NCBI GenBank assembly: GCA_049324295.1
Contig: JBMOKQ010000043.1
Span: 10,746-74,745 of the forward strand
DNA from: Bacteroidota bacterium
Lineage (GTDB): Bacteria > Bacteroidota > Bacteroidia > Chitinophagales > Chitinophagaceae
Length of the DNA: 64,000 nt
Reading direction: 5' to 3'
In this document: one piece after another, positions 1 through 64,000 of the stretch
How positions within the stretch are numbered: the stretch's first letter is position 1
Layout of the letters: the number at the start of each line of letters is the position of its first letter
Notes under the pieces: model-generated
What the model was told of the DNA's origin: nothing
Databases searched by the model: none
The model's input: only the letters and a program-made list of their open reading frames with translations
Translations under genes and position numbers: made by a program

Positions 1-128
1 AATTGATACAGGCCGCTATACTGCAATTGGGGAAAAATGGATTGAAACAACTCAAAGAAAACCTGCCGGAAGAAATCAGCTATGGTGAAATTAAACTGGT
101 AATTGCCGCAGATATAACCAATGACTGA
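1..128 (+). CDS. 3' end of a gene running in from the left; C-terminal helix-turn-helix (HTH_40-like, as in RecQ/helicase tails)
   Basis: Frame from nt 3 reads LIQAAILQLGKNGLKQLKENLPEEISYGEIKLVIAADITND* (TGA 126-128); LKxLKExLPEEISYGEIKLV resembles HTH_40 tails. Confidence 0.55.
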   Translation, partial: LIQAAILQLGKNGLKQLKENLPEEISYGEIKLVIAADITND

Positions 129-149
129 TTATTTATTAAACCCCGATGA

Positions 150-821
150 ATGCCGCAGAAAAAAATTTCCATATTAATTGCCGACGATCATCTCATTTAT
201 CGTGAAGGATTAAAAATAATGTTGTCGCGTGATCCGAATTTCTGGATAAAAGGAGAAGTGAGTAATGGGAAAGATTTGGTATTACGTGTAAAACAACTGG
301 CGCCTGATATCATTATAACCGATATAAAAATGCCGTTCATGGATGGTATTGAAGCCACCAAAAAATTATGTCGCACTTACCCGGGTATAAGAATTATTGC
401 GCTCAGTTCATTCAGCGATGACTACCTGATCATTGAAATGCTGGAAGCGGGCGCACAAGGATTTTTGGTAAAAGGCATCAGCCAGGAAGAATTAGCAAAA
501 GCCATCAGAACGGTATACCAGCATAAACCTTATTTTTCAATTGAAATCACAGAAAAAATTTCGAGAATCATTGCCGGAAAAAGCAGCGATAAAAAAAGCA
601 TCAGGCATATATCGCTTACCGAAATGGAAAAACAGATTGTAAAGCTGATCTGTAAAGAGTTAACCAACAAAGAAATAGCCTCACGCCTGTCGGTAGGCAA
701 ACGAACCGTAGAAAGCTACCGCATACGTATTATGGATAAACTGGGGGCCAAAAGTGTGGCATCCATTATTACATATGCACTCCGATCGGGTTTAATTAGG
801 GTGGAGAAGCAGTGGCTGTGA
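150..821 (+). CDS. NarL/FixJ family response regulator (REC + LuxR HTH)
   Basis: IADDH, IIITDIKMP phospho-acceptor, GAQGFLVK, C-terminal LTNKEIASRLSVGKRTVESYR LuxR HTH. Confidence 0.93.
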   Translation: MPQKKISILIADDHLIYREGLKIMLSRDPNFWIKGEVSNGKDLVLRVKQLAPDIIITDIKMPFMDGIEATKKLCRTYPGIRIIALSSFSDDYLIIEMLEAGAQGFLVKGISQEELAKAIRTVYQHKPYFSIEITEKISRIIAGKSSDKKSIRHISLTEMEKQIVKLICKELTNKEIASRLSVGKRTVESYRIRIMDKLGAKSVASIITYALRSGLIRVEKQWL

Positions 822-1154
822 TAGCTCTTAGCTTTTAGGAGTTAGCATAGGCTCCGGTTTGTAACGGCACAGTAGCTTGTAAGCAAATATGCATCCAGCC
901 ACTTGCTAAAAGTTAACTGCTAACAGCCATTCTCAAAACCAATAAATTCCTACTATTTGGGGAAGAAAAGCAAGAAATCAGCGATTTGACTAATTTTTAA
1001 CCACTTCGGTGCAACCAATTCTGTTATTTTTGCGCCCTATTGCCATATATTGGCGCAACGAAACGAGAACATGAAATGAGCCACGATAAAATTCGATAAG
1101 ACAGGAAATGTACATTGGCGAATTCCATGTGGCTAAAATCAATGAAACGAACGC

Positions 1155-1895
1155 ATGAAAAAGACATTATTACTACTTTTGGCCTTTACAGGAACCCTGC
1201 TGGCTAACGCTCAAAAGACCGAGACAAAGAAAAAAACAGACTGGAGTAAGATTGACCTTACCGACCGCCCCGCAGACCACCTGATGATACAATACGGTGG
1301 CGACAGCTGGACCAACCGCCCCGACAGTGTTAGAACCGGTAATGGTTTCAGCAGACATTTCAATATCTATTTCATGGTAGATAAGCCCTTTAAGGGCAAT
1401 AAGAAAATGAGTATTGGTTTGGGCGCAGGTTTGGGAACGAGCAATATCTTTTTTAAGAATACCAAAGTAGACTTAAAATCGCCCACCGCCCGTTTACCAT
1501 TTACCAATGTAGACAGTGCCAGTCATTTCAATAAACTGAAACTTACCAGTATTTATCTTGAAATACCACTGGAACTGCGTTATTATTCAAACCCTGAAAA
1601 TCCCGGCAAATCATGGAAAGCAGCCCTGGGTCTGAAACTGGGAACCCTGTTAAAGTCATATACCAAGGGTAAAAACTATGTAAATAAAAACAGGCAGAGC
1701 CTGTATGGCACATCATATGTAGAAAAAGAAAGCAGCAAAAGATTTCTGAATGGAACCATGCTGGCAGCAACGGCAAGAGTAGGGTACGGTATTTTTTCCA
1801 TTGATGCCGGTTACCAGTTGAATGGTGTATTAAAAGATGGAACAGGAGCCACCATGCGTAAGTTTTCGATAGGTGTAACTTTCAGCGGATTATAA
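1155..1895 (+). CDS. Outer-membrane beta-barrel protein (porin/PorT-like family)
   Basis: Signal peptide, amphipathic strands, YLEIPLELRY motif, terminal FSIGVTFSGL; TATTTTTG -7 box at 1025-1032. Confidence 0.75.
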   Translation: MKKTLLLLLAFTGTLLANAQKTETKKKTDWSKIDLTDRPADHLMIQYGGDSWTNRPDSVRTGNGFSRHFNIYFMVDKPFKGNKKMSIGLGAGLGTSNIFFKNTKVDLKSPTARLPFTNVDSASHFNKLKLTSIYLEIPLELRYYSNPENPGKSWKAALGLKLGTLLKSYTKGKNYVNKNRQSLYGTSYVEKESSKRFLNGTMLAATARVGYGIFSIDAGYQLNGVLKDGTGATMRKFSIGVTFSGL

Positions 1896-1915
1896 TTATA
1901 TTGATGATAATAATT

Positions 1916-1955
1916 AACCCCGTCACCTGCTTAACCAGGCAGTGACGGGGTTTTT
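1916..1955 (+). terminator. Intrinsic terminator
   Basis: AACCCCGTCAC...GTGACGGGGTT stem followed by a T-tract, just after the stop at 1895. Confidence 0.85.
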
Positions 1956-2234
1956 GTTGAGAGAACTAATAAAAGTTGACAGGTTATATAATTGCAATTT
2001 TTAAAGAAGTCAAAAAATAGTGTAAGCAAATTATTTTAAATCAGTCCCTGTGGACGGGCCTCATTGGGGTCGGTGTCAAGCGCAGCGAAGACAGATCAGA
2101 TCATCCGCCTCAGGCGGAGATCTGAGCAGAGGCCAATGCAGCCCAGTAACAGGGACGAGGCCCAGCGGCCATGAGCGATAAATGAATTTTAAACAGCTGG
2201 ATATTTGATTTTAATAGTACAATGCGTTAAAGGT

Positions 2235-2242
2235 TACCTTTG
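2235..2242 (+). promoter_or_regulatory. Bacteroidota sigma-A -7 box (TACCTTTG) for hflX
   Basis: Matches TAnnTTTG about 20 nt before the TTG at 2262. Confidence 0.55.
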
Positions 2243-2261
2243 CAAAAAAGAGGATCGGATT

Positions 2262-3449
2262 TTGATAGAGAAACAACATAAAATAAAAGAAGAAGAAAAA
2301 GCGGTACTGGTAGGTCTTATTCAGAAAGAACAAACACAGGAACAGGTATATGAGTACCTCGATGAACTGGCATTTCTTGCTGAAACAGCGGGGGCACAAA
2401 CCGTGAGAAAATTCACCCAGAAACTGCCACATCCCGATAGCAGAACATTTGTTGGAAAAGGGAAACTGGAAGAGATAAAAGAATATGTATCCGGCAAAAA
2501 AATAGACCTGGTTATTTTCGATGATGAACTCACCGGATCACAGATTACCAATATTGAAAAAGAACTGGGTGTAAAAACTATTGACCGGAGCGATTTAATC
2601 CTCGACATATTTGCCCGCAGGGCCAGAACAGCCCAGGCCAAAGTGCAGGTAGAGCTTGCTCAGTACCAATACCTGTTACCAAGATTAAAAGGTATGTGGA
2701 AGCACCTGGAACGCCAGGGAGGTGGTATTGGTACAAGAGGCCCGGGTGAAACGGAGATTGAAACGGATCGCCGAATTGTAAAAGACAAAATATCGCTGCT
2801 CCGAAAAAGACTCGGAGAAATAGATAAACAGTCATTTACCCAGCGAAAAGAAAGGGGAGAATTGATTCGTGTATCGCTGGTGGGTTATACCAATGTAGGT
2901 AAAAGCACGCTGATGAATTTGCTGAGTAAGAGTGAAGTGTTTGCGGAAAATAAACTGTTTGCCACACTCGATACCACTACCAGGAAACTGGTGTTTGAAA
3001 ACACACCATTCCTGTTAAGCGACACTGTAGGTTTTATTCGCAAATTGCCACATCACCTGGTAGAAAGTTTTAAAAGCACATTGGATGAAGTGCGTGAAGC
3101 AGATATTCTATTGCATGTAGTAGATATATCGCATGCACAGTATGAAGACCAGATTGGTGTAGTGAACAAGACCCTGCAGGAGCTGAAAGCTTTTGAGAAA
3201 CCTATTCTTACCATCTTCAATAAAATGGATCTCTACGAAGAGAAAACATTTGATGAATGGCTGGAAGATGAAGTAAAACAGGAAATATTATTAGAGCTAC
3301 GCGAAAAATGGGAAAGAATAACAGAGCATAACTGTGTATTTGTATCTGCTCTTGAAAGAAAAAATATTGATGCATTGCGTGAACTGATACTGAATAAGGT
3401 ACGAGATATGTACCAGATACGATATCCTTACAAGACTGTTCATTTCTAA
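2262..3449 (+). CDS. hflX: Ribosome rescue GTPase HflX
   Basis: GPGETEIETDRR, G1 GYTNVGKS, LFATLDTT, DTVGF, NKMD. The ORF is open from 2205; TTG 2262 is the likelier start. Confidence 0.97.
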   Translation: MIEKQHKIKEEEKAVLVGLIQKEQTQEQVYEYLDELAFLAETAGAQTVRKFTQKLPHPDSRTFVGKGKLEEIKEYVSGKKIDLVIFDDELTGSQITNIEKELGVKTIDRSDLILDIFARRARTAQAKVQVELAQYQYLLPRLKGMWKHLERQGGGIGTRGPGETEIETDRRIVKDKISLLRKRLGEIDKQSFTQRKERGELIRVSLVGYTNVGKSTLMNLLSKSEVFAENKLFATLDTTTRKLVFENTPFLLSDTVGFIRKLPHHLVESFKSTLDEVREADILLHVVDISHAQYEDQIGVVNKTLQELKAFEKPILTIFNKMDLYEEKTFDEWLEDEVKQEILLELREKWERITEHNCVFVSALERKNIDALRELILNKVRDMYQIRYPYKTVHF

Positions 3450-3476
3450 AACCAGTTCAATCGCGCAGTGTAAATA

Positions 3477-4115
3477 TTAGAGTTCTTTCAGCCAGTGAAT
3501 ACTGTAAGTACGATGGCCGCCTGAAACGCCACGCATGTTAAAACCCAGGCTCCATCTTGTTTCCCAGGATTTTCCCATTCTCATACCTGCCCTGAGCACA
3601 GGATCGAAACTATCAAAAGGAACTTTGCCAACAGAAGTATGTACTTTGCTGTAGCTGTATTGATAACCGGCACCTACATAAATACCGAGTGAACGTCTTG
3701 AATCATCAGAAGCTGAGTGTAAACCGATATTCAGATCGGCCACAACTGGTATTTCAAAAGCAATATGCCCTCCTTTTTTACCTGTAATGGTATCGCGTTT
3801 GGCGCCGTCGAAATCAATGGAACGATAGCGGTTGGTAAAACTTATGCCTAACATCATAGGTGAGCCTACACTTACCGAACCCCATCTCCATTTAATCAGG
3901 TCTTTGCGAATGCTGTACACAATACCAATCTGTTTTACACGCATGCTGTATTGTGCATCAATAGCGGAACTATCTGTTCTTAACCTGGCCAGACCACTTA
4001 TATCAACTTTGCTGCCGAGTAAGCCAAAGCCCTGGTCAACCCCACGATTCTGTGAAAAACTACTGATATTGAATACCAATAAGAATATAACGAAACTAAG
4101 TAGCGATTTCTGCAT
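3477..4115 (-). CDS. Hypothetical exported/outer-membrane protein
   Basis: Signal peptide from ATG 4115 (MQKSLLSFVIFLL); beta-strand-rich with terminal aromatic residues; ORF open to 4142. Confidence 0.6.
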   Translation of the reverse strand: MQKSLLSFVIFLLVFNISSFSQNRGVDQGFGLLGSKVDISGLARLRTDSSAIDAQYSMRVKQIGIVYSIRKDLIKWRWGSVSVGSPMMLGISFTNRYRSIDFDGAKRDTITGKKGGHIAFEIPVVADLNIGLHSASDDSRRSLGIYVGAGYQYSYSKVHTSVGKVPFDSFDPVLRAGMRMGKSWETRWSLGFNMRGVSGGHRTYSIHWLKEL

Positions 4116-4174
4116 CTTTATGATTAGATAATGAATACACAAACCTAAGATATTGTAAGAAAAAAATATACTAA

Positions 4175-4504
4175 ATGTTTAAACCGGATAAGCAATGGCA
4201 TAAAATTGGCGAGACAGAAATGGAGTTTCAATGGCAAAATAACCAGATGTGTGTGATAGAAGTGGCCGGTAAAAAAATTACGCTGGCCAGGCACCAGGAA
4301 GGGTTGTATGCATTTGCCTATAAATGTCCGCATGCCAGTGGTATTATGGCCGATGGTTTTGTAGATGCGTTGGGGCAGGTGGTATGCCCATTACACCGGT
4401 ATCGTTTTAACATAAAAAATGGCCGGAACACGAGCGGCGAAGGCTATTACCTGAAAACCTATCCGCTGGAGCAGCGTACAGACGGTATTTACATCTCATT
4501 TTGA
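4175..4504 (+). CDS. Rieske (2Fe-2S) ferredoxin
   Basis: CPH...CPLH Rieske motifs, 109 aa. Confidence 0.92.
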   Translation: MFKPDKQWHKIGETEMEFQWQNNQMCVIEVAGKKITLARHQEGLYAFAYKCPHASGIMADGFVDALGQVVCPLHRYRFNIKNGRNTSGEGYYLKTYPLEQRTDGIYISF

Positions 4505-4577
4505 GCATTTTTTTCGATATAGATTTTGCCGGAATGCAATTTTCCCTATTTTTGCCACCCCGAAAGGGAAACGGTAT

Positions 4578-4653
4578 TCCCAAATAGCTCAGATGCTTGC
4601 CCGCCTAAGGAGGGGTTAGAGCATTCCGCCTCAGGCGGATTAATCAACGGGTC
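4578..4653 (+). pseudogene. Degenerate 5' part of tRNA-Asn with hairpin insertions (copy 1)
   Basis: TCCCAAATAGCTCAG..GGTTAGAGCAT..TTAATCA..GGGTC matches the tRNA at 4679; extra sequence in the D-loop and TCCGCCTCAGGCGGA in the anticodon arm. Confidence 0.75.
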
Positions 4654-4678
4654 AAAAACGAAAGAATACCAGACACAT

Positions 4679-4752
4679 TCCCAAATAGCTCAGTTGGTTA
4701 GAGCATCTGACTGTTAATCAGAGGGTCGCTGGTTCAAGTCCAGCTTTGGGAG
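4679..4752 (+). tRNA. tRNA-Asn (GTT)
   Basis: Cloverleaf: acceptor TCCCAAA/TTTGGGA, D stem GCTC/GAGC, anticodon stem TCTGA/TCAGA with loop CTGTTAA, T arm GCTGG-TTCAAGT-CCAGC; CCA not encoded. Confidence 0.97.
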
Positions 4753-4756
4753 CAGA

Positions 4757-4785
4757 GCCCTTCGCAAAAAAGCGGAGGGTTTTTT
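4757..4785 (+). terminator. Intrinsic terminator after tRNA-Asn
   Basis: GCCCTTCGC-A6-GCGGAGGGT followed by a T-tract. Confidence 0.85.
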
Positions 4786-4836
4786 GTTGGTCGAACAACC
4801 AGCACATACAGTAAAAAACGTAAATTCATCATCAGA

Positions 4837-5151
4837 ATGAGCCGGGTGAAACTACATAATAAGCAAGAACTCTTATCTGCTATCTCTACAAACAGAGAAG
4901 TGATAAAAGCCTATGGAGTAAATCGCCTGGGTATTTTTGGCTCATTCTCAAAAGGAACTCCAACAGCATCAAGTGATGTTGATTTGCTGGTAGATTTTAT
5001 ACCAGAGAAAAAAACATTCGACAATTTTATGGACCTGTCTTTCTTTTTGGAAGAACTATTTGGGAGAAAGGTAGAACTGGTAACTCCCCAGTCGTTAAGC
5101 AAATTTATTGGCCCTTACATTTTAAAAGAGGTAGAAAATGTCGGCCTCTAA
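4837..5151 (+). CDS. MNT-family nucleotidyltransferase antitoxin (MntA-like)
   Basis: GIFGSFSKG...SDVDLLVDF motif, LEELFGRKVELVT; overlaps the downstream HEPN gene. Confidence 0.92.
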   Translation: MSRVKLHNKQELLSAISTNREVIKAYGVNRLGIFGSFSKGTPTASSDVDLLVDFIPEKKTFDNFMDLSFFLEELFGRKVELVTPQSLSKFIGPYILKEVENVGL

Positions 5152-5468
5152 TCTAAAACTGGTTCGTCATATATTGATTGAGACGCGTTTTATATTACAA
5201 CACGTTGATGGTAGAAACAAAAGATGAAGTAATTCATGATGAAGTTTTATGTCGTGCAATAGTCAGAAGCATTGAAGTAATTGGAGAGGCCTCCAAAAAG
5301 ATCGATCAGGAATTTAAGTCCGATCATCCTCATATAGAGTGGAAAAAGATGGCTGGTACCCGTGATAAATTAATTCACGATTATTTTGGAATCGATTATG
5401 ATATTGTTTGGGATATCATTGAAAATAAGATACCAGACCTTGATCATTTTCTTAAACAACTGGTGTAG
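5138..5468 (+). pseudogene. HepT/DUF86 HEPN ribonuclease toxin, apparently split by a +1 frameshift
   Basis: ATG 5138 frame MSASNLKLVRHILIETRFILQHVDG stops at about 5226; the RSIEVIGEA...RDKLIHDYFG (RX4H) body is in another frame; joining needs a one-base deletion near 5210-5222. Confidence 0.75.
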
Positions 5469-5493
5469 TTGGCTTTCTTTTCATATCCAATTA

Positions 5494-5590
5494 CAAATAG
5501 CTCAGTTGCCTGTCTGCTGAAGGAAGGGTTAGAGCATTCCGCTTGAGGCGGATAAATCAGCGGGTTGCTGGTCAAGTCCAGCTTTCGGAG
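5494..5590 (+). pseudogene. Near full-length degenerate tRNA-Asn with hairpin insertions (copy 2)
   Basis: CAAATAGCTCAGTT[insert]GGTTAGAGCAT[TCCGCTTGAGGCGGA]TAAATCAGCGGGTTGCTGGTCAAGTCCAGCTTTCGGAG, followed by a decayed copy of the tRNA terminator. Confidence 0.8.
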
Positions 5591-5678
5591 CGAAACCCTT
5601 CACAGGAATGTGAAGTATTCTTTGTCAGTCAAGTGACTACATGTATTCGGAAGAAAATCAACTTAGATAAAAGAGGGG

Positions 5679-5859
5679 GTATCCTTCGTCGCAGATAATA
5701 ACCTGCGGTTATTAATGCTCCTCAGGATGACTAGAACACACACAAGAAACCAGTGGTGATGATTGGCATAGCCAATCATCACCACTAATAATTCCCCGCA
5801 TTAAATGGTCATCCTGAGGAGTATTCTGATCGCAGATCAGAAATTACGACGAAGGATAC
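5679..5859. repeat. Inverted pair of ~52-bp REP-like elements (5679-5731, 5808-5859) around a perfect 16-bp-stem palindrome (5752-5786)
   Basis: GTCATCCTGAGGAG...CGACGAAGGATAC in opposite orientations, each with an internal hairpin; AGTGGTGATGATTGGC-ATA-GCCAATCATCACCACT between them. Confidence 0.85.
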
Positions 5860-5923
5860 GCCTCAGCTTGTAACTACGCCTCGTTCGCAGTACGTTATGA
5901 TAGTTTTGTAATAAACTTATTTT

Positions 5924-6205
5924 ATGTACAAGCACGGCTATGTTTACATACTAACCAATGTCTCCAAAACCATGTTATATGTGGGCGTTACGTCGAACCT
6001 AACGCAGAGAATATGGCAGCATAAACAGAAAATTTACCCCAACTGTTTTACCACTAAATTTAATATTCATCTATTGGTTTACTGCGAAGTGCATACCAGC
6101 ATTGGAGATGCTATTAAAAGAGAAAAAGAAATTAAAGGGTGGAAACGAAGTAAAAAGAATGCGCTGATACAAACAAAGAACCCTAAGTGGGAGACTTTAC
6201 AATAG
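5924..6205 (+). CDS. Stand-alone GIY-YIG nuclease family protein
   Basis: GYVYILTN...LYVGVT, R-x-x-QH, AIKREKEIKGWKRSKK; 93 aa. Confidence 0.93.
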   Translation: MYKHGYVYILTNVSKTMLYVGVTSNLTQRIWQHKQKIYPNCFTTKFNIHLLVYCEVHTSIGDAIKREKEIKGWKRSKKNALIQTKNPKWETLQ

Positions 6206-6255
6206 CTATTCCGCCTTAGGCGGATTAATCAGAGGGTCGCTGGTTCAAGTCCAGC
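6201..6255 (+). pseudogene. 3' half of tRNA-Asn preceded by the 15-nt hairpin (copy 3)
   Basis: TCCGCCTTAGGCGGA (6210-6224), then a 31-nt exact match TTAATCAGAGGGTCGCTGGTTCAAGTCCAGC to the tRNA. Confidence 0.8.
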
Positions 6256-6274
6256 ACACAGCTCAAAGGTTGCT

Positions 6275-7075
6275 CTACACAGCCGCCAATATTCTGGCTG
6301 TAGAAGCATATTTAACCGGCTCTATTTCTCCGAGTATGCCCGGTTCTCCCATTTGAATACCTATTGCACCAATGCATGTAATATTTGCTTCCTGCAGGAG
6401 TGGCTGTTGCTGTAGTTTAATGATCATACTATGCGCAGGCATTTTTCTGCCCGACATCATCCAGTCACCAAAAACGGCAGTGCAGGGTAAGGGCAGTATT
6501 TGGTATTGGTTTTTGTATCCCTGTTCTGTGTAATGCAGATCTTCAATAACTCCCAGACTAATGATAAACCTGAAATAGGGTTTGTTCCAGGGTTGCGTAA
6601 AATTTAATCCGGGTGCCAACTCCCCAAAATGTACATGCATTTCAGCTTTCTCTCTCAACAATTGGGCGGTGGGTCTTTGTTTGAATACCGAATCAAAGAG
6701 CTGTTGTTTGGTAAATGCCAGTGAAGTAAGTGCATCTCTGTATTGCGAAAAAAGTATAGAACGCTGTCCGTGTGGATATACCGTATCTTGTTTTTGGATG
6801 GCTTTGCAAAACCTGTTCAATACAGGTGTCATGTTGTAATCGGCTAACTGCATAATATTGGGTAATGCAGATCGTATCATTTTGCCGGCATGCGCACAAC
6901 CTGCAAATTCTGCACTGTTGCGTCGCATAGCTGCATATTGCGGCTCGTTTTTAAAAGCTCCTTTTGCAATAAAGGGTTTGCGACGAAGAATTACTTTATC
7001 ACTGTTCCTCATTTTATAAGCCACCCATTCATCTAATTTGCCGGTGAATTGAATGGGACCATTAAGTATAGCCAT
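6275..7075 (-). CDS. Hypothetical protein
   Basis: 266-aa ORF with ATG start and normal composition; no recognisable catalytic motif. Confidence 0.7.
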   Translation of the reverse strand: MAILNGPIQFTGKLDEWVAYKMRNSDKVILRRKPFIAKGAFKNEPQYAAMRRNSAEFAGCAHAGKMIRSALPNIMQLADYNMTPVLNRFCKAIQKQDTVYPHGQRSILFSQYRDALTSLAFTKQQLFDSVFKQRPTAQLLREKAEMHVHFGELAPGLNFTQPWNKPYFRFIISLGVIEDLHYTEQGYKNQYQILPLPCTAVFGDWMMSGRKMPAHSMIIKLQQQPLLQEANITCIGAIGIQMGEPGILGEIEPVKYASTARILAAV

Positions 7076-7460
7076 AGCGTAGATTTATGGACTATAAGAT
7101 ATGAAAATATTCTTTCATATACAAGACATTTCTTATATTATTTTGAGGTATAGTTATCGCATTCCTTATAAGATATGCCGAAACAATGCCGCATCAATGC
7201 GGGATTAATGCGACAACTATGCGTGAACTACCTGAACAGAAGCGGGCAACCGGCCAACAATAAACAGTGTCTTGTACTGAAAAAACTTTACAGAAGGTGT
7301 CGTACGGGTTTTACTTTACAGAAAAAAGAATACATCACGGAACAATCAACTTGAAAGGGTAGTTGCAAAACACTGTAGCCGCCTCACCTGTTTAGTAATT
7401 GATTTTCAACATCAATCACAGCAACAACATAACTGTATACCAGATGTTTGGGAGCGATAA

Positions 7461-7500
7461 AAAGAAGCCTTGTAAAAAGTTTCATTTACAAGGCTTCTTT
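7461..7500. terminator. Probable bidirectional terminator after higA
   Basis: AAAGAAGCCTTGTAAA / TTTACAAGGCTTCTTT perfect inverted repeat with A and T tracts. Confidence 0.8.
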
Positions 7501-7535
7501 TTTCACTCCTACTAAATTCCTGAACTCAAACGCTG

Positions 7536-7892
7536 TTATGCTAACAGCACTTCCGCAGGAATACTTAATTCCTTATGAAACAACTTTGCAAGCTCCAGCG
7601 TGAGCGGCTTACGCTTGTTAAGCAATGCAGAAACATATCCTTTGCTACCAACTTTTCCAACTAAATCTTTGTTCTTTAAACCCAGATCCTGCATCTTCAG
7701 TTTAATTACCTCTATAGGATCGGGCACAGGCACAGGATAATGAACATCCTCATATTGTTTTATCAGCAAAAGTGCTACCTGAACTTTCTCGCCTTCTGCA
7801 CTGCCAGGCTTAATGCGCTTATCAAATTGATTGTCAACCCAATCAAGGTATTCCTGGTATTGCTTTTTTGTTTTTATTATTTTAAGTTCCAT
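7536..7892 (-). CDS. higA: HigA-type HTH antitoxin
   Basis: IKTKKQY...LLIKQYEDVHYP...PDPIEVIKLKM + XRE HTH (GSKGYVSALLNKRKPLTL). Confidence 0.9.
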   Translation of the reverse strand: MELKIIKTKKQYQEYLDWVDNQFDKRIKPGSAEGEKVQVALLLIKQYEDVHYPVPVPDPIEVIKLKMQDLGLKNKDLVGKVGSKGYVSALLNKRKPLTLELAKLFHKELSIPAEVLLA

Positions 7893-7894
7893 GG

Positions 7895-8206
7895 TTATTT
7901 CTTTTTAAACGGAATCATTTTAACATCAATCTTATCGTATTCAGCATGTGTTCCAAACCATTTTATCTGAATAGCCTTATAATCAAACAGCATTCTTACA
8001 ACCAATCTGTATTTATTACCCATAATATTGAAGACGATTCTGTCATCTCCTATAAGGCTTGCATTACCGTATATTTTTTTTAACTCATTAAAGTTTTTAA
8101 AATCAGCTTTCACCAGTTCATGATACCACTCCTGCAATGCTGTTGCAGCAGCCGGGTATTTGCTGCAGTAATCCAATAAGGTTTTTCTGGTGATGATATT
8201 AAACAC
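7895..8206 (-). CDS. higB: HigB-family type II toxin (mRNA interferase)
   Basis: NIITRKTL..Y..LQEWY...IVFNIMGNKYRLVV...WFGTHAEYDKI. Confidence 0.92.
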   Translation of the reverse strand: MFNIITRKTLLDYCSKYPAAATALQEWYHELVKADFKNFNELKKIYGNASLIGDDRIVFNIMGNKYRLVVRMLFDYKAIQIKWFGTHAEYDKIDVKMIPFKKK

Positions 8207-8361
8207 CGAACAAAGATAATAAAAAGTTTGCTAATAGAAAACATTTTTAATGCCTCTTGACAAAGAACTAAGTTTATAAATAACCCTCAGATGCTCAATA
8301 ATCTGGTTCAACGCCATCTTACCTGGGGAGTGAACAAACCCATCACAGCAATGTTAATAAC

Positions 8362-8390
8362 AAAAAACCCCGACTATTTGTCGAGGTCTT
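8362..8390 (-). terminator. Intrinsic terminator for the 9208-8568 unit
   Basis: Minus strand reads AAGACCTCGAC-AAATA-GTCGGGGTT-TTTT. Confidence 0.65.
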
Positions 8391-8567
8391 ATTTGAGGAA
8401 AGCCAATGGATCAAAAGCTGTAAAGGGCTAAAATATCCCCCGGTATTAACCATTTACAAATAGCTTAATGATTATTAGCGGTAAAAAGAAAATTCAGTTT
8501 AGTTAAATCCTATGCTTCCATTACTAAAACAGTAGTCTAAACTGTGCATCAAGTAATCAGCATCTAC

Positions 8568-8783
8568 CTATGGGTTGTCAATATAAGGCCTGTTTGAAAA
8601 TGGATGACAATCCCTGTATCTCCTTATTGTCTTTTGTGCAGCTTTTATAAAATTATACTTTCTAAAAGCCATGATCCCATAGTTTGAACAACTAGGATAA
8701 TGCAGGCACTTTGAATACTTTCTTCGCTTCGTTTTTTGGTATTTCTTTATAAGAAATATGCAAAGCCAGTTGATCGGTATCAT
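8568..8783 (-). CDS. YidD-like (DUF37) small protein
   Basis: LIKKYQ...CLHYPSCSNYG...RCHPF-like three-Cys pattern of YidD; 71 aa. Confidence 0.7.
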   Translation of the reverse strand: MIPINWLCIFLIKKYQKTKRRKYSKCLHYPSCSNYGIMAFRKYNFIKAAQKTIRRYRDCHPFSNRPYIDNP

Positions 8784-8794
8784 TAGTAACTTTA

Positions 8795-9208
8795 TTATCC
8801 TTTATGACTCAGCTCTGAGTATATTTTCCTGATCTCGTATCCTTTTTCTTTTGTTGGGATGGGAATTGCAATGGTGCCTCCTGATGTACTTATGCGTAGT
8901 TGAAATACTTTTGTAGTGTTACATCCCTTTGAATCCTGGCCTTCAGAAACCTCTATAAAAGAGATCTTGTCAAATGGCAGGTCGCCATCCTTTTCTACAA
9001 AATTTTCAATAGTACCCTTAACCTCCGACACTTTGGTTTTATACATTACACGCCTGTCTGTAAGAGCCAGCCAGTAATTTTCTTTTTGCCCGTTGGAACC
9101 ACAGCCGCCTTTAAAAGCAATAAAGGAGAAATAATAAACCTTTTCTGCCGACATAAGTTGACTTGTTACATCACCCGGAAGCCCTGTAGTAATTTCTGAT
9201 AATGCCAT
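8795..9208 (-). CDS. Hypothetical protein, possible bacterial PH-like domain
   Basis: LALTDRRVMYK and LPFDKISFIE patterns typical of bPH folds; inferred by eye. Confidence 0.55.
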   Translation of the reverse strand: MALSEITTGLPGDVTSQLMSAEKVYYFSFIAFKGGCGSNGQKENYWLALTDRRVMYKTKVSEVKGTIENFVEKDGDLPFDKISFIEVSEGQDSKGCNTTKVFQLRISTSGGTIAIPIPTKEKGYEIRKIYSELSHKG

Positions 9209-9310
9209 TGCCTGTTTATTTTAGTTGTTAGGATTTAGTGATGCCGAAAGTAATTGCTGGTAAACAGGAAATTTTACGGGAAACCATTAACAGAATAAAA
9301 AGATGCATGC

Positions 9311-9520
9311 TTACTTTACATCAAACCGTTGCAGTTCCGATTTGCTGATGATGATCTTTCCATCCTGGCAGTTGATGTCGATGGTATGCCCGGCCTTAAA
9401 ACCGGTATCACGCAGCCATTTGCCGCATAGTAGTATGGTGGGGAAGTATACAGCATTGCCGAGTTCACGGTTAAACCATTTATTGCATACGGTGAGCCGT
9501 CTTGTTTTTGCTGTTGGCAT
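9311..9520 (-). CDS. SymE family type I toxin
   Basis: RRLTV...FPTILLCGKWLRDTGFKAGHTIDINCQDGKIII matches the SymE/AbrB-fold signature; ORF open to 9541. Confidence 0.85.
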   Translation of the reverse strand: MPTAKTRRLTVCNKWFNRELGNAVYFPTILLCGKWLRDTGFKAGHTIDINCQDGKIIISKSELQRFDVK

Positions 9521-9672
9521 ACGGAGTATTTTATGCAGCAAAGCACCATTAGGTAGCCCTTGTATCCTACATAGCCCCCCTGTATTTTACGGGTTATTGT
9601 ATTGTATTTTACAGCTATATTATCCGGATAAATTTTGTAATTTTCCTATTATTATAACCTGAAACTTTTCCT

Positions 9673-10095
9673 ATGCTACACAATACCAATACTAACCATA
9701 AAGTACACGAAGGCCGCAACGTAAAACGGTTTCGTGAAATGCTGGGTATTAAACAGGATGCACTGGCCATTGAGCTTGGCGATGATTGGAACCAGCAAAA
9801 AATTTCTTTATTAGAACAAAAGGAAAGCATTGATGCTCCCCTGCTACAGCAAATTTCCGCTGCATTGAAAATACCGGTAGAGGCGATACAAAATTTTGAT
9901 GAGGAACAGGCGGTGAATATTATTGCGAATACGTTTAATAACAGCGATAGTGCTATTGGTCTTGTCATCAACAACAATAATCCAATAGAAAAAATCATAC
10001 AACTGCATGAAGAGAAGATTGCATTGTATGAAAGAATGTTGAAGGAGAAGGAGGAGATGATGGTGAGGTTGGAGAGGTTGATTGAGAAGAAATAA
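9673..10095 (+). CDS. XRE-family HTH transcriptional regulator
   Basis: HEGRNVKRFREMLGIKQDALA...QQKISLLEQKE; coiled-coil C-terminus. Confidence 0.9.
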   Translation: MLHNTNTNHKVHEGRNVKRFREMLGIKQDALAIELGDDWNQQKISLLEQKESIDAPLLQQISAALKIPVEAIQNFDEEQAVNIIANTFNNSDSAIGLVINNNNPIEKIIQLHEEKIALYERMLKEKEEMMVRLERLIEKK

Positions 10096-10800
10096 ATGGC
10101 TTACCAACCCATCTTTAAATTCATGGCTAAAGAGACCAAAAGAGCAACACCCAAAAAAGCATCACCTGCAAAAAAAGCTGCTGTCAAAAAGAAAGCAACT
10201 CCAAAGCGTTCTGCGGTTAATACTCCTGCTACAGCTTCACGGCGTGTTAAAATAATGATAGGGTCTTCAGTATATGGGTTCGAAGATCAACTTTCTGCAA
10301 TTGTGGCACAACTCACAACGCTGGGCTACGAAGTATTCAATTCGCATTCCGGGAGTATTAAAGTTAATCCTGGAATGTCTAATCTGAACAATTGCCTGGA
10401 AGCTGTAAAAGAATGTGATCTGTTTCTTGGTATTATTCGCCCCTACTGCGGTACAGGCAATATAGGTGACAAAAACATAACTTTTGAAGAAATCAAAGAA
10501 GCTATACGTTTAAAGAAACCATATTGGTTTCTTGTGCATCGGGATGTGGTGTTTGCACGCCTGCTGTTCAGTAAAATAAAGCTAAAAAGCGGCGATGTTA
10601 TTAAGGTAGAATCTAATAAGAATTTTGATCCTTTATCTATCGAAATGTATGAATACGTAATTAAAAAACACGTACCGGTAACACTCCGAAATGGTAATTG
10701 GGCGCAAGAGTTTTTTCGCCTCGATGATATGATGACTTACATCAACACTCAATTTTCAAGCAGAGAGTTTATTGATAATATACTCAGTCAAAACCCATAA
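10096..10800 (+). CDS. DUF4062 domain protein with a Lys/Ala-rich N-terminal tail
   Basis: KIMIGSS...CLEAVKECDLFLGII...G...ITFEEIKEAIRLKKP matches the DUF4062 (TIR/nucleoside-deoxyribosyltransferase-like) pattern. Confidence 0.75.
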   Translation: MAYQPIFKFMAKETKRATPKKASPAKKAAVKKKATPKRSAVNTPATASRRVKIMIGSSVYGFEDQLSAIVAQLTTLGYEVFNSHSGSIKVNPGMSNLNNCLEAVKECDLFLGIIRPYCGTGNIGDKNITFEEIKEAIRLKKPYWFLVHRDVVFARLLFSKIKLKSGDVIKVESNKNFDPLSIEMYEYVIKKHVPVTLRNGNWAQEFFRLDDMMTYINTQFSSREFIDNILSQNP

Positions 10801-10804
10801 AAGC

Positions 10805-12283
10805 ATGGATAACAGTTTTATCATAGACAATTTACTTGACCAGAGGGAAAGTGCAAGACTGGAGTATAAGGAAACAGTTGATCTTGATGCTATTGCAAAA
10901 GCCATTACCGCCTTTATCAATACTAAGGGTGGCGATTTAATAGTTGGAGTAGATGAAACAGGAAAAATTGTAGGAGTACCCAACGTAAATGTTACAGTAC
11001 GCAATATTCAGAACTATCTTGTAGAGCACATTACGCCTACCGCCCCCATCGCTGTTCAGGCCATTACCTATAAAAAAAAATCAGTTGTATTAGTAAGCGT
11101 TTGGGAAGGTGCTAAAAAACCTTATCAGTATAACAGCCTTATCTACGATCGTATTGGCCGTCGTACAACTATCTTAAAATCAGAAAAACTTCCAACACTC
11201 ATTAAACAGCGTAAAGAAGCAGATTTTCATTGGGAGCGTATGCCGGTGTTAGGGGCAGAAATAAAAAGAGACCTTGACATTAAGGAAATAAAAAAGACCA
11301 TACAACTTTACAAAGAATACAACCACGAAAAAATTATTGATACGGAAGATTTTCTGATACAAACCGGATTGATGCAAAATGGCAATATTACCAATGCTTG
11401 TATCGTGCTTTTTGGTAAAAACCCCACAAGGTTCATTCCTCAATCTCGTATCCGGGTAACACTTTATCCAGGCAAAAAATCAGGTAATCAATTTCTGGAT
11501 GATAGAATATTTGAAGGAAATATTTTAAAGAACATCCCTTCTATTTTTGAATATTTCGAAACTGTCTTTGGTAAAATGCTTACTGTGAATGGGCTGGTAA
11601 GAACAGATAAGCGCAACTACCCTGTACTGGCCATGCGTGAAGGTTTATTAAATGCCATTGTACACCGAGACTATAATTCTGTTAATGGGTTTTTACAAGT
11701 CTCAGTTTTTTCAGACCGTACAGAAATAGCCAATTATGGAGCTTTACCCCAAGGCATTACTATTGCCGATTTAAAGGAAGAACATAATTCTATCCTTCGT
11801 AATCCCGACATAGCTCAAATGTGCTTTTACAGAAAATACATAGAAATGTTGGGTAGCGGAACCCTACGCATGGTAAAAGATTGTAAAAACAATAAGTTTA
11901 AGGAACCTGTATGGCAGCAACAACAAAAAATAACTACGGTAGTTTTTGCAGGCGTTTCACATCATAAAAAAATTGAGGGAATAACTGAGGGAATAACTGA
12001 GGGAATAAACAAAACCACCCTAAAAAAGATTGAGGGAATAACTGAGGGAATAACTGAGGGAATAACTGAGGGAATAAAGGATAAAATGAAACAGATGTTG
12101 GCGCTGTTGTATAACAATGAAGGCATCAGAACTGTAGATATGGAAGAGCAGCTTGAAATACCTGCCAAAAGCCTGGAACGATATATTAAAACCTTAAGAG
12201 ATGCCGGCTTGATAGAATACAAAGGCGCCAAAAGAAGCGGCGGATATTACCTGACACGAAAAGTCCAAACTAAATTAAAATAA
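10805..12283 (+). CDS. Schlafen/AlbA_2 domain + RecG C-terminal-like (HATPase_c_4) + winged HTH protein
   Basis: ESARLEYKE...AFINTKGGDLIVGV (AlbA_2); REGLLNAIVHRDY, LRNPDIA, EMLGSG; C-terminal HTH IEYKGAKRSGGY; ORF open from 10772. Confidence 0.88.
   Translation: MDNSFIIDNLLDQRESARLEYKETVDLDAIAKAITAFINTKGGDLIVGVDETGKIVGVPNVNVTVRNIQNYLVEHITPTAPIAVQAITYKKKSVVLVSVWEGAKKPYQYNSLIYDRIGRRTTILKSEKLPTLIKQRKEADFHWERMPVLGAEIKRDLDIKEIKKTIQLYKEYNHEKIIDTEDFLIQTGLMQNGNITNACIVLFGKNPTRFIPQSRIRVTLYPGKKSGNQFLDDRIFEGNILKNIPSIFEYFETVFGKMLTVNGLVRTDKRNYPVLAMREGLLNAIVHRDYNSVNGFLQVSVFSDRTEIANYGALPQGITIADLKEEHNSILRNPDIAQMCFYRKYIEMLGSGTLRMVKDCKNNKFKEPVWQQQQKITTVVFAGVSHHKKIEGITEGITEGINKTTLKKIEGITEGITEGITEGIKDKMKQMLALLYNNEGIRTVDMEEQLEIPAKSLERYIKTLRDAGLIEYKGAKRSGGYYLTRKVQTKLK
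11975..12079 (+). repeat. In-frame 12-bp tandem repeats GAGGGAATAACT (EGIT), tracts of 3 and 4 units
   Basis: 11975-12010 and 12032-12079, directly visible. Confidence 0.95.
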
Positions 12284-12589
12284 TAATGAAAGATGGATTT
12301 ATCTACATATTGAGGGTATTTCTACATTTTGAATTATAACTTACAAGACAGCACAAAGACATCTTGTAACGATGAAAAACCTTAGATTAGTAATGGCTAA
12401 TGGGGAAGATATAAACTCACCTAGTTATAAATGAATAAGCAGCAGAGACTTGGACATTTACCTGGACGTTGTGTCCAAGTAATAAATTAATAACATGAAT
12501 GCCGATACTCAACTTGGGACATTTTATTGATAACTCTAAGAAAATAATTAAGGAATAAAAGGTAGTCAAGTGTAACTTGAAATAAGAAT

Positions 12590-12844
12590 TTAGCCTCTGT
12601 TTATCTGAAGTGTTTTCTTCAAAGATTTAACCACATCCAATAAGGCCTCATCTTGGTCATCCCATTTTGATATGGGTTTGGCATCTTTTGGTAGTGCTTG
12701 ATATTGACTAACAGGAAAGCTATCAAAATCGCATGGACGAATGATTATTGGGATAATCCTAACTAAGCCTTTTTTATAGCGTTCTAAAGCCTTTCTGATC
12801 TCAACATCATTTATACTGGAAAGATGATTTTTTGAAAGTAAAAC
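12590..12844 (-). pseudogene. TIR-domain gene remnant (C-terminal half, no start codon)
   Basis: Hand translation: VLLSKNHLSSINDVEIRKALERYKKGLVRIIPIIIRPCDFDSFPVSQYQALPKDAKPISKWDDQDEALLDVVKSLKKTLQINRG*; in-frame TAG directly upstream. Confidence 0.75.
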
Positions 12845-12973
12845 CTATTGCCAATGAATTTCATCAAACAAATCAGTTTTTAGGTATTGCAAAGCAATTT
12901 GTAACTAAACTAAACAGCTTGATGAAGAATTTGAAGTAAGCAACTGTAATTGCCAACATGGGGTGCAGACCAC

Positions 12974-13190
12974 CTACTCTTCCCCATCATCTTCCCTCTT
13001 CGTCTCCCCCACAAACCCCGAAGCTAAATACGCCGTAAACGTTCCAAACAAGCCAAGACCAACTGTCATCAGCAATGCAGGAATGAATCTGCCTTCGGTA
13101 GTAACAGGAAATTTATCGTCATAATAAACTGTCATAATGGTAACATAAGCCACCAAACGGCATCTTCAGCCGTGTTCTAATATTACTCAT
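12974..13190 (-). pseudogene. Potassium channel (Ion_trans_2) pore-region remnant
   Basis: SNIRT/AEDAVWW/AYVTIMTVYYDDKFPVTTEGR...GLFGTFTAYLAS read across two frameshifts; the TVGYGD filter has decayed to TVYYDD. Confidence 0.8.
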
Positions 13191-14245
13191 TTAGAATACC
13201 ACCATCCAATATTATTTCCTCCTCCAAATCTCGGGCACCGAACTTTATTTCTGGAAGAAGACTCTCCTTTTAGAAAACCCAGAAAGGATAGCGTAATTTC
13301 CATTCCCCCTCTTAACTGTGACGCTGTTCTTAATTGAGATACGTTTATATCATAACTAAGACCAAGCATTAATTTGTATGCTTGGATTTTGAAAGCAGGT
13401 ATTAGAGCATCGTTCCATCGATAGAAAGCACCTAAAGAAAACTTAATATTATCAGCATCATCTAAATAAGAAGTTATAGATGATTCATACAACATTCCTC
13501 CAAACAGTTGCTTATTTCCGGCTTGTTGATAATAGTCTACATAAGCAATAATCTGACTTCGTTCTGTAACAGGCGTACTTAACCCTGCATTAAAAACAAC
13601 CTTTGGTGCCTGGGAGGTATTAGCATCATTATCAAAAAAATTCAATTTGGGTTTATTAAGATGATAAAGCGCCGTGCCAATATAAAATCTGGAATCTTCT
13701 CCATAATTCGATGAGAATACTAGTCCGGCAGATATATCGGTGTAAGATCTGCCTGTATTGGTAAAAGTTTGTGTTGATACATTACCCGGTGAGTAGCTCC
13801 CATTTATAAACTGATCGTCTAACATAGCTTTTGAAGGATCAAAATTACTTTGTACCCTTCCAAGCATGAATGATCCAGATAAGTAGGTATCATTATTATT
13901 ACTTAGCGACTGGTGATAGGTAATTACAGGTAAAATCTGTGTTCGTTTGAGTGCCAGATCACCTGCTTTATCGTACGTCATCTGTAATCCTAATGTATAG
14001 TAACTGTTACTCTGCTCATTAATTGATTTTTTATACTCAACACCAATTGCTCTCGTTTGAAAAGGGGTTGAAATGCTGGCCCATTGATTTCTATAAACGG
14101 AGCTAACTCTGATATCTCCATTAAATATGCCCGATAAAGCTGGATTACGCAACATGGGCATTTCATAAAATTGTGAAAATGAAAAGTCTTGCGATAATAA
14201 AAATACCGGGGAACATAAAAATATTGCTAATAAGACTTTTCTCAT
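13187..14245 (-). CDS. PorP/SprF family T9SS membrane protein
   Basis: QDFSFSQFYEMPMLRNPALSG, YRNQW, GLSYDIN...EI motifs; directly downstream of a type-B CTD substrate. Confidence 0.93.
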   Translation of the reverse strand: MRKVLLAIFLCSPVFLLSQDFSFSQFYEMPMLRNPALSGIFNGDIRVSSVYRNQWASISTPFQTRAIGVEYKKSINEQSNSYYTLGLQMTYDKAGDLALKRTQILPVITYHQSLSNNNDTYLSGSFMLGRVQSNFDPSKAMLDDQFINGSYSPGNVSTQTFTNTGRSYTDISAGLVFSSNYGEDSRFYIGTALYHLNKPKLNFFDNDANTSQAPKVVFNAGLSTPVTERSQIIAYVDYYQQAGNKQLFGGMLYESSITSYLDDADNIKFSLGAFYRWNDALIPAFKIQAYKLMLGLSYDINVSQLRTASQLRGGMEITLSFLGFLKGESSSRNKVRCPRFGGGNNIGWWYSK

Positions 14246-14251
14246 ATTATA

Positions 14252-17200
14252 TTATTTAACTAATGTAATATTCCCTTTGTATGTATAGGTTGTATTGTTT
14301 TCACAAATTACTTCGCAGGTATATATATATACATCTGGAGATGCTTTAACTCCCTTTATAAGTCCATCCCAGCCCTGCGATTTATCATTCGGTTGAAAAT
14401 TTGATTTTTCGAAAATCACTCCTCCCCATCTGTTAAAAATTCTAAATGATTTTACAGAACGAATTCCTGAGGACCTGACCATTAATATATCATTTAATCC
14501 ATCCCCATCAGGTGTAAATACATTTGGAATAAAGACTTGAGCACTTTCGCAGAAAACTTTAATATTAATACTGTCTGCTGCAATACACCCATTCGCCGTT
14601 GTTCCCTTTACAGTATAGGTGATATTATTTTTAATAGTTGCTATTGGAAGTGGACATGTATTACAGTTGATATTATTATTGGGTTTCCATTCCCACTCAG
14701 CAACCGGCCCGTTTGTTATTATACTATTTAAAGGAAGTAAAGTGCCGGTTGCGAGGAGTCTGTCAGGACCAAGATCGATAGATAATGAAGGGTAAACCCT
14801 TATAGGAAGCCTTATGGTATCAGCACAGCTATAAATGGTAGTAGCTACAAAAATAGTTAGATAATTTCCCGGAAATTGAAAAACAGTAGGCGCATTTATA
14901 GTTGCAATTGTAGATCCGGAAGAGAAATTCCAAACAGTACTTTTAATTGGATCAAGTGAAAAAACATTTGCTGCAAAGGGAACTACCTGACCAACACAGG
15001 CAATAGAGTCCTTATTAGTATTAATTTGGGGAATATCCCAGATTGTAATTGGTATAGACTTACGAATCGTATCTCTGCAACCACTATTTCCTTCAGTAAT
15101 TTGTCTTACCTGCCAGGTACTAGGTGCATTGTATATATGGGTGGGATTTCTATCGTTACTATTACTTCCATCTCCAAAATCCCACCGTATTGATTTAACT
15201 CCATAAAAAGCTGTAGACCGATCTGTAAAAGCTACAATAGTGTTTCCGCAAGCCTGCTCAATTGCGTGTGTAAATCCACCCGTAACATCATCCACTCTTA
15301 TAGAATCAATACCATTTAGCCGACTTCTACACTTTCCTTCTGGTCCTGCAAGTAGGTCAACGGTTGGATAATATGGCCCTGCTGCAGCATATTTATGGTA
15401 AATAATTTTCTCAGTTGAGACCAACACATTGCCATCCCCAAAACTCCATCGAATAGAATCTACACCTGGAGCCGCCACCTCAAATCTTGCTGCATCACTT
15501 AAACATAATGGAGAAGTATTATGTTGAAAAATTCCTTTGGGCCCGGTTATTGTAACATTTTTTGTTGCCTCAAACCTACATCCGCCCGGATATTGCGCCG
15601 TCATAATCACCTGGAAAGTACCTGTTGACCTGTAAGTATGCGAAACCTCATCACCTTCATTGAATGCACCATCACCAAAATTCCATGTTGTTTTTTTAGA
15701 AGGCAGAACCAGATTAGTAAAAGTTACATCAAATGGGAAACAGGTTCCAACACTATCTGACATTAAAAAATTCCCAACAGAAGGTCTAACAAAAATGTAG
15801 ACCAAAGAACTGACTTTTATACAAGGAGATACAATCACAAGTCTTCTTACAAATATTGTTGACAATGGTGTCATATTTAAATTAGCTCCGGTTTGACCCG
15901 GGATATCGACCCAATCAGTCTTACCATCTTTACTTTGTTGCCATTGATAATCGAAAACATTATAAGCCCCGATTGGCAATTGACCCGCAATGGCAACTGC
16001 TTGTCCCGGGCAAACAGTCAGAGAGGTAGTGTCAATAATATTATTAAAATCAGGAACTACTTCTATAGGAATTACTGATGTATCTGATAAATTACACCCT
16101 CTTGATACACCTGCCGAAATTGAAATGATTCTGGCAGAAAAACTTTTTTGAATATTTAAAAAACGAATCGTAGTTGAGGTTACAGGCGTGTCTACCCAAT
16201 TAACAGAAATAGCAGGATTGAATGAATATTGCCATTTTGAAACCACACCTCGAAATGTATTTCCTGTATTGATGGTGATATCATTACCAACACAAGCCTT
16301 AATAGCTGAAGCAACAAGAGGACCTGTTATTGGTTTATCGAACACAATTACTTCCATTGTATCTCTTGTTGTTACACAGGCATTATTATTAATTGACCAT
16401 GATAATCGATAAGTACCAGGTCTATTGAAAACAAATACAGAAGTCGGACTGTTTGGATTGCGTATAATACTTGAACTTCCGGAGGGGGCTGGGCTAAGTA
16501 ATGTCCAGGTACCAGTTTCAAATGTTGGATTTAAAAGATTATTACCTGAAAGTGTTACGGAATCATTGCCAGAAGTGAATGAGCAAACAATTTTATCTGA
16601 TCCTGCATTTGAATTTGTCATAGTGGGTGTATTCACTATTTCAACCTCATCTGAAGAACTAGGACAAGCCCCTGGACCGCTTATCACCCAACTAAATTTA
16701 TATGTTTGCCCGGGTTGTAACCCGGTAATCTGGGTATTACGCAATGAAGGATTTGTGATTATCATAGCAGGTCCTAATGTCTGGTTCCAGACACCTGTTC
16801 CGAAAGATGGTGCATTGCCGTCTAAATTTGTTACTGTTTGATTACATAATCTCTGATCTGTTCCAGCATTTGAAGGTGTAACCGCAGGTACAACAGTAAT
16901 AGTAGTTGCCGTAGAATTACCTTGTGGGCAAACACCACTTTGTACAACAGCTCTATACAAAGTTGTTGTTGTTAAATTTAAATAACTCAGAGATGTTGTT
17001 GTATTATTAATACTAGTCCAGCTAGAGCCATTATTAACAGAACGTTCCCAGCGTATGACAGAGCCTGTTTGACCAGACAAGTTTACTGTCCCACTATTTC
17101 CCGTAATACAAACTGTCGCATTGCTGGATGTAACTCCGGGCACAGTTGTTAAAGATGTATTTACTTGTGTAATTGCACTAACTGCCTCATTTGTACATGA

Positions 17201-20200
17201 TCCTGATTGCTTTACTACAACTCTTACACTAAAACTATTCTGAACATTAGTAAAAGATACTGTATTGTTTGTTTGAATAATATCTACCCAGGTGTTATTA
17301 TCTGCAGGAGTTAAATTGTATTGCCATTTTTGAATTACACCTATAACGCCGGAAGTCGATATAGAAACTGTTGAACCCTGACAAACATTTATAACGGAAG
17401 CAGACAAAGTACCTGCATTAGGGTTATTATATATAGTAATTGTAATGGATGGAGAAACAACGGAACAAGCACCACTAGTGACTCTCCTACGATAATAAGT
17501 GGTCGTTGTTAAAATAGGAGGCTGATAATCTTTTGCTGTTGCAGTAGTAATAGTATTCCAGGTACTATTATTGGTAGAACTCTCCCATTGATAGGTATAA
17601 GAGCCATTACCTCCGGTTGGCAATTCACCCACTAGTAACGCAGTTGGATTACCCTCACAAATTTGCTGATTAGCTGAAATAGTAAAGTTGGCTAATGAAG
17701 GCAAAACTGTAATGCTGATAGTATTACTGGAAATGACTGTACAGGCTCCGCTACTCACTATTCTTCGAAATAATGTTGAAGTAGTGATTGCGCCCGGGTT
17801 ATAAGAGCTGTTATTTCCGTTTGAGGGTACATTGATCCATGACGTACCATTATCTGTTGAAAGCTGCCATTGATAGGTCAGTGTTCCGTTTCCTCCTAAA
17901 ACACCAGGTCCGGTAAGTGTAGTTGCTGAAGACCCGACACAAATCGTTTGATCGCTGGAAATAGTATTGTTGGATAATGCAGGTGTAACAACAATAGCTA
18001 CACTTGACGAAACAACATTGCAAACTCCACTCGTAACCCGCCTTCTGTAATAAGTGGTAGCACTAATTGTTGGTGGTTGATAGTCTTGTAATGTGGCACC
18101 GATAATTGTTGACCAGGTACTATTATTAGTAGAACTTTCCCATTGATAATTGTATGTACCCAACCCACCTGTAGGTAGTTGACCGGATAATAAAGTCACT
18201 GGACTTCCCTGACATATGTTTTGGGCACTTCCTATTCCGGTATTTGCTAATGAGGGCTGTACGGTAATAGTAATGGAATTAGAAGTTGAATTACAGGCAC
18301 CACTAAATACTTGTCGTCGGTACGTGGTGGTGGTACTTATTGTTCCTGGATTATAAGATATAGATGTTCCTCCACTGGATACATTTGACCATGAAACACC
18401 GCCGTTAGTTGAAAACTCCCATTGATAAGTAAAAGAATCTGTACCCCCCGTGGGTGTACCAGTAAGAGTAGAGGGGCTTGTTCCGGCACAAATAGTTTGG
18501 TCTGCTGTAATAGTATTACCAATAATCGCATTCGTAACATTTACAACAATTGAGGAGGAGTTGCTTCTGCAGGTAAATGCATTTGTTTGCGTAACATAAT
18601 AAGTAGTAGTACCTGCAACAGTTGTATTTGGCGTTGGAGCTGTAGTAGAGCCGCCAGTTAATCCACTATTGTTATACCATAAAACAGTATTTCCAATAGC
18701 TGTAGATGCTGTTAGAGCAGATGGTGTTGCATTTAAGCAATATTCTATTGGGCTTATTACACCTGGTGCTGAAGGTCTTGGATTTACTGTTATTGTAAAT
18801 GAATTGGAAGGCCCGGCACATCCACCGGCAGAAGGAGTAACCGATATTGTGGAAACGACAGGAGAACCTGTATTATTTATTGCAGTAAAAGCATTTATTG
18901 TTGCTGCATTTCCAGAACTAGCCAACCCTATCGATGTGAGATTATTTGTCCACGCAAAAGTTGTTCCTGTAACATTACCCGTAAATGTGAAGGATCCAAC
19001 TGTTGTGCCTGTACATATTTCCTGGTTAGCAGGTACAGTAGCATTAGGTATAGGCTTAATTTCTATAGAGCGGGTTAGAGTTGTTGTACCACATTCATTT
19101 GCAACTTCTAATTGAATGGTATAAGTTCCTGGTGTAGCATAATTAATACTACCCGGTGATGCACTCGTTGAACTAGCTGGACTGCCCCCTGTAAAAGACC
19201 AATTATATGTAGGTGCAGTGGTAGCATTACAATTGGCGACCGTAGCTGAAGGTGAAATAGAACCCACACAAATTGAAGTTGGTATACTGTTTAATGTTAC
19301 AGTTGGTTTTGATTTTACGGTAATGGTTCTTGTAGCAGCGGTTGATACACACCCCCCTGGACTTGTTACAACTAAACTGATAGTATAGGTTCCTGGGTTA
19401 ACAAATGAAAATTCTGGATTTTCTGAGGTACTACTACCTGATACATAATTAAATTGAGAAGTAGATGGCGTACATCCGGAAGCGGCTGAATAAGAAACAT
19501 TCCAACTATAAGTATTAACGCCACAGGAGGGCGCAGAACTAGTATTTGTGGTTTTTACTAATAAATTATTGCAACCAGTATTTTCATCAACAGTAAACGA
19601 AGCTGTAGGTATGGCATTTACGCAAATTGTTTTTGTTATTTCTGAAGCACCACAAGTATTATTCCCTGTTCGAAGTTTTATGCTGTAAGTTCCTGGTGTC
19701 GTAAAATTTAGTGTAGGGTTCGTTGATCCGGATATCCATAATGCTGGGTCATTTGAACTATTGTCGTTACCAAGTGCTCCTGATGTTACTGTAAACCCTG
19801 TAGAAGGTGTAATTGACCAAACAGTTTTCCCTGGTGAGCATACCCCTGTAACACTAACAATGGTATTTGAAGAAGGACTACTGTTTAGCACAGCTGAACT
19901 ATTCGTACATAAGTTAGTATTCGAAATGGTAAAATCTGCAACTGGTTTTTGTGAAACGTATATCGGACTAACTACTACATCAGAAACCCCACATGGATTA
20001 GATGCTTTGAGTGAAGTAGAAAAGGAATTATTATTTGCTGAAGGCGAAAAGCATGAAGATGTTAAAAATGTATGCGTAAATGTTGCTGGTGCTGGGTGAT
20101 TAACAACCAGAGGAGTTGTACCATCGTTAACAGTAATCGTATAAACTGTACCTGGAGGGTTCGAGGTAGTATTTGATATTGGAAATGTAAGTGCATCTCC

Positions 20201-21097
20201 TGTACATATTACTGTATTTCCTGGACTACCGAATGCAACTGCAGGCGTGGATCCTACAAAAACATAATTTGTTGCAACATTTTCGCATCCATTTTGCCCT
20301 GTTACTGTAAAAGTAAGTGTGTAAATGCCTGTTGTATAATTTTGAGTTACTCCGGGACTAGAGAAAGTGGCATTTTGATAATCAGCACTACCATTACCCC
20401 AAACTATCTTATAAGCCGTATTAGTAGTAGTAGATCCGTTTAAAAATGTAAAACTTGCATTAGATGCACTACAATTAGTATAGTAGGTGGCATTGTTATA
20501 TGTAGTGCTGCCAGTACCTAATAAAGTTGTAGAAGGCAACTCTTTTTTTACAATATTTTGTGTGATTGTATTACTACAATTATTAACATCTGTTACAGTC
20601 AATGACACATTAAAAGTCTGTGTTCCATTACCAGGATTGCCAACAAATGACTTTACTGGATTTTGTAGTGTTGAAGTATTGCCAGTTCCAGAATTACCGT
20701 CACCAAAATTCCAGGCATAAGTTAGCGATGTGCCTATAGAGGTATTAGTAAACGTTGTATTTACATTAGCACAATCGTTTTGCGAAGAAACTGTAAAACC
20801 AGCAGTTGGGTTAGTATTTACAATCAAAACAACTGCCGGAGTAGTTATTGTGTTATTAATTAACGCTGTGTAACTACCGGATGTAGTTGCATTAATGGAA
20901 ATACCTGTTTGAGCCGGGGTAATTTCAACATTATCTTTTAGCCATTTAAAAGTTGCTCCCGATGGTGCATCAACGATGGTAAATGTTTTCGTTTGCCCAG
21001 AACAAATATTTAATGACCCTGAATAGGATATTGTTTGTGAATATAGAATGACAGGACTAAACAAAAAGACTAAAATAATGAAAAGAAGACCCCGCAT
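14252..21097 (-). CDS. 2281-aa PKD/Ig-like repeat surface protein with gliding-motility-associated C-terminal domain (T9SS type-B CTD)
   Basis: Signal peptide, multiple WNFGDG PKD repeats, C-terminal FIPNVFTPDGDGLND...WDG...YKGNITLVK. Confidence 0.93.
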   Translation of the reverse strand: MRGLLFIILVFLFSPVILYSQTISYSGSLNICSGQTKTFTIVDAPSGATFKWLKDNVEITPAQTGISINATTSGSYTALINNTITTPAVVLIVNTNPTAGFTVSSQNDCANVNTTFTNTSIGTSLTYAWNFGDGNSGTGNTSTLQNPVKSFVGNPGNGTQTFNVSLTVTDVNNCSNTITQNIVKKELPSTTLLGTGSTTYNNATYYTNCSASNASFTFLNGSTTTNTAYKIVWGNGSADYQNATFSSPGVTQNYTTGIYTLTFTVTGQNGCENVATNYVFVGSTPAVAFGSPGNTVICTGDALTFPISNTTSNPPGTVYTITVNDGTTPLVVNHPAPATFTHTFLTSSCFSPSANNNSFSTSLKASNPCGVSDVVVSPIYVSQKPVADFTISNTNLCTNSSAVLNSSPSSNTIVSVTGVCSPGKTVWSITPSTGFTVTSGALGNDNSSNDPALWISGSTNPTLNFTTPGTYSIKLRTGNNTCGASEITKTICVNAIPTASFTVDENTGCNNLLVKTTNTSSAPSCGVNTYSWNVSYSAASGCTPSTSQFNYVSGSSTSENPEFSFVNPGTYTISLVVTSPGGCVSTAATRTITVKSKPTVTLNSIPTSICVGSISPSATVANCNATTAPTYNWSFTGGSPASSTSASPGSINYATPGTYTIQLEVANECGTTTLTRSIEIKPIPNATVPANQEICTGTTVGSFTFTGNVTGTTFAWTNNLTSIGLASSGNAATINAFTAINNTGSPVVSTISVTPSAGGCAGPSNSFTITVNPRPSAPGVISPIEYCLNATPSALTASTAIGNTVLWYNNSGLTGGSTTAPTPNTTVAGTTTYYVTQTNAFTCRSNSSSIVVNVTNAIIGNTITADQTICAGTSPSTLTGTPTGGTDSFTYQWEFSTNGGVSWSNVSSGGTSISYNPGTISTTTTYRRQVFSGACNSTSNSITITVQPSLANTGIGSAQNICQGSPVTLLSGQLPTGGLGTYNYQWESSTNNSTWSTIIGATLQDYQPPTISATTYYRRRVTSGVCNVVSSSVAIVVTPALSNNTISSDQTICVGSSATTLTGPGVLGGNGTLTYQWQLSTDNGTSWINVPSNGNNSSYNPGAITTSTLFRRIVSSGACTVISSNTISITVLPSLANFTISANQQICEGNPTALLVGELPTGGNGSYTYQWESSTNNSTWNTITTATAKDYQPPILTTTTYYRRRVTSGACSVVSPSITITIYNNPNAGTLSASVINVCQGSTVSISTSGVIGVIQKWQYNLTPADNNTWVDIIQTNNTVSFTNVQNSFSVRVVVKQSGSCTNEAVSAITQVNTSLTTVPGVTSSNATVCITGNSGTVNLSGQTGSVIRWERSVNNGSSWTSINNTTTSLSYLNLTTTTLYRAVVQSGVCPQGNSTATTITVVPAVTPSNAGTDQRLCNQTVTNLDGNAPSFGTGVWNQTLGPAMIITNPSLRNTQITGLQPGQTYKFSWVISGPGACPSSSDEVEIVNTPTMTNSNAGSDKIVCSFTSGNDSVTLSGNNLLNPTFETGTWTLLSPAPSGSSSIIRNPNSPTSVFVFNRPGTYRLSWSINNNACVTTRDTMEVIVFDKPITGPLVASAIKACVGNDITINTGNTFRGVVSKWQYSFNPAISVNWVDTPVTSTTIRFLNIQKSFSARIISISAGVSRGCNLSDTSVIPIEVVPDFNNIIDTTSLTVCPGQAVAIAGQLPIGAYNVFDYQWQQSKDGKTDWVDIPGQTGANLNMTPLSTIFVRRLVIVSPCIKVSSLVYIFVRPSVGNFLMSDSVGTCFPFDVTFTNLVLPSKKTTWNFGDGAFNEGDEVSHTYRSTGTFQVIMTAQYPGGCRFEATKNVTITGPKGIFQHNTSPLCLSDAARFEVAAPGVDSIRWSFGDGNVLVSTEKIIYHKYAAAGPYYPTVDLLAGPEGKCRSRLNGIDSIRVDDVTGGFTHAIEQACGNTIVAFTDRSTAFYGVKSIRWDFGDGSNSNDRNPTHIYNAPSTWQVRQITEGNSGCRDTIRKSIPITIWDIPQINTNKDSIACVGQVVPFAANVFSLDPIKSTVWNFSSGSTIATINAPTVFQFPGNYLTIFVATTIYSCADTIRLPIRVYPSLSIDLGPDRLLATGTLLPLNSIITNGPVAEWEWKPNNNINCNTCPLPIATIKNNITYTVKGTTANGCIAADSINIKVFCESAQVFIPNVFTPDGDGLNDILMVRSSGIRSVKSFRIFNRWGGVIFEKSNFQPNDKSQGWDGLIKGVKASPDVYIYTCEVICENNTTYTYKGNITLVK

Positions 21098-21418
21098 TCG
21101 AGAAAAATTAACTAAGTGTGTAAATAATTATTGTTAGTCGATGGGGGCAACCTAAAATACAATGGTGAAATAAAAATAGTCATTCTCACGTGGGTTTTAA
21201 TTAATTATTTGCCTAATCACTTTTTTACAATTAAATGAAATACAAACAAGTAAAGTAAAATTTAAGCAACACTGTAATCAAGGACCCGATAACAAATGGT
21301 GTAGTGTTTATTGCTTATTTCGCCATCTCCATTACGGGCATCAATCTTTTCAAGTTCAAGCTATTCGATTCTTCTAACATTTTATTACTGGTATTTATAA
21401 TTGAATTATTTGATAGAC

Positions 21419-22186
21419 TTATTCCTCTGAGATAACAGATAATTCTAACTGGTTATTTTCTGTCGTCGTCTTCTCCTTCTTCCCCCTCACCTTCGCCGTC
21501 TTAAACGGCTTTATCAACCCCGCATCCATCTTATCCGTTACAATCTTATGCACAGCCGCAAGTATGATCTCATCTTCACATTTTTCGTTGTACCTGGCTT
21601 TGATCAACTTCTTAATGCATTTCAAAACCGCATCAGAGCAAATGATGCCTGCAATATTGTAAGGGTCGGTAGCTTCACATTTATTCCAGAGCGGTTTGAA
21701 GGAGTTTTTCACCACGCTTTCTTTGTGCAGGTGTTGTAAATGATTGGCTGCATTTTTTAAAGCAGTAACATCACTCAGGTCAATGGCAAAGATTAAGCGG
21801 GATGATATGGGTTGCTCAAAAATGATCTTATAAAACTCAAAGTTCTTCCCGTTGGTGAGCAGGGCATATTCAATGCCTTCATTGGCGCCATAATTTACTG
21901 TTTGCCGTAAATGTTTTTCGGATAACTGGAAGGAAAGGGCTTTTACTTCAACCAGGAAATGCCTTGTTTTGTTAACCTGTATCACATAATCGGCATAAGT
22001 GCCCTTGATCATGTATTCTGTTTTTATTTCTTCCAGTTGCTTATAACCCAATACATCTGAAAGAAAACGGTTGATCATGATACGGGTACCCGATTCGTCG
22101 AGCTCTTTGATGTTGCCATCTAAAAAATCTTTACGGTATGCTTTCAGGGAATTGAATAGCTTTTGTTGCTTTAATGCAGTGAGCAT
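21419..22186 (-). CDS. Stand-alone HsdR N-terminal (type I restriction endonuclease-like PD-(D/E)xK) domain protein
   Basis: DESGTRIMINRFLSDVLGY, EY.IKGTYADY, LVEVKA, Q...Y, LLTNG; ORF open to 22243. Confidence 0.85.
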   Translation of the reverse strand: MLTALKQQKLFNSLKAYRKDFLDGNIKELDESGTRIMINRFLSDVLGYKQLEEIKTEYMIKGTYADYVIQVNKTRHFLVEVKALSFQLSEKHLRQTVNYGANEGIEYALLTNGKNFEFYKIIFEQPISSRLIFAIDLSDVTALKNAANHLQHLHKESVVKNSFKPLWNKCEATDPYNIAGIICSDAVLKCIKKLIKARYNEKCEDEIILAAVHKIVTDKMDAGLIKPFKTAKVRGKKEKTTTENNQLELSVISEE

Positions 22187-22360
22187 AATATTTGTTTTGG
22201 TTGATGAGAGCAGGCTCAATTCAAAACTAACAGGTAGGAACATCTTTTTATTACGGTAAACCGTAAGCCATTAGGAGTTAGCTTTTAGCCATTAGCTGTT
22301 AGGCGTTAGGAAGAGGTGTTAGCCTAAATGCTAATGGCTAATAGCTAACCCCTATCGCAT

Positions 22361-23026
22361 TTATAACAAACCTGCATTACTACAAAACACCATCAACTGC
22401 TGGTTATTGGTAAAACCAAGTTCATCCCTGATCTGACTCAGGCGTTTCTCGATGCTGCTTAGACTGGAAGGTTTGATGTGCTGCTGTTTAAGATAAGCCG
22501 GTATTTCATTTTGCTGGTAACCTTGGCTAAGCAAACGGATAATCGTGATATCGAAATCTGTGAACTCGTATGTATTTGAACGCTTGATCAGTTGCGTCAA
22601 TGACCTGGGATAGTATCGTTGCCCCTTTGCAAGTGCCTGCATCGCCGACTTTAATTCCTGCACATCATGCCTTGCCTTACGCACATAGGCATCTACTTCA
22701 TGGTTCTCAAACAGGTTGTGTATATCGGCAGGACGATGCTGCCCGGATAAGATGAGGATAAGGATACCCGGCTGAACCGCACGAACAGCCCGTATGAGCT
22801 CAATGCCATCAGTTATCTTTTGAGCAGTTCCATCATCTTCAAAAGACAGATCGGTGATCAGCAGGTCGTAGGGTTCACCCTTTTGTTGAGCCAGTTGAAT
22901 TTTAGCTAAGGCATCATCGCAATAAAATGCGTAATCATACTGCTTCACTTTCAGGTCATCCATTGTCTTCTGCACAGAAAGGTTGGCAAACTCCTGGTCT
23001 TCGGCAATAATAACTTTATCAATCAT
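22361..23026 (-). CDS. Response regulator (REC + divergent LuxR-like HTH)
   Basis: VIIAED, DLLITDLSF, ILILS, AYVRK; C-terminal SSIEKRLSQIR. Confidence 0.9.
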   Translation of the reverse strand: MIDKVIIAEDQEFANLSVQKTMDDLKVKQYDYAFYCDDALAKIQLAQQKGEPYDLLITDLSFEDDGTAQKITDGIELIRAVRAVQPGILILILSGQHRPADIHNLFENHEVDAYVRKARHDVQELKSAMQALAKGQRYYPRSLTQLIKRSNTYEFTDFDITIIRLLSQGYQQNEIPAYLKQQHIKPSSLSSIEKRLSQIRDELGFTNNQQLMVFCSNAGLL

Positions 23027-24690
23027 GCTTTACTGGATTGAAGCGGAAAGCGGATGGAAATAGATGCCCCAGCTTTATCGCTTTTTCCAAAAATAATATC
23101 CCCGTTTAATGATTGAATACGGTTAACCGTATTGTGCAATCCATTACCGTACTCAATGTCTGCAGGGAATCCCTTTCCATCGTCGCTGTAGTTGATCGTA
23201 CCGGTATTATTATCTTCTTTGAATTTTATGACCACGTTGCCGGCGCCACTGTGTTTTTTCATATTGGTCATGATCTCCCGGAGGATCAATAACAGTTGAT
23301 TTTTTTGAACACTGGTCACCCTGTTCCAGAATACGGGTTGGTTACCCACTGCAAATACCTTGGTTTGCTCATTGGTAAATTCATTGAGCAGGCCATGGAT
23401 CTGTTTGTCGTAATCTGTATCATCTGTGTAAGCAAGTTCTTCGTAAGATATATCCCGTGATTTTTCATACAGGTCCTCAACTTTTGTCAGTAAGGGATCA
23501 CGCTCAATTTCCTCGCTGTGTTCCAGTTCGTTCATAATTCCGTACAATCCATTGGCCACCACATCGTGTATTTTTCGGGAAGTGTTTAATCTGGCGTCTC
23601 TTATTGATAGCTCGGCTTCCTGTTTGATGCGTTTTCTGCGCTTACGGTACCATGCTACCAACCCGATAATAATGCTTACTGCAAGCAGGATCACACTATA
23701 TGTAAGCAAACGCTGCCGGGTAATATGTTGCTGTAAGGCAAGATTATCGGCCTTATTCTTCTGCACTTCGTATCGTATAAAAGCAAAACGGTTGCGGGTG
23801 GTGTCTTTTGATCGTTGAAGACTGTCGTTGAGTAGTTTAAATTCCTGGTACCAATATTCTTTTAAAACCGGATTGCGGGTAAAACTTACCAATTTATCAA
23901 TTGCTTCCAGTATGTCTTTCGCACTGTGAATGCTCTTTGCTTTTTCAAACATTTTATTGGCATACCACAATGCCGAATCGGGATTTGATTTTGCATAATA
24001 ATCGGCAAGGTGTGCATAACTCGCATTAAGTCCCTGGTGGTATTGGCTATCGACGCGGATCTTTAATGCAGTCCAGAATTCCGGTAACACAGGGTAGCCA
24101 CGGTTTTGCAGCCACCTGCTGTTCGCCCTGTTATCTATTATCCTGGCAACAAGTGACTGGTCGCTTGGTTGCATGACCAGTATGGAGTCATAAATTACAA
24201 TCGCACCCTTGTAGTTCCCGCTTTTCTGAAGTGCTGTGGCTTTTCCATTTAATAGATCATAAATAAAACCAGTTCCCCGGGCAAAATATATCGCTTTGTT
24301 ATAGTAGCTGATGGCATCTCCGTATGATTTTAAATCCAGGCTTACGTTTCCCAGTATATTGTAAACATAGCTCAATTCCTCATGGTGTTTTTTATTACGC
24401 TGATCAAGTGTATGAATGGCACCGATCAGGCTTTCCTGGGCACCATACAGATCGCCTACATACCATTGCATTTCTCCCATGAATTTGTAAGCGCTGCCTT
24501 TTTTAAGGGTATCATCGGGATTGTTTACATAACGGTTAAACATCAGGAAAGCTGAATCCCATTGATCATAATACCATAAGCGATAGCCGTTATCATAATC
24601 GGTGTACCTGGTCTTTTTTTCCTGCGATTGAACAGTCAGGCCTGACAATAGTAAAGCGGTAGCCAGTAATAAAGAAAGCGTGTATTTCAA
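23023..24690 (-). CDS. Membrane sensor histidine kinase with periplasmic TPR repeats
   Basis: Signal peptide, TPR helices (YNILGNV, YYNKAI), one TM segment (about aa 330-350), KIHDVVANG H-box, NMKKHS, DDGKG, GNGL. Confidence 0.92.
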   Translation of the reverse strand: MKYTLSLLLATALLLSGLTVQSQEKKTRYTDYDNGYRLWYYDQWDSAFLMFNRYVNNPDDTLKKGSAYKFMGEMQWYVGDLYGAQESLIGAIHTLDQRNKKHHEELSYVYNILGNVSLDLKSYGDAISYYNKAIYFARGTGFIYDLLNGKATALQKSGNYKGAIVIYDSILVMQPSDQSLVARIIDNRANSRWLQNRGYPVLPEFWTALKIRVDSQYHQGLNASYAHLADYYAKSNPDSALWYANKMFEKAKSIHSAKDILEAIDKLVSFTRNPVLKEYWYQEFKLLNDSLQRSKDTTRNRFAFIRYEVQKNKADNLALQQHITRQRLLTYSVILLAVSIIIGLVAWYRKRRKRIKQEAELSIRDARLNTSRKIHDVVANGLYGIMNELEHSEEIERDPLLTKVEDLYEKSRDISYEELAYTDDTDYDKQIHGLLNEFTNEQTKVFAVGNQPVFWNRVTSVQKNQLLLILREIMTNMKKHSGAGNVVIKFKEDNNTGTINYSDDGKGFPADIEYGNGLHNTVNRIQSLNGDIIFGKSDKAGASISIRFPLQSSKA

Positions 24691-24713
24691 GCGGCCTTAT
24701 TTGCCTTAAATAT

Positions 24714-24745
24714 AAAAAGAAAGACAGAGTAATCTCTGCCTTTCT
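24714..24745 (-). terminator. Intrinsic terminator between the peptide gene and the kinase gene
   Basis: Minus strand reads AGAAAGGCAGAG-ATTA-CTCTGTCTTTCT followed by TTTT. Confidence 0.75.
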
Positions 24746-24754
24746 ACGGTGTCA

Positions 24755-24940
24755 TTACAGCCCTGTAGGTGGTGGTGGTGGTGGCACTGGTGGTTTTGGA
24801 GTGCCACCCGTTTCGCCACCGGTATCATCGAGAGTAGAAACGGTGGTGGAATGGGCCTTTTTGCAGTTGCCATGATTCTCAGCGGTATGGGTTGGGTTGA
24901 AGCATAAGAATGTGGCCAACCATATTAATAGTTCTAACAT
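24755..24940 (-). CDS. Small putative secreted peptide (61 aa; DTGGETGG + polyproline C-terminus)
   Basis: ATG start after an A-rich leader, hydrophobic N-terminus, co-oriented upstream of the TPR kinase, own terminator. Confidence 0.7.
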   Translation of the reverse strand: MLELLIWLATFLCFNPTHTAENHGNCKKAHSTTVSTLDDTGGETGGTPKPPVPPPPPPTGL

Positions 24941-25158
24941 TGTTTAATGATTTAAGATGGTGTAAAAAATTGCCCTTACCGGGTAGCGACCCCGGCAGAG
25001 ACTGTTTTGTAAGAAGCGCTTCTTACGATGGGAAGGAAGGGCGTTGATCGCAGTCTGGCTAGCAACTTCCCATACTTGCTAACCTCGCTGCGATCGCTGC
25101 ACTCAACAGATCATTTGATTTGTTGTAACAGGTACCAAACGATCACAATGCAAACTTA
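24941..25158 (-). ncRNA. Candidate structured 5' leader with pseudoknot
   Basis: TAAGTTTG -7 box at 25158-25151; nested stems 25046-25053/25088-25095 and 25057-25065/25076-25084; loop 8-mer complementary to 25028-25035. Confidence 0.5.
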
Positions 25159-25317
25159 ACAGCGGCTATAAGCCTTTGCGGAGTTGGATTCCAAAAATTC
25201 CAATCATTCCAAAAATTCCGGGAAACCGTAATCTTCAACACCAGTTGGGAGCTTATTTTGATCCGGTAATTCCGAGAATTCCGGTTATTATGTACATTTA
25301 GAAGGAAGAGAAATTAT

Positions 25318-26289
25318 ATGCGGCTCACTCACACAGCATACATCAAACTGGTATTTCGTACTTATCAATTGTTACGCAGTACCCCCGAATTTTCTCCTGC
25401 ACTGAAGCAGCCAACACCGGCGAGTATCCGTAAAGAATGTCTGACTCTTTATAAGGAACGCCCTGAAAAAAAAGATGAGCCAATTCTCAGATCATTCTTC
25501 GGACCACTTCCAGAAAATAAATCATTCTTAGCCTCCATCGAAAATTTCCCTACTGATGGATTTAGAGCATTCTCAAATTATCTGAAGGGAAAGGCAATAA
25601 AAACCGATGATAAAAATGTAGAACTGCTAGCATGGCTGATAAACTTTCCGCATAGGCCCTTCCGGTATGGAATGGATGTAATTTTAAGCGAGAAAGAAAA
25701 AACAATTTTAAATAGCGATGAAGGCGTCGGTGAAAATTTAGCGAAGGATATTGAAGAAGAAGAGAATAATACGACTGAAGATGTATTGAGTCAACCTCCG
25801 CCCAATGAGCTGGAGGCCACAATAATACCAGCTACTGAAGCACAAATGCCTGTTGTTCCGATAAATCCCGGCAGCGAGATAAGACCAGTGAAAAAGAGTT
25901 TAACAGTTAATAGGCAAGGGCTGATCCTTGGGATACCTTTATTTTTTGCGATTATTTCATTAGGATTTTATCTGCTCTATGACAAAGGTGCTAAATGTAT
26001 GTATTGGACAGGTGATCACTACGAGAAGATAGATTGTGATGCAGATATAAATGACAAGGATTTATTTAATGAAGAAAGATGGAAGAATTTTAAAAAGATC
26101 ACCAGTCCGGATACGATAACCACGTGGTCGATTGGAAAACTTTATTACCTAAAAACTAACGGGGCATTGGAGTATTTTACCGCAGGAGGCAAGCATCCTG
26201 TATTTGTTACCCGCACTTTAAAAGTGCTTTCACCTTATATGTTTGATACATACCTTCGAAAAAAGAGGCTCCTGGTAAAGACTCATTAG
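25318..26289 (+). CDS. Hypothetical bitopic membrane protein
   Basis: 323 aa; cytoplasmic N-domain, acidic linker, one TM segment (LILGIPLFFAIISLGFYLLY), exported CMYW...C domain. Confidence 0.75.
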   Translation: MRLTHTAYIKLVFRTYQLLRSTPEFSPALKQPTPASIRKECLTLYKERPEKKDEPILRSFFGPLPENKSFLASIENFPTDGFRAFSNYLKGKAIKTDDKNVELLAWLINFPHRPFRYGMDVILSEKEKTILNSDEGVGENLAKDIEEEENNTTEDVLSQPPPNELEATIIPATEAQMPVVPINPGSEIRPVKKSLTVNRQGLILGIPLFFAIISLGFYLLYDKGAKCMYWTGDHYEKIDCDADINDKDLFNEERWKNFKKITSPDTITTWSIGKLYYLKTNGALEYFTAGGKHPVFVTRTLKVLSPYMFDTYLRKKRLLVKTH

Positions 26290-26331
26290 CCGAATCAAAC
26301 AAAAAGCCTTAGTAACAGATAACGATCTGCT

Positions 26332-26598
26332 ATGAAAATTCCTTTTGCTATCTTCCTGTCTTTGCTTTTCTGTTCTTGCGATCAAACAGGCCGCAAAACA
26401 GATGAACTTAACCGGCGTGTTACCCGCCTCGAGCAAAGAATGGATTCTTTAACCAATACCAAAACTGGAATTTCCGGCGACTATACCAATAAGGGAACCA
26501 TTACAGAAAATAGTCGTTGCCGGGGAATCACCAAAAAAAGAACACAGTGTAAGCGGAAAGCAAAAACCAATGGGTATTGCTGGCAGCATGGCGGGTGA
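26332..26598 (+). CDS. Small lipoprotein with C-terminal DUF5763-like Cys/His motif
   Basis: Lipobox LFCSC; C-terminal RCRGITKKRTQCKRK...YCWQH. Confidence 0.75.
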   Translation: MKIPFAIFLSLLFCSCDQTGRKTDELNRRVTRLEQRMDSLTNTKTGISGDYTNKGTITENSRCRGITKKRTQCKRKAKTNGYCWQHGG

Positions 26599-27241
26599 TT
26601 GATGGTTTCAATCCACCCATTGCATTCATTCAAAATTTTTTCTTTTAGCTTTTTTGCGCTATATAAAATTTTTTCATCGTACACCATCACCTGGTATACC
26701 ACAGGCTATGATAAGGAAAACCCTTACGGGGTACAAGGCAGAAACAAATTGTCATTCCAATAGTTTGGTAATAGCCAGTAAGTCTTCCGCAATTGGGTTA
26801 GCTCATTGTTCAACCCGGGGAGCGAAAGAGAAAGTCTCACAAGTAAAATGAAGCTGTTGAGAATACCTATTTCACTAAACACTTGATTTACAACGAAATA
26901 CGTTTAGTGTACCAGCCATTATTACACCTGTTTCCTGATCTGCTGAAACGCTGTCTGGTAAAGGGTTTGCAGATATTTTACCAATGTTAACACACAGTAA
27001 ATACACACTAAACACACAGTACAGCACATATTTTGTGTGATACTGTTTGTTTATACTGTTTTAATACTGTAGTAAACATATGTAAAACCACTCCTGATTG
27101 GAAACGCAACAAAATATGCTGTACTGAAAAACAGTATAGCCGGGATGCAGATAAAATAGCTTGTAAACAGGTCTCGCTTTGAGAGCAGCACTCTTTGCTG
27201 TGCTGAGAGGTTTTTTATTCGGCTAATAAACACAGTAACTT

Positions 27242-27583
27242 TTACAGTATCTCTTTCTCCAGCTTCTTTGCCAGATTTGTATTCCCCCAATTGGCCAGCT
27301 CATGTAACAATGGAATTAAACTCTTACCCGATTTGGTAAGCCGGTACTCCACCCTCGGAGGTAACTCTTTAAATTCCTCACGTTCAATCAATGACAATTC
27401 TTCCAGTTCTTTCAGCTCGTTTGATAATACCTTGTTGGAAATAGCAGGTATTAACTGGTTCAGCTTCCCAAAGCGCAGCGATTTGTTGCCAATACAGCTT
27501 AAAATAATAGGTTTCCATTTACCACCTATGATAGACATGGTTCTGGTTACGGGGCACTGAAAGGGGTTGGTAATAGATCGCAT
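27242..27583 (-). CDS. HxlR-family winged-helix regulator
   Basis: CPV...IIGGKWKPIIL, LSNELKELEE, PPRVEYRLT. Confidence 0.93.
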   Translation of the reverse strand: MRSITNPFQCPVTRTMSIIGGKWKPIILSCIGNKSLRFGKLNQLIPAISNKVLSNELKELEELSLIEREEFKELPPRVEYRLTKSGKSLIPLLHELANWGNTNLAKKLEKEIL

Positions 27584-27671
27584 AAAAAACTGGTTACCTG
27601 GAAGTTACTGGTATTCACTAATTCAGTTACAAAAATACACTATTGTGATTAGCTTTGTAAAAAAATCAACC

Positions 27672-28193
27672 ATGAAAAAATTATTTGCATTACTCACCGG
27701 TATCTTAATCATAACCAACATGCAGGCACAAAATTCAAATGAAGACATCGTTAAAGAATGGCAGCGTGCCAAAGCCTATACCAAAGAATATTTAGATGCC
27801 ATGCCTGAAACCGGTTATGGTTTTAAGCCAACCAAAGAAATGCGTTCATTCGCCGCGCAGTTGTTACACCTTAGCGACGCTATTTACGGATTTATTGCAG
27901 CCGCTACCGATGAGAAATCGCCGGTTGGTTTTGGTGAACTTGAAAAATCGAACGATGAAAACAAAACAAGTGTAACCAATAAAGTAATGGCTGCCTACGA
28001 TTTTGCGATTAATGCCATCAAAAAATATCCCAAACAAAACCTTGCACAAACGGTAAAACTGTTTAATCGCTTTGATATGAGCAGACAATCGGCTATTGAA
28101 AAATGTTTTGAACACCAAACACACCACAGGGGCCAGGCAACAGTTTATTTAAGACTAGCCGGAGCTACACCACCCGCAGAAAAATTATTCTAA
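27672..28193 (+). CDS. DinB family protein (exported)
   Basis: Signal peptide from ATG 27672; FKPT.EMRSFAAQLLH, EHQTHHRGQ metal-binding His motif. Confidence 0.9.
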   Translation: MKKLFALLTGILIITNMQAQNSNEDIVKEWQRAKAYTKEYLDAMPETGYGFKPTKEMRSFAAQLLHLSDAIYGFIAAATDEKSPVGFGELEKSNDENKTSVTNKVMAAYDFAINAIKKYPKQNLAQTVKLFNRFDMSRQSAIEKCFEHQTHHRGQATVYLRLAGATPPAEKLF

Positions 28194-28232
28194 AGCTGTA
28201 TGAGTAAAAAACCGTACATCAACAAGTGAATC

Positions 28233-29015
28233 ATGAAAATCCTGAAATCAATTTTACTCATCTGTAGCATACTAAGTGTAACAGCAGCAACCTATTCCCA
28301 GTCGGCAGGTAAGGAATCTGCAAAATGGAAAAGACTGAGCCTGGGAAAACAGGCTTTTGAATTACACAATGTAACAGGTGAAATCATAAAATTTCAGGGT
28401 AAGGAAGTCTTGAAAATTGAAAGAGATTTAAAAGCCATTCCCTTCGACTCCAATAACATTGAAAAAACAGTCGATGAGCCGCATTATGCGCTACTGGTTA
28501 ATGTAGACGATTTTGAAAATGGTACCATTGAAGTGAAAATGTATAGCCAGCTTCAAAACCCGGCCCCTTATTCCGGTATTGCCGGGTTTATTGGAATCTT
28601 TTTTAGAATTAAAGCAGATGATGCAGCAATGGAAGGTATTTATGTACGACCTAAAGTGGGCAGACATACCAACCAGTTGTTTAGAAATCATGCCGTTCAA
28701 TACATGTCGTACCCACATGCCAAGTTCGATACTTTACGCAAAACAGCGCCATTCAAATATGAAGGTTCAGCCCCGGTGGCATTGAATGAATGGATTGCGA
28801 TGCGGATTGAGGTAAATGGTGAAACTGCTGAAATGTTTATCAATAACATGAAGTATTCCAGTTTCATAGTAGATAAAATGCTGGGTAAGCATAAAACCGG
28901 TGGAATTGGACTTTACGTTGATATAGGAACCATTGGTTACTTCAAAGATGTAAAAGTTACCAAACGAATATTAAAAGCTAAGCCGAAAACCGGTGAGAAA
29001 GTAAGTTCGATTTAA
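28233..29015 (+). CDS. Exported DUF1080/GH16-like beta-sandwich protein
   Basis: Signal peptide; FENGTIEVKM, W..MRIEV.G, GGIGLYVDIGT..YFKDVKV. Confidence 0.65.
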   Translation: MKILKSILLICSILSVTAATYSQSAGKESAKWKRLSLGKQAFELHNVTGEIIKFQGKEVLKIERDLKAIPFDSNNIEKTVDEPHYALLVNVDDFENGTIEVKMYSQLQNPAPYSGIAGFIGIFFRIKADDAAMEGIYVRPKVGRHTNQLFRNHAVQYMSYPHAKFDTLRKTAPFKYEGSAPVALNEWIAMRIEVNGETAEMFINNMKYSSFIVDKMLGKHKTGGIGLYVDIGTIGYFKDVKVTKRILKAKPKTGEKVSSI

Positions 29016-29045
29016 TAAGAATTGAGCCTTTCGTTAATAAATAGT

Positions 29046-29076
29046 AGAGCCCTTCGCAAAATGTGAAGGGTTTTTT
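29046..29076 (+). terminator. Intrinsic terminator sharing a 16-mer with the tRNA-Asn terminator
   Basis: AGAGCCCTTCGCAAAATGTGAAGGGTTTTTT. Confidence 0.85.
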
Positions 29077-29222
29077 ATGTGTAGGCTACAAACAACGGCA
29101 GGAGATTGTTGATTAAGCATCAGGTCTGTTAACCTGAAGAAGTATTGTCATCTCAGTTTTCCTTTCTTGCATCACCCTCTTTTGAAAATACTTTATTAAA
29201 TTGAAGTCAAACCACTCTGCAT

Positions 29223-31646
29223 ATGCGAAAGATTGCATTACTCAGTCACCTGTTGATTCTTATTATCGTTTCATGCACAACAGTTACAGCTCAGAAAAAA
29301 ACAACAACCCAGGTAAAAGGATTAAAAGCAACCGTTGAGATATGGCGGGATGAATGGGGTATGAATCATATTTATGCAAAAAACCAATATGACCTGTTTT
29401 TTGCACAGGGTTACTGTGCAGCCAAAGACAGGCTTTTTCAGTTTGAAATATGGCGCAGACAGGCAACAGGAACCGTTGCTGAAATATTGGGTGAACGCGA
29501 ACTCAAAAGAGATATTGGTACCAGGCTGTTTAAATTCAGGGGTAATATGGATAAAGAGTTGAACTATTATCACCCACAGGGAAAAGAAATTATCAATGCT
29601 TATGTAGCCGGCGTAAATACCTATATCAGGGAAGTCAATCAAACTCCAGCACAATTGCCAATAGAGTTTAAACTACTCAACATTAAACCCAAAGAATGGA
29701 CGCCTGAAGTAGTAATATCCAGGCACCAGGGTCTGCTTGGAAATGTTACACAGGAACTCAATATTGCACTGGCTATTCAAAAAGTGGGTGTAGAGAAAGT
29801 AAAAGAGATGATGTGGTTTCATCCGAAAGAACCCAACCTGAAAATGGACAGCAGCATTCGTATTGATCTTTTATCAGCTCAATTGCTCGAACTATACAAT
29901 GCTTATCGCAAAGATGTAACATTCATGAAAGAAGACCTGGTAAATCCGGTAACTGAAGCGGCCGCTTTATTGAATCAGGCAACTATTAAAAGAGAGAAAG
30001 AAGCGTTTGAGTTGAACCCAACCACAGATGGAAGTAATAACTGGATTGTGAGTGGTAAAAAATCGGCCAGTGGTTATCCATTATTGGCGAATGACCCGCA
30101 TCGTAAAATAGCAGCACCATCATTAAGATATATGGTACACTTATCGGCACCCGGTTGGAATGTAGTTGGTGGTGGAGAACCGGTAATTCCCGGTGTTTCT
30201 ATCGGGCATAATGAATATGGTGCATGGGGACTTACTATCTACGAAACCGATGGTGAAGATTTGTATGTGTACGACCTGAATCCGGCTAATTTGAAGCAAT
30301 ACAAACACAAGGGAAAGTGGGTTGATATGAAGATGATTGAAGAAAAGATAAACATAAAAAATGCACCTCCTGTTACAGCTAAATTATATTACACATTGCA
30401 TGGCCCTGTTACATTTATTGATTCGGTTCATCATAAAGCCTATGCTGTTAAATGTGCATGGATGGAGCCGGGAGGCGCTCCCTATCTTGCTTCACTGAGA
30501 ATTGACCAGGCAACTGACTGGACATCATTCAGAGAAGCCTGCTCATATAGTCATATACCGGGAGAGAATATGATATGGGCAGATAAAAAAGGAAATATTG
30601 GCTGGCAAACAGTAGGTATTGTTCCTGTGAGAAAAAACTTCAGCGGCTATGTACCCATACCCGGTGATGGCCGTTTTGAATGGGATAATTATTTACCTAT
30701 TAAAGAACGCCCGCACATACTTAACCCGGAACAGGGATATTTTGCAACTGCGAATCAAAATGTAACCCCGGCTTCCTATAAAAGATGGGATGCAGTAGGT
30801 TATACCTGGGCAGATGCCTACAGGGGCAACAGGGTGAACCAGGTATTGAGCCAGGATAAAAAATTTACGCTTGAAGAAATGGCCCAGTTACAAAACGATT
30901 ATTTCTCTATTCCTGCAAGTGAACTGGTTCCCTTACTTAAAACAGTTACACTGACGGATGAGGCATCAATTGCAGCAAAAAAATACTTCGATCAATGGAA
31001 CTATATATTAGGTATGGAAAGTATAACAGCGGCTATTTACGCCCAGTGGGAAAGACAAATTTATCTTCAGGCAGGAACCACATTTATACCAGTTGCGGCA
31101 AGAGGATTAATCAGTTTACAATTAACCACTATTATCAAAATGCTCAAATCGCCCGCACAATATTTTAAAGAAACCGGTAAATCTTCGGAACAGTTAAGAG
31201 ATGCATTTCTGGCGACTACATTTAAAGATGCGGTGGCAGCTTTAAAAATGAGACTGGGTTCAGATATGAGCAAATGGCAATATGGGCAACCAAAATTTAA
31301 ACATGCATTGATCCGGCATCCATTATCTGCTTTTGTAGATATAGAGCTACGAAATAAATTAGATCATGGGCCAATGCCCAGAGGAGGTAATGGACACACA
31401 CCCGGAGCCAATGGCGGAATTGACAACCAATTGAGTGGTGCCAGTTTTAGGATGGTGGCAGATACAAAAGATTGGGACAAGACACTTATGATCAATACAC
31501 CCGGGCAATCGGGCGATCCGGAAAGCCCTTACTATCGTAACTTATTTGAAAAATGGGCAAAGGATCTATTCTTCCCATCTTATTTTTCAAAAACCAAAAT
31601 ACTTCAGCATACAAAAGAAATTTCGCTGTTAAAACCCGTTCAGTAA
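29223..31646 (+). CDS. Penicillin acylase family Ntn-hydrolase
   Basis: IWRDEWGMNHIYA, AKDRLFQ, GSNNW nucleophile, LANDPH, TPGQSGDPESPYY. Confidence 0.94.
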   Translation: MRKIALLSHLLILIIVSCTTVTAQKKTTTQVKGLKATVEIWRDEWGMNHIYAKNQYDLFFAQGYCAAKDRLFQFEIWRRQATGTVAEILGERELKRDIGTRLFKFRGNMDKELNYYHPQGKEIINAYVAGVNTYIREVNQTPAQLPIEFKLLNIKPKEWTPEVVISRHQGLLGNVTQELNIALAIQKVGVEKVKEMMWFHPKEPNLKMDSSIRIDLLSAQLLELYNAYRKDVTFMKEDLVNPVTEAAALLNQATIKREKEAFELNPTTDGSNNWIVSGKKSASGYPLLANDPHRKIAAPSLRYMVHLSAPGWNVVGGGEPVIPGVSIGHNEYGAWGLTIYETDGEDLYVYDLNPANLKQYKHKGKWVDMKMIEEKINIKNAPPVTAKLYYTLHGPVTFIDSVHHKAYAVKCAWMEPGGAPYLASLRIDQATDWTSFREACSYSHIPGENMIWADKKGNIGWQTVGIVPVRKNFSGYVPIPGDGRFEWDNYLPIKERPHILNPEQGYFATANQNVTPASYKRWDAVGYTWADAYRGNRVNQVLSQDKKFTLEEMAQLQNDYFSIPASELVPLLKTVTLTDEASIAAKKYFDQWNYILGMESITAAIYAQWERQIYLQAGTTFIPVAARGLISLQLTTIIKMLKSPAQYFKETGKSSEQLRDAFLATTFKDAVAALKMRLGSDMSKWQYGQPKFKHALIRHPLSAFVDIELRNKLDHGPMPRGGNGHTPGANGGIDNQLSGASFRMVADTKDWDKTLMINTPGQSGDPESPYYRNLFEKWAKDLFFPSYFSKTKILQHTKEISLLKPVQ

Positions 31647-32077
31647 ATGAAATAAATGGTGAGTATACAATAAGGGTCGGCGCATCGCAAAGCATAGATG
31701 ATAAATCCGGGTTGAATCCATATTTAATTTTAAATGAAAGTTTAGTCACGCTTTCTTATAGCTATTATTTTCGTCCATACAGCGCTACCAGTAACCCTGG
31801 TTTTTTCTGTAGTTATTCTTATACATTCAATCCAATGTATATTGATACTATATGGGCACCAAATAATGGGTTAATGAGTGTTTGGTTGAAAAGAAGTAAC
31901 GGAAAAATTGTGACTACCTGTTCGCAGTATCATACAAACCTGAACAAAAACACAAATACCGGTTTAGTTAGTTGGCCCGTACCGATAAATGAGGCGGATT
32001 ATGCCAATAAAATTCGCAAAGCATTACTTCACCTCAGAGATTTGTTAAAAGCAGAAGATGATCCGTTCGGCGGTTAA
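31553..32077 (+). CDS. Hypothetical protein; start uncertain, possibly a 5'-truncated fragment
   Basis: Open frame overlapping the acylase 3' end by about 90 nt, with no good start codon after 31646. Confidence 0.35.
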   Translation: MGKGSILPILFFKNQNTSAYKRNFAVKTRSVNEINGEYTIRVGASQSIDDKSGLNPYLILNESLVTLSYSYYFRPYSATSNPGFFCSYSYTFNPMYIDTIWAPNNGLMSVWLKRSNGKIVTTCSQYHTNLNKNTNTGLVSWPVPINEADYANKIRKALLHLRDLLKAEDDPFGG

Positions 32078-32279
32078 CAAAACAAGTTTGATTTAATTGC
32101 AACAATCTGCTTTATCAATAAAGAGAGTAAACCTTTCACAACCATGTAAAAGTTTTTTTGTTAGCCGGTTTAACAGGCAGAACAGCAAAGCATTTTTAGC
32201 GTGTCAATAATTTTATTTATTTTTCACTCACTGCACCTGATCAAAATGCAGATTAATGTAAAGCCTAAATAAGCATCAT

Positions 32280-32990
32280 ATGCGTATCTGGTTCAGATTG
32301 ACTTTTATTGGTACACTTTTTTTCTCCGCCTGCACATCCTCTCCAAACCAGCTTAGCAATGAAGAGAAAAGACAAGGCTGGATATTATTATTCGATGGTA
32401 AAACCACCAAAGGCTGGCACGGCTATAACAAAGAAAGTGTACCCGCTGTATGGCTTGCCAAAGATGGCGAACTGCAATGCGATCCAGCTAAAAGAACAGA
32501 ACCTGAAGTAACCGATCTGGTGACAGATCATGCATATGAAAACTATGAATTACAGTTTGAGTGGAAAATAAGTGAAGGAGGCAATAGTGGTGTATTCATT
32601 AATGTGCAGGAGAAAAAAGAATTAATGGCATCCTGGATGACCGGACCGGAATACCAGTTATTGGAGAAAGCACATGTTGATTTTGATAAACCCGAGAAAA
32701 AACCGGGAAGTCTTTATGCATTTACCAAAGAACCTGCAACAGTAACACACAAACAACCGGGAGAATGGAACCAGTCAAAAATTAAACAGGTAAATGGCGT
32801 GATTGAATTTTACCTGAACGGGATACTTACTGCCAAACAGGATCTGACATCTTTAAACTGGAAAGAAGCTGTGGCGCAAACTCATTTCAAAGCATATCCT
32901 GAATTTGGTGTAGCCACTAAAGGGCACATTGCATTGCAGGACTGGCAAAAACCCGTGTCGTTCCGAAATATTAAACTCCTGCCTTTATAA
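32280..32990 (+). CDS. DUF1080 (3-keto-disaccharide hydrolase family) lipoprotein
   Basis: Lipobox FSAC; GWILLFDGKT..GW, NSGVF, GPEYQLL, GSLY, GHIALQD, FRNIK. Confidence 0.93.
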   Translation: MRIWFRLTFIGTLFFSACTSSPNQLSNEEKRQGWILLFDGKTTKGWHGYNKESVPAVWLAKDGELQCDPAKRTEPEVTDLVTDHAYENYELQFEWKISEGGNSGVFINVQEKKELMASWMTGPEYQLLEKAHVDFDKPEKKPGSLYAFTKEPATVTHKQPGEWNQSKIKQVNGVIEFYLNGILTAKQDLTSLNWKEAVAQTHFKAYPEFGVATKGHIALQDWQKPVSFRNIKLLPL

Positions 32991-33010
32991 GATGTCATGA
33001 GGTTTTTCAT

Positions 33011-33117
33011 CGCAGAGATGTGGAGGGGAGAGTATGGAACACAGATTTTCATGATTGTCAAGATCTATCATGATAAATCATCCTAACCATGAAAATCCGT
33101 GTTCTATTCATACGCTT
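33011..33117. repeat. Palindromic dispersed repeat, copy A
   Basis: GAACACAGATTTTCATGAT / CATGAAAATCCGTGTTC arms; homologous to 59786-59892. Confidence 0.8.
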
Positions 33118-33161
33118 TGAATAACCCTGTAGCTTGAAACTTGTGGCTTACTGCTTCTCCC

Positions 33162-34205
33162 CTAACTTTCTTCATCAAAGTAGAGTTTGTAATAATGTTT
33201 ACCACTCATTTCATCGTACCCTTTTTCAATCAGGTCTTTTCTGCCATGGATATAAATGTGAAAGTTTTTGTCGAGTTTTAATACACTTTTAAAAACACGC
33301 TGCTGTTTTTTTACAGCCGCCATGTGAATATCGAAATTGTCTTCAATATTTACCTGCCTGGCCACTTCGTATTGCTGTTTGTATTGGGTAAAACTATTGA
33401 TTACTTCAGGATGGTGTAAAACCTCTTCCGCGAACTCATTCATGTTGAATGATTCTTTTGTGCTGAAATATTCAAGGCTACGGTTCAGGTAATCAATCTG
33501 CTCACTTTTGTTCACTTCAAATTTTTCATTCAGTTCATTGCTGATGAATAATTTACACATACCCAGTGCATCATTGGTATGATGGTAACTGTTGGCGGTT
33601 CTGCTAACCTGTAAAAAATCGGAAACCCAGTATTGTGTGTCCTGTTTATTGGTATTGTCAACCACGCATACGACATAACCTTCATCCCTGTTCTTTTTAA
33701 AGATCAGACAACCCTTATCGAGCTTGTTGATGTTTACACCGTCTTCAGCAATTACTTCCCAGCTTTGTCCATGCGGAAATACTTTTAAAAAAGTTTCCTT
33801 GGTTTCGCTTTTAAATAAACCGATGGCATCCACATATTCAGTACCAAAAGGCACATTGCTGAAACGGGTAACATATAGTTCTCCTTCTTTAACCCTGGCA
33901 TGGGTACTTTTCTGGTATAAAAAAGAAGCCAGCAGAGCCGATTGCGACACAAAACTTTTCGGGTCATCAAAAATACCGTTTACATACTGGTAAACCTCAT
34001 TCAGTTCGAGGCTGCTGATATGGGTAAACTGGTATTGTTCATGTTCATTAAAGGGAGAAAGAAAATATTTTGTCAGTAATACCCTTACCATCTCATCGTT
34101 AAGGGTTAAAGGGTTAACGGAAAGTTTTAGTTCTTCTCCACGGGTGGGATTACCCACTTTATGTAGGATTGCCTGTTCTAAAACTACACTGTTGATCTGG
34201 CTCAT
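33162..34205 (-). CDS. Nucleoid-associated protein (YejK/NdpA family)
   Basis: ILHKVGN, GLFKSETKETFL, NKLDKGCLIF, YWVSDFL, LKLDKNFHIYIHG. Confidence 0.85.
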   Translation of the reverse strand: MSQINSVVLEQAILHKVGNPTRGEELKLSVNPLTLNDEMVRVLLTKYFLSPFNEHEQYQFTHISSLELNEVYQYVNGIFDDPKSFVSQSALLASFLYQKSTHARVKEGELYVTRFSNVPFGTEYVDAIGLFKSETKETFLKVFPHGQSWEVIAEDGVNINKLDKGCLIFKKNRDEGYVVCVVDNTNKQDTQYWVSDFLQVSRTANSYHHTNDALGMCKLFISNELNEKFEVNKSEQIDYLNRSLEYFSTKESFNMNEFAEEVLHHPEVINSFTQYKQQYEVARQVNIEDNFDIHMAAVKKQQRVFKSVLKLDKNFHIYIHGRKDLIEKGYDEMSGKHYYKLYFDEES

Positions 34206-34419
34206 GTCGCAAAATAAAACTTCTGCGGCAGTTGGAGAACTGTTGGTAATGTAAATAGGATGATAGCCACAAATGCACAGAATAAATGGTGAAATACCTG
34301 TTTCTCCGGGCTACCGCATACCGGTTCACTAATTTTTTCGCATTTCGTTAATCGGTTTTCTTTTTTCGTAAAGAGTAATGTCCGGTTTGATATCTCTTTG
34401 CACCTTATCTAAAACAAGT

Positions 34420-36663
34420 ATGATGCGCAGATTACAGCTAAGTCTATTGATGGGTATAATAGCTTTACAGTCAATGGCACAGGAAAAGACGAGTCAGACA
34501 AAAACAGACAGTTCTTTTTTTCAACCCAAATTTTTACCGGATATTACCCTGGTGGGCAGGTATACCAGGGCCGATATACATTTTTTGCCGGAAATAGTAG
34601 GAACCACCATTAATGCCGGTAAAAAGAATGCATTGATTATGATGGACAATGTTCAGGGTAATGTAGTAACCAATACCATGCGCCAGGTAATGGCAAAAGT
34701 ACCTGGTATACAGATATGGGAAAGTGATCCGAGTGGTATACAAATTGGTATTGCCGCCCGTGGACTGAGCCCGAACAGGAGCTGGGAGTTCAATCTTCGA
34801 CAGAATGGATATGATATCAGCAGTGACCCTTTCGGATATCCGGAAGCTTATTATACTCCACAGTTAAACGCTGTACAACGTGTACAGGTTTTGCGGGGAG
34901 CAGCCAGTTTGCAATATGGCCCGCAATTTGGGGGTATGGTAAACTTTATCATGAAGGATGGCAGTGAAATCAATAAACCCTTTCAATACGAATCACAACA
35001 AACGGCAGGTAGCTTCGGCTTGTTCAACTCCTACAATGCCATTGGGGGTGAGAATGGAAAAACACATTATTATGCTTTCTGGGATCACCGCCGTGGAGAT
35101 GGCTTCCGTGCGAACAGTGGTTTTGAAGTGAATACGGCATTTGGAAATTTTTCCTGGAAAATCAATCCGAAACTAAAACTGGGACTGGAAATTACCCATT
35201 TCAATTACCTGAGTCAGCAACCCGGTGGATTAACGGATGCACAGTTTGAAGTGGATGCTTACCGAAGCCTTCGGCAGCGTAACTGGTTTGAAGTGAAATG
35301 GAATATGGCGGCACTTAATATGGATTATACCATCAGCGAAAAGAGCAGGTTGAATATAAAAGCTTTTGGAATGATTGGTAAGCGAAACAGTGTAGGCTAT
35401 TTACAAACACCCAATATTGCCGACAGCATCAACGCAGCTACCTCACAATACAATAACAGACGAGTTGATGCCGATGAATACCGGAATATGGGTGTAGAAG
35501 CCCGTTATATTACCGATTACCGTTTGGGTAAAATGAAGCATACATTATCTGCAGGTCTTCGTTATTTCAGAGGTAATACTAACCGTTTTCAGAATGGAAG
35601 AGGAGACAATGGCGCGGGTTATAATATGTTTATTTCAGGACCCTACCCTACAGCACTTGATTTTACTACCGGCAATTCGGCTTTTTTTGCAGAGAACCTG
35701 TTCCGTTTAAACGAGAAACTGATCATTATACCGGGTATTCGTGTTGAAAATATTAACAATGGAGCAAATGGCAGGGTGAATTTAACAGGCAGTACAGAAG
35801 TAAAAATCAGTAACCAGGATAAAACAAGGCGATTTGTTTTGCCGGGTGTAGGTGCCGAATACCATATTGGTGGAACAGAGATTTATGCCAATTATTCGCA
35901 GGCATACAGACCTGTACTGTTCAGCGACCTCACTTCAAATCCAACTACTGACGTAATAGACCAGAACCTTAAAGATGCGAAAGGGTACAATATAGACCTT
36001 GGTTATCGTGGCCGTATTAAAGACTACCTGTTTTTTGATGTAAGCGGGTACCTGTTACAGTATAATAACAGGATTGGATTGATTGCACAACAACGTACCA
36101 ATGGTAGTTTCTACAACCTGCGTACCAATGTAGGAAACAGCCGCAGTACAGGAGTGGAAGCACTGGTAGAATTTAGTCCTTTGAAATTATGGTCAGCTAA
36201 CCCTGCTGCGGGAAATATTACGCTATTTGCCTCAGTCGCCTATATCCGTGCGCGTTACGATAACCTGCGAGTGATTGTGAAACAGGGCAATAGCCTGGTT
36301 GAAACCAACCTGAAGAACAAACAGGTAGAAAATGCACCCAAACAGATATACCGTTTAGGTATTACTTACAGCAAAAAGGCACTCACTGTTACTGCACAAT
36401 ATAATTATGTATCGGATGCATTCAGTGATGCGAATAATACGGTAACTCCTACTACAGACGGTGTGAATGGTTTGATACCTGCTTATGATGTACTCGATAT
36501 CAGCGGAACCTATAAATTCAGTGAACAATTCTTTTTGAAAGGAGGGATTAATAATCTGCTGCAAGAAAAATATTTCACCAGAAGAGCAGGTGGCTATCCT
36601 GGTCCCGGCCTGATGACCTCAGAACCACGTAATTTCTTTTTGACCCTAGGTGTAAAATTATAA
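34420..36663 (+). CDS. TonB-dependent receptor, FecA-like
   Basis: Plug with RGLSPNRS, RVQVLRGAASLQYGPQFGGMVNF; C-terminal GINNLLQEKYF...PRNFFLTLGVKL; ORF open from 34378. Confidence 0.93.
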   Translation: MMRRLQLSLLMGIIALQSMAQEKTSQTKTDSSFFQPKFLPDITLVGRYTRADIHFLPEIVGTTINAGKKNALIMMDNVQGNVVTNTMRQVMAKVPGIQIWESDPSGIQIGIAARGLSPNRSWEFNLRQNGYDISSDPFGYPEAYYTPQLNAVQRVQVLRGAASLQYGPQFGGMVNFIMKDGSEINKPFQYESQQTAGSFGLFNSYNAIGGENGKTHYYAFWDHRRGDGFRANSGFEVNTAFGNFSWKINPKLKLGLEITHFNYLSQQPGGLTDAQFEVDAYRSLRQRNWFEVKWNMAALNMDYTISEKSRLNIKAFGMIGKRNSVGYLQTPNIADSINAATSQYNNRRVDADEYRNMGVEARYITDYRLGKMKHTLSAGLRYFRGNTNRFQNGRGDNGAGYNMFISGPYPTALDFTTGNSAFFAENLFRLNEKLIIIPGIRVENINNGANGRVNLTGSTEVKISNQDKTRRFVLPGVGAEYHIGGTEIYANYSQAYRPVLFSDLTSNPTTDVIDQNLKDAKGYNIDLGYRGRIKDYLFFDVSGYLLQYNNRIGLIAQQRTNGSFYNLRTNVGNSRSTGVEALVEFSPLKLWSANPAAGNITLFASVAYIRARYDNLRVIVKQGNSLVETNLKNKQVENAPKQIYRLGITYSKKALTVTAQYNYVSDAFSDANNTVTPTTDGVNGLIPAYDVLDISGTYKFSEQFFLKGGINNLLQEKYFTRRAGGYPGPGLMTSEPRNFFLTLGVKL

Positions 36664-36694
36664 TAGTAAAATACCATCGGTCTCACACATCACA

Positions 36695-36728
36695 ACAGGA
36701 ATAGGGAAATACAATAACCTATTCCTGT
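36695..36728 (+). terminator. Hairpin/terminator after the TonB receptor
   Basis: ACAGGAATAGG...CCTATTCCTGT. Confidence 0.55.
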
Positions 36729-36738
36729 ATTACAATAT

Positions 36739-36843
36739 AAGTACCCCGTAAGAATTAAATGTAAACAATAGCACAACAGGTACGGATAGCTTATACTCTA
36801 TTTTTTGAAAAGGAAGGGATAATTTAATTCTTACGGGGTATTT
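36739..36843. mobile_element. MITE-like element, copy 1 (~105 bp, ~22-bp terminal inverted repeats)
   Basis: AAGTACCCCGTAAGAATTAAAT...ATTTAATTCTTACGGGGTATTT. Confidence 0.65.
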
Positions 36844-36861
36844 ATTTAAAGCAATCTTCTC

Positions 36862-37076
36862 ACCCCGTAGGGGGTTACACAATGTGGCTCAATGTATGGG
36901 AGCTGATTTTTTATGACCCCGTGTGGGTCACAAACCTTCGCATGACGGATGAATCATTTTGTAAACCGTTATTAATTGAAATGTGTGTTATGCTTGCGTA
37001 TGTAACCCCTCCGGGGTAATACATTTCTCCGGGCATCGGGGGGCTACAATATGTAACCCCTCCGGGGTTAGGGGGT
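36862..37076. repeat. Cluster of short REP-like palindromes (CCCCTCCGGGG / CCCCGTAGGGG)
   Basis: ATGTAACCCCTCCGGGGT twice plus variants between the two MITE-like copies. Confidence 0.6.
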
Positions 37077-37116
37077 GGTTTAATGATGTTGTTGTTTATT
37101 GATTCGTTAACCTGTT

Positions 37117-37222
37117 AAGTACCCCAGTCAGAATTAAATGTAAACAATAGCACAACAGGTACGGATAGCTTATACTATATTTTTTGAAAAAGAAAGTATA
37201 ATTTAATTCTTACGGGGTACTT
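37117..37222. mobile_element. MITE-like element, copy 2 (direct repeat of copy 1)
   Basis: Near-identical internal sequence GAATTAAATGTAAACAATAGCACAACAGGTACGGATAGCTTATACT. Confidence 0.65.
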
Positions 37223-37333
37223 ATTTCAAATACGATATACCATTTTGTAAGCTACCTAACATTCGTAAGCCCTCATTTTACATTTTTTTTACAAAAAAGT
37301 CTACTTATTTGGTAGGGAATATATTTTTCCCCT

Positions 37334-37341
37334 TATCTTTG
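37334..37341 (+). promoter_or_regulatory. -7 promoter box (TATCTTTG) of the cys operon
   Basis: TAnnTTTG match just 5' of the riboswitch. Confidence 0.65.
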
Positions 37342-37356
37342 TATCCGTTCTTATAC

Positions 37357-37470
37357 ATCTTATCAAGAAAGGCGGAGGGAATAGGCCCTGTGAAGCCTTG
37401 GCAACCACTTCCGCCTTAGGCCGAAAAAGGTGCCAAATCCGGTCCCGCCTAAAGCGGGAAGAGATAAGTC
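37357..37470 (+). ncRNA. SAM-I (S-box) riboswitch
   Basis: CTTATCAAGA-AAGGCGGAGGGA..GGCCCTGTGAAGCCT-TGGCAACC...AAGGTGCCAAATCC...GAGATAAG consensus upstream of sulfur genes. Confidence 0.93.
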
Positions 37471-37500
37471 AGTCTTCTTATACAGCAACTGTAACAATAC

Positions 37501-37535
37501 AAGGCATTCTGACTGAGCATCGATTGCCTTTTTTT
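37501..37535 (+). terminator. Riboswitch expression-platform terminator
   Basis: AAGGCA...TGCCTT plus a T-tract downstream of the aptamer. Confidence 0.55.
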
Positions 37536-37566
37536 ATAAGATGCCTGGAACGATATAAACAAGCGT

Positions 37567-37644
37567 ATGCAATTCAACAACATGAAACACTTATCAATCG
37601 CAGATGGTTATAGCTGTTGTTGTGCCTGTATTAAACTGAACTGA
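37567..37644 (+). CDS. Putative Cys-rich leader peptide MQFNNMKHLSIADGYSCCCACIKLN
   Basis: Hand translation; TGT TGT TGT GCC TGT; ends 49 nt before cysH; alternative ATG at 37582. Confidence 0.5.
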   Translation: MQFNNMKHLSIADGYSCCCACIKLN

Positions 37645-37693
37645 TATTGTTCATACCTGTTCTTGCCGGTTTTTATCGATCCAAACAAAAATT

Positions 37694-38434
37694 ATGTCAC
37701 AAGTTCTCAATAGCAGCATAGCTGCGAATGTACAACAGCAAATAAGGGGTCGCTCCATCGAAGAGGCGATTGCATTGATGGTGGCTACCTATCCTGCTGC
37801 TGTTACCTTTTCAACCAGTTTTAGTTACGAGGACCAGGTGATAACAGATATTATTCACAGTAATCATTTCCCTGTATCCTTGTTTACACTAGATACGGGC
37901 CGTCTTTTTCCGGAAACCTATAGTACCTGGAGCCGTACGCTGGAGTTTTATAAAACCAGCATCAAAGCATATTATCCGGATGCGCAGGCATTGTCTGATT
38001 ATATTGAAACCAATGGCCCCAATGCATTTTATGATTCACCTGAACTCAGGTTGGCCTGTTGTACCATCAGAAAAGTAATACCCTTACAAAAAGCATTGTC
38101 TGGTAACGCTGTCTGGATAACGGGTTTAAGAGCCGAACATTCACCGGCGCGCCAGGACCTTACAACAATTGAATGGGATGTAACAAACCAGGTAATAAAA
38201 TATCATCCATTATTAAACTGGACAACAGAGGAAGTAAAACAGTATATCCATCAAAAAGCAATTCCTTATAATCCTTTACACGATAAAGGTTTTGTAAGTA
38301 TTGGTTGTGCACCTTGTACAAGGGCCATTAAACCGGGGGAAGATTTCAGGGCAGGCCGTTGGTGGTGGGAAGACAATAGTAAAAAAGAATGTGGATTGCA
38401 TTCACATGCAACAAAAACAACAACAGCAGTATGA
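37694..38434 (+). CDS. cysH: Assimilatory APS/PAPS reductase; 4Fe-4S APS-reductase type
   Basis: FSTSF, LDTGRLF, ACCTIRKV (CC), SIGCAPCT (CxxC), RAGRW, KECGLH. Confidence 0.95.
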   Translation: MSQVLNSSIAANVQQQIRGRSIEEAIALMVATYPAAVTFSTSFSYEDQVITDIIHSNHFPVSLFTLDTGRLFPETYSTWSRTLEFYKTSIKAYYPDAQALSDYIETNGPNAFYDSPELRLACCTIRKVIPLQKALSGNAVWITGLRAEHSPARQDLTTIEWDVTNQVIKYHPLLNWTTEEVKQYIHQKAIPYNPLHDKGFVSIGCAPCTRAIKPGEDFRAGRWWWEDNSKKECGLHSHATKTTTAV

Positions 38435-39339
38435 GTGCGTACAGATTAGATTATCTCGATCAGTTAGAATCGGAAGCCATACATATTATGCGTGAAGTGG
38501 CGGGGCAATTCGAAAAACCTGCTTTACTATTCAGTGGCGGTAAAGATTCCATTACCCTGGTACACCTGGCGCTGAAAGCCTTTCGTCCGGGTAAATTTCC
38601 TTTTCCACTGGTACATATTGATACGGGGCATAATTTTCCGGAAGCCTTGCAGTTCAGGGATGAGCTGGCGTTAACTATTGGTGAAAAACTGGTGGTGCGT
38701 AAGGTAGAAGATACCATTAAGTCAAAACAATTAACTGAACCCAAAGGAAAATTTGCAAGCAGAAATGCATTACAGACATACACTTTACTCGATACCATTG
38801 AGGAGTTTGGTTTTGATGCATGTATCGGAGGTGCCCGCCGCGATGAGGAGAAAGCAAGGGCCAAAGAAAGAATATTTTCTGTAAGAGATGAGTTCGGTCA
38901 ATGGAATCCCAAACTGCAGCGTCCTGAATTATGGAATACGTACAACGGGCGTATCAGTAAAGGAGAAAATGTGCGGGTGTTTCCCATCAGTAACTGGACC
39001 GAACTGGATGTCTGGAACTACATCAAAAGAGAAAACATTGCATTACCCTCCATTTACTTTGCGCACGAACGCACGGTATTGGAACATGAAGGACAGTTGA
39101 TTGCTTTATCTGAGTTTATACAACTGGATGATACCGATTCAATTGTTACTAAAAAAGTACGTTACCGTACAGTGGGCGATATGACCTGTACCGCAGCCGT
39201 AGAATCAGATGCTACAGGTATAGATGATATCATCAGGGAAATTACCGCTACTAAAACCAGTGAACGTGGCGAAACAAGAATTGATGATAAAGTAAGTGAA
39301 GCAGCGATGGAAGACAGAAAAAAGAATGGTTATTTCTAA
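38431..39339 (+). CDS. cysD: Sulfate adenylyltransferase subunit 2
   Basis: LFSGGKDS, GGARRDEEKARAKER, VFPISNW, RYRTVGD, RKKNGYF. Confidence 0.97.
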   Translation: MSAYRLDYLDQLESEAIHIMREVAGQFEKPALLFSGGKDSITLVHLALKAFRPGKFPFPLVHIDTGHNFPEALQFRDELALTIGEKLVVRKVEDTIKSKQLTEPKGKFASRNALQTYTLLDTIEEFGFDACIGGARRDEEKARAKERIFSVRDEFGQWNPKLQRPELWNTYNGRISKGENVRVFPISNWTELDVWNYIKRENIALPSIYFAHERTVLEHEGQLIALSEFIQLDDTDSIVTKKVRYRTVGDMTCTAAVESDATGIDDIIREITATKTSERGETRIDDKVSEAAMEDRKKNGYF

Positions 39340-39349
39340 AACAAAACAC

Positions 39350-40591
39350 ATGGACTTACTCCGATTTATAACAGCAGGCAGTGTAGACGATGGTAAATCG
39401 ACCCTGATAGGTCGTTTATTATACGACAGTAAATCAATTATGATTGATCACCTGGAGGCACTGGAAAAACAAAGCAAAAACAAGGAAGATGGTGAGATAG
39501 ATCTTGCACTGCTTACCGATGGCTTACGCGCAGAAAGAGAGCAGGGAATAACTATTGATGTAGCGTATAAATATTTCGCCACACCCAAACGCAAATTTAT
39601 TATTGCTGACGCACCGGGTCATGTGCAATATACCCGTAATATGGTAACGGGTGCATCTAATTCAGACCTCGCTATCATTCTTATTGATGCCAGGCAAGGT
39701 GTGGTGGAACAAACGAGAAGACATTCCATCATTGCATCGCTCTTAAACATTCCACATATTGTTGTGGCCATTAACAAAATGGACCTGGTGAATTACGCGC
39801 AGGATGTGTACAACAATATTGTAATTGACTATGCAGATGTGGCAAAAAAACTGGGACTTAAAGATGTACGTTATATACCCATCAGTGCATTAAACGGAGA
39901 TAATATTGTTGAGAGAACAGAAGCACTCACCTGGTACGAAGGACCTTCACTGCTTGAAATACTGGAAACTGTAGAGCTGGCCGATGATATAGATTTAGTG
40001 AAAGCCCGTTTTCCGGTACAATATGTAATACGTCCGCAAACAGAAGACTTACACGATTATCGTGGGTATGCCGGAAAAATAAACAGTGGTATCTATAAAA
40101 AAGGAGATAAGGTAACTGTGTTACCTGCCGGTATCAGCAGTACCATCAAAGCAATTGAACACAATGGGAAAGAGGTAGCAACAGCATTTGCCCCGCAAAG
40201 TGTAGTAATACATTTGGAAGATGATATTGATATCGGCCGCGGTGACCTGATTGTACAAAATGAAAATCAGCCAAAAGTTACCAATGAAATAGAAGCCTTA
40301 TTGTGCTGGATGGATCAGAAAGCATTGGTACCGGGTAATAAATACTTATTACAGATCAACAGTAAACAGGTACGTTCGGTAGTAAAAGAAGTAAGTTATA
40401 AGCTGGATGTACATACACTGGAACAGATTGCGTCACCCGCAACTGTATCCTTGAATGATATTGTAAAAGTAACGATCAAAACAGCTGGACCTGTGGCTTA
40501 CGATGCTTACCAGGAACTGAGAACCAATGGTGGCGCTATTTTAATTGATGAAACGAGTCATGTAACCGTTGGGGCATGTATGATTCAATAA
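39350..40591 (+). CDS. cysN: Sulfate adenylyltransferase subunit 1 (GTPase), no APS-kinase fusion
   Basis: GSVDDGKSTLIGRLL, EREQGITIDVAY, DAPGH, NKMD. Confidence 0.97.
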   Translation: MDLLRFITAGSVDDGKSTLIGRLLYDSKSIMIDHLEALEKQSKNKEDGEIDLALLTDGLRAEREQGITIDVAYKYFATPKRKFIIADAPGHVQYTRNMVTGASNSDLAIILIDARQGVVEQTRRHSIIASLLNIPHIVVAINKMDLVNYAQDVYNNIVIDYADVAKKLGLKDVRYIPISALNGDNIVERTEALTWYEGPSLLEILETVELADDIDLVKARFPVQYVIRPQTEDLHDYRGYAGKINSGIYKKGDKVTVLPAGISSTIKAIEHNGKEVATAFAPQSVVIHLEDDIDIGRGDLIVQNENQPKVTNEIEALLCWMDQKALVPGNKYLLQINSKQVRSVVKEVSYKLDVHTLEQIASPATVSLNDIVKVTIKTAGPVAYDAYQELRTNGGAILIDETSHVTVGACMIQ

Positions 40592-40600
40592 CAATCAACT

Positions 40601-41434
40601 ATGTCAGAAGAAATTTTTATACAGCAACTGTTTCAACGTAACAGAAAATCGTACCAGGCTTTTCCGGATAAGGTATTGGTGGAAAATTTTATTGATGACC
40701 TGTTCAATTTTTTGTTTGGTTCATATGAAAAGAAATTCAATTCAGCAGAAAAACTCTCTGCAGAATACCATGAATTGCGTCATACTTTTTCGGCTATATT
40801 GTTTGAGGTAATCAGGGAAGAGAAAAAAGTAAAAGAGCATACCAGTAGTTTTTTCAATGCGTTACCATCACTTTACAAAGCCCTGTTGGAAGATGCTGAC
40901 GCAGTATTGGCATTTGATCCGGCTGCACAATCTATTGAAGAAGTGTTGGTGGCTTATCCGGGCTTTTATGCAACAGCTATTTATCGTCTGTCGAACCAGT
41001 TATACCGTCAGCAGATAAAAACACTACCCCGGTTGTTTTCGGAATATGCACACAGTAAAACGGGGATAGATATTCATCCCGGAGCTGTTATTGGTACATC
41101 ATTTGCGATTGATCATGGAACAGGTATTGTAATAGGAGAAACAACAGTTATTGGTGAGCGGGTAAAAATATACCAGGGTGTAACACTCGGCGCATTGAAT
41201 GTAGATAAGGAACTGGCCAGTACCAAGCGTCATCCAACCATTGAAGATGATGTGATCATTTATTCGGGTGCCACTATTTTAGGAGGTGGAACCGTAATTG
41301 GGGCAGGCAGTATTATTGGTGGTAATATCTGGCTTACACACAGCGTGGCAGCTAATTCTGTTGTATACCATAAGAGCGAAATAAAAATAAAAGATAAAGA
41401 CCCTTTTCCTGAACCACTAAATTTTGTGATTTAA
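40601..41434 (+). CDS. cysE: Serine O-acetyltransferase
   Basis: [33 protein letters not shown] hexapeptide repeats. Confidence 0.95.
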
Positions 41435-41444
41435 AAAAAATACA

Positions 41445-42356
41445 ATGAAGGCAAACAGCATTTTAGCAACAATTGGTAATACACCACATGTACGCATCAA
41501 TAAACTTTTTGGTAATAAGCATGAAGTATGGTTAAAACTGGAAAAAAATAATCCGGGTAACAGTATTAAAGACCGTATTGCATTGTCGATGATTGAAGAT
41601 GCGGAGCAAAAAGGGTTACTGAATAAAGACAGTGTAATTATTGAACCTACCAGTGGTAACACCGGTATTGGTCTGGCACTGGTAGCTGCTGTAAAAGGCT
41701 ATAAGATTATTCTTGTAATGCCGGAGAGCATGAGTATTGAACGCAGGCGACTGATGGCTTTATATGGTGCGGAGTTTGTACTTACACCCCGTGAAAAAGG
41801 AATGAAAGGAGCTATCGAAAAAGCAACAGAATTAACACAAACCACACCCAATGCGTGGATGCCACAACAATTCGATAACCCGGCCAACACTGAAATACAC
41901 AGAAAAACAACAGCACAGGAAATACTGGCCGATTTTCCGGAAGGACTTGATTATATTATTACCGGTGTGGGTACCGGCGGACATATAACCGGCGTTGCAG
42001 AAATACTGAAAGAAAAATTCCCGGCACTGAAAGTATTTGCAGTAGAACCGGAATTGTCGCCCGTGTTAAGTGGTGGCGCACCATCTCCACACCCATTACA
42101 GGGAATCGGTGCCGGTTTTGTACCCTCTATTTTAAATACCAGCGTATTGGATGGAATTATACAGGTAGGTAAAGAGGAGGCATTCTCTTTTGCACAAAGA
42201 GCCGCAAAAGAAGAAGGTATTTTATTAGGCGTATCATCAGGCGCGTCACTGGCAGCAGTGGCAAAAAAATTACCTGAAATACCTGCCGGATCAAAAGTAC
42301 TCACCTTTAATTATGATACAGGTGAAAGGTATTTATCAATAGAAGGGTTATTCTAA
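41445..42356 (+). CDS. cysK: Cysteine synthase A
   Basis: [14 protein letters not shown] (PLP Lys), [23 protein letters not shown]. Confidence 0.97.
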
Positions 42357-42359
42357 ATC

Positions 42360-42397
42360 TTTTCCTTACCCCGGATTTAAATCCGGGGTAAGGAAAA
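42360..42397. repeat. Perfect 38-bp palindrome centred on ATTTAAAT
   Basis: TTTTCCTTACCCCGGATTTAAATCCGGGGTAAGGAAAA. Confidence 0.9.
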
Positions 42398-42453
42398 AAG
42401 AGAAAATAAGTTCTCTTTTTTTAGGCAATAATAATCTACTAAAAAAGTAGACA

Positions 42454-43308
42454 ATGAGCAAGCAACAAACATATGGAAAAGTCATTCTCGCATCAGCAGG
42501 TCCTGGCGATCCGGAACTGGTTACAGTTAAAACTGCTCGCTGGTTGTCACAGGCCGATATTGTGTTGACAGATCGTTTGGTGAGCCCGGAAATACTCAGC
42601 AATTACGTTAATAAAAATGCTGAGATCATTTATGTAGGGAAACAATGTAGAAGGGGAATTTCCACACCACAGCAAACCATTAATGAATTACTGGTTGAGT
42701 ATGCATCAAAATATGAGGTAGTGGTTCGTTTGAAAGGTGGCGATACCAGTATTTTTTCCAATGTACTGGATGAACTGGAAACATTGGTACAGTATCAGGT
42801 ACCTTATGAAATTGTTCCAGGGGTAACGGCTGCATTGGGCGCAGCTGCCTATGCAGGTATTCCCTTAACGGCAAGAGGCTTATCGGTAGGGGTTCGTTTA
42901 CTTACTTATTATAAATCAGATATTGTTGCCGCTGAAACCTGGAAAGAACTGGCACAAACAGATGATACCCTGGTATTTTATATGTCGGGCGAAACATTAT
43001 CAACAGTTGTACAACAACTAACCCAACATGGTATTGATGCGGCAAAAAAACTGGCAGTTATAGAACAGGCCACTACGCCTTTACAACAAATTCATACCTG
43101 TAATCTTTATCAATACACAGAACAGTTAAAAGATAAAACCTTCCGTTCACCGTCACTGGTTATTATTGGTAAGGTAGTAGCCCTGCATGAACAGTTTGCC
43201 TGGCTGCCGGATATAAGTAGTACAGAACATTATTTTACGCCGCTTACGGGCCGGCTTACGCAGTTAGAAGAAACACCCACAAAAAAGAGACATGTTAGCA
43301 GAGCCTAA
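42454..43308 (+). CDS. cobA: Uroporphyrinogen-III C-methyltransferase
   Basis: AGPGDPELVT, VVRLKGGD, VPGVTAA, AGIPLT, FYM. Confidence 0.94.
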   Translation: MSKQQTYGKVILASAGPGDPELVTVKTARWLSQADIVLTDRLVSPEILSNYVNKNAEIIYVGKQCRRGISTPQQTINELLVEYASKYEVVVRLKGGDTSIFSNVLDELETLVQYQVPYEIVPGVTAALGAAAYAGIPLTARGLSVGVRLLTYYKSDIVAAETWKELAQTDDTLVFYMSGETLSTVVQQLTQHGIDAAKKLAVIEQATTPLQQIHTCNLYQYTEQLKDKTFRSPSLVIIGKVVALHEQFAWLPDISSTEHYFTPLTGRLTQLEETPTKKRHVSRA

Positions 43309-44983
43309 ACTGAAAATATTAGCTGATTTAATCGGCCAGCTCAATAAAGAAGAATTGATCTGGGTAAATGGATATTTGTCTGGTCTTGTTGCAGAACCCA
43401 TTACGCAAACATCAGTAGCCATTAATGCTGCAGCTGCAAAAAAACTAACCATCGCCTATGGCACAGAAACCGGCAATTCAAAAAAACTGGCCACAGATTT
43501 TGCATCAAAAGCAAAAAAGAAGGGTATTCAAACCAAACTAGTAAGTCTCGATCAGTATAAGCTTACTGAATTACCAAAAGAAGAATATTTTGTTACTGTT
43601 ATCAGTACACAGGGTGATGGAGAGCCGCCTGTAGCCGCACAAAAATTTTATGACCATATTCATAATAACGGTTTTAAGCTGCAGCAACTAAAATATGGTG
43701 TACTTGCATTGGGTGATACAGCTTATCCCATGTTTTGCAAAACAGGAGAAGATGTAGACAAGCAGTTACAGTACCTGGGTGGAGAAAGAATTGCAGGTCT
43801 GCAAAAATGTGATCTTGATTATGAAAATACCGCCCAACAGTGGTTTGATACTGTTTTACAGCAACTGCATACTACCGAAAAAACTACCATAGCAATCAAA
43901 ACTCCTGTGGAAGAAAAAAAACCGGCAGGAAAATTATACTACGATGGGGTTGTACAATCAAATATTAACCTGGCGGCAACAGGGTCTTCAAAAAATATAT
44001 ATCATATTGAACTGGTGGCGGATGGAGTAGGGTTTTTTTCGGGTGATTCAATCGGTATTGTTCCCGGGAATGATGTATTGCTGGTAGATCGGTTATTGCA
44101 ACTGGTATCGATAGATGGAAATAAAACGATTAGCTGGAAAAATGAAACAGCATCGATAAGAGAACTGCTGATTTCAAAAATCAATATCAGTTACCTGTTG
44201 GAAAAATCTGTAAAGTATTATGCCACAATCAGTGGTTATGAAATTCCTGCCTTTAAAACAGATCTTTTATCGTTGGTAAAACAATATCCATTATCCAGAC
44301 CTGAACTATTTGAACAAATTATTGAGGGGCTCACACAGATAGTGCCACGTATTTATAATATTTCTTCTTCCCCTGCTGCACATAATGGAGAAGTACACAT
44401 TACTGTGTTGCGGGATGTATTTAAAAAAGACGAACAGGAACAAACCGGTTTGTGTACACAGTTTTTGGAAAATAAAAAAGAAGGAGATACCGTACGGTTT
44501 TTTATTCAGGGCAATAAAAAATTTCGCTTACCCGCACAGGATAAAGATATCATTATGATAGGTCCGGGTACAGGTATTGCACCATTCCGTTCATTTGTAG
44601 CAGAACGTGATGCAGTAGCAGCAAGTGGAAAAAACTGGTTGTTCTTCAGCGAGGATCAGTTTACCACTGATTTTTTATACCAAACCGAATGGCAAAGCTG
44701 GTTTGAAACAGATGTGCTTACAAGAGTAACCCTTGCATTTCAGAATGGTATTTCAGATGCACCAACACTGGCTGATAAATTGATAGAACAGGGAGCGGAA
44801 TTATTTGCATGGCTCGAAGCGGGGGCATCGCTATACCTCTGCGGAGAAAAAGAACCGGCAGGCAAAGCCATTGAACAAGCTTTAATAAAAGTATTCCAAA
44901 CCCAAACCGGAGATGAAGCAGCCGCTAATGCATACTTCGAAAAACTTAAAAAGGAAAATCGTTACGTAAAAGACCTCTATTAA
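43292..44983 (+). CDS. cysJ: Sulfite reductase flavoprotein subunit (diflavin)
   Basis: YGTETGNS, STQGDGEPP flavodoxin domain, R.YNISSS, MIGPGTGIAPFRSF, DFLYQTEW. Confidence 0.88.
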   Translation: MLAEPKLKILADLIGQLNKEELIWVNGYLSGLVAEPITQTSVAINAAAAKKLTIAYGTETGNSKKLATDFASKAKKKGIQTKLVSLDQYKLTELPKEEYFVTVISTQGDGEPPVAAQKFYDHIHNNGFKLQQLKYGVLALGDTAYPMFCKTGEDVDKQLQYLGGERIAGLQKCDLDYENTAQQWFDTVLQQLHTTEKTTIAIKTPVEEKKPAGKLYYDGVVQSNINLAATGSSKNIYHIELVADGVGFFSGDSIGIVPGNDVLLVDRLLQLVSIDGNKTISWKNETASIRELLISKINISYLLEKSVKYYATISGYEIPAFKTDLLSLVKQYPLSRPELFEQIIEGLTQIVPRIYNISSSPAAHNGEVHITVLRDVFKKDEQEQTGLCTQFLENKKEGDTVRFFIQGNKKFRLPAQDKDIIMIGPGTGIAPFRSFVAERDAVAASGKNWLFFSEDQFTTDFLYQTEWQSWFETDVLTRVTLAFQNGISDAPTLADKLIEQGAELFAWLEAGASLYLCGEKEPAGKAIEQALIKVFQTQTGDEAAANAYFEKLKKENRYVKDLY

Positions 44984-45050
44984 AAATAAACTATTCTCCA
45001 AAGAAGTCCTTCGGACACGATTAACCATTCACGAATCACGAACCACATCT

Positions 45051-46709
45051 ATGTCAAATAACAAACCCTCCCCCATTGAAAAAATAAAAACCTCCAGTAA
45101 AGGTCTTCGTGGCACATTACAGGAGAGTTTAACGGATGAAATTACCGGTGCCGTTCGTGAACAGGATCATGCATTGATTAAGTTTCATGGAATGTATGAA
45201 CAGGATGACCGCGATTTGCGTGAGGAACGTGCCGCTAAAAAACTGGATAAATTGTATTCATTTATGATCAGGTTGCGTATACCCGGGGGGTATATGAAAG
45301 CCGATCAATGGGTGGCGGCACACCATATTGCGGGAAGCTATTCCACCGGTGTTATTAAAATTACCACCAGGCAAACCATACAATTGCATGGTATTTTAAA
45401 GCACCAGATAAAACCAACACTCAAAGATTTTAATGCGGTGCATCTTGATTCCATTGCAGCCTGTGGCGACGTAAACAGGAACGTGGCCTGTACCAGTCAT
45501 CCTTCTGAATCGGCTATTCATGAAGAAGTACATGCATATGCCGATAAAATAAGCCGTTTGTTATTACCTAAAACAAGGGCTTTTTATGAAATATGGCTCG
45601 ATGAAGAAAAAATTGCGGAGTATGATGAAACCGATCCATTGTACCAGGATCGTTACCTGCCCCGAAAATTTAAAATCGGTATAGCCATACCACCCAATAA
45701 TGATGTGGATGTATTGACCAATGATTTGGGATTGATAGCCGTTATTGAAAATGACAAACTCATCGGTTTTAATATTGCTGTAGGAGGTGGCTTGTCAACC
45801 ACACATGGTAACCCCGATACTTATGCAAGACTGGCTACTGTAATTGGTTTTACGGCAGGTGAAGAGCAAACATTAAAAGCAGTGTATGAAGTGTTGACCA
45901 TACAAAGAGATTTTGGTAACCGTTCCGATCGTAAACTGGCGCGATTAAAATATACGCTCGATAAAATGGGTGTAGATACATTCAGAAAAGAATTAGAACA
46001 ACGTTGTGGTTTTAAACTGGAAGAAATAAAATCATACAAGTTTACAGAAAGAATAGATCGTTATGGCTGGCTGGCTGATTATAAAGGCAACTGGCATTAT
46101 ACATTGTTTGTAGAAAACGGAAGGGTAACTGATGAGGCCGATGTTCCGTTAAAGACAGCACTTCTGGAGCTGGCGGAAACAGGTAAATTGATTTTCCGTT
46201 TTACGAGTAACCAGAACCTGATATTGAGTGAGATTCGTCCAGACGATAAACCATTCATTGAAACAATGTTGCAGCGATATGGTATTATAGACAGAGATAA
46301 GGCTATCAGTGCCTTGAGAAAAAATGCCATTTCCTGTGTGGCTTTGCCTACCTGTCCGCTTGCGTTAGCAGAAGCACAACGATACCTGCCATCACTCATC
46401 AGTAAAATTGAACCGCTACTGGAAAAACATGCATTAGCAGGTGAAAACATTATTACCAGAATGACCGGTTGCCCGAATGGCTGTGCAAGGCCCTATGCAG
46501 CAGAAATTGGTTTGGTAGGCACCGGGCCGGGACGTTATAATTTTCATTTGGGTGGCGATCGTGAGGGTACACGGCTGAATACTACATATAAGGAACAACT
46601 CGATGAAACGGCCATATTGGCTGAACTTGATATCGTGTTTGAACAATATAACAAAAACAAGAACCAGCATGAAAGTTTCGGTGATTATGTACAAAGGGCC
46701 ATATTATAA
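45051..46709 (+). CDS. cysI: Sulfite reductase hemoprotein subunit
   Basis: KFHGMYEQDDRD, TTRQTIQ, LPRKFK, CVALPTC and TGCPNGC siroheme/4Fe-4S ligands. Confidence 0.96.
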   Translation: MSNNKPSPIEKIKTSSKGLRGTLQESLTDEITGAVREQDHALIKFHGMYEQDDRDLREERAAKKLDKLYSFMIRLRIPGGYMKADQWVAAHHIAGSYSTGVIKITTRQTIQLHGILKHQIKPTLKDFNAVHLDSIAACGDVNRNVACTSHPSESAIHEEVHAYADKISRLLLPKTRAFYEIWLDEEKIAEYDETDPLYQDRYLPRKFKIGIAIPPNNDVDVLTNDLGLIAVIENDKLIGFNIAVGGGLSTTHGNPDTYARLATVIGFTAGEEQTLKAVYEVLTIQRDFGNRSDRKLARLKYTLDKMGVDTFRKELEQRCGFKLEEIKSYKFTERIDRYGWLADYKGNWHYTLFVENGRVTDEADVPLKTALLELAETGKLIFRFTSNQNLILSEIRPDDKPFIETMLQRYGIIDRDKAISALRKNAISCVALPTCPLALAEAQRYLPSLISKIEPLLEKHALAGENIITRMTGCPNGCARPYAAEIGLVGTGPGRYNFHLGGDREGTRLNTTYKEQLDETAILAELDIVFEQYNKNKNQHESFGDYVQRAIL

Positions 46710-46730
46710 ACCAGGTGTATTAAAACTATT

Positions 46731-48269
46731 GTGATGCAAATGACCATAGCAGCAATTGAACAGAAATTGTCCGGAACGGAATGCAGGGTATCCCGACAGA
46801 ATCATTTGTTTCCTGTTTTTATTCAACTGGAAAGGATGCGTGTGTTGATAATAGGAGGCGGACCGGTAGCTTTTGAAAAATTGCAAACCGTATTGAATAA
46901 CGCGCCCGCCACAAGGGTTAAAATAGTGGCTAAAGCATTTGATGAAGAACTGACTTTACTGGCAGAAAAAAAAGAACAAGTGGCATTGGTGCAAAAAGGC
47001 TATTCTTCCGGAGATTTGTACGATGCCGATATAGTTATTGTTGCAGTAAATGATATTACTACTGCAGAAGAAATTCGTAACGATGCAAAAGCCAGGAAGC
47101 TATTGGTGAATGTGGCTGATAAACCTGCTTTATGCGATTTTTATCTTGGCTCGGTGGTACAAAAAGGAAATCTTAAACTGGCCATTTCCACGAACGGAAA
47201 GTCCCCCACCATTGCCAAACGGCTAAAAGAAACATTACAGGAATCATTACCGCCTGAACTCGACCAGGTACTGGATCAGATGCAACTCATCAGGAATAAA
47301 ATTGGAGGAGATTTTTCTTATAAAGTAAAAAAATTAAATGAAATAACAGCCGTGTTAGCGGCAACGGATAAGAGGAACCCGACAGTTGCTGAACAGCGAT
47401 GGAAAAAAATAGCATCCATTTTTTTGTTTGCTTTCTTCTTTATGTTTATTGGCCATCTTGTTCTTTCCTATGTTCCATTCGCACAATTGTTTACAGAATC
47501 AAAAGAACTGGTAGCATCTTTAGACAGTACGTTTTACTGGATGATACTGGCAGGTTTTCTGGCGCAGTTGGTAGATGGTTTGCTGGGAATGGGTTATGGT
47601 GTGGTATCAGCAACTGTGCTCCTTTCTCTGGGTATTAAATTACCTGCTATCAGCGGAAGTATTCATACGGCCGAAATGTTTTCGAGTGCAGCCTCAGGTT
47701 ATAGTCATTATCGTTTTGGCAACGTTAATAAAAAATTATTCAAAGCATTACTGATTCCCGGGGTACTTGGCGCCATATTGGGTGCAGTCGCTTTATCGAA
47801 ATTATCGGATCATTATTCGGGTTTTGTAAAACCTGTTTTGGCAGCGTACACGCTATTCCTTGGCTTAAGGATATTGAGAACAGGCTTCAAAAAAATAAAT
47901 AGACCAAAGAAATTCCGTAAAGTAGGCTGGCTGGGTGCAGCAGGTGGCTTTCTTGATTCTTTTGGTGGTGGTGGATGGGGACCATTGGTTACGAGTACAC
48001 TCATATTAAAAGGGAAAACACCCCGCTATGTAATTGGTTCAGTAAGTATTGTTGAGTTTTTTGTTACGCTGGCAAGTGCAGCAACCTTCTTTTCTTTATT
48101 AGGAATATCTCACTGGCCCATTATTGCCGGATTGATTATTGGCGGTGTTATTGCAGCTCCTATTGCAGCAAGACTTACGGGTAAATTACCATTGAAGACA
48201 ATGTTTATTGCAGTAGGTATAATGGTTATTATCTGGAGTATGCGTATACTGATTAATTCATTCCTGTAA
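46731..48269 (+). CDS. Fusion of precorrin-2 dehydrogenase/sirohydrochlorin ferrochelatase (CysG N-terminal/Met8-like) and a TauE/SafE transporter
   Basis: LFPVF, IGGGPVA, NVADKP..CDF, ISTNGKSP; then VDGLLGMGYG and GGGGWGP TauE motifs. Confidence 0.88.
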   Translation: MMQMTIAAIEQKLSGTECRVSRQNHLFPVFIQLERMRVLIIGGGPVAFEKLQTVLNNAPATRVKIVAKAFDEELTLLAEKKEQVALVQKGYSSGDLYDADIVIVAVNDITTAEEIRNDAKARKLLVNVADKPALCDFYLGSVVQKGNLKLAISTNGKSPTIAKRLKETLQESLPPELDQVLDQMQLIRNKIGGDFSYKVKKLNEITAVLAATDKRNPTVAEQRWKKIASIFLFAFFFMFIGHLVLSYVPFAQLFTESKELVASLDSTFYWMILAGFLAQLVDGLLGMGYGVVSATVLLSLGIKLPAISGSIHTAEMFSSAASGYSHYRFGNVNKKLFKALLIPGVLGAILGAVALSKLSDHYSGFVKPVLAAYTLFLGLRILRTGFKKINRPKKFRKVGWLGAAGGFLDSFGGGGWGPLVTSTLILKGKTPRYVIGSVSIVEFFVTLASAATFFSLLGISHWPIIAGLIIGGVIAAPIAARLTGKLPLKTMFIAVGIMVIIWSMRILINSFL

Positions 48270-48275
48270 AAAAAA

Positions 48276-48311
48276 TAAAAAAGCCTTTGCGGGGATTTCT
48301 CTGCAAAGGCT
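48276..48311 (-). terminator. Terminator between convergent genes
   Basis: AGCCTTTGC...GCAAAGGCT with an A-tract on its left side. Confidence 0.7.
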
Positions 48312-48547
48312 GCGTAGCGTTTGGTTTTCAACTTCATGGATATTACCCGTTTAACTTACACTACAATAGTTAACAGGCTGATTTGGATTTTTCTTAAGAT
48401 GCTTGGATTTTAAATCAAGCAATGATACGTTTGTCTGTATCGGTTGCTAATACAAAGAAACTATATACAGCGGGCAGATGAAATAGTGATGCCAGTTGAG
48501 TTGTTGTAATGGTTTTACTACATGCTAACCGTTTTTTAACGGCATTT

Positions 48548-49141
48548 CTACCAGGATGCCTGCGTTAAATTACCGTATCTGATATTCCTGGCAAGCTCAA
48601 GTTGTACTTTTTGTATAGAATTATTTACCTGTGGAACAATGTATTGCTGTACATAAGCCAAACGATTTAGTTGCCGTTCATTATAGGCTTCCAGTTCAAA
48701 TTGTGCAGGTCTCATATTTCCTGAAGTGGTTGGGGCGGTAAAACAAATGATGTCGGTAATCAGGTTTTCATATCCTGCATTAGTGAAGCTGATGGTCATG
48801 GTAAACATTACAAATATTTGCTCCATCACCAGACCTGAACGATCATCAACCGGGTACATTACATAGAATCCGCACTTGCCTGCAATACTGTTGGTTGTTT
48901 CTATCATTTGTAACGACTTCCCTTTCCTGGCAATTTTAAAATGATCCTCAAACCTGGATGTTTTATAATAATTAATAAACCATGTTTTAACCCGGTTATA
49001 CTTCTCCGCCTTGGTAATTCCTATTTCTTCTGTTTTCAGATAATACACTTTACCCGATGACTCATTCACCGGAAAAAAAACCTGGCCATTGCCATTTAGT
49101 TGCAGATACAGAAAGGCAATCAGAAAAAAACATCTCTTCAT
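48548..49141 (-). CDS. Hypothetical exported protein (DUF4468-like)
   Basis: Signal peptide from ATG 49141; KAEKYNRVKTWF pattern. Confidence 0.6.
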   Translation of the reverse strand: MKRCFFLIAFLYLQLNGNGQVFFPVNESSGKVYYLKTEEIGITKAEKYNRVKTWFINYYKTSRFEDHFKIARKGKSLQMIETTNSIAGKCGFYVMYPVDDRSGLVMEQIFVMFTMTISFTNAGYENLITDIICFTAPTTSGNMRPAQFELEAYNERQLNRLAYVQQYIVPQVNNSIQKVQLELARNIRYGNLTQASW

Positions 49142-49402
49142 AAGCTGTAGTAGTGAACAAGGTAAATAAACCGTAAGAACCAACCAATTAGATTCGGCTT
49201 AAAAGATGAAAACTCTCTGCATAACCTCCCTTTCTTCTCTTTGTTAATAACACTTTGCATTTTTCGTAGTGCGCTTCTGTATAACCTTTTTAACAAAGAG
49301 AAGGGAAGAAAGGGAGGTTACACAGAGATACTACTGATTAAATAACAAAGGATAAGTAGTAACTTAATATCAGGCAAAATTAAATAACGGCCTAAACAGG
49401 GT

Positions 49403-49819
49403 ATGAAAAACAAACAGCGTACACAGGTGAGCACCTGGCATGAACAACATTCTTCAAAAAGAACTTTTGGCCAAAGGGTTGCAGACAGTATGGGCTCCTG
49501 GTCATTCATGATTATACAAACCATTATTGTTGTAGTATAGATGGCTTGTAATCTTATTGGTTTTATCATGCATTGGGCCCCCTATCCATTTATTTTACTC
49601 AATCTTTTGTTTTCAACAAGGCAGCTTATGCGGTACCTATCATTATGATGTTGCAGAAAAGACAAAATGAACGCTGACCGTTTACAGGTCATGGATGATT
49701 ACCAGACCAATCTGGAAGCTAAACAGGAAATAGAAGAGTTACAAAGAAGGTTAAATAGTATTGATGTTGATAAACTCAATAAAATAATCGCCATACCGGA
49801 ATCGTGTAAATCCAGGTAA
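49403..49819 (+). pseudogene. DUF1003 membrane protein pseudogene
   Basis: TFGQRVAD.MGSWSF, PYPFILLNLLFS, AAYA.PIIMM.Q.RQ, DYQTNLEAKQEIE; one in-frame TAG and two frameshifts. Confidence 0.8.
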
Positions 49820-49824
49820 ATGAT

Positions 49825-51063
49825 TTAATACATGGCCATATCGGAACACTGGTTAGATCGCCATAAAAATTTGAGTGTACAGCACATTCTTACCTGTGCA
49901 AGTATGCCCGCTGCAATAGTAAGCACCGCTATGAATATAAGCGTGCCGTTAATGCCAATACTGTCTGCAAGAAATCCTGCTAAGATAGCGCCCATTACAT
50001 AACCACTGTCTCTCCAGAAACGAAACAAACTCAATCCAACCGCTCTTTGAGACGGGTGAAGATTTTCAGCCATCACCGTTAAAAAATTCGGGTACACAAA
50101 TGCTGTACCTATACCTAACAATACAGCCGCTATGAGCATCCATATAAATGAATATGAAATAATCATCAGCAAAATAGCCAAACCCTGAACTATCATTCCC
50201 AGTGTAATCAATTGTTTTTTGCAGGCATGGTCACCTAACTTGCCGGTAAATAACTGCATAAATCCCCAGACAGCGGGGTAAACTGCTGCGATCCATCCAA
50301 TTTCAACCGTACTGAATCCTCTCTGTATTAATAATAGTGGAAGCACCCCCCATACCATCGCATCATTCATATTGTTTACCAGTCCATTGATGGAAACAGT
50401 ACCCATATTATGGTGTTTCCAGCTTACTTCTGTCCATAGTCTGTTAAATATTTTGTTTGCTGAAGTTTGTGCTTCATGCGATACAAAATGACCGGTATCT
50501 TTTATGAGAAATATAGAGATGAGCAGACCGGCAAGCAGAAAGAAAACACCCGGTAAAAATGGAAAATACCGGTAACCATAATCAGCAGCTATATTGCTGG
50601 CCAGCAAAGCGGCAAGTCCAACGGCTATATATCCTGCAAATTCATTGATACCCATGGCAAGGCCGCGATTTTTATTTCCTACCAGGTCAATTTTCATGAT
50701 TACTGTTGAAGACCAGGCCAGGCCCTGGTTTATTCCGAGGAAAATATTTGCGGCAATTATCCACCACCAGGAAGAAGCATACATCAGTAAAAACGGAACA
50801 GGTATGGCAGCAATCCATCCTGCAATCAATACCTGCTTTCTTGTTTTTTGAAGCATGAGTTTTGCTACAGCCAGGTTAGCGAGCGCTTTTGTTATACCAA
50901 AAGCAAGAATAAATGACAGGATTACCGTGTATTCATTGAGAAAAAATACTTCTTTGCCAAGCCCGGGTAATACAGAGCGCTCCAACCCGATCATGGTACC
51001 CACAAAAGCGTTGACTAATACCAACAGGTAAAACTGGGAGGCATTTTTTTTCAATCCCTGCAT
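49825..51063 (-). CDS. MFS transporter
   Basis: 12 hydrophobic segments; GLERSVLP, KIDLVG...RGLAMGINE, FWRDSGY. Confidence 0.92.
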   Translation of the reverse strand: MQGLKKNASQFYLLVLVNAFVGTMIGLERSVLPGLGKEVFFLNEYTVILSFILAFGITKALANLAVAKLMLQKTRKQVLIAGWIAAIPVPFLLMYASSWWWIIAANIFLGINQGLAWSSTVIMKIDLVGNKNRGLAMGINEFAGYIAVGLAALLASNIAADYGYRYFPFLPGVFFLLAGLLISIFLIKDTGHFVSHEAQTSANKIFNRLWTEVSWKHHNMGTVSINGLVNNMNDAMVWGVLPLLLIQRGFSTVEIGWIAAVYPAVWGFMQLFTGKLGDHACKKQLITLGMIVQGLAILLMIISYSFIWMLIAAVLLGIGTAFVYPNFLTVMAENLHPSQRAVGLSLFRFWRDSGYVMGAILAGFLADSIGINGTLIFIAVLTIAAGILAQVRMCCTLKFLWRSNQCSDMAMY

Positions 51064-51072
51064 ATAAATAAT

Positions 51073-51576
51073 TTAGTGTGGCAAACGATCCCTGAAATAA
51101 CCATACACCCATGTACCGGCAATAGCACTTAATAAAATTACAATCATTACCGTAATTCCCATTCCAATTTGAGCAAAGATGGGTCCCGGGCATGCACCGG
51201 TAAGAGCCCAGCCCAAACCAAAAATTAGTCCACCAATGATCTGGCCCTTATTGAATTTTTTGGGAGTAAAATGTATTTCTTCACCATGAATGGTTTTTAC
51301 TTTAAACTTTTTAATCAGCGCCACAGAAATGGCCCCAACCATAACAGCCGCTCCTATTACACCATACATATGAAAACTCTGAAACCGGAACATTTCCTGC
51401 ATGCGAAACCAGGAAATGATTTCAGCTTTTATAAATACAATTCCAAATAAAATACCTACGACCAGGTATTTAAAATTATACCACCACGGATGTTGTTGTT
51501 CAGACTCGTTTATACACATGGTATCGAGTGAACGAACTTCAAAATCGGTTACTATTTCTGTTTGAGATCTGTTCAT
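51073..51576 (-). CDS. YeeE/YedE-family (DUF6691) sulfur-compound transporter subunit
   Basis: GILFG, FGLGWALTGACPGP. Confidence 0.88.
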   Translation of the reverse strand: MNRSQTEIVTDFEVRSLDTMCINESEQQHPWWYNFKYLVVGILFGIVFIKAEIISWFRMQEMFRFQSFHMYGVIGAAVMVGAISVALIKKFKVKTIHGEEIHFTPKKFNKGQIIGGLIFGLGWALTGACPGPIFAQIGMGITVMIVILLSAIAGTWVYGYFRDRLPH

Positions 51577-51585
51577 TGTTTTCAG

Positions 51586-52149
51586 TTATAGTTTCATAAT
51601 AACGGGAAGTATAAAATTGGCCATTAAAAAACCGCCGGCCATAAAACAGCAGGTTGCTACCAATGAGGGCCATTGAAGATTGCTTAACCCCATGATGGCA
51701 TGTCCGCTTGTACATCCGCCTGCATAACGGGAACCAAAACCCACCAGGAAACCACCACCCACCATCAGTATCAGTCCGCGTACAGAGAAAAGAGATTCCC
51801 AGGATACCAGTTCTTTTGGTACCATACTGCTGTAATCGCTCATGCCATATTCTTTTAACTCATTTACGAGTGCAGGATGAACAATAATCGGATCAGGATC
51901 GGGAATACCAAATGCGGCAATCATGGCGCCAATGAGAATGCCTCCTACAAAAAACAGGTTCCATGATTCTTTCTTCCAGTCGTACTGAAAAAAATTAATC
52001 TTCGCAGGAAAACAGGCGGCACAGGCATGACGCAGGTTGGCTGAAATACCAAAATGTTTATTGCCTAATAATAATAATATTGGAACAATTAATCCAATCA
52101 CTACACCCGCTACATACCAGGGCCAGGGCTGTTGTAAGAATTCTTGCAT
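51586..52149 (-). CDS. YeeE/YedE-family thiosulfate transporter subunit
   Basis: [14 protein letters not shown]...[17 protein letters not shown]. Confidence 0.9.
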
Positions 52150-52194
52150 AAAAAATATTGACTACAAAAATGCTGTTTATCGTATTGCTGAAAC

Positions 52195-52208
52195 GTGATT
52201 CATGTCAC
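52195..52208. promoter_or_regulatory. Crp-type box GTGA-N6-TCAC upstream of yeeE
   Basis: CGTGATTCATGTCACG, 46 bp before the start at 52149. Confidence 0.65.
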
Positions 52209-52217
52209 GCCGATGCA

Positions 52218-53192
52218 CTATTGTTTTTTTGCCTGTATAATAGGTAGGAAGGGGCCATATTTATGTTGCTGTTCGCTGAAACCATCTGCGTATGGACCAA
52301 AAGGATGATCAAAAGGTTTAGTTGAAATATCGGGCCAATCGTATCGTTCCTTAAAAACAGGCCGGGGTTGTGAATTTACATAAGCGGCCAGGTCCCAGGC
52401 TTCTTCGTTTGTGAGATGAGTATTGTGTGTAACCTCGTTGAACGGCATATTGGATTGTACAAAACCTGCAAAATTACTGAGACGATATAAACCTGCTCCT
52501 GTATTGTAACTATGGTTACCCCACAAAGGCGGATAACTGTAACCAGTATTCTCCGGATTTATTTGTCCTTCTCCATTACTGCCATGACAACGTTCGCAGC
52601 TGGTCGTATAAATTTTTTTTCCGCGAACCGGGTCGGCTGCACGAGCTAATATTGCCGGTACTTTTATACCGCTGCCCCTGGGATGTTCATTTTTAATCAC
52701 GTCTTTTCCTACCCACTTAATATATGCCTCAATAGCAAGGAACTCACGGCTGTTACTGTCTGGCGCATGGCCGTTCAAACTTCTTTCAAAACAATCGCTC
52801 ACACGTTTATAAATACTTTCCATGTTGCCGCTTCTTGCCCTAAACCTGGGGTAAGTAGCTGCAACAGCTGCATAATTATTACCATCAACCCGTTTACCTG
52901 CATCTAAATGACAGTTCTGGCAGTTCATCCCATTACTGATCTGCTGAACTGTTCCGTTAGGTCCGAGGTATTTTGATGTATGTGCAATTAACTCCTCACC
53001 ATATAAAACAAGTTCACGTGAATGTTCATCTTTTATAGGATCGAGATAATAACTGGGTGCATGCCAACTGCTATCAGCCTGGCTATAAAAATCTGAATGC
53101 CTGCTGCTTTGAAAAATCCAACTGGTAATGACAGCAAATGCCAGTACAAATAATAAAAAAGCCGGCCAGTTTGTTTTTATCTTCTTCCACAT
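52218..53192 (-). CDS. tsdA: Diheme cytochrome c, thiosulfate dehydrogenase TsdA-like
   Basis: CQNCH and CERCH heme motifs; RVSDCFERSLNG with the active-site Cys; PPLWG..SYN.GAG, MP. Confidence 0.8.
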   Translation of the reverse strand: MWKKIKTNWPAFLLFVLAFAVITSWIFQSSRHSDFYSQADSSWHAPSYYLDPIKDEHSRELVLYGEELIAHTSKYLGPNGTVQQISNGMNCQNCHLDAGKRVDGNNYAAVAATYPRFRARSGNMESIYKRVSDCFERSLNGHAPDSNSREFLAIEAYIKWVGKDVIKNEHPRGSGIKVPAILARAADPVRGKKIYTTSCERCHGSNGEGQINPENTGYSYPPLWGNHSYNTGAGLYRLSNFAGFVQSNMPFNEVTHNTHLTNEEAWDLAAYVNSQPRPVFKERYDWPDISTKPFDHPFGPYADGFSEQQHKYGPFLPIIQAKKQ

Positions 53193-53202
53193 TGCTTCTC
53201 CA

Positions 53203-54594
53203 TTAAAATCGGTAGTTTAAAATTAGGTTGAATAACGATGCGTTTACTTTATGAATAACATATTTGTCGTTATTATAGCTGTTTCCTTTCTGTCCTTTGT
53301 ATACATATAGTAATTGTGCCTGTGCCCCGTTTAATAAACCTTTGAAATGATACTGAAGATCAATATTCAGTTGGGTATAAGATGGCATGCCATATTTATT
53401 GAATGCTGTATTCAGTACATCGGGTAAATGGTAATAACCAAAACCCGCCTTCGACTGGAACCCACTTTTTCCAAACTTTTTTTTATACTGCAGCATCCAT
53501 GCGTTCAAATCGCCAAAGCCATCGTTTCTTTCACGGGGTAAAAAAGTAAAAAACGGGTCGCGCCCCCATTCACGGGGCATTAAGTAACGGCCGTGGCGGG
53601 TAATGCGGGTATAATTAAAAGAAATATCCTGTTCCTTATTTTTCCAGCCCATTCTTGCTCCAACACTCAAAGCGTTATTACCCTTTTGCATATAAGTATG
53701 ATCGGGATTCTGGTTGCCGCCATTTTTTAAACTGTGTTGTATGATAGCCTGGGCAGAAGCATAATAATACTGTTGCTCATTCTCTGAAAAACGTTGATCG
53801 ATTTGAAATAACATCGTATTAAAAACCTGGTCGGTAAATTGTTCCCAGAACTGAATTTTTGTTTGTTTGCTTATAGGGTAACTAATTCCAACAAGACCAA
53901 TAAATTTACTGTTGATATGACTCCTGTAATCAGAAGGCTTACCGGATATATTAACGCCTTGTGGGTATATGCCAAATGACTGCCCGATATTAAACCAGCG
54001 AACGGTACTTCGCGGACTTATTCCCCAAAGTACACCCGCATCTATTTCCAGGTTTTCTGTTTTTGTTTTCAGCCATATACCTTCTACTCCTGTTGGCCGC
54101 ATTCTTCCATCCTGCGGGTTGATAAAAGGGGTATTGATGATTTGTTTGCCCAGTGTAACCACATTCTGTTTCCAGCTATAACTCAAATACAGTTCTTCCA
54201 AACGATCAATATCATTTTTGTTGGATCGGTTTTCAATATCAAATAACCCTATTTCATAACGATTTGGCTGTTGCGTAACAGGGTCGGGTTTAATAAGATC
54301 GGACGAGCCTGTATTAAAAATAAAAAAGCCACCAATACCCAGCCGGAACCTATGAAAAGCAGCAGTGGTATAACTTAAACCACCACCTGTAGCATGTGCA
54401 TGATAATCTGAGAGTCCTTTCTTATTATCGGTACCCATAAAAAAATACCTGAAATGCCCTTCCACCTTACCATTCCTGAAAGCAGATAACAGGGAGCTGC
54501 TGTCTTTATTTGATTCAGTTATTTCATGCTGTGCCAATACCGTATGACTGAGTAAAGTGAATGAAATTCCTATGGCAGCATATTGAACTGTCAT
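53203..54594 (-). CDS. OprD-like outer-membrane porin
   Basis: Signal peptide, G.F.YFFM, LEELYL, GKQ..NTP..NPQDGRM, terminal LNYRF. Confidence 0.8.
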   Translation of the reverse strand: MTVQYAAIGISFTLLSHTVLAQHEITESNKDSSSLLSAFRNGKVEGHFRYFFMGTDNKKGLSDYHAHATGGGLSYTTAAFHRFRLGIGGFFIFNTGSSDLIKPDPVTQQPNRYEIGLFDIENRSNKNDIDRLEELYLSYSWKQNVVTLGKQIINTPFINPQDGRMRPTGVEGIWLKTKTENLEIDAGVLWGISPRSTVRWFNIGQSFGIYPQGVNISGKPSDYRSHINSKFIGLVGISYPISKQTKIQFWEQFTDQVFNTMLFQIDQRFSENEQQYYYASAQAIIQHSLKNGGNQNPDHTYMQKGNNALSVGARMGWKNKEQDISFNYTRITRHGRYLMPREWGRDPFFTFLPRERNDGFGDLNAWMLQYKKKFGKSGFQSKAGFGYYHLPDVLNTAFNKYGMPSYTQLNIDLQYHFKGLLNGAQAQLLYVYKGQKGNSYNNDKYVIHKVNASLFNLILNYRF

Positions 54595-54619
54595 GAGTGA
54601 TAGTCAATTAATTTGAAAA

Positions 54620-54880
54620 TTATTTCCCCACGGAACAAGATACGATCGAAAGGGCCCTGCTAAATAATGAATTATGACCCAATGCCGGATAACCCATTTT
54701 ACGGAGGGCTTTTATAACCAGGTCTCTGCTTATACCAATACCCATAACAGATATCTTTTTTTCCGGCACCGATACATTCACTCCCTGTACACCTGGAATT
54801 TTATTGAGTTCAGATTGAATACTGTTTACACAGCCACTATAGCGAATGTTTTCGGTATAAAATATTTCTGTTGTTGTCAT
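54620..54880 (-). CDS. Heavy-metal-associated (HMA) domain protein
   Basis: ENIRYSGCVNSIQSEL..IPGV.GV...LRKMGYP HMA fold; YSGC replaces CxxC. Confidence 0.75.
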   Translation of the reverse strand: MTTTEIFYTENIRYSGCVNSIQSELNKIPGVQGVNVSVPEKKISVMGIGISRDLVIKALRKMGYPALGHNSLFSRALSIVSCSVGK

Positions 54881-55182
54881 GATGTATATTGTTGTAACAA
54901 CTGTTGTAACCGGCCGGCATTTTTTACACCAGACTCTCTCCACAACAGTTGTCCTTTCTTAAAAATCATCAGCGTTGGTATACTGCTTACCTGGAAATGT
55001 GCGGCCACATCGGAATGTTTATCTACATTTACTTTGAATACCTGTACCTGGTTACCCATCCTGTTTTTAATTTCTTTTAATACTGGTGGCATCATACGGC
55101 AGGGGCCGCACCAGTCCGCATAAAAGTCTACCAGTACTGGTTTTTCATTGTCTATAATTTTAGCAAATGCATTATTCAACAT
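54877..55182 (-). CDS. trxA: Thioredoxin
   Basis: VDFYADWCGPC, KVNVD, SIPTL; ORF open to 55233. Confidence 0.93.
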   Translation of the reverse strand: MLNNAFAKIIDNEKPVLVDFYADWCGPCRMMPPVLKEIKNRMGNQVQVFKVNVDKHSDVAAHFQVSSIPTLMIFKKGQLLWRESGVKNAGRLQQLLQQYTS

Positions 55183-55399
55183 GTGTTTTTTGTTTTGAAG
55201 GTTTCTTAAACAAACTAAAAACCAATACACCAAGTACCGAAAAATAAAGCGTGCTGTTTACTGGTTTTGAAGTAATGGCACAGGTGCCTGAGATACAGCC
55301 AACATATTTCCAGTAAAGGAAACCACTAAGTGCGCCAATTGCGGCACCAATGAGTAAAAGATAATTTTTACTAAACCACTTCTTCATATATAGGTTCAT
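55172..55399 (-). CDS. DUF6132-like small membrane protein
   Basis: GFLYWKYVGCISGTCAITSKP motif. Confidence 0.8.
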   Translation of the reverse strand: MNLYMKKWFSKNYLLLIGAAIGALSGFLYWKYVGCISGTCAITSKPVNSTLYFSVLGVLVFSLFKKPSKQKTHVE

Positions 55400-55619
55400 T
55401 TGCTGAAACAGGTTGCTTCTTTTTTACGGGTGTATAACAGCCATTGGGTCCACAGCAGCCAATATTAAATAATCCCATGGCAAGCAGTATCAGCCCTATA
55501 ACGGCTGTGGTACTGTCTTTTACATACCAGGACTGTACTAGAATGGCAAGCGCCAAAACTACTCTTAACACGCGCATAAAATGCCAGCTGCTGCTTATTA
55601 TTTTGATGAATGATGCCAT
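55371..55619 (-). CDS. Small membrane protein (DUF2892/YgaP-like)
   Basis: Two TM segments followed by GCCGPNGC. Confidence 0.65.
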   Translation of the reverse strand: MASFIKIISSSWHFMRVLRVVLALAILVQSWYVKDSTTAVIGLILLAMGLFNIGCCGPNGCYTPVKKKQPVSANEPIYEEVV

Positions 55620-55625
55620 TGTTTC

Positions 55626-55907
55626 TTAATTTTTATATTGCAGCATATCGCTTAATCCACCACCATTGTACACTTCTTTCAGTCCCTGCTGGTGTAAAAA
55701 ATTCATACCGATACTACTCCTGTTGCCACTTCTGCAATAAAGAATAACAGGTTTGTTATCTCTTTTTAACTGGTGTAAATGTTTGGGTAATTCGTCTAAC
55801 GGAATATTAATGGCATCGGGATAATGCGATACACCAAACTCACTGCTTGTTCTTACATCAATAATGGTAGCATTGCTGTTATTGATTATTTCCTGAATTG
55901 TTTTCAT
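55626..55907 (-). CDS. Single-domain rhodanese
   Basis: IIDVRT..EF, AINIPL, YCRSGNRS active-site loop. Confidence 0.93.
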   Translation of the reverse strand: MKTIQEIINNSNATIIDVRTSSEFGVSHYPDAINIPLDELPKHLHQLKRDNKPVILYCRSGNRSSIGMNFLHQQGLKEVYNGGGLSDMLQYKN

Positions 55908-55910
55908 TGT

Positions 55911-57329
55911 TTATAATAAAGTTGTTGGACATACATAATCACTTATCCTGAATTTTTCTGATTCTTTGATGGCTTTAAATCCACCCTTAACATTAATCAG
56001 GTTATCAAAACCTCTGGCGCGCAGAATGGAATTAAAAATCATGGAACGATAACCACCGGCACAGTGTACATAATAAGTTTTGTTACGGTCTATCTGGCTC
56101 ATGCTGTCGTTGATAAAATCTAACGGTGCATTCTCTACATCTAAAACATGTTCACTGAGGTATTCGCTTTTCTTGCGTACATCCAGTATGTTTACGTTTT
56201 CTTCTTCCAGAATAATGGCCAGCTCATCGGCGCTTATGGAAAGAATCTGATCCGTTTCTTTACCCGCAGCTTCCCAGGCAGCAAAACCACCTTTTAAATA
56301 GCCAATAGTAAAATCGTAACCAACCCTGGCCAGGCGGGTAATTACTTCCTGTTCTCTTCCTTCCTCTGTTACCAGTAAAATTTCCTGCTTAATATCTGGT
56401 ATCATGGCACCTACCCATGGTGCGAAGTTTCCGTCGATACCGATATTGATGGAATTGGGAATAAAACCGGCTGCAAATGTTTGCGGATCACGAGTGTCGA
56501 GAATCAATGCGCCTGTTTCATTGGCAGCAGCTTCAAATGCATCGGCGCTCAATGCATGCTGACCTCTTTCCAGAACGGTATCAATACTTTCGTAACCATG
56601 AATATTCATCATTACGTTTAATGGAAAGTAAGCAGGTGGAGCCACCAAACCATTGGTTACTTCGCTGATAAACTCCTGTTTAGTCATATTGGCCCTTAAT
56701 GCATAATTCGTTTGCTTCTGGCGACCCAGTGTATCGGTTGTTTCCTTGCTCATATTTTTACCACAGGCACTGCCCGCACCATGCGCCGGATACACAATAA
56801 TATCATCAGATAAAGGCATGATTTTATTTCTCAGTGAATCAAATAAATAACCTGCCAGCATATCCTGTGTAAGATCGGCTTTCACTTTTTGAGCAAGATC
56901 CGGACGGCCCACATCGCCAATAAACAACGTATCTCCACTGAACAGACCAACAGCTTTTCCTGATTCATCTTTCAACAGGTAGCAGGTGCTTTCCATGGTA
57001 TGTCCCGGTGTATGTAATACCTGGATGGTTGCCTTACCTACTTTTAATTCCTCTCCATCTTTAGCAGAATAGAAATTAAAATCGGGTGCCGCATTTGGAC
57101 CATACACAATTTGAGCACCGGTTTTTTTGGCGAGATCGATATGGCCTGATACAAAATCGGCATGGAAATGTGTTTCCAGCACATATTTTATTTTGGCGCC
57201 ATTGCGATCAGCTTTCTGGATATAAGGAGCTACTTCTCTGAGTGGATCAATTACCACAGCTTCACCATTGCTTTCAATGTAGTAGGCACCCTGTGCCAGG
57301 CATCCGGTATAAATTTGTTCAACTATCAT
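55911..57329 (-). CDS. MBL-fold persulfide dioxygenase fused to rhodanese domains (CstB/Blh-like)
   Basis: ETHFHADFVSG, HTPGHT, FSGDTLFIGDVGRPDL, PAHGAGSACG; C-terminal HCAGGYRS. Confidence 0.92.
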   Translation of the reverse strand: MIVEQIYTGCLAQGAYYIESNGEAVVIDPLREVAPYIQKADRNGAKIKYVLETHFHADFVSGHIDLAKKTGAQIVYGPNAAPDFNFYSAKDGEELKVGKATIQVLHTPGHTMESTCYLLKDESGKAVGLFSGDTLFIGDVGRPDLAQKVKADLTQDMLAGYLFDSLRNKIMPLSDDIIVYPAHGAGSACGKNMSKETTDTLGRQKQTNYALRANMTKQEFISEVTNGLVAPPAYFPLNVMMNIHGYESIDTVLERGQHALSADAFEAAANETGALILDTRDPQTFAAGFIPNSINIGIDGNFAPWVGAMIPDIKQEILLVTEEGREQEVITRLARVGYDFTIGYLKGGFAAWEAAGKETDQILSISADELAIILEEENVNILDVRKKSEYLSEHVLDVENAPLDFINDSMSQIDRNKTYYVHCAGGYRSMIFNSILRARGFDNLINVKGGFKAIKESEKFRISDYVCPTTLL

Positions 57330-57383
57330 AGTGGTTTGTTTTATTTGATACTGTAAAATTGAGTTGTTTCATTCCCCTTTTCC

Positions 57384-57397
57384 GTGACCTGAATCAC
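57384..57397. promoter_or_regulatory. Crp-type box upstream of the persulfide dioxygenase operon
   Basis: CGTGACCTGAATCACG, 55 bp before the start; a second box CGTGATATTCGTCACA at 57542-57555. Confidence 0.65.
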
Positions 57398-57582
57398 GAT
57401 GCTTATTTTTTAACAATCTCTCTCTGCGAAAACTCTGCGCCCTTCTTTCTCTGCGATGAATCTTCACCGCAGAACATGAGTTAACGAAGTTTTCACAGAG
57501 AGTTGGAGTTGTAAAGTTGAAAAGAGTAGACGAGTTAAAACGTGATATTCGTCACATTCAAAACTGCTCTTTGTCATAAATT

Positions 57583-57610
57583 AGAAAGGCCCGCATTGCT
57601 GCAGGCCTCT
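57583..57610 (-). terminator. Terminator after tauE
   Basis: Minus strand GAGGCCTGCA-GCAA-TGCGGGCCTT followed by a T-rich tail. Confidence 0.65.
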
Positions 57611-57633
57611 CACTTATTGGGGGGTATAAAAAA

Positions 57634-58446
57634 CTAATGTGATGAACCTCCGGGGAAAACGATTTCTTTAACAATTATATACATACCCATTACCAGCACA
57701 AACCAGCCAAACCCCTTTTTTAGTTTATTGCCATCTATTTTTTTACTGATACTGTTACCCATAAAAATTCCACCGATTGCCAATGCTGTTATAGAACCGA
57801 GTAGCGGCCAGTCTATTTTAAAATGAGAAAGATCGCCGGTAAAGCCAATCAGCGACTTGGCCGCAATAATGAGCAGCGAAGTACCAACAGCCTGTTTCAT
57901 GGGTAATTTGCTTAATAATACCAGCGCGGGAATAATTAAAAATCCGCCGCCGGCACCTACCAATCCTGTTAACATACCTACAACTGCGCCTTCAAGAAGA
58001 ATCAATGGATAATTGAATTGCTGGGGGCCATTTTCTTTCTCTTCTGTTTTTTGTTTTTCGCGAATCATGGAAACAGAAGCAAAGACCATAAGCATTGCAA
58101 ACAAAAGCATCATGAGTATCGATTTTGTAACAACAAAACCGCCTATGGTAAATACTTCGGCAGGTATTAATGGAACAATAAATTTTCGGGTGGCAAAAAC
58201 CGCTGCAATAGAAGGAAGACCAAAAATGAAGGCGGTTTTCAGGTTAATAAAACCCTGTTTATATTTTGGAACGGCCCCTATTAAACTCGACAAGCCCACT
58301 ATAAAAAGTGAATACGCAGTAGCCAGTACAGGTTCTATTCCAAAAAGATACACAAGAACGGGTACCGTTAAAATAGATCCACCGCCACCTATTAATCCGA
58401 GAGAAACACCAATAACCAAAGATGCAATATAGCCCGCTATTTCCAT
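57634..58446 (-). CDS. Sulfite exporter TauE/SafE family protein
   Basis: LIGGGGSILTVP, GAGGGFLIIP, AVGTSL. Confidence 0.94.
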   Translation of the reverse strand: MEIAGYIASLVIGVSLGLIGGGGSILTVPVLVYLFGIEPVLATAYSLFIVGLSSLIGAVPKYKQGFINLKTAFIFGLPSIAAVFATRKFIVPLIPAEVFTIGGFVVTKSILMMLLFAMLMVFASVSMIREKQKTEEKENGPQQFNYPLILLEGAVVGMLTGLVGAGGGFLIIPALVLLSKLPMKQAVGTSLLIIAAKSLIGFTGDLSHFKIDWPLLGSITALAIGGIFMGNSISKKIDGNKLKKGFGWFVLVMGMYIIVKEIVFPGGSSH

Positions 58447-58493
58447 GTTTTTAATTGTAGGGGCAAAGTTGAGGGCATGAACCAGATTGTTTC

Positions 58494-58507
58494 GTGATAA
58501 ATATCAC
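58494..58507. promoter_or_regulatory. Crp-type box upstream of tauE
   Basis: CGTGATAAATATCACG, 48 bp before the start; overlaps the crp stop codon. Confidence 0.65.
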
Positions 58508-59160
58508 GAAGCCCATTTTTGCAGATCAACTATTTCAATATGCGATTTATGCTGTTTGATCATACCTTTTTCCGTGAGCTTTTTCATGAGTCTTGAAATT
58601 ACTTCACGCGATGAGTTGAGTTCCTGGGCCATTTCAGTAAATGAAATACCCAGCATATTCGATTTAGTGGTATCCTGGTGTTGTTTCAGGTAAAAAACCA
58701 GGCGTTCATCCATATTCCTGAAAGCAATATGGTCAATGGTTTGTAACATATCTTCAAAACGATCGCGATAACTGCTGATAACAAAATGATACCAGCTTTT
58801 ATGATTGGCCATCCACTGATCCATATAGGTTAATGGAATGGCAATTACTTCTGTGTTGTTCACCGTTTTGGCCATAATATGGCTGGTTTCCTGTTTAATG
58901 GCACATACCATAGAGAGGGCGCAGGCCTCACCCGGTTGCAGGTAATACATAAAGAATTCATTTCCTTCTTCATCTTCCCTGAAAATTTTAATAAGACCAG
59001 AAAGTACCAGCATGGTAGAGCGTATGTTCTGCCCCGTTTTCATCAGAATATCACCGGGTTCAAATTTTTTTACTTCACCAACGGCAGCAATCTGATCCTG
59101 CAGGTCTTTCTCAAAAAAGGGAAAATGTTTTTGTATGATCTCAATCGGTATCATAAACAC
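58504..59160 (-). CDS. Crp/Fnr family transcriptional regulator
   Basis: cNMP-binding barrel (SGLIKIF...PGEAC), C-terminal HTH MAQELNSSREVISRLMKKL. Confidence 0.94.
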   Translation of the reverse strand: MFMIPIEIIQKHFPFFEKDLQDQIAAVGEVKKFEPGDILMKTGQNIRSTMLVLSGLIKIFREDEEGNEFFMYYLQPGEACALSMVCAIKQETSHIMAKTVNNTEVIAIPLTYMDQWMANHKSWYHFVISSYRDRFEDMLQTIDHIAFRNMDERLVFYLKQHQDTTKSNMLGISFTEMAQELNSSREVISRLMKKLTEKGMIKQHKSHIEIVDLQKWAS

Positions 59161-59204
59161 AAGTTAGACAATCTGCAAATTTAAACCGATAAAAAAGCGC
59201 TGGC

Positions 59205-59218
59205 GTGACATTTGTCAC
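59205..59218. promoter_or_regulatory. Crp-type box upstream of the crp/fnr gene (autoregulation)
   Basis: CGTGACATTTGTCACA, 45 bp before the start; TAAATTTG -7 box on the minus strand between them. Confidence 0.65.
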
Positions 59219-59221
59219 AGC

Positions 59222-59668
59222 TTATTTCTTGTTCAGGATGAGTAACTGGTGAAACTTCTCCAGTTCCTGTTGCTCTGTTACAGAAAGTGTTTTTCGTTGT
59301 TCCCATTGTGCCTTAAGAAACAATACACGTTTATGTTGCGGATATTTATGAAGTATCTGTTGCATCAATTCATCCCGTTCCTTCCCTGTTTCCTGTTCCT
59401 TGTTTCTTGCTGCTTCCACCGGCGTTTTATCGCGTGTAGGCATTTTAAGCACAATGGCTTCAACACCTGCAATCAATCCTGCCGGTATGTCTTTTGCTTT
59501 TTTGGCTTTTAGTAATAAACCTTCCAGTTGTTTTTTGCTGAGGCTGCCTCTTTCTTCATACTGGTGCATAAGGCTCATTACAAACAAGGCATCTTTATTA
59601 TGCCGGTAGCAGGCTTCCAGTAATTTATCAATTACATCTATCTTTTTTTTCTTTCCCGGTAATGCCAT
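59222..59668 (-). CDS. Hypothetical protein
   Basis: ATG 59668 (MALPGKKKKIDVIDKLLEAC); ORF open to 59752. Confidence 0.7.
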   Translation of the reverse strand: MALPGKKKKIDVIDKLLEACYRHNKDALFVMSLMHQYEERGSLSKKQLEGLLLKAKKAKDIPAGLIAGVEAIVLKMPTRDKTPVEAARNKEQETGKERDELMQQILHKYPQHKRVLFLKAQWEQRKTLSVTEQQELEKFHQLLILNKK

Positions 59669-59785
59669 CTCTATTAAATAAAAGGAAAGGTAGAAAAACT
59701 CTGTGTAACCTCTGTTTCCTCTCGTTCTCCTATGTTTACAAAGTTGTAGCAATTAAACCATGGAGTCAAGAAGGAATGATGAAGA

Positions 59786-59892
59786 AAGCGTATGAATAGA
59801 ACACGGATTTTCATGATTTTCAATATCTATCATGATTAATCATCATAATCATGAAAATCTGTGTTCCATACTCCTCTCCCCATGTCTCTGCG
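59786..59892. repeat. Palindromic dispersed repeat, copy B
   Basis: Arms are the reverse complement of copy A (33011-33117). Confidence 0.8.
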
Positions 59893-59997
59893 GTAACCTT
59901 ACTCGAATATGCACCGCAGGAGAACGAGCGTACGCAGCGTTTACGCAGGGGGGGTTAGAATCTTTTGGAGTAGTTTTAATGTTCATAAACGCCATAT

Positions 59998-61542
59998 ATG
60001 GTTCGTAATAGTTTACTGATTGCTTTTGCATCTATCTTTTTTCTGTATTGCAACCCTGCTAAAAAAGCACAACGCAATGAACCGGTAAAAACATTCAGTG
60101 CCGACAGAGAATTCAGGGCCGCATGGATTGCCACAGTGGCCAATATTAACTGGCCCGCAAAGCCGGGCTTAAGTGTGGAAGAACAGAAAAAAGATGCCAT
60201 TGAGCAACTCGATTTTCTGAAAGCACATCATTTTAATGCAGTCATCTTCCAGGTGCGTCCACAGGCCGATGCATTGTATGAAAGTGCATTGGAGCCCTGG
60301 TCTTATTATTTAACGGGTAAGCAGGGAAAAGCACCGGAACCATTGTATGATCCTTTGCATTTCTGGATTGAAGCGGCACATGATCGGGGTATGGAACTGC
60401 ATGTATGGTTAAACCCATATCGTGCGCATCATAAAGACGGAAAGGAAATCAGTGAACAGTCAATCGTAACCAAACATCCGGAGCTGGTGATGAAATTAAA
60501 AGAAGGGTACTGGTGGATGGATCCTGCAAGAAAAGAAACACAGGATCATACATCGGCAGTGGTGATGGATATTGTAAAGCGTTATGATATTGATGGGGTT
60601 CATTTCGATGATTATTTCTATCCCTATCCATCCTATAACGGAGCCGATGATTTTCCGGATGATGAAAGCTGGAAAGCGTATCAGCAAGCGGGTGGTACAT
60701 TATCGCGTGGCGACTGGAGACGCAATGCGGTGAATACACTGATTGAAAGACTATATAAAGAAATTAAAGCCGAAAAGAAACAGGTGAAGTTTGGTTTGAG
60801 TCCGTTTGGTATCTGGCGCCCAGGTTACCCGGCATCTATTGAAGGATTCGATCAGTACGACCAGTTGTATGCCGATGCAAAACTGTGGTTGAATAAAGGA
60901 TGGATCGATTATTTCGCTCCGCAATTGTACTGGCCCATCAATCGTATGCCACAGAGTTATCCTGTTTTACTGGGCTGGTGGCAGCAGGAGAATACCATGC
61001 AGCGCCATCTCTGGCCGGGCATCAGTGTAGGAAGAGATACCAGTGCAAAAAATGTCAATGAAATCATGAGCCAGATTATGATATCGCGTGGTATGCTGCC
61101 ACAAAGTATGGGTGTATTGCATTGGAACATTTTCTCTGTTTCCAAAAACCAACCTATGGCAAAAGCGTTGATAGAAGGGCCTTATAAAAAACAGGCATTG
61201 GCACCTGCAAGTCCATGGCTGGGTAGCCAGGCTCCTGCAAAACCTGAAATAACTGTTGTAACTGAAAACAGTAAAGTAAAAATTAGCTGGAAGCATACAG
61301 CGTCATCAGAAGTGTTTCGGTGGGTGCTGTATTACCGGTATGGAAACCAGCAACGGTATCAGATACTCAACAGAAATGACAGAATGCTTGAATTGGAACA
61401 AAGTATTACTGCTGCCAGTAAAGAAAAAATAAACCTCATAGCAGTTGGGGTAACAGCCGTTGACAGATTGGGTAATGAAAGTGGAAAGAACGAAATGGTA
61501 ATGTTGCAAGGTTCTGCAGGAATTACATGGGTTCCTAAATAA
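59998..61542 (+). CDS. Glycoside hydrolase family 10-like (GHL10/YddW-DigH type) lipoprotein
   Basis: REFRAAWIATVANINWP, FQVRP, HVWLNPYR, YDIDGVHFDDYFYPY, FGLSPFGIWRP. Confidence 0.92.
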   Translation: MVRNSLLIAFASIFFLYCNPAKKAQRNEPVKTFSADREFRAAWIATVANINWPAKPGLSVEEQKKDAIEQLDFLKAHHFNAVIFQVRPQADALYESALEPWSYYLTGKQGKAPEPLYDPLHFWIEAAHDRGMELHVWLNPYRAHHKDGKEISEQSIVTKHPELVMKLKEGYWWMDPARKETQDHTSAVVMDIVKRYDIDGVHFDDYFYPYPSYNGADDFPDDESWKAYQQAGGTLSRGDWRRNAVNTLIERLYKEIKAEKKQVKFGLSPFGIWRPGYPASIEGFDQYDQLYADAKLWLNKGWIDYFAPQLYWPINRMPQSYPVLLGWWQQENTMQRHLWPGISVGRDTSAKNVNEIMSQIMISRGMLPQSMGVLHWNIFSVSKNQPMAKALIEGPYKKQALAPASPWLGSQAPAKPEITVVTENSKVKISWKHTASSEVFRWVLYYRYGNQQRYQILNRNDRMLELEQSITAASKEKINLIAVGVTAVDRLGNESGKNEMVMLQGSAGITWVPK

Positions 61543-61559
61543 CCTATGGCAAGAATTGT

Positions 61560-61609
61560 CCAACCTTAACCCAGCCCGGGATTTAAATCCCGGGCTGGGC
61601 TAAGGTTGG
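61560..61609. repeat. 50-bp near-perfect palindrome centred on ATTTAAAT
   Basis: CCAACCTTA-A-CCCAGCCCGGGATTTAAATCCCGGGCTGGG-C-TAAGGTTGG. Confidence 0.9.
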
Positions 61610-61648
61610 GTCAAAAATGAATTGTATATTAAAGCTTAAAACCTGCTC

Positions 61649-63631
61649 ATGAAGCACTTCATTCTAATCTGCTTCCTTATGATATTGGCAAAACAACATA
61701 CAGAAGCGCAAAGCCGGTACGATCAGTATCCTGTTTATAAAGGCAATGATCTGGGGTTAACTTATACCAGCCAGTCATCTGTGTTTCGCATATGGAGTCC
61801 GCCGGCCACTGATGTTGAACTAAGGTTGTATAAGGAGGGATCAGGCGGAGCAGTATACCAGGTATTACCTATGCAAAAAGCCGAATCGGGTACATGGGTA
61901 CTAACTGTTAAAGAAAACCTGAAAGGATATTTCTATACCATCCGCACAAAAATCAATGGCAAATGGAATAATGAAGTAACCGATCCTTATGCCAGAGCCG
62001 TTGGTATTAATGGACAGAGAGCGATGGTTGTTGATTTGAAAGAAACGAATCCCGAAGGATGGGATACAGACAGAAGCCCTGCTTTCTCTGATAAAAACCT
62101 GCCAACCGATGCTGTTATTTATGAACTGCATATTCGCGATGCAACCATTCACCCATCATCTGGCGTACAACATAAAGGAAAATTTTTAGGACTGGCTGAA
62201 ACAGGCACTAAAAACGCCGCAGGTTTATCAACAGGTCTCGATCATATAAAAGAACTGGGTGTTACACATGTTCACCTGCTTCCTTTCTACGATTATAATT
62301 CGGTGGATGAAACAAAAACCGGTCAGTACAACTGGGGTTACGATCCTGTTCATTATAATGTACCCGAAGGTTCTTACAGTACCAATGCAGCAGATGGCAC
62401 TGTTCGCATACGTGAATTAAAACAGATGATACAGGCTTTTCATAAAAAAGGATTGAGGGTGGTAATGGATGTGGTGTATAACCATACGGCGCTGACAGAA
62501 ACATCTAATTTTAATCAACTGGTACCAGGTTATTATTACCGGCAGAAAGCAGACGGCAGTTTTTCTGATGCCACTGCCTGTGGTAATGAAACAGCCAGCG
62601 AAAGAGAAATGTTCCGCAAGTTTATGCTGGAGAGTGTGCTGTACTGGGTAAACGAATACCATATTGATGGTTTTCGTTTCGATCTGATGGGGGTACATGA
62701 TATAAAAACCATGAACCTTATTTCAGATACACTGCATACAATAAAACGCGATATACTCCTGTATGGTGAAGGCTGGACGGCGGGCACTTCTCCTTATCCG
62801 GAAGCACAAAGAGCAGTAAAGAAAAATGCACATTTATTAAAAGGTATTGCAGTGTTCAGTGATGATATACGTGATGGCATTAAAGGAAGTGTGTTTGATA
62901 TAAAAGACAAAGGTTTTGCTACCGGTAAAACAAGCAATGCAGAATCGGTAAAGTTTGGTATTGTGGCATCGGGTAAACATGTGCAGATTGATATGAGTAA
63001 AGTGAACTATTCTAAAGAGCCTTATGCTTCCGGGCCTGATAATGTAATTACTTATGCCGAGTGCCATGATAATAATATTCTCTGGGATAAAATAGCTTTA
63101 TCTGTACCCGAAGCATCGGAGGCAGACAGAAAAAAAATGCATGAACTGGCATTAACGATTGTACTCACATCACAAGGCATTCCTTTTTTGCATGCAGGCT
63201 CAGAGTTTCTTCGTTCCAAGTTTGGGGAGGAGAATTCTTATAATAAGGGCGATAGTGTAAATGCGATTCGGTGGGATTTGAAAACAACAAATCATCTTTT
63301 TTTCCTGCGAGTGAAATCATTGGTAGATCAAAAAAAGAAGGAGCCACTGTTCCGTCTACCATCTCAAAACGCGGTCAAAGAAAGCATTAGTTTTCTGGAG
63401 AATCTTCCGGAGGGTATAATTGCCTATACACTTGGAGGAAAAAAAGAGGGTAGCAAATCCAGAAAGTATTTATTTCTGTTTAATGGAACTGCAATATCGC
63501 AGAAGGTAAAACTCCCAATGGGTAAGTGGCTTACAGAAGCCACTTTATGGTTTGATAAATGGTCCTATTTCGAGGAATCTATAGAAATCAACCCATTTAG
63601 CAGCACGAAATTGATGTTAGAAGAAAAATGA
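61649..63631 (+). CDS. pulA: Type I pullulanase (GH13)
   Basis: YNWGYDPVHYNVPEGSY, MDVVYNH, DGFRFDLMG, YGEGW, YAECHDN. Confidence 0.94.
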   Translation: MKHFILICFLMILAKQHTEAQSRYDQYPVYKGNDLGLTYTSQSSVFRIWSPPATDVELRLYKEGSGGAVYQVLPMQKAESGTWVLTVKENLKGYFYTIRTKINGKWNNEVTDPYARAVGINGQRAMVVDLKETNPEGWDTDRSPAFSDKNLPTDAVIYELHIRDATIHPSSGVQHKGKFLGLAETGTKNAAGLSTGLDHIKELGVTHVHLLPFYDYNSVDETKTGQYNWGYDPVHYNVPEGSYSTNAADGTVRIRELKQMIQAFHKKGLRVVMDVVYNHTALTETSNFNQLVPGYYYRQKADGSFSDATACGNETASEREMFRKFMLESVLYWVNEYHIDGFRFDLMGVHDIKTMNLISDTLHTIKRDILLYGEGWTAGTSPYPEAQRAVKKNAHLLKGIAVFSDDIRDGIKGSVFDIKDKGFATGKTSNAESVKFGIVASGKHVQIDMSKVNYSKEPYASGPDNVITYAECHDNNILWDKIALSVPEASEADRKKMHELALTIVLTSQGIPFLHAGSEFLRSKFGEENSYNKGDSVNAIRWDLKTTNHLFFLRVKSLVDQKKKEPLFRLPSQNAVKESISFLENLPEGIIAYTLGGKKEGSKSRKYLFLFNGTAISQKVKLPMGKWLTEATLWFDKWSYFEESIEINPFSSTKLMLEEK

Positions 63632-63646
63632 CGGATACACCTATAT

Positions 63647-63889
63647 TTGCACAAAATCAACAACGGTATGACCATTGAAAGTTTTAAAGAACTGGCCCAC
63701 GAAAAGAAATTGTTAGAGTTAAAACATAACGGCGAATTACTGGGCCCCTATGAGCGCAGAAGTGAAAACGGCGACAGCAAAACCCCCGGTGATATTTTTA
63801 CCCTGTATGCATTTTGGGTGTTTTTGAGTGAAGATGAGAAAATGATCATCCCCACCCGCAGAAACCCACTCTACAAGGAAGAAGAATAA
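63647..63889 (+). CDS. Small hypothetical protein
   Basis: 80-aa ORF with plausible composition; likely ATG at 63668. Confidence 0.55.
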   Translation: MHKINNGMTIESFKELAHEKKLLELKHNGELLGPYERRSENGDSKTPGDIFTLYAFWVFLSEDEKMIIPTRRNPLYKEEE

Positions 63890-64000
63890 CCAGGGCTTTC
63901 TTATATACATAGCCACAGGCGTATTGGATAAAGGGAAATATTTCCCATTGTAATCTTTTACGACTGTGGCTATATTTATGCAGTAAACCCAGCATATGTC

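Follow-up and report, generated by a model that had tools for sequence, protein, structure and literature searches.

The window, a stretch of 64,000 nucleotides on contig C43 of a genome that we label G000 (G013, G017, G022, G030, G037 and G040 denote other genomes compared with it), harbors one intact tRNA-Asn gene and three broken copies of this gene, termed psiA, psiB and psiC. A nucleotidyltransferase/HEPN gene pair and a small GIY-YIG nuclease gene lie between the copies. In order of position the features are:

4547–4554, + strand: candidate promoter −7 box TATTTTTG, read from the sequence, 23 nt upstream of psiA
4578–4653, + strand: psiA, 5' part of tRNA-Asn, cut off after base 48 (unit alignment and raw sequence)
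4679–4753, + strand: intact tRNA-Asn (GTT), found by ARAGORN and by Rfam (tRNA, 74.4 bits), 100% identical to the tRNA-Asn of G017
4754–4790, + strand: intrinsic terminator of tRNA-Asn, a 12-bp stem and a T run
4837–5151, + strand: MntA-like nucleotidyltransferase (type VII antitoxin), Pfam NTP_transf_2 1.3e-11; NCBIfam MntA 38 bits, under the 60-bit cut-off
5138–5468, + strand: HepT-like HEPN RNase gene, apparently frameshifted, Pfam HepT-like 1.5e-27 and translation
about 5491–5592, + strand: psiB, near full-length pseudo-tRNA-Asn (alignment of the four units and raw sequence)
5598–5625, + strand: decayed copy of the tRNA terminator following psiB (unit alignment and terminator analysis)
5676–5862, no strand assigned: three nested, REP-like inverted repeats upstream of the GIY-YIG gene (inverted-repeat analysis)
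5924–6205, + strand: stand-alone GIY-YIG nuclease of 93 aa, catalytic domain only, Pfam GIY-YIG PF01541 1.6e-15
6201–6255, + strand: psiC, consisting of AATAGCT, AT, the hairpin at 6210–6224 and 31 nt (raw sequence and alignment)

The initial annotation had described one intact tRNA-Asn and three derived copies within this stretch, and ARAGORN, Rfam and the alignment of the four units agree with it. Both programs recognize the intact gene alone and find neither a cloverleaf nor a family match for the pseudo-copies; no Rfam family besides tRNA was found over the copies or over a GC-rich element at 2036–2182. The alignment also bears out a single derived hairpin common to all three copies: the palindrome TCCGC(C/T)TNAGGCGGA, 15 bases long, stands for bases 28–34 of the anticodon arm in psiA, psiB and psiC. 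psiA comprises tRNA positions 1–15, a GC-rich D-loop insert of about 20 nt (approximately 4594–4614), GTTAGAGCAT, the hairpin at 4625–4639 and TTAATCAACGGGTC. The second GC-rich D-loop insert that had been noticed in two copies was seen in psiA and psiB, where the inserts are homologous to each other; psiB carries its palindrome at 5538–5552 and has a broken, decayed acceptor stem. The 31 nt of psiC match positions 36–66 of tRNA-Asn exactly and the 3' strand of the acceptor (bases 67–76) is absent. The junction AGAGCAT-hairpin-T(T/A)AATCA, once thought to apply to every copy, is present in psiA and psiB, whereas psiC has AGCTAT as its left flank because its D arm is deleted. Allowing up to one mismatch, the 15-mer occurs at 5 sites in the window, with 10 matches over both strands versus 0.04 expected from shuffles. 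The reading of the pseudo-copies as functional tRNA-like RNA was dropped since as wholes they lack significant structure (z −1.3 to −2.2 against shuffled sequence). Two independent metagenome contigs (Logan ERR13763433; JGI 3300013020) match the locus at 100% identity over 1.5 kb, so that it is not an assembly artefact; exact-protein look-ups returned identical contigs only, in which no population polymorphism was seen.

The MNT-HEPN and GIY-YIG gene calls made earlier hold by Pfam (NTP_transf_2 at 4837–5151, HepT at 5178–5468, GIY-YIG at 5924–6205), and the layout of the locus supports the view that the copies bracket single cargo cassettes. According to the Pfam matches a nucleotidyltransferase gene lies adjacent to a HEPN gene, as in type VII MntA/HepT pairs. 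The HepT sequence contains the motif RDKLIH (Rx4-6H) and its NCBIfam HepT match is under the cut-off. Its frame is interrupted near the start, with the N-terminal 29 codons (5138–5227) in another frame than the remainder (5178/5208–5468), and this interrupted sequence is identical in two other assemblies. The stop codon of the GIY-YIG gene is the TAG inside the tRNA motif AATAGCT of psiC. The encoded protein is a member of a subfamily that is mostly found away from tRNAs and whose homologues in other genomes are flanked by GC-rich repeats similar to those upstream of the gene in the window.

G017 is the closest complete relative, and the aligned flanks of its Asn locus are only about 70–80% identical to those of G000, so that the comparison was restricted to the promoter-tRNA junction. 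The box TATTTTTG, which we take to be of the Bacteroidota −7 type TAnnTTTG, also precedes the intact tRNA-Asn of G017 and other tRNAs of G000, with the same spacing as at psiA. Since the promoter of G017 directly abuts the intact tRNA, psiA occupies the ancestral tRNA position. In both genomes the 3' end of tRNA-Asn marks the exact point where synteny between G000 and G017 breaks off, and beyond it follows a variable region rich in toxin-antitoxin and defence genes. This arrangement, the exact 31-nt 3' repeat in psiC and a tRNA-Phe/Fic cassette of G000 with a clean, hairpin-free 45-nt 3' repeat would all be expected of integrase-island remnants, in which 3' att duplicates had been left behind, the islands had decayed to single genes and a REP-like palindrome had landed later. 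Still, such an origin is unlikely: psiA lies upstream of the tRNA, both psiA and psiB hold 5' halves that are not a product of att duplication, psiC ends at base 66 before the 3' end of the tRNA, and the same layout, its sole cargo being a single ORF of some 85 aa, recurs in dozens of lineages. Moreover, a tyrosine recombinase (PF00589) is absent from the whole of contig C43, in line with the earlier remark that no integrase was visible. All five matches in this search, which covered tyrosine recombinases, are on other contigs.

The Asn locus exemplifies an architecture that is widespread and comes in two layouts. About 14–17 of the 37 tRNA genes of G000 and its 5S gene adjoin partial copies in which arms have been swapped for GC palindromes. 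These palindrome-bearing copies are found beside genes for Ala, Thr (two genes), Pro, Met (two genes), Arg (two genes), Asp, Ser (two genes), Lys, Leu and Val as well as 5S, and 9 of the 10 small stand-alone GIY-YIG genes of the genome abut a tRNA or pseudo-tRNA. G017 has pseudo-tRNA loci at 2 of 39 tRNAs and one small GIY-YIG gene, which is located downstream of tRNA-Val and followed by a pseudo-Val. In G030, tRNA-Asn is followed by two GIY-YIG genes, and the pseudo-Asn copies break at the same junction with a different palindrome. A search of 400 other genomes of the family at up to three mismatches did not turn up the exact unit of tRNA-Asn and hairpin; because it is confined to G000, cassette content could not be tabulated for this unit. 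Presence/absence polymorphism at an orthologous site was found between relatives in the tRNA-fMet/era interval: G000 and G022 have this site filled, whereas it is empty in G017 and G013. The variable cassette content that had been anticipated among relatives does occur, at this site.

With a four-sequence GIY-YIG alignment as query, we assembled 79 loci from Bacteroidota, Balneolota and Ignavibacteriota. For one Slx1/UPF0213-like GIY-YIG subfamily, which matches the UPF0213/SLX1 structures 1zg2, 1ywl and 7wme, a tRNA-Met lies within 250 nt upstream in 62 of the 70 loci with enough flanking sequence (median gap 55 nt). The small GIY-YIG proteins comprise about 83–104 aa and the catalytic domain only; no DNA-binding domain for a long specific target was found in them, which makes sequence-specific homing doubtful. 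A TCCGCC-N(2-6)-GGCGGA hairpin is present at 74 of the 79 loci and in 67 it falls within 120 nt after the ORF, where it is usually joined to a tRNA 3' part and a terminator copy. Tandem units were seen in 10 of the 79 loci. Type I loci have the order tRNA, terminator, GIY-YIG ORF, pseudo-tRNA 3' part and terminator copy, whereas type II loci consist of promoter, pseudo-tRNA 5' part, GIY-YIG ORF and intact tRNA; the start codon of the GIY-YIG gene comes right after the T run of the terminator. Most pseudo-copies are partial, lacking bases 1–16 in type I and bases 39–76 in type II, and the breakpoints are concentrated in the anticodon loop (positions 31–39). As far as the hairpin, the T arm and terminator of a pseudo-copy are those of the local tRNA in each lineage. 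The GIY-YIG tree groups mostly by host family, with too few columns to tell transfer from vertical descent, and this clustering would point to long vertical residence over frequent transfer. Overall, the proposed association of GIY-YIG genes with hairpin-bearing pseudo-tRNAs is strong and general, in these loci and in G000 as a genome, although the subfamily of the window's own GIY-YIG is usually not linked to tRNAs.

The stem TCCGCC/GGCGGA is retained in 107 of 117 distinct copies of the palindrome, seven show compensatory double changes, and 34 loops occur; to judge from these copies, the stem is conserved and the loop is free. The expectation that the hairpin always sits at the anticodon junction failed: D arms, T loops, the variable region, a 5S helix and stems of riboswitches or RNase P have been replaced by it as well. 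The palindrome is further found in RNase P RNA, in cobalamin and SAM riboswitches, in REP-like arrays and after Flavo-1-like repeats, and in G040 it makes up helix 45 of the 23S rRNA. Its loops are genome-specific, which suggests copying within the genome. An origin as a snap-back or P-nucleotide repair scar was rejected, because the flanks are not the source of the sequence and its conservation spans phyla. The many contexts, the genome-specific loops and the existence of pseudo-tRNA arrays without a GIY-YIG gene are what two unrelated neutral processes would produce, if tandem tRNA duplicates decayed, a generic palindrome dispersed in this lineage preferentially entered or took over stem-loops where this was tolerated, and GIY-YIG genes merely made use of strong tRNA promoters. 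We consider this coincidence quite improbable, because the TCCGCC hairpin closely follows the ORF of one GIY-YIG subfamily in three phyla and because, between the two genomes compared (G000 and G017), the number of pseudo-tRNA loci tracks that of small GIY-YIG genes. The TNA-loop form of the 15-mer also argues against it, as it occurs in 3 of 41 relatives compared (G000, G022 and G037), among them the only two members of the genus with a GIY-YIG match, G000 and G022; yet it is missing from seven GIY-YIG-positive genomes that belong to other families.

Type III toxin-antitoxin loci have the order RNA repeat, terminator and small nuclease gene. The gene order at the present loci resembles this, and the pseudo-tRNA or hairpin RNA could accordingly be imagined as a cis partner of the GIY-YIG protein, as a type III-like antitoxin, a regulator or a 3' stabilizer of the mRNA, with tRNA adjacency reflecting a function on tRNA or other RNA. 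The conservation of the hairpin sequence along with one protein subfamily in three phyla would fit such an RNA-level system, and so would the predicted co-transcription of the ORF with tRNA and pseudo-tRNA. A prokaryotic Slx1-like domain fused to the tRNA methylase TrmH, which has been reported (PMC1564403), also speaks for it. We give this reading little credence, since the hairpin follows the ORF in type I but precedes it in type II, and whole pseudo-copies fold no better than shuffles. In addition, non-compensated stem variants show no strand bias to G-U pairs, in a number of cases too small to separate selection on RNA from selection on DNA. To our knowledge, characterized GIY-YIG enzymes act on DNA.

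The initial annotation had seen in the hairpin-modified tRNA the recombination or mobility unit of a cassette array. An integron-like array with this tRNA as a site for site-specific recombination is not supported: contig C43 has no tyrosine recombinase, no attC was found, and the Asn unit is limited to G000. In a related model the hairpin pseudo-tRNA acts as an attC- or attP-like site; cassettes would leave as circles, each with one pseudo-tRNA, and would integrate into tRNA genes again through one crossover, to the left or to the right of the hairpin. Depending on which homology arm is used, 3' or 5', such a crossover would yield the type I or the type II layout, both of which are seen, and one cargo gene per slot and structural selection on the hairpin would also be in agreement. 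However, most pseudo-copies are partial and the hairpin does not always occupy the same place in them; together with the missing recombinase and the restriction of the Asn unit to one genome, this renders the circle model highly doubtful. Recombination at tRNA homology combined with segmental duplication fits the data better than an integron-like array.

We favor, with a probability of roughly 0.55, a reading in which selfish single-gene cassettes (GIY-YIG, MntA/HepT, Fic) have been put into tRNA genes by nuclease-stimulated recombination or segmental duplication. The tRNA-Asn gene would have been colonized by a GIY-YIG gene and a MntA/HepT toxin-antitoxin pair, every insertion event leaving a partial tRNA duplicate, usually with a copy of the terminator, and the promoterless GIY-YIG ORF would ride on the tRNA promoter. 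We infer from the gene arrangement that the Slx1/UPF0213-like nuclease may break DNA in or beside the heavily transcribed, hairpin-prone tRNA gene. Repair via short tRNA homology would then copy the cassette or amplify the segment in tandem, as with the phage nuclease SegB. The GC palindrome, here TCCGCC-loop-GGCGGA, would be a conserved cis element of these cassettes and takes the place of an arm in the redundant copy. Its likely effects are that this copy no longer serves as a tRNA or as a target of the nuclease, and that the direct repeat is interrupted, which would protect the cassette against deletion and back-conversion. Classical site-disruption immunity cannot work as such, because the filled allele keeps every sequence window of the empty allele. 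Further observations count against the favored reading: the proteins are bare catalytic domains, the GIY-YIG tree clusters largely by host family, many pseudo-tRNA arrays (Ala x7, Thr, Pro, 5S) have no nuclease gene alongside, and the GIY-YIG gene of the window belongs to a subfamily that normally lacks a link to tRNAs. As REP-like arrays, functional RNAs and sites after Flavo-1-like repeats also carry the palindrome, the connection between palindrome and nuclease may be an indirect one.

Alternatively, small Slx1-like GIY-YIG proteins and cognate GC palindromes might form a two-component system like REP/RAYT. The nuclease would propagate a 15–16 nt hairpin that overwrites stem-loops (tRNA duplicates, 5S, riboswitch P3, RNase P RNA, 23S helix 45), and the tRNA-linked cassettes would be its home sites. 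We regard this as a tentative possibility; if true, it would represent a novel type of miniature mobile element, one whose targets are hairpins in DNA or RNA and which remodels RNA genes.

Stand-alone GIY-YIG proteins of the Slx1/UPF0213 type are widespread in prokaryotes, and the literature searched held no established function for them. Their consistent position throughout the phylum, between a tRNA gene and a copy of it that the palindrome has disabled, gives them a concrete and testable role in the genome: as selfish cassettes they could do without an integrase and rely on tRNA genes for both insertion sites and promoters. This would also account for pseudo-tRNA arrays that gene finders ignore. 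A palindrome able to replace helices of RNA genes bears on the origin of variable stems and on the protection of direct repeats from recombination.

The loci resemble integrase islands in having cargo at a tRNA gene, a partial tRNA direct repeat that bounds the cargo, an intact tRNA and, at tRNA-Asn, a variable region downstream. They differ from islands by the lack of a tyrosine integrase, one gene per slot, duplicates of both 5' and 3' parts, modification by the palindrome and duplicated terminators. With integron arrays they share serial single-gene cassettes separated by a recurrent hairpin-forming unit, but IntI, attI and an attC consensus are missing, the repeat unit derives from the local tRNA, and no evidence of site-specific recombination was found. 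An assignment to type III toxin-antitoxin systems was rejected, as the protein is a GIY-YIG nuclease rather than ToxN/CptN/TenpN and only the gene order is similar. Intervening sequences in 23S helices 25 and 45 and Rickettsia palindromic elements are stem-loops that take over or lengthen a helix tip within the gene for a structured RNA, the function of which is kept. The palindrome that forms 23S helix 45 in G040 is comparable to these, whereas the palindromes described here are only 15–16 nt long, reside mainly in non-functional copies and are tied to tRNA-linked nuclease cassettes. Like REP/REPIN and RAYT pairs, they are short and GC-rich, occur in 10–20 copies per genome with genome-specific variants and lie beside a small single-domain nuclease gene. 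Unlike in those pairs, the nuclease is GIY-YIG and not HUH/Y1, and the palindrome has no GTAG or CGTC tag, is low in copy number and replaces stems in RNA genes. A link to RAYT was rejected in G000, where the REPs around the two Y1_Tnp (RAYT-like) genes, on contigs C47 and C55, are of another kind, the GTAG type.

In the literature searched, we found no account of tRNA-linked stand-alone GIY-YIG genes or of palindrome-substituted bacterial pseudo-tRNAs, so that the layout appears to be undescribed, with SegB as the known precedent. According to two reports, SegB is a free-standing GIY-YIG homing endonuclease of the T4/T6 tRNA cluster that cleaves within tRNA genes and causes segments to be amplified in tandem, with junctions between the 3' end of segB and a tRNA 5' part, and its homologues are associated with tRNAs of many isotypes (PMC2330249; PMC13096335). 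The genes described here likewise lie among tRNA genes. In contrast to SegB, they are chromosomal genes of Bacteroidota and neighboring phyla and encode Slx1/UPF0213-like bare catalytic domains of about 85–93 aa, the redundant tRNA copy carries a conserved palindrome, and the association looks old and largely vertical. If the favored reading is true, the SegB paradigm of nuclease-driven amplification at tRNA genes would extend from phages to bacterial chromosomes.

The only tRNA that ARAGORN finds in the window is Asn(GTT), which scores 74.4 bits with the Rfam tRNA model; between 3500 and 8500 Rfam gives no match besides this intact gene. The initial annotation had described three derived copies of it, here named psiA, psiB and psiC, which are borne out by the raw sequence and by aligning all four units. 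The locus is composed as follows.

4578-4653: psiA, with tRNA bases 1-15, a GC-rich D-loop insert of ~20 nt, GTTAGAGCAT, the palindrome and TTAATCAACGGGTC, ending at about base 48
4679-4753: intact tRNA-Asn(GTT)
4837-5151: MntA-like nucleotidyltransferase gene, between tRNA-Asn copies
5138-5468: HepT-like HEPN gene, between tRNA-Asn copies, first 29 codons in another frame
~5491-5592: psiB, near full length, with a D-loop insert homologous to that of psiA and a mismatched acceptor stem
5598-5625: decayed terminator copy of psiB
5676-5862: three nested inverted repeats, 5' of the GIY-YIG gene
5924-6205: GIY-YIG gene (93 aa), whose stop codon is the TAG of AATAGCT in psiC
6201-6255: psiC, with AATAGCT, two bases, the palindrome and 31 bases identical to tRNA positions 36-66

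The palindrome reads TCCGCCTCAGGCGGA in psiA (4625-4639), where it substitutes for CTGACTG, TCCGCTTGAGGCGGA in psiB (5538-5552) and TCCGCCTTAGGCGGA in psiC (6210-6224). This 15-mer is present at five sites in the window, equivalent to ten matches on both strands versus 0.04 expected. Identical junctions in all three copies, together with the D-loop insert common to psiA and psiB, show that they derive from one ancestral hairpin-bearing copy rather than from three independent hits. The arrangement is real, as 1.5 kb of the locus recur with 100% identity in two independent metagenome contigs. The N-terminal reading of HepT, MSASNLKLVRHILIETRFILQHVDGRNKR* (5138-5227), overlaps mntA at its 3' end, and the remainder reads from 5178/5208. 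The split-frame sequence is also found in two other assemblies; the toxin would thus be broken, or else AAACAAAAGATGA would be a frameshift site. Farther downstream, at 7536-8206 and 9673-12283, are a HigB gene identified by Pfam, next to a small ORF without a Pfam match, and what we take to be an XRE/DUF4062/Schlafen-like operon.

The complete genome of a member of the same genus (G017; roughly 70–80% identity in the aligned Asn flanks) indicates the ancestral state. Here 22 nt separate the same promoter box from an intact tRNA-Asn that is 100% identical to that of the window; the locus contains no pseudo-copies and the downstream genes differ. Because the promoter directly precedes the intact tRNA in G017, psiA occupies the former tRNA position; the functional gene of the window now lies 101 nt further on. 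Synteny between both genomes stops at the 3' end of tRNA-Asn, and 7536-8206 and 9673-12283 of the window are not syntenic with G017 either. The initial annotation saw no integrase, and this holds for tyrosine recombinases across the whole contig, which encodes none.

Pseudo-copies are widespread in the genome under study (3.65 Mb, 102 contigs). When each tRNA was BLASTed against the genome, partial copies were found to adjoin at least 14 of the 37 tRNA genes, and inspection of loci added Asp, Arg(TCT) and Lys. Besides the pseudo-Ala array listed here, in which the anticodon arm of the units is TCCCGATGGTAATCGGGA and which contains an N gap, there are arrays of pseudo-Thr and pseudo-Pro and further pseudo-copies of Met, Asp, Ser, Arg, Leu, Lys and Val. 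In nearly all of them an arm has given way to, or is interrupted by, a GC-rich palindrome with 5' TCC and 3' GGA.

C38:16990-17665: pseudo-Ala array, at least seven tandem truncated units of 74 nt, upstream of tRNA-Ala(GGC)
Class TCCGCC-N3-GGCGGA: Asn, fMet, Arg(TCT), Arg(CCG) leader
Class TCCCG(A)-loop-(T)CGGGA: Ala, Thr, Pro, Met, Lys; often an exact swap of positions 27-43
Class TCCCCAC-N6-GTGGGGA: Asp, Arg(CCG)
Other palindromes: D loops, Leu and Ser
C82:44016-44126: 5S gene, then a 3' fragment plus another terminator

In the 5S fragment (C82:44195-44290) the native helix tip GCGTTTTGC is swapped for TCCGCCTGAGGCGGA and the terminator is duplicated. G017, with 39 tRNAs, has pseudo-copies at only two distinct loci. 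In both of its rRNA operons (L172, L173) a pseudo-tRNA-Ala with TCCCGATTTGTATCGGGA as anticodon arm stands between tRNA-Ile and tRNA-Ala. In the genome under study, a 366-aa protein with the Fic-type motif HPFADGNGR is encoded after tRNA-Phe and its terminator (C49:10134-11620) and is bounded on the far side by an exact 45-nt 3' tRNA copy and a second terminator, with neither palindrome nor integrase.

The GIY-YIG model of Pfam has 12 matches in the genome under study. One, in a frame of ~600 aa, is taken to be UvrC and another lies in a frame of ~440 aa, both with same-sized counterparts in the relatives searched; the remaining ten are small stand-alone ORFs. The enrichment of such genes at pseudo-tRNAs that the initial annotation had proposed to look for is present: nine of the ten are immediate neighbors of a tRNA or a pseudo-tRNA (fMet, Met (two), Asp (two), Ser(TGA), Leu(GAG), Ser(GCT) and Asn), which is far from chance given that tRNA genes with 300-nt flanks make up ~0.6% of the genome by our own estimate. 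Relatives carry few: one each in G017 and G022, a broken one in G019 and none in G018. That of G017 is separated by ~40 nt from an upstream tRNA-Val, and a pseudo-Val with TCCCGCCTTCGGCGGGA comes after it. Two layouts recur, both with breakpoints in the anticodon loop (positions 31-39). Type I consists of tRNA, terminator, ORF, the 3' part of a pseudo-tRNA with palindrome and a terminator copy, with the ATG immediately after the T run of the first terminator; type II consists of promoter, the 5' part of a pseudo-tRNA with palindrome, ORF and intact tRNA. Judged by its sequence, the Asn locus is classed as a type II remnant (psiA) plus type I units (psiB, psiC). In a genome from another family (G030), tRNA-Asn is followed by two GIY-YIG units whose pseudo-Asn is broken at the same junction as in the window, AGAG|hairpin|TTAATCAGAGGG, with TCCCG...CGGGA palindromes; truncated pseudo-Asn units also lie upstream.

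The tie between palindrome and nuclease is strongest for a Slx1/UPF0213-like subfamily near tRNA-Met. An alignment of four of its proteins, searched against the GTDB species collection, retrieved at least 500 relatives, with Sediminibacterium the closest among the matches listed, which makes this a likely genus for the genome under study. The best 79 loci were examined and belong to Chitinophagaceae, Marinifilaceae, Cyclobacteriaceae, Saprospiraceae, Sphingobacteriaceae, Flavobacteriales, Bacteroidales, Balneolaceae and Ignavibacteria. Flanks were long enough in 70; of these, 62 have a same-strand tRNA-Met(CAT) no more than 250 nt upstream (median gap 55 nt) and two have a tRNA-Met(CAT) just downstream. 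Ten of the 79 contain tandem full-length copies. A TCCGCC-type hairpin is present in 74, at no more than 120 nt past the ORF in 67. The typical junction is ...GGGCTCATA|TCCGCC-N(2-6)-GGCGGA|C, followed by the T arm, the 3' acceptor strand and the terminator copy; some copies have this hairpin in place of the D arm or T loop. The stem TCCGCC/GGCGGA is kept in 107 of 117 distinct hairpin copies, seven have compensatory double changes (TCCGTC/GACGGA, TTCGCC/GGCGAA) and 34 different loops occur, so that the hairpin is constrained in structure and sequence and the loop is free. In every lineage T arm and terminator of each pseudo-copy are those of the local tRNA, which implies local duplication or ongoing gene conversion halted at the hairpin. 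Content varies among relatives, a point on which the initial proposal depended: among genus members, the tRNA-fMet/era interval is occupied in the genome under study and in G022, and G017 and G013 have an empty interval. The protein tree is poorly resolved and mostly clusters by host family, which suggests long residence with patchy loss rather than rapid horizontal spread.

The palindrome is not confined to pseudo-tRNAs. With a TNA loop, the 15-mer occurs ten times in the genome under study; G022 has two copies, G037 has one and 38 other relatives have none (reversed-pattern control: 0). In one survey of the relatives for GIY-YIG proteins, the genome under study and G022 alone gave a match among genus members. 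With loops of 2–6 nt, which are largely genome-specific, there are 20 copies in G031, 11 in G040, one in G027, none in G030 and three in G017, all within one 105-nt tandem repeat. Further contexts are REP-like arrays beside the other GIY-YIG subfamily and sites just past Flavo-1-like repeats; in G031 (L201-L204, L206) several copies of the Rfam Flavo-1 motif have a TCCGCC...GGCGGA hairpin directly after them. Helix tips carry it at L158 (G031), L169 and L165 (G040) and L212 (G040), namely in RNase P RNA of two families (G031, G040), a cobalamin riboswitch (G040) and 23S helix 45 (G040), the classical intervening-sequence site. P3 of the SAM-I riboswitch in the window (37410-37424) is TCCGCCTTAGGCCGA, with 14 of 15 bases as in the palindrome; five genus relatives have a common, different P3 (CATAC...GTATG). 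A GC-rich element of ~150 nt upstream of hflX (2036-2182), with the palindrome at its tip (2104-2118), has four genome copies (C43, C49, two on C81; 89–92% identical), a folding energy of -63 kcal/mol (z -4.1) and no Rfam match. Given these varied contexts, the palindrome behaves like a dispersed module able to occupy helix tips where tolerated. Conservation of the stem across the phylum with one protein subfamily suggests that this protein may recognize it directly. On a more radical and less probable reading, nuclease and hairpin would form a system overwriting stem-loops in RNA genes.

We favor, with a probability of about 0.55, a reading of the Asn locus as a tRNA gene colonized by selfish single-gene cassettes, in which the nuclease would stimulate recombination and duplication by means of tRNA homology. 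The palindrome could have three roles, compatible with one another: removing the anticodon arm, the most tRNA-specific part and a likely recognition element for nuclease or synthetase; interrupting a direct repeat through which the cassette would otherwise be lost; and, as a palindromic heterology, escaping correction in gene conversion with the adjacent tRNA. Several observations speak against the cassette reading. The GIY-YIG proteins have no recognition domain, many pseudo-copy arrays have no neighboring nuclease gene, the palindrome also occurs in other contexts, the subfamily of the window's own GIY-YIG is elsewhere usually found in REP-like arrays and not at tRNAs, and the MntA/HepT and Fic cargoes at tRNAs were each seen once. 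Homing immunity of the classical kind cannot be at work because the filled allele keeps every sequence window of the empty one.

In full-text searches of the literature we found no description of tRNA-linked stand-alone GIY-YIG genes in bacterial chromosomes, of palindrome-substituted pseudo-tRNAs or of the TCCGCC...GGCGGA palindrome; we group the finding with free-standing GIY-YIG elements at tRNA genes. Among documented mechanisms, that of phage SegB comes nearest. As described in PMC13096335 and PMC2330249, this GIY-YIG endonuclease of the T4/T6 phage tRNA cluster cuts inside tRNA genes and drives recombination-dependent tandem amplification of a unit of tRNA gene and truncated segB, with microhomology between the segB 3' end and the tRNA 5' end at the junction; its homologs accompany tRNAs of many isotypes. 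The bacterial loci likewise have a nuclease gene beside a tRNA, tandemly repeated units and an ORF end fused to the TAGCTC motif of the tRNA. Unlike SegB, the bacterial proteins are bare Slx1/UPF0213-like domains, a minimal prokaryotic group of unknown role (PMC1564403), the association is chromosomal and appears old, and the redundant tRNA copy bears a conserved palindrome. It is from these shared features, set against the differences, that the selfish-cassette reading of the Asn locus is drawn.

Follow-up and report, generated by a model that had tools for sequence, protein, structure and literature searches.

The window analysed here, the whole 64,000-nt stretch C43:10746-74745 on a contig of a 3.65-Mb draft genome of Bacteroidota, probably carries an Ssn-type system, in which the gene of a single-domain GIY-YIG endonuclease is carried with its cognate GTC-tagged hairpin repeats. 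The partnership between Ssn nucleases and hairpin repeats was already described in 2025 (Chenal et al., Nat Commun 2025; PMC11893778). Beyond that work, we describe a two-tier arm that escapes the published repeat pattern, a head-to-head doublet of such arms with a conserved third hairpin, insertion evidence in the form of empty sites and a 15-nt flanking repeat, and copies adjacent to tRNA genes. The locus and its neighbourhood are laid out as follows, in window coordinates:

4175-4504: Rieske gene
4576-4660: degenerate tRNA-Asn copy ps1
4679-4753: true tRNA-Asn
4837-5468: MNT/HepT toxin-antitoxin pair
5489-5590: degenerate tRNA-Asn copy ps2
5536-5583, plus strand: left direct repeat, the tRNA-Asn 3' half of ps2, including the hairpin TCCGCTTGAGGCGGA
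5679-5859: composite palindrome (two arms and a central hairpin)
5679-5731, minus strand (its forward strand): left arm, a GTC-tagged two-tier hairpin, SRM-like or CGTC-REP-like
5752-5786, no strand assigned: central hairpin, the spacer of the doublet, with a perfect 16-bp stem (5752-5767 / 5771-5786) and a 3-nt loop
5808-5859, plus strand: right arm, the motif of the left arm, forward on plus, GTCATCCTGAGGAG...CGACGAAGGATAC
5860-5923, plus strand: conserved 64-nt spacer between the right arm and the GIY-YIG gene
5924-6205, plus strand: single-domain GIY-YIG nuclease gene, Ssn-like, 93 aa, with its stop codon at 6203-6205
6208-6255, plus strand: right direct repeat, a 15-nt hairpin TCCGCCTTAGGCGGA (6210-6224) followed by a copy of the tRNA-Asn 3' half

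The first-pass annotation of this DNA had described two inverted arms of ~52 nt, with inner hairpins that differ but compensate, and a perfect 16-bp stem between them. All are present at the positions given above. The inner hairpin reads TTCTGATC-GCA-GATCAGAA in the right arm and TAATAACC-GCA-GGTTATTA on the minus strand in the left arm (AATAACC-TGC-GGTTATT as listed for the plus strand). Folded as ssDNA, positions 5672-5866 reach -57.6 kcal/mol, against -17.9 +/- 3.0 kcal/mol for shuffled sequences (z -13.4; 0 of 200 shuffles as good). To quantify covariation, we aligned 19 arms from the present genome and its close relatives on one explicit structure. In this alignment 94.7% of the cells pair and both sides have changed in 11 of the 17 pairs, values matched by 0 of 500 shuffles and far from those of slid registers. 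Hence, the covariation claimed for the nested palindromes is real, and what is conserved and recognisable in an arm is its base, while the interior need only fold.

More precisely, the conserved part of the arm comprises, in order, the (C)GTC tag and a 5-bp stem (AYCCT/AGGRT), an invariant step of GA facing GA, a single Watson-Crick pair, another step of GA facing GA, and a short G-C/C-G/A-T stem. Beyond it lies the variable nested hairpin, mostly with a GNA loop. The pair isolated between the two G.A steps is G-C in 15 arms and C-G in 4. The GTC of the tag is invariant or nearly so across the 19 arms, with CGTC as the consensus and GGTC and AGTC in the window. In DNA hairpins, G.A steps and C-GNA-G loops are associated with very high stability. 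Copies of the central hairpin share the apex (T)TGGC-NNN-GCCA(A), and the substitutions in their lower stems compensate for each other. We considered whether CUGAGGAG...CGAA could be a hammerhead-like motif and dropped the idea, since stem II is separated from GAA by 2-3 bases too many, the G8 position is U in one copy, and a search of 4000-7000 against Rfam had no match at E <= 1. The literature search for the arm sequence returned no relevant paper. In some composites a second palindromic module (GGGAGTCCTTTGGA-type) is placed symmetrically in both arms, between CCTG and GAGGAG (L144:2820-2900, C38:about 117880-117950, C48:380-480), and it also occurs alone nearby.

The 64-nt spacer that follows the right arm is conserved in sequence in five homologous loci (L138, L141, L144, L227 and L236), with a TAnnTTTG box 15 nt 5' of the ATG. 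In the window, this promoter-like box is TAGTTTTG, at 5901-5908, which we take to be a Bacteroidetes -7 box from the known consensus TAnnTTTG. As a promoter element, it would put the transcription start downstream of the palindrome.

Ssn proteins are single-domain GIY-YIG proteins of ~94 aa (CDD cd10448, GIY-YIG_unchar_3), and their genes are flanked by oriented GTC-tagged hairpin repeats, known as NTS in Neisseria (CGTCATTCCCGCGMAVGCGGGAATCYRG) and more generally as SRM (PMC11893778). The 93-aa ORF of the window matches Pfam PF01541 (GIY-YIG; E 1.6e-15, residues 5-78) and has no further domain. Residues Y8, Y19, R29, H33 and E67 are invariant in 24 homologues. Among these, Y8, Y19 and E67 align with Y6, Y17 and E64 of the NTS-flanked homologue of locus L221, the residues equivalent to Y6, Y17 and E64 of N. 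meningitidis SsnA. The window protein is 47% identical to this homologue (E 7e-30) and 53% identical to that of L208 (E 5e-30), also NTS-flanked, at ~95% coverage. Overall, 3 of 80 homologue loci (L194, L208 and L221) have repeats at most one mismatch away from the NTS consensus, and in L208 and L221 these lie on both sides of the gene. A search of NCBIfam with the window protein gave nothing above the cut-off, and the nearest solved structures by sequence profile are the UPF0213 proteins BH0048 (PDB 1zg2, E 2e-8) and EF2693 (1ywl, E 2e-4). A homologue of the window protein is present in only 10 of 121 genomes of the genus.

The genome encodes other small GIY-YIG proteins. Paralogues 33-38% identical, some of them in tandem, lie directly behind tRNA-Met (C9:83921-84330 and C49:63580-65120) or tRNA-Asp (C52:600-1400), and behind each of them comes a partial copy of a tRNA with a new hairpin in the place of one stem. 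Another paralogue, 46% identical, is found at C55:31990-32700 amid other GTC-tagged hairpins (GTCATCTCGAGCGAAGCGCAGCGAAGTCGAGAGAT and relatives), one of which overlaps its stop codon.

The nearest homologues of the window protein (68-89% amino acid identity) occur in at least five genomic contexts. In all of them the same composite palindrome lies beside the gene, at the same 62-nt spacing wherever it is upstream. L138 lies behind a tRNA-Asn, has a layout like that of the window, and is 92.6% identical to it over 5555-6255. L141 is found between two convergent genes, with no tRNA, and its homology to the window covers exactly 5646-6204. In L144, the arms and the gene are kept within a polysaccharide gene cluster. 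The neighbouring genes of these three loci differ. Composites flank the gene on both sides in L227, and L236 has a single composite, downstream. The central and inner hairpins differ among all these copies by compensating changes. Around 4 of the 6 contexts of the clade of the window protein, the sequence examined contains no tRNA. L145 was removed from the independent contexts because it is the L144 locus.

The linkage extends to the wider family, represented by 80 metagenomic loci with homologues 46-58% identical to the window protein. A generalised hairpin pattern (GTC, any 5-mer, GA[GA], 8-57 nt, GA, reverse complement of the 5-mer) has 190 matches in these loci, against 1.4 in dinucleotide shuffles, and 56 of the 80 loci are positive. 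Matches number 3-4 per kb per strand up to 100 nt from the gene and 0.02-0.15 at distances of more than 800 nt, a fall of at least 30-fold. Their orientation is biased as well: forward copies prevail upstream and reverse copies just downstream, mostly as -> gene <-. When the stem 5-mer is mapped on a tree of 104 of the nucleases, it shows 32 changes, compared with 48.3 +/- 2.1 under shuffled labels; this clustering of stem types is only suggestive, since relatives share labels. The proposal that the nuclease and the repeats are cognate partners, made from the window alone, is supported by the linkage in homologues, by the accumulation of hairpins near the gene and by the clustering on the tree. 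The corresponding expectation that homologous GIY-YIG genes have such flanks agrees with what these loci show.

The element is not unique in its genome either. By relaxed matching, about 12 arms were found at seven loci: the window (C43), C48:590-760, C50:220-269, C97:258-306, C55:35146-35315, C38:about 117850-118065 and C57:9923-10120. Several copies lie at contig starts, so that seven is a lower bound. Both arms are present at five of the seven loci, all tag-inward around a central hairpin; in the window this layout spans a hairpin-bearing spacer of 76 nt, and it is repeated at C48, C55, C38 and C57. A GIY-YIG gene adjoins only the window copy, and the other six loci are gene-less. For the gene-less composite at C57, we sought an empty site in the relatives, where its flanks are not conserved and match only other repeats. 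The strict arm pattern has 0 matches across 200 other genomes of the family, which shows no more than a restriction of this precise sequence to the lineage. The exact arm frame GTCAYCCTGAGGAG...CGAAGGRT was also seen in many phyla (loci L018-L137), including Bradyrhizobium, Acidobacteriota, Armatimonadota, Patescibacteria and Dehalococcoidia, often as inverted pairs and with an inner stem that varies by compensating changes.

These gene-less copies leave room for a different account, in which the palindromes are an independent REP or MITE family that owes its spread to host recombination or to a different enzyme and merely shares permissive intergenic spots with small selfish GIY-YIG genes. 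The absence of a GIY-YIG gene beside 6 of the 7 composite loci fits this account, as does the finding of a small GIY-YIG gene within an 8-kb stretch at only 3 of 120 arm-pattern loci from other phyla. The genome also encodes two Y1-transposase homologues. However, one nuclease gene with many gene-less repeats is just what a system of the REP/RAYT kind predicts. An independent family is also at odds with the attachment of the composite to this GIY-YIG clade in at least five contexts at constant spacing when upstream, with the steep and oriented decay of hairpins away from the gene, and with hairpin types that follow the nuclease tree. As for the candidate enzymes, the only Y1_Tnp homologues of the genome (C47:234-566 and C55:18421-18765, IS200/RAYT-like) are each flanked by palindromes of their own, of the CCCCGGA / CCCCTCCGGGG type, unrelated to the arms of the window. 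This bears out the description of the block in the first-pass annotation as a unit without a RAYT, and we consider independent spread of the repeats unlikely.

The position of the composite, just upstream of the conserved promoter-like spacer, suggests another possibility, namely that it is a cis-acting operator, insulator or terminator of the GIY-YIG gene rather than a substrate linked to mobility. The apex of the central hairpin, TTGGC-NNN-GCCAA, does resemble a dyad binding site. Yet the composite lies downstream of the gene in L236, on both sides of it in L227, and away from any such gene at six loci of the genome. In L144, moreover, the neighbour on the upstream side is divergently oriented, which leaves no read-through to be stopped. 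A purely regulatory role is thus very unlikely.

Comparison of related genomes gives direct evidence that the doublet and the gene, about 0.55-0.62 kb, were inserted as a single block at different sites. The genes that flank the L144 copy adjoin in three relatives (G326, G329 and G290), where 78, 93 and 112 nt separate them, compared with 767 nt in L144. The insert of L144, 619 nt in length, is bounded by an exact 15-nt direct repeat, AAAACGAATTAATTA (L144:2659-2673 and 3293-3307), of which one relative has a single similar copy. A repeat of 15 nt is unusually long for a target duplication or a recombination footprint. For the L141 copy, the distance between the flanking genes is about 12 nt in G290 and 214 nt in the genome of the window. 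No direct repeat was found at the boundaries of the L141 insert, and the two 153-aa genes around it, considered as an inverted duplication, proved unrelated. The blocks of the window and of L138 are bounded by direct repeats of the tRNA-Asn 3' half, spaced by 672 and 671 nt respectively.

In the window, the two direct repeats are 86-87% identical (5536-5583 and 6208-6255), and the last 31 nt of the right one (6225-6255) are 100% identical to the 3' half of the tRNA-Asn (4714-4744). The stop codon of the nuclease does precede the 15-nt hairpin, as noted at first reading, but its placement within an 'AATAGCT tRNA remnant' is weak: the ORF ends in ...CAATAG in L144 too, with no tRNA nearby, which assigns CAATAG to the gene and lets the tRNA-derived part begin at the hairpin. 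Three degenerate tRNA-Asn copies (4576-4660, 5489-5590 and 6208-6255), with a D-loop insert and a hairpin that replaces the 5' anticodon stem, bracket both the MNT/HepT pair and the GIY-YIG block. In relatives, the Rieske gene and the tRNA-Asn form a simple locus, followed by unrelated DNA. Past the right repeat, the minus strand (6275-7075) encodes a 266-aa ORF without Pfam match, which has no match among 40 related genomes and an 88%-identical DNA copy at C81:35204-36010.

The 15-nt palindrome TCCGCC-NNN-GGCGGA has 13 copies in the genome, against ~0.07 expected. Its sites include window positions 2104-2118, 4625-4639 and 6210-6224, as well as C9:84293, C82:44207, C52:12241 and others. It caps degenerate tRNA copies as well as two unrelated GIY-YIG cassettes, at their 3' end, and is also found within an apparent 5S rRNA helix and an apparent SAM riboswitch stem.

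Although paralogues adjoin tRNA-Met (C9, C49) and tRNA-Asp (C52) with duplicated tRNA 3' parts, and the window copy and L138 lie behind tRNA-Asn copies, it is scarcely plausible that the protein is a free-standing homing endonuclease of tRNA genes with the palindromes as passengers, as 4 of 6 clade contexts are tRNA-free within the sequence examined, the 93-aa catalytic core has no DNA-binding domain outside it, and the palindromes accompany the gene into tRNA-free sites.

We therefore return to the Ssn-type reading, for which the biochemistry of the characterised enzymes offers a guide. In vitro, four Ssn enzymes bound their hairpin only as ssDNA and cut it a few nt 5' of the hairpin; the three bases before the palindrome matter for cutting and the C after it for binding, and the loop can be removed or extended (PMC11893778). 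Each arm of the window has a conserved recognition base and a nested hairpin that merely holds the two halves of the base together. The freedom of the nested hairpins to vary would follow from their position, the one that Chenal et al. found dispensable (PMC11893778). By analogy, the nuclease would bind the arm base on ssDNA and nick ~3 nt 5' of the tag, which predicts cuts near 5804 on the plus strand (right arm) and near 5735 on the minus strand (left arm). Two such nicks would bracket the central hairpin. The arms with this hairpin form a head-to-head, REPIN-like doublet, the unit that is also present without a gene at six other loci of the genome. The nicks could serve to restrict incoming ssDNA, to copy doublets or to move the block. 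In N. meningitidis, the Ssn enzyme lowers transformation by NTS-bearing DNA (PMC11893778).

A further step, which we put forward tentatively and hold to be rather doubtful, is that the Ssn-type nuclease might itself mobilise the GTC-tagged hairpin doublets and its own gene block, by nicking single strands at widely staggered positions, so that long target duplications of differing length remain (15 nt in L144; in the window and L138, 48-74 nt from the tRNA 3' half). If so, this would explain the half-duplicated, hairpin-capped tRNA arrays beside GIY-YIG genes, and the CGTC-tagged REPs would gain their missing transposase. The insertion of the block bears in any case on whether Ssn genes and CGTC-tagged REPs are, or were, transposon-like.

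Ssn enzymes are the first site-specific endonucleases restricted to ssDNA and are under development as tools, so that each pair of enzyme and hairpin is a potential new specificity. A recognition base split by a long variable nested hairpin is a natural counterpart of the experiments in which the loop was replaced. Since this class of arms is missed by the published pattern and has its base split by a nested hairpin, our results suggest that there are many more pairs of Ssn and repeats than have been counted.

The Ssn family is among the closest known systems. The window protein shares with it the size of a ~94-aa single-domain GIY-YIG protein and the catalytic Tyr/Tyr/Glu, and in both the gene is tied to oriented hairpins that bear a (C)GTC tag at their 5' end and have A-T as the first pair of the stem, repeats that are also scattered without a gene. 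The window arms differ in that they are of ~50 nt and two-tier, with a 5-bp base, tandem G.A steps and a nested variable hairpin. Both are upstream of the gene (64-245 nt), as a head-to-head doublet with a third hairpin, whereas the published layout is NTS-gene-NTS. Their copy number in the genome is low. The host belongs to Bacteroidota and some copies abut tRNA genes; the main text of PMC11893778 names neither tRNA nor Bacteroidetes. That study likened the NTS-gene-NTS layout to an insertion sequence and held mobility as a hypothesis only (PMC11893778), whereas insertion polymorphism is documented here.

The published identification of Ssn systems uses blastp to N. meningitidis SsnA (CAX49033.1; E < 1e-10, at least 75% coverage), cd10448 as top CDD hit and an SRM within 500 bp. 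The published SRM pattern has 0 matches in the window, which places the repeats of the window outside the operational definition; it has 4 matches in the genome, against 5-12 in shuffles, and occurs in 3 of the 80 homologue loci. The locus is thus probably best classed as an Ssn-type system whose repeat is a variant, rather than as a textbook member, because the SRM pattern misses the arms of the window and is not enriched in the genome, and because membership is argued through the NTS-flanked homologues, not through SsnA or cd10448.

The NTS/SRM hairpins of Ssn systems are the CGTC-tagged REPs of Di Nocera et al. (BMC Genomics 2013; PMC3733652), found in five phyla including Bacteroidetes, which 'apparently lack a dedicated transposase'. 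These REPs have an unpaired CGTC, TGTC or CCTC tag at one end and mostly form head-to-head dimers, often heterodimers, with spacers of 20-100 nt that are sometimes structured (PMC3733652). The window matches them in the terminal GTC tag, in the stem that starts with A-T and in the head-to-head dimer, with its spacer of 76 nt. Their stems are of 8-9 bp and their loops of 4-5 nt, whereas the arm of the window has a 5-bp base and a 'loop' that is a long structured insert, and no nuclease partner was proposed for them (PMC3733652).

The comparison with REPtrons and REPIN-RAYT systems (Nunvar 2010; Bertels and Rainey 2011, PMC3116915; Ton-Hoang 2012) is one of organisation: in both cases, a single nuclease gene lies beside inverted hairpin repeats, gene-less doublets are dispersed, and the distribution among related genomes is patchy. 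The enzyme of the window is of the GIY-YIG type instead of an HUH/Y1 tyrosine transposase, the tag is GTC instead of GTAG, and the predicted cuts would fall on opposite strands of the doublet. Free-standing GIY-YIG homing endonucleases (the Seg proteins of phage T4, I-TevI) share the catalytic domain and the behaviour of a selfish insertion, but they have a separate DNA-binding domain and cut double-stranded target genes, whereas the window protein is the catalytic core alone. Finally, the UPF0213 proteins BH0048 and EF2693 are likewise small single-domain GIY-YIG proteins; their similarity to the window protein is distant, and their entries show no repeats or activity.

Follow-up and report, generated by a model that had tools for sequence, protein, structure and literature searches.

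A mobile gene pair joining a stand-alone NIR/DUF4062 protein to a Schlafen-GHKL ATPase, a candidate phage-defense module of Bacteroidota and related phyla

Two adjacent genes in a 64,000-nucleotide stretch of a Chitinophagaceae contig (Bacteroidota; JBMOKQ010000043.1; hereafter the window) encode a stand-alone NIR/DUF4062 domain protein (ORF2) and a Schlafen-GHKL ATPase with a C-terminal winged helix-turn-helix (ORF3), and together they form a core unit that is kept as a mobile cassette in every relative examined. The pair is very probably an unnamed phage-defense module. The reading that we favor, with a probability of roughly 0.55, is a two-gene, horizontally mobile anti-phage module acting by abortive infection, in which the ATPase partner would sense infection and assemble, and the NIR protein would deplete NAD+. 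The relevant features, in window coordinates, are as follows.

4679..4753, plus strand: tRNA-Asn (ARAGORN), the left edge of the variable region.
7536..8206, minus strand: HigB/HigA-type toxin-antitoxin pair of the same island (HigB_toxin at 2.4e-29).
9311..9541, minus strand: SymE-like toxin gene, divergent from ORF1 (PF08845 at 6.2e-9).
9673..10095, plus strand: ORF1, a weak XRE helix-turn-helix (HTH) protein of 140 aa, with the HTH at residues about 14-82 followed by a C-terminal coiled-coil-like helix.
10096 or 10123..10800, plus strand: ORF2, a stand-alone NIR/DUF4062 TIR-like domain protein (PF13271, AF2, Foldseek).
10123..10245, plus strand: Lys/Ala/Pro/Thr-rich basic N-terminal extension of ORF2 (residues about 10-50, with 15 K/R in about 41).
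10477..10491, plus strand: ITFEE motif of ORF2 (residues 128-132), with the candidate catalytic Glu, E132, at 10489-10491.
10805..12283, plus strand: ORF3, a Schlafen(AlbA_2)-GHKL ATPase ("Schlatpase")-winged HTH protein of 492 aa (Pfam, AF2, Foldseek).
10847..11170, plus strand: Schlafen AlbA_2 domain of ORF3 (residues 15-122; PF04326 at 1.6e-19).
10847-10870, plus strand: motif E15-x4-E20-x-K22 of ORF3, intact in the window copy.
11693..11947, plus strand: GHKL (HATPase_c_4) ATP-binding core of ORF3 (PF13749 at 4.8e-17).
11974..12077, plus strand: 12-nt tandem repeat of ORF3 in two perfect runs coding for (EGIT)n (TRF, 2.9 and 3.9 copies, 100% match).
12062..12265, plus strand: C-terminal winged HTH of ORF3 (residues about 420-487; weak Pfam, PADLOC, and fold matches).
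12593-12844, minus strand: open fragment of 84 residues, called a "TIR remnant" in the original prediction.

The original prediction, made from the sequence of the window, described an operon of three tightly coupled genes with gaps of 0 and 4 bp. The three genes, all on one strand, and the 4-bp gap are as described, and the 0-bp gap is obtained if ORF2 begins at its first ATG, which gives a protein of 234 aa from 10096. The ATG at 10123 (225 aa) is the more likely start because it agrees with the alignment of homologs and with the database gene call (P0001, 225 aa), and it would make the ORF1-ORF2 gap 27 bp. The predicted HigB/HigA, SymE, and tRNA-Asn neighbors are present, but a Pfam search with the 84-residue fragment gave no match to a TIR or any other domain. 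The HigB/HigA pair matches the PADLOC models PD-Lambda-2_A (1.7e-33) and PD-Lambda-2_B (3.6e-33, covering only positions 1-118 of 402). L009 and L052, both close relatives, likewise have a SymE-like gene together with ORF1. In an empty-site comparison, the left flank as far as tRNA-Asn is common to the window and a same-genus genome, and everything beyond it differs, so that no clean insertion boundary could be drawn.

ORF2 and ORF3 are strictly linked. An ORF3 homolog lies directly downstream of the NIR gene and on the same strand in all 40 loci fetched, which span Bacteroidota, Ignavibacteriales, Cloacimonadota, and Neomarinimicrobiota, and the same arrangement recurs at 11 NIR sites found in 10 further genomes, and on one Hymenobacter plasmid. 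Within those 10 genomes the NIR-adjacent gene is the best match among up to 16 Schlafen-ATPase paralogs. The NIR stop and the partner start overlap by 8-11 nt in most loci, and pairwise identities of ORF2 and ORF3 homologs are correlated (r = 0.90 overall and r = 0.67 within the close clade). Constant adjacency and co-divergence thus bear out the proposal that the DUF4062 and Schlafen genes belong together, and the co-occurrence across genomes by which it was to be checked is what we found. The compact pair, about 2.1 kb, is spread across FCB-group phyla in a patchy manner: of 401 Bacteroidota genomes sampled, 13 carry it, 21 genomes of the same family all lack it, NIR proteins keep 72-77% identity between orders and even between phyla, and the pair adjoins tra and RteC genes in some loci. 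Some copies have decayed, L048 among them, and others carry in-frame stops. Searches of phage and viral collections found no relatives, an absence that is neutral with respect to defense and gives no host-virus arms-race signal.

ORF2 matches PF13271 (DUF4062) over residues 52-136 with 38.9 bits against a gathering cutoff of 24.7 (41.2 bits in a six-frame genome search), and no sequence match to a solved structure was found at E ≤ 1. From its AF2 model (pLDDT 80), ORF2 is predicted to have a TIR/nucleoside-deoxyribosyltransferase-like fold, the top Foldseek matches being MilB, BcmB, DNPH1, NDT, ThsB (EcThsB), SPARTA TIR, and SARM1. The best of these are the CMP/dNMP N-glycosidases MilB, BcmB, and DNPH1 and not TIR NADases, and we therefore infer NAD+ as the substrate from other DUF4062 clades. 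The NIR domain of PsAvs2 shows the same spectrum of fold matches, and that DUF4062 domain was later shown to be an NADase. Homologs of ORF2 (n = 671) are mostly 195-205 aa long, and the conserved part of about 185 aa is fully accounted for by the NIR fold, leaving no fused sensor domain of the AUX or HEAT type. The ITxEE glutamate noted in the original prediction is retained: ITFEE or ITHEE is found in 34 of 34 aligned close-family members. Since a divergent subclade carries SITHQE or SITHME instead, only the second Glu, E132, is invariant (41/41). It is found where the Pfam DUF4062 match ends, at a distance from the domain start that is comparable, by position, to that of the catalytic Glu in characterized NIR proteins (KpSwz E97, PsAvs2 E108, Vulcan E98, and VstA E103).

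The partner had been described as an AlbA_2/Schlafen domain followed by an ATPase and an HTH, and the domains identified in ORF3 agree: SLFN_AlbA_2, a GHKL ATPase of the HATPase_c_4 type, and a C-terminal winged HTH. Foldseek with the AF2 model (pLDDT 82.5) returned a full-length match to 3LMM (8e-22), the N-domains of SLFN5/11/12/13/14, the SAMD9 tRNase, and MarR/ArsR winged helices; the C terminus gave weak Pfam matches to TFIIE_alpha, Rrf2, and HTH_45 and PADLOC matches to CARF-HTH, WYL, and CasR tails. By this architecture ORF3 can be assigned to the Schlafen-GHKL class ("Schlatpase"-HTH; pSlfn HisKinase-HTH). Pfam revealed none of the known nucleotide-signal-binding domains, such as SLOG, SAVED, or CARF. 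The GHKL residues R278, E279, N283, H287, R288, Y290, G312, E347, G350, and G352 are invariant in 31 of 31 close-family members, and the E279-x3-N283 spacing equals that of E314 and N318 of RzAgo, which coordinate Mg-ATP (bioRxiv 10.64898/2026.05.29.728809). The E-x4-(E/D)-x-K nuclease motif is less constant, being intact in 23 of 31 close-family and one of five divergent partners (24/36) and broken in the other 12 of the 36 NIR-linked partners. The (EGIT)n repeats form an acidic, periodic linker that joins the ATPase to the winged helix, and equivalent four-residue repeats (EGIT, EGVN, DAVN, and EGIS) recur across the ORF3 family. ORF3 also matches the N-terminal half of a 1121-position PADLOC pAgo model. 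An association with pAgo, suggested by this match and by L002/L003, was rejected: a pAgo gene is present in one of 42 loci, and no PIWI similarity was detected in the window.

NIR and GHKL domains also occur in single proteins. A NIR-GHKL-HTH fusion family has at least 914 matches, of which the best 120 carry PF13749 and nearly all of these also PF13271, and its ATPase portion can be aligned with ORF3 residues 196-373 (E = 1e-24), the conserved ATP-binding motifs included. Because the fused NIR is only distantly related to ORF2, this is a domain-level and not an ortholog-level link. A divergent subclade of the pair combines a tandem NIR with SLFN-GHKL-NACHT. The fusion family and the tandem-NIR variant connect NIR to the GHKL ATPase chassis.

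The genomic surroundings agree with the defense setting originally proposed, the pair being found in restriction-modification (R-M) operons, beside Gabija, Wadjet, or pAgo, or on its own. Of 42 loci, 16 contain type I R-M genes; the gene immediately before the pair encodes HsdS in 12 of 41, and the one immediately after it encodes HsdM or HsdR in 9 of 39. Other contexts are one locus with both Gabija and pAgo, Wadjet, and the toxin-antitoxin genes and tRNA hotspot of the window; the pair also lies among glycosidase and cell-wall genes, many loci fall among housekeeping genes, and about 60% of loci have no recognized defense gene within 8 kb. Enrichment near defense genes is a property of the DUF4062 family as a whole. 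Neither ORF2 nor the pair is represented by a PADLOC v2 model.

The three-gene operon of the original prediction, in which a histone-like basic stretch would bind phage nucleic acid as the sensor, is very improbable, despite the tight spacing of the genes on one strand in the window, the strongly basic character of the stretch (15 K/R in about 41 residues), and the short, Lys-rich N terminus of most family members. The XRE gene does not belong to the conserved unit. ORF1 scores 17.4 bits against HTH_3 in Pfam, under the 23-bit cutoff, and matches the PADLOC model HTH_VI at 1.4e-7. Its homologs lie upstream of the pair in five of about 50 loci (the window, L009, L025, L048, and L052) and are absent from about 90%, and its own family, with at least 7984 database matches in varied contexts, heads unrelated cargo. 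ORF1 was rejected as a third component because it accompanies the pair in only these five loci and its far larger family is located elsewhere; it probably serves as an optional transcriptional regulator of local occurrence, transcribed together with the pair in the window's lineage. The Lys/Ala/Pro-rich stretch does exist, but as an N-terminal extension of ORF2 and not as a C-terminal tail. It is predicted to be disordered (pLDDT < 60 over residues 1-50 of the AF2 model), and in its long form it is confined to the window, L009, and the close matches P0001-P0006, with shorter versions in L027 and L019 and an N terminus of about 7-10 residues elsewhere in the family. Its position and its restriction to close relatives mean that it cannot be the family's sensor, and by this distribution it appears as a lineage-specific embellishment outside the core. 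An electrostatic pairing of the basic N terminus with the acidic EGIT linker of the partner was also rejected, since the linker shows no correlation with the net charge of the N terminus (rho = -0.13).

Three further explanations keep the pair as a unit and assign it other roles. The roles might be reversed, with the NIR protein, as sensor or signal generator, making an NAD-derived nucleotide that the Schlafen-ATPase binds before cleaving tRNA, much as in Thoeris, where TIR-family enzymes can make signaling nucleotides. ThsB is among the ORF2 fold matches, the Schlafen motif is intact in the window and in 24 of 36 members, and prokaryotic Schlafens are proven tRNase effectors in the literature; yet one-third of members have lost the catalytic Schlafen residues and keep the NIR Glu, ORF2 has no domain able to sense, and ORF3 has none of the SLOG, SAVED, or CARF type to receive a signal, which makes this arrangement unlikely. 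The pair's position between hsdS and hsdM/hsdR in many loci, together with literature reports of exchange and fusion between Schlafen-ATPase modules and type I R-M subunits, would suit a PrrC-like guard or backup, held latent by the R-M complex and released by phage anti-restriction proteins. We consider such a guard improbable: in 26 of 42 loci no type I R-M gene comes within 8 kb of the pair, the window's genome, 100% complete by marker genes, has no detectable HsdS and no hsd gene near the pair, so that embedding among hsd genes is not obligate, and the pair is also found among glycosidase and cell-wall genes, beside Gabija, Wadjet, and pAgo, and on a plasmid. A role outside defense, as a nucleotide N-glycosidase or deoxyribosyltransferase-like enzyme for salvage or removal of modified nucleotides under a DNA-binding ATPase regulator, would fit the top ORF2 fold matches (MilB, BcmB, DNPH1, and nucleoside deoxyribosyltransferases), the MarR/ArsR-like winged helix at the end of ORF3, and the many loci among housekeeping genes. 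It is quite improbable given the patchy, horizontally transferred distribution with some pseudogene copies, the recurrence in R-M operons and defense islands, the same fold matches in a DUF4062 domain subsequently shown to be an NADase, and the enrichment of that family near defense genes.

In the favored abortive-infection module, ORF3 would be a regulated chassis that binds ATP and changes its oligomeric state on an infection cue, received through its winged helix, the RNA-binding surface of its Schlafen domain, or both, and in doing so would assemble or release ORF2. ORF2, which has no sensor of its own, would be the obligatory effector, hydrolyzing NAD+ once assembled. Experimental work in 2026 established DUF4062/NIR as an NADase effector that needs its conserved Glu and a sensor domain, and Schlafen-GHKL proteins use ATP-driven tetramerization (bioRxiv 10.64898/2026.05.29.728809). 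In copies that keep E-x4-E-x-K, the window copy included, tRNA cleavage by the Schlafen domain may be a further activity. Nucleotide depletion or tRNA cleavage had been proposed as the effector activity, and the 2026 work on both domain families agrees with NAD+ depletion, possibly with tRNA cleavage, as the likely output, but the Schlafen nuclease is not an equal candidate because its motif is eroded in about one-third of members while the NIR Glu and the ATPase motifs are invariant.

Known systems resemble the pair in parts. Swarozyc (KpSwz) and Evangelion (Eva01) are single-gene DUF4062 defense systems (bioRxiv 10.64898/2026.05.01.722283; 10.64898/2026.06.25.731849) with a DUF4062/TIR-like core, a conserved catalytic Glu to which E132 may correspond, a mobile and patchy distribution, and, as expected for the pair, NAD+-depleting abortive infection. 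They carry their own C-terminal AUX sensor, which is needed for defense, whereas ORF2 is a bare domain whose constant companion is a separate Schlafen-ATPase-winged HTH protein that the text of the Swarozyc and Evangelion papers does not mention. Vesta consists of the NIR protein VstA and the alkaline phosphatase VstB, and NIR-Avs2 and Vulcan are further NIR systems (bioRxiv 10.64898/2026.09.04.749371). Vesta shares with the pair a small NIR protein in a conserved two-gene operon, and these systems share the use of NIR as a modular effector swapped between sensors, STAND NTPases included. The partner here is a Schlafen-GHKL-winged HTH protein instead of an alkaline phosphatase, VstA has an extra C-terminal domain that ORF2 lacks, and VstB is dispensable for defense whereas ORF3 is the only candidate sensor. 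ORF2 equally lacks the fusion of a sensor to the NIR core that characterizes the single-gene systems Swarozyc, Evangelion, and Vulcan.

On the Schlafen side, stand-alone "Schlatpase"(-HTH) proteins and the SLFN-pAgo RzAgo (bioRxiv 10.64898/2026.05.29.728809) and the pSlfn "HisKinase-HTH" class (PMC13056530) share with ORF3 the architecture, the E-x4-E-x-K motif, and the GHKL Glu/Asn pair, and Schlatpases likewise tend toward type I R-M operons and NACHT fusions. The window has no Argonaute MID-PIWI core as in SLFN-pAgo, and no obligate partner is reported for Schlatpases, whereas members of the window's clade always follow an upstream NIR gene and in many cases have a degenerate nuclease motif. 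SPARTA (short pAgo with TIR-APAZ) and Thoeris likewise place a TIR-family NAD+ consumer under a separate or fused nucleic-acid-sensing or oligomerizing partner, and SPARTA TIR and ThsB are among the ORF2 fold matches, but the pair has no APAZ, pAgo, or SIR2-SLOG effector, so that the likeness is one of logic and not of membership. PrrC/EcoprrI resembles the pair in being nested between hsd genes, as the pair is in about one-third of loci, and in a possible tRNA-directed nuclease domain; the pair differs in its fold, contains no ABC-ATPase anticodon nuclease, and often stands without R-M genes. The NIR-Schlafen pairing was not found in the text or supplements, figures aside, of the DUF4062 preprints and Schlafen papers.

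The demonstrations that DUF4062/NIR NADases and that bacterial Schlafen-ATPases serve as immune modules date only from 2025-2026, and the pair would be the first case of the two working as one obligate unit. It would provide a simple two-protein model for how a separate ATPase switches on a sensor-less TIR-like NADase, and it bears on whether a Schlafen domain can be a sensor rather than an executioner. The invariant NADase Glu set against the eroding Schlafen motif makes a testable prediction of which activity is essential. The pair explains recurrent unannotated "cargo" in type I R-M operons and for that reason belongs in defense-annotation tools. A wider reading, which we hold as tentative and rather doubtful, is that the GHKL-winged-helix unit is a general ATP-driven switch with interchangeable heads (Schlafen or NIR in cis, NIR in trans, and added NACHT or pAgo), and that in the window's clade the Schlafen domain, often catalytically dead, has been repurposed from a nuclease into an RNA/tRNA sensor, so that a phage-induced change in cellular RNA would lead to NAD+ destruction. 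Both domains have human relatives, TEP1/NWD1 for NIR and SLFN11-14 for Schlafen, and if this reading is true, the pair would wire together two kinds of immune effector that humans also possess, as SLFN proteins and as the NIR domains of TEP1 and NWD1.

Three open reading frames (ORFs) lie on one strand of the window, and the features discussed here are listed by coordinates and strand.

7536-7892, minus strand: HigA-like antitoxin gene (PADLOC PD-Lambda-2_B, first 118 of 402 positions only)
9311-9541, minus strand: SymE-like toxin gene, divergent to ORF1
9673-10095, plus strand: ORF1, weak XRE-type helix-turn-helix (HTH) protein (HTH_3, 17.4 bits, under the cut-off; PADLOC HTH_VI, 1.4e-7)
10096-10800, plus strand: ORF2, DUF4062/NIR protein (PF13271, 38.9 bits vs. 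a cut-off of 24.7)
10805-12283, plus strand: ORF3, with SLFN_AlbA_2 (residues 15-122), HATPase_c_4 (297-381), and a C-terminal winged helix
11974-12008 and 12031-12077, within ORF3: perfect 12-nt tandem repeats (2.9 and 3.9 copies) encoding (EGIT)n in the linker between ATPase and winged helix
12593-12844, minus strand: open fragment of 84 residues without a start codon, labeled a TIR remnant in the original prediction

The 4-bp spacing of ORF2 and ORF3 described in that prediction was confirmed, as were the tRNA-Asn, HigB/HigA, and SymE neighbors. ORF1 and ORF2 abut (0-bp gap) only if the first ATG is used, but the ATG at 10123 is favored by the alignment of the family and by the gene call in the database (225 aa). 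A Lys/Ala/Pro-rich segment, described as a histone-like tail, is indeed present but is N terminal (residues ~10 to 50) and is disordered in the structural model. No Pfam match at E ≤ 0.001 was found for the putative TIR remnant, which sits within ~900 bp devoid of long ORFs between ORF3 and T9SS-type genes. HigB matches PADLOC PD-Lambda-2_A over its full length; a complete PD-Lambda-2 system was rejected on the partial coverage of PD-Lambda-2_B by HigA, leaving an ordinary HigBA pair.

The database holds 671 ORF2 homologs, most of them 195 to 205 aa long and 70 to 78% identical over several Bacteroidota orders. The three homolog contexts inspected have the partner downstream in common but otherwise differ widely: the pair lies between Gabija and a pAgo gene in one, stands alone amid glycosidase genes in another, and is embedded in a type I restriction-modification (R-M) operon in the third. 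A locus scan using one genome per species gave 41 loci from the Bacteroidota, Ignavibacteriales, Cloacimonadota, and Neomarinimicrobiota, and an ORF3 homolog is found directly downstream on the same strand in 40/40 loci with downstream sequence, its start usually overlapping the NIR stop by 8 to 11 nt. In a separate Bacteroidota sample, 13 of 401 genomes encode an ORF2 relative. Ten of these carriers were examined, and at their 11 NIR places the adjacent downstream gene is the genome's best ORF3-like gene, the exception being the second place in genome G278, where the neighbor is second best; Schlafen-ATPase paralogs number up to 16 in some of these genomes. An unusual expansion, with 12 to 16 Schlafen-ATPase matches each, is seen in the small genomes G278, G290, and G038 (genus g72; 2.4 to 3.0 Mb). 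Pairwise identities of the ORF2 and ORF3 proteins are correlated with r = 0.90, falling from 77 to 42% for the NIR protein and from 68 to 33% for the partner.

The distribution of the pair is patchy. It is present in 0 of 21 same-family genomes, and in a same-genus genome the left flank is shared as far as tRNA-Asn and is then completely different. On a Hymenobacter plasmid the pair adjoins traK/M/N. A decayed copy in Flavobacterium (L048:8001-10021) has a frameshifted NIR gene and a split partner, and in-frame stop codons interrupt the NIR gene in G335, G326, G374, and G278:C33. Linkage, co-divergence, and this patchy and decayed distribution together identify ORF2 and ORF3 as a co-inherited, horizontally mobile accessory cassette. 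The same-genus locus (L063; G315:C2:1036000-1054000), compared with window positions 1-26000, is syntenic to tRNA-Asn and has other genes from a 413-aa ORF onward, a break that fits a variable region anchored at a tRNA.

The ORF2 model (pLDDT 80) is a single alpha/beta domain with no additional domain, and structurally it best matches MilB, BcmB, DNPH1, nucleoside deoxyribosyltransferases, ThsB, the SPARTA TIR, and SARM1; an identical spectrum of fold matches was published for a DUF4062 domain subsequently shown to be an NADase. The ORF3 model (pLDDT 82.5) comprises Schlafen, GHKL, and winged-helix parts, with matches to 3LMM (a full-length structural-genomics protein), mammalian SLFN N-domains, and MarR/ArsR folds. 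The ORF2 glutamate E132 (ITFEE/SITHQE) is invariant (41/41), as are the GHKL residues of ORF3 (31/31), among them E279-x3-N283, whose spacing equals that of the Mg-ATP ligands E314/N318 of RzAgo (SLFN-pAgo; bioRxiv 10.64898/2026.05.29.728809). Only 24/36 retain an intact Schlafen E-x4-(E/D)-x-K motif; substitutions affect each of its three positions, with E replaced by K, Q, S, or A, and K by I, R, or L. In the window copy, the NIR glutamate, the GHKL residues, and the Schlafen motif are all retained. An acidic four-residue repeat (EGIT, EGVN, DAVN, EGIS) persists at the ORF3 linker even in the most divergent members, its copy number varying.

Published work shows that DUF4062/NIR enzymes deplete NAD+ and depend on their catalytic glutamate as well as on a sensor domain or partner, that assembly activates TIR-like NADases, and that the Schlafen-GHKL supradomain forms tetramers upon ATP binding. 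We favor, at a probability of roughly 0.55, a model in which ORF3 would be an ATP-dependent sensor and scaffold and ORF2 the obligatory NAD+-depleting effector, with tRNA cleavage as an extra output where the Schlafen motif survives, as in the window copy. This division of roles is preferred because ORF2, which lacks a sensor, is always accompanied by ORF3, and because the NADase glutamate and ATP site are absolutely constrained and the nuclease site is not. Linkage, constraint pattern, genomic contexts, and fusions were observed directly, and we infer the defense function, the NAD+ substrate, the direction of signaling, and the physical interaction of the two proteins.

A Thoeris-like reversal of these roles is unlikely. 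Slightly less likely is an obligate guard of type I R-M: R-M genes occur in 16/42 loci, with HsdS directly upstream in 12/41 and HsdM or HsdR directly downstream in 9/39, but no HsdS is detectable anywhere in the window's genome, and the pair therefore cannot depend on type I R-M. Other neighbors of the pair include Gabija, pAgo, Wadjet JetC/JetD, MmeI, Fic, RteC, and transposases, and many pair loci are set amid housekeeping genes. An association with pAgo was rejected, as just one locus has a pAgo gene next to the pair and no PIWI trace was found in the window. A nondefense role in nucleotide metabolism is more doubtful again.

Least probable is the three-gene operon first proposed, with the basic tail as nucleic-acid sensor. 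An ORF1 homolog is upstream in five loci only (the window, L009, L025, L048, and L052), and the ORF1 family, with at least 7984 matches, is at least ten times the size of the NIR family and heads unrelated genes in Elizabethkingia, Flavobacterium, and Niabella. The long basic extension is confined to the closest relatives of the window, and the corresponding stretch in most members is about ten residues long with a few lysines. The observation is real, and the original prediction was right in kind, a sensor-effector defense pair, but wrong on the XRE gene and the basic tail. ORF1 is best read, from its genomic distribution, as an optional local regulator. Its family is 70 to 86% identical across Bacteroidota and outside the pair precedes variable, mostly unannotated cargo; one member adjoins Gabija, AbiH, and SRA-HNH. 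The divergent SymE-like/ORF1 arrangement is common to the window and two close relatives (L009 and L052).

Related architectures join the same parts differently. A 507-aa protein from Chlorobiaceae genome G046 (L061:8933-10456, minus strand) carries DUF4062 (4-89) in the place of Schlafen and the same ATPase (HATPase_c_4, 332-418), and lies in one type I R-M operon together with a NIR and Schlafen-ATPase pair. The ATPase portion of the fusion can be aligned with ORF3 residues 196-373 (E = 1e-24), and its NIR part is only a distant relative of ORF2. This NIR-GHKL fusion family has at least 914 matches, in Chlorobi, Mariprofundus, Elusimicrobiota, Planctomycetes, and others; among the best 120 of these, PF13749 is found in all and PF13271 also in nearly all, and many relatives of the fusion have an HTH as well. 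Genome G038 has a divergent form of the pair, in which the gene for a tandem-NIR protein of 407 aa, with two NIR domains (L058:2792-4015, minus strand), overlaps by 4 nt the next gene, which encodes Schlafen-GHKL-NACHT in a protein of 931 aa or more (L058:3-2795, minus strand); L047 and L049 likewise encode tandem-NIR proteins. On the 8.9-kb Acinetobacter baumannii plasmid pC9_4 (NZ_CP113446.1, 2477-4351; L065), the gene for a bare DUF4062 protein (182 aa; 34% identity to ORF2) ends 3 nt before that for a Fic family protein, with VapBC alongside, and the two may represent another NIR-in-trans pairing. NIR has therefore been coupled repeatedly, in cis or in trans, both to this ATPase chassis and to further switch proteins.

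ORF2 is a member of the DUF4062/NIR domain family but is none of Swarozyc, Evangelion, Vulcan, or Vesta, the defense systems of that family in 2026 preprints, because it has neither an AUX or HEAT domain nor a phosphatase partner. ORF3 belongs to the Schlatpase-HTH class (pSlfn HisKinase-HTH; PMC13056530) and not to SLFN-pAgo. Neither ORF2 nor the pair is covered by a PADLOC v2 model. Schlafen, AlbA, and GHKL go unmentioned in the text of the three DUF4062 preprints, as does DUF4062 in that of the Schlafen papers, although figure panels of "selected operons" may already depict the pair. The pair is a new two-gene combination of two recently characterized immune modules, for which the NADase glutamate and the ATP site are predicted to be essential and the Schlafen nuclease dispensable, and it offers a minimal system for studying in-trans control of a bare TIR-like NADase.

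Follow-up and report, generated by a model that had tools for sequence, protein, structure and literature searches.

A gene for a small, proline-tailed protein sits directly upstream of a TPR sensor histidine kinase and its response regulator in the window, by which we mean the whole 64,000-nt stretch of Bacteroidota DNA analyzed here. We favor, at a probability only somewhat better than even (about 0.55), the reading that these genes specify a three-component envelope signaling cassette, in which the small protein would be exported or tethered and would engage the periplasmic TPR sensor of the kinase; if a divergently encoded membrane protein takes part, the cassette would have four components. 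It is the presence, in relatives as in the window, of a translated ORF ahead of a kinase with a peptide-binding type of sensor that leads us to regard the small protein as a candidate built-in partner or ligand. To our knowledge, many Bacteroidota have sensor kinases with a periplasmic TPR domain, and what these kinases sense is not known. A small protein that is co-inherited with such a kinase and whose tail region bears an invariant motif offers a concrete ligand candidate, and it makes the question of sensing testable. Our literature searches found no description of a cassette of this kind.

The initial annotation of this DNA had drawn attention to four elements, namely a 61-aa ORF, a terminator, a TPR kinase and an overlapping regulator, and it had proposed that they form a quorum-type peptide signaling system. 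All four elements are present on the minus strand at the positions it gave, whereas a structured leader RNA, a set of GGAAT repeats and the divergent membrane protein had escaped it.

The small protein gene and its coupling to the kinase

The small protein gene (24755–24940, minus strand) encodes a 61-aa product, MLELLIWLATFLCFNPTHTAENHGNCKKAHSTTVSTLDDTGGETGGTPKPPVPPPPPPTGL. This protein begins with a hydrophobic, uncharged segment, bears cysteines at positions 13 and 26, and continues through a Thr/Asn/His-rich linker into a near-invariant DTGGETG and a Pro-rich tail. Support for the gene comes from ORF calling, homologues, codon substitutions and its position upstream of the kinase in approximately 50 loci. 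Twelve homologues of 56–65 aa were called independently, and small proteins of this kind as a whole span 47–66 aa. Differences at codon positions 1, 2 and 3 of the ORF alignment number 311, 257 and 769, so that the third position dominates, and many synonymous changes fall within DTGGETG and the Pro run. By these sequence measures the ORF is a genuine, translated and conserved gene; that it might be untranslated or unconserved, a possibility allowed for at the outset, is contradicted by its coding substitution pattern and by its recurrence in some 50 loci. The DTGGETG-Pro segment that had been singled out on first reading proved to be the conserved part of the protein. The motif DTGGETG-x-x-PP-x-PP is almost invariant in the roughly 50 Chitinophagaceae loci, and its DTGGETG-Pro core is exact in 33 of 48 distinct peptides and nearly identical across genera; this near-invariance, in a sample of loci dominated by two clades, leaves no co-variation to be read against the sensor. 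Eight small proteins drawn from near and distant loci gave no match in Pfam or NCBIfam.

In these data, coupling of the ORF to the kinase is one-to-one. The ORF lies upstream of the kinase in each of seven species-genome loci, and all 17 metagenome loci retrieved through the peptide pattern alone have the kinase adjoining the ORF. Both loci retrieved through the leader RNA likewise have the ORF upstream of the kinase. Where sensor identity falls to 34%–54%, in a set of 29 Chitinophagaceae loci, the arrangement is kept in 26; of the three exceptions, one is cut by a contig end, one is without the ORF, and in one an inserted gene separates the kinase from an ORF lying ~1 kb upstream. Kinase relatives preceded by a small ORF span 34%–80% identity. 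The cassette is single-copy in its own genome and patchy beyond it: a search of 24 genomes of the same genus found neither kinase nor ORF, and 36 of 300 other sampled genomes of the family carry it. Conservation of the ORF, its coding pattern of substitution and its synteny across approximately 50 independent loci place the arrangement far beyond chance.

Where the small protein resides is suggested by its composition and by more distant relatives. Lys and Arg are absent from the first 14 residues in all 48 peptides, and the N terminus of the window's protein shows neither a Lys/Arg n-region nor a standard cleavage site. Its first cysteine is preceded by T-F-L, with Leu at −1, which does not make a lipobox, and two members of the family are missing this Cys altogether; on these two grounds we rejected the view that the window's own protein is a lipoprotein. 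Past the hydrophobic segment the mean net charge is −2.5 (composition statistics), and the linker is 11% His and also rich in Asn, Thr and acidic residues. Given that a basic n-region, a cleavage site and a lipobox are all lacking, we infer the topology of the window's protein solely from its relatives and its charge. Among 32 more distant TPR kinases, which come from three other Bacteroidia families, about 23 (counted by eye) again have a small ORF upstream. The ORFs of one such family have canonical MKK...FSC lipoprotein signals, which suggests that the distant proteins are tethered, and tails such as GPGDDxIVxPPPKK, which are Pro-rich like that of the window. Architecture and tail composition are shared with the window's protein, although homology is not demonstrable. 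These lipoprotein signals and similar tails suggest that the tail of the small protein is probably outside the cytoplasm. Paralogous kinases of one genome carry different small proteins. The recurrence of a small upstream ORF, predicted to be exported, in three further families suggests a wider design rule for periplasmic TPR kinases.

Leader RNA, terminator and intergenic repeats

Alignments and a covariance model, R1, delineate a structured 5′ leader RNA of the small gene (24941–25158, minus strand), roughly 200 nt in length. In 5′ to 3′ order on that strand it comprises P1 (25109–25144), P2 (25046–25095), whose loop ATGGGAAG (25066–25073) is complementary to CTTCCCAT (25028–25035), a palindromic hairpin, GTAAGAAGCGCTTCTTAC (25009–25026), and T1, a hairpin followed by a U-run (24964–25002). 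R1 detects the leader in 45 of 50 loci, and it also does so in three further families. Both sides have changed in 41 of the 43 pairs, and 89.8% of cells are paired, as against 31%–44% with slid partners. No Rfam match was obtained at E ≤ 1 for positions 21000–27000, and a focused Rfam scan of the leader yielded chance-level matches only, with E of 4.6 or more. Strong covariation combined with the lack of an Rfam match makes the leader a candidate new class of regulatory RNA.

At the 5′ edge of the leader is TAAGTTTG (25151–25158, minus strand), a candidate Bacteroidota −7 promoter box of consensus TAnnTTTG. A box of this type, in one copy TATGTTCG, occupies the same aligned position in 25 of 25 distinct close leaders, and the published consensus suggests that it is a promoter. 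GGAAT direct repeats with 9-nt spacing lie between the two divergent promoters (25188–25282, minus strand) in a cluster of four copies (25188–25219) and one of two (25269–25282). Equally spaced GGAAY repeats are conserved across the broad family, and we consider the clusters a candidate binding array for the regulator.

The small gene is separated from the kinase by an intrinsic terminator, T2 (24708–24745, minus strand), with a 12-bp hairpin (24718–24745) that starts 9 nt past the small-gene stop codon and is followed by the U-run TTTTATATTT. It is the sole terminator-like site returned by a terminator scan of 22000–25400. The initial annotation was correct in placing a terminator here, and a hairpin with U-run is kept between peptide and kinase in 45 of 46 distinct loci, with a conserved stem core (AAGGCAG/CUGCCUU) and a stop-to-stem gap of 5–25 nt. 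This retention makes it plausible that T2 sets the ratio of peptide to kinase.

The proximity of T2 to the ORF also permits a cis-acting explanation, under which translation of the ORF, and not its product, would control read-through of T2 into the kinase genes, either by polyproline stalling that responds to EF-P or proline supply or by force-sensitive arrest resembling that of SecM or MifM. In the window the geometry is suggestive: the run of Pro codons ends three codons before the stop, with the stem of T2 beginning shortly thereafter, the spacing of ~44 residues between the hydrophobic N terminus and the Pro run resembles that of force-sensing arrest peptides, and the most conserved residues are the last ~25, which would occupy the exit tunnel. 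Known arrest and attenuation systems, however, require fixed geometry. Across the family, the long Pro run is not conserved; its longest stretch is two or fewer in 13 of 48 peptides, and tails include HLPNRP, IPPRNP and PKPPIPTGN. Between the invariant motif and the stop lie anywhere from ~7 to 24 residues, the distance from the stop to the hairpin varies over the range given above, conservation of the N terminus and linker extends well past what stalling needs, the distant relatives are ordinary lipoproteins by their signals, and the genes downstream are not secretion factors. We rejected both polyproline-stalling attenuation and SecM/MifM-like arrest, as neither the Pro run nor the spacings are conserved, and we judge a leader or arrest peptide in general to be a long shot.

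The TPR sensor kinase and its response regulator

The kinase (23023–24690, minus strand; 555 aa) starts with TTG, and the surrounding CTTGAAA recurs in close loci. Its assignment draws on Pfam, NCBIfam, AlphaFold2, Foldseek and a conservation profile. Pfam matches comprise TPR_1/2/8/12/14 and HATPase_c, with the HATPase domain at residues 464–551, and NCBIfam matches to NarX, NarQ, UhpB and LiaS are partial. An H-box of the HDxxxxxL type, IHDVVANGL, contains His375, which is invariant in 54 sequences and marks the protein as a HisKA_3 kinase. In the AlphaFold2 model (mean pLDDT 82.5), a signal-like N terminus precedes the sensor (residues ~31–270), where 14 helices with pLDDT above 90 form a TPR superhelix of seven repeats, and one continuous stalk/TM/DHp helix (274–391) crosses the membrane segment to His375 of the H-box. 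Conservation is 0.59 in the sensor versus 0.62 in the catalytic half and 0.48 in the TM segment, and clusters of invariant residues are found within the sensor, where D45, K64, N148, N187, R212, Y225, H227, Y231/Y232 and D238 are unchanged. Pairing of the small protein with the kinase between TM segments was considered and rejected, the kinase TM segment being its least conserved part.

Foldseek gave DesK and VraS as the best catalytic matches and the TPR domains of LGN/Pins as the best matches of the sensor (E about 3e-7; target TM-score 0.56–0.64). The TPR superhelix of LGN/Pins/GPSM2 encloses extended peptides of 20–30 residues, such as those from NuMA, Inscuteable and Frmpd, and it has been solved with long peptides in its groove. 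The proposal that the kinase has a TPR sensor is thereby upheld, with a fold of the kind that holds long peptides in a groove, and the model indicates that the sensor can hold a peptide. LGN/Pins is a eukaryotic cytoplasmic scaffold, only 13%–16% identical to the sensor, and the structural resemblance shows capacity, not function.

A bacterial precedent for the sensor is FimS of Porphyromonas gingivalis, which has a periplasmic sensor of about eight TPR motifs and a signal that is still undefined (PMC11053733). The TPR region of the window kinase resembles it to the extent of a weak match to the FimS model NF053520 (E = 5e-5), which falls well short of the curated cut-off. Used in a genome search, this model gave only matches that the catalytic domain dominated, all of them under the cut-off, and they establish no link to FimS orthologues. 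The window's kinase further differs from the FimS/FimR pair in its HisKA_3/DesK-like catalytic core and its pairing with a regulator of probable LuxR type.

That regulator (22361–23026, minus strand; 221 aa) overlaps the kinase gene by 4 nt and consists, by Pfam and NCBIfam, of a REC domain and a probable LuxR/NarL-type C-terminal domain. The Pfam Response_reg match scores 27.3 bits, just under the cut-off of 30.2, and the GerE model of Pfam gave no match. Residues 5–213 align to NCBIfam RcsB (E = 2.6e-11), and FimZ was also matched. Across related loci the regulator is 55%–92% identical, with top values that exceed any of the kinase.

The two models invoked by the initial annotation can be weighed against these features. 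RRNPP receptors of Firmicutes (Rap, NprR, PlcR, PrgX and Rgg) are cytoplasmic and are either HTH-fused or phosphatases; the peptides that they bind undergo secretion and processing and return to the cell through Opp. The window's system resembles them in combining a TPR domain with an adjacent small gene, which could have a peptide-receptor relationship here as well. The RRNPP receptor model nonetheless fails, in that the window's TPR domain is extracytoplasmic, lies between a signal-like N terminus and a single TM helix and is fused to a HisKA_3 histidine kinase; moreover, the window's peptide motif does not diversify. The agr (AgrD/AgrC/AgrA) and com (ComC/ComD/ComE) systems have polytopic HPK10 kinases with 5–7 TM segments, LytTR regulators and genes for processing and export (AgrB, ComAB). 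With these the window has in common the order of precursor, kinase and regulator and, probably, autoregulation. Its one-TM HisKA_3 kinase, its RcsB/LuxR-like regulator and its lack of a gene for AgrB or a C39-peptidase ABC transporter set it apart.

A diffusible quorum-type pheromone would be processed, released and accumulated with density, and would then re-enter the periplasm to activate the TPR kinase in the manner of agr/com. Besides the gene order, such a pheromone would fit a sensor of peptide-binding fold, a terminator that yields an excess of peptide and a promoter that, with GGAAT repeats upstream, may be autoregulated. Yet the near identity of the DTGGETG-Pro core across genera implies that there are no pherotypes, the conserved cassette is without a peptidase, ABC exporter or AgrB-like gene, and a 40-residue peptide would have to cross the outer membrane in both directions. 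The lipoprotein-type signals of distant relatives suggest tethering instead, and the kinase is not of the polytopic HPK10 type. We accordingly depart from the earlier proposal of a pheromone and regard it as quite improbable.

A proposed mechanism and the neighboring genes

We favor instead a small protein that is retained in the envelope as a partner of the kinase. Most transcripts would end at T2, leaving the small protein in excess over the kinase. Its hydrophobic N terminus, which may be a signal-anchor or an atypical signal peptide in the window's clade and is predicted to be a canonical lipoprotein signal in distant relatives, would carry it into or across the inner membrane. The acidic, His/Asn-rich linker and the DTGGETG-PPxPP tail would then be periplasmic, with the tail occupying the groove of the TPR superhelix and setting the balance of kinase and phosphatase activities. 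The effect would be relayed along the unbroken stalk-TM-DHp helix, reaching His375 and then the LuxR-type regulator, which probably binds the GGAAT arrays between the two divergent promoters. If the small protein is the regulator's main induced product, it would serve as a feedback partner of the CpxP or MgrB kind. The real input may be anything that alters how available the tail is: the small protein might be proteolyzed, its His-rich linker might bind metal, or its trafficking might fail. A second input, on expression of the small protein, could come from the structured leader RNA, which has a terminator of its own.

Accessory proteins of this sort are known. In the CpxP-CpxA, NlpE-CpxA, MgrB-PhoQ and LiaF-LiaS systems, a small exported, membrane or lipid-anchored protein modulates the kinase from the periplasmic side. 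Accessory genes often adjoin the kinase gene, as in liaFSR, or are induced by the kinase, as are cpxP and mgrB, and LiaS is itself a HisKA_3 kinase. The window's cassette shares with these systems a small protein, predicted to be exported or membrane-associated, that is genetically coupled to a kinase, here in approximately 50 loci and three further families. It is distinguished from them by a seven-repeat TPR sensor, a 47–66-aa partner of the DTGGETG-PPxPP type and gating by a leader RNA and an internal terminator, and the interaction itself is, in the window's case, a proposed one. In P. gingivalis, the C-terminal domain of PorA binds the kinase PorY in the periplasm (PMC12152298). PorA-PorY is alike insofar as it shows that the periplasmic ligand of a Bacteroidota kinase can be a protein domain. 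None of the CpxP, NlpE, MgrB, LiaF or PorA systems has a sequence or fold relationship to that of the window.

Across the GGAAT repeats from the small gene is a divergent gene for an uncharacterized membrane protein of 323 aa (25318–26289, plus strand), recognized by its synteny with the kinase. It is predicted to have a helical N-domain in the cytoplasm, followed by a disordered linker, a single TM helix and a small β-rich domain in the periplasm; the periplasmic domain is conserved and has two invariant cysteines. In 49 of 54 loci this gene and the kinase are divergently oriented, and at least 11 distant loci have a homologue upstream of their kinase. The protein matched nothing in Pfam, NCBIfam, a PDB sequence search or Foldseek. 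With both the small protein and the 323-aa protein falling outside every curated family, annotation misses much of the system.

Being equally co-conserved and having a periplasmic domain, the 323-aa protein is another candidate for the tail's true partner. The small protein might, on this alternative, belong to the module and not act on the TPR domain, either pairing with that periplasmic domain or forming part of the regulator's output, for example as an envelope or metal-binding peptide. The synteny of the 323-aa gene, its invariant Cys pair, a linker whose His, Asn, Thr and acidic residues look metal-binding and GGAAT arrays that face both promoters are all compatible with such a role. However, the small gene is upstream of and co-oriented with the kinase and never with the divergent gene, distant kinases with no detectable 323-aa homologue nearby still have an upstream small ORF, and a TPR superhelix is the classic receptor of extended peptides. 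A role away from the TPR domain therefore seems to us rather unlikely, though with a real chance of being correct.

Extending the reading in which the tail engages the TPR sensor, we tentatively suggest, as something that would surprise us less if wrong than if right, an ancient module shared by several Bacteroidia families and composed of the divergent membrane protein, GGAAT arrays, a riboswitch-like leader, an exported sentinel, and the TPR kinase with its regulator. Here the Pro-tailed protein would act on the TPR sensor as its physiological ligand, conveying the state of some envelope process, for example trafficking, proteolysis or metal status. If true, this would define, for the first time, a class of ligands for FimS and other periplasmic TPR kinases, and it would add a new class of structured regulatory RNA.

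The conserved neighbors of the cassette are limited to the 323-aa membrane protein, an 88-aa protein and a protein with an HSDR_N_2 domain; no peptidase or transporter model of Pfam or NCBIfam matched among them. A RiPP precursor was also considered for the small protein and rejected, the conserved cassette being without a modifying enzyme or C39 transporter. The HSDR_N_2 protein (Pfam PF13588, PD-(D/E)xK-like; 274 aa) is encoded downstream of the regulator in the same orientation (21419–22243, minus strand), and it is syntenic and 80%–94% identical in most close loci.

A small gene paired with a two-component system

On the minus strand of the window, a 61-codon open reading frame (ORF; 24755-24940) encoding MLELLIWLATFLCFNPTHTAENHGNCKKAHSTTVSTLDDTGGETGGTPKPPVPPPPPPTGL precedes an intrinsic terminator that starts 9 nt 3′ of its stop codon and consists of a 12-bp hairpin (24718-24745) followed by TTTTATATTT. 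These are followed by a 555-aa sensor kinase with a TTG start at 24690, which matches Pfam TPR and HATPase_c and, partially, the NCBIfam models NarX, LiaS and UhpB, and by a 221-aa regulator that overlaps the kinase by 4 nt, contains a receiver domain and aligns over its full length to RcsB and FimZ. The initial annotation described this arrangement accurately, as all four elements are present. Downstream of the regulator lies a gene for a protein with an HSDR_N_2 (restriction-enzyme N-terminal-like) domain (21419-22243, minus), found in most loci from near relatives. Its 80-94% identity in loci where the kinase is only 52-80% identical is unusually strong, and a signalling role is not evident. 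Further downstream, an adhesin-like, repeat-rich protein of 2281 aa (14252-21097, minus), syntenic in at least four related loci (L019, L020, L022 and L046), may be an output of the signalling system.

The initial annotation had allowed that the small ORF might be untranslated or unconserved. A protein search recovered 12 homologues that had been called independently (56-65 aa), with the consensus MIxLIIWLAAFLCxNPxHTxxNHGNCxxxHxTTVSTxxDTGGETGGTPKPPVPPPPPPPTG. When the codons of eight loci are aligned, codon positions 1, 2 and 3 carry 311, 257 and 769 differences, with numerous synonymous changes within DTGGETG and the Pro run; the ORF is conserved, and its substitution pattern is the one seen when purifying selection acts on a translated product. 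Among 48 distinct peptides (47-66 aa), 33 match the shared core D-T-G-G-E-T-G-x-x-P-P-x-P-P exactly; Thr, Asn and His abound in the linker, Pro makes up 58% of the tail, and mean net charge beyond the hydrophobic segment is -2.5. Lys and Arg are absent from residues 1-14 in all 48; in the window, a stop codon lies two codons 5′ of the ATG, which rules out an N-terminal extension that would supply a basic n-region.

In 45 of 46 distinct loci, a hairpin and U-run with a conserved stem core (AAGGCAG/CUGCCUU) lie 5-25 nt past the stop codon of the small ORF; in the window this is the sole terminator-like site within 22000-25400. The kinase TTG (24688-24690) sits within a conserved CTTGAAA and suggests deliberately weak translation; many distant relatives also seem to start with TTG. 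Together, the terminator and the TTG start support the idea that the small protein would be produced in excess over the kinase. Precursor peptides in bacteriocin operons show the same gene-terminator design.

Distribution across Bacteroidia

The initial annotation had suggested testing whether an ORF bearing the GGETG motif always precedes homologous kinases. The ORF lies 60-90 nt 5′ of the kinase in each of the seven loci reached via the kinase, in 17/17 metagenome loci reached by the peptide pattern alone, and in both loci reached via the upstream RNA. The window's own genome carries one copy each of ORF and kinase; neither was found in 24 searched genomes of the same genus. Of 300 other Chitinophagaceae genomes covered by a family-wide search, 36 carry sensor-domain relatives (34-54% identity, single copy each); the genomes are samples, so that distribution figures denote what was found among those searched. 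Of 29 loci fetched from this search, 26 carry the small ORF just 5′ of the kinase; the others comprise a contig end, a true absence and a Sel1-repeat insertion between the two genes (L055, 775-1260), in which an opposite-strand gene leaves them ~1 kb apart. The partnership of small protein and kinase is strongly supported by this genomic association.

A phylum-wide sample revealed more distant sensor relatives, 21-37% identical along the kinase, in three further families of Bacteroidia, one of which has several kinase copies per genome. By eye, a small ORF again precedes the kinase by 30-115 nt in approximately 23 of 32 distant loci, and in most such loci the regulator follows the kinase. In two families the small-ORF N-terminus is uncharged and hydrophobic, with tails ...GTGGDTGNNPPR or ...TSGETGQILPPKK; in the third, small ORFs carry canonical lipoprotein signals (MKK...FSC), with tails including ...GPGDDVIIITPPKKP, ...DGPGDQPVIVLPPPK and ...DGDGTGGNSSGQTPTTPPKK. 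The small proteins of paralogous kinases within one genome (L092, L099 and L101) differ from one another. Homology between the distant lipoproteins and the window's small protein is not demonstrable, and the argument is one of shared architecture and position; by that analogy, the lipoprotein versions are the strongest current evidence for a tail that would work outside the cytoplasm. A second class of small secreted protein, with the N-terminus MKKxALTxGLFSLVMV and repeated G-x-S/G-R-K-x-D motifs, lies upstream of the longer (~680-aa) TPR kinases of another family (L093, L098, L101, L104, L106 and L108).

The kinase sensor and a proposed mode of action

An AlphaFold2 model of the kinase, built from a 54-sequence alignment (mean pLDDT 82.5), places 14 helices at residues 31-270 (pLDDT >90) and a single helix, 274-391, that passes through the membrane segment into the His375-bearing DHp helix. 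Top Foldseek matches are DesK and VraS for the cytoplasmic half and, for the sensor, TPR domains of LGN/Pins/GPSM2, in structures with long peptides inside the superhelix. Mean column identity is 0.59 in the sensor, which holds clusters of invariant residues, versus 0.62 in the catalytic half, a pattern that fits a conserved periplasmic ligand site. The transmembrane segment is the least conserved part of the kinase (0.48), and direct transmembrane contact with the small protein does not fit.

These data are best matched by an accessory protein, exported or tethered, with a tail that interacts with a partner in the periplasm. The likeness to the kinase accessory proteins CpxP, NlpE, MgrB and LiaF lies in the proposed manner of acting, and PorA is a named precedent for accessory-protein or ligand action on a kinase (PMC12152298). 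The initial annotation instead raised quorum-type peptide signalling as a candidate, which was not supported. A diffusible pheromone fits poorly with a DTGGETG motif that shows no diversification, a cassette without exporter or peptidase, the barrier posed by the outer membrane and the lipoprotein-type signals of distant relatives; the locus also fails the defining features of RRNPP and agr/com systems. Polyproline attenuation or an arrest peptide is rejected, since neither the long Pro run nor the spacings are conserved among loci. We class the locus as a two-component system plus a small accessory protein, predicted to be exported; the structured leader RNA that accompanies it appears to be new. 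Searching with the FimS model retrieved no orthologues, and the link to FimS (PMC11053733) is confined to a similar architecture and a weak match to its profile.

For the accessory protein, the tail's most likely partner is the kinase TPR groove, with binding and export both predicted. A live alternative is the periplasmic domain of a 323-aa membrane protein transcribed divergently from the kinase (25318-26289, plus) in 49 of 54 loci and having a homologue in at least 11 distant loci. This protein belongs to no known family, falling outside curated families, and no PDB fold matches its structure model. Its conserved motifs are ELLAWLIDFxHRP in the cytoplasmic domain and CMYWxGDHYExxxC in the periplasmic domain. 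After it lies a gene for an 88-aa lipoprotein-like protein (26332-26598, plus), syntenic in many loci, with a Cys/His-rich basic C-terminal motif (...TQCKRKAKTNGYCWQHGG) that weakly matches a GvpO N-terminal model.

The leader RNA and the intergenic region

The finding is real and extends beyond the initial description, to a leader RNA, GGAAT repeats, the divergent membrane protein and the downstream gene. Nucleotide-level conservation in the 377-nt region 5′ of the small ORF exceeds that of the neighbouring proteins. A Bacteroidota-type -7 box (TAnnTTTG, 25151-25158) is present in all 25 distinct close loci and is followed by the leader, a covarying structured RNA of ~200 nt (24941-25158, minus). 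The leader comprises two long hairpins, loop-to-downstream complementarity (GGGAAG/CTTCCC), and a terminator-like hairpin with U-run ~25 nt 5′ of the ATG. A covariance model based on 23 sequences detects the complete leader at 45 of 50 loci, and weaker copies in the other three Bacteroidia families. Changes on both sides occur in 41 of 43 pairs, and 89.8% of cells are paired versus 31-44% with slid partners, a comparison that the model-fitted alignment favours. Rfam returned no match for the leader, apparently a new structured RNA and a candidate riboswitch or protein-binding leader.

Within it, GTAAGAAGCGCTTCTTAC (25009-25026, minus) forms a perfect palindromic hairpin that hardly varies even in loci whose flanking proteins share just 35-40% identity. 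This palindrome may act as a sequence-specific RNA hairpin or, alternatively, as a 7-2-7 DNA operator within the transcribed leader. Between the divergent promoters, 5′ of the -7 box, GGAAT direct repeats with exact 9-nt spacing (25188-25219 and 25269-25282) are kept across the broad family. Their 9-bp period agrees with the "7+2" arrangement of NarL/LuxR-type sites, and the repeats may constitute an array of sites for the regulator, whose binding we infer.
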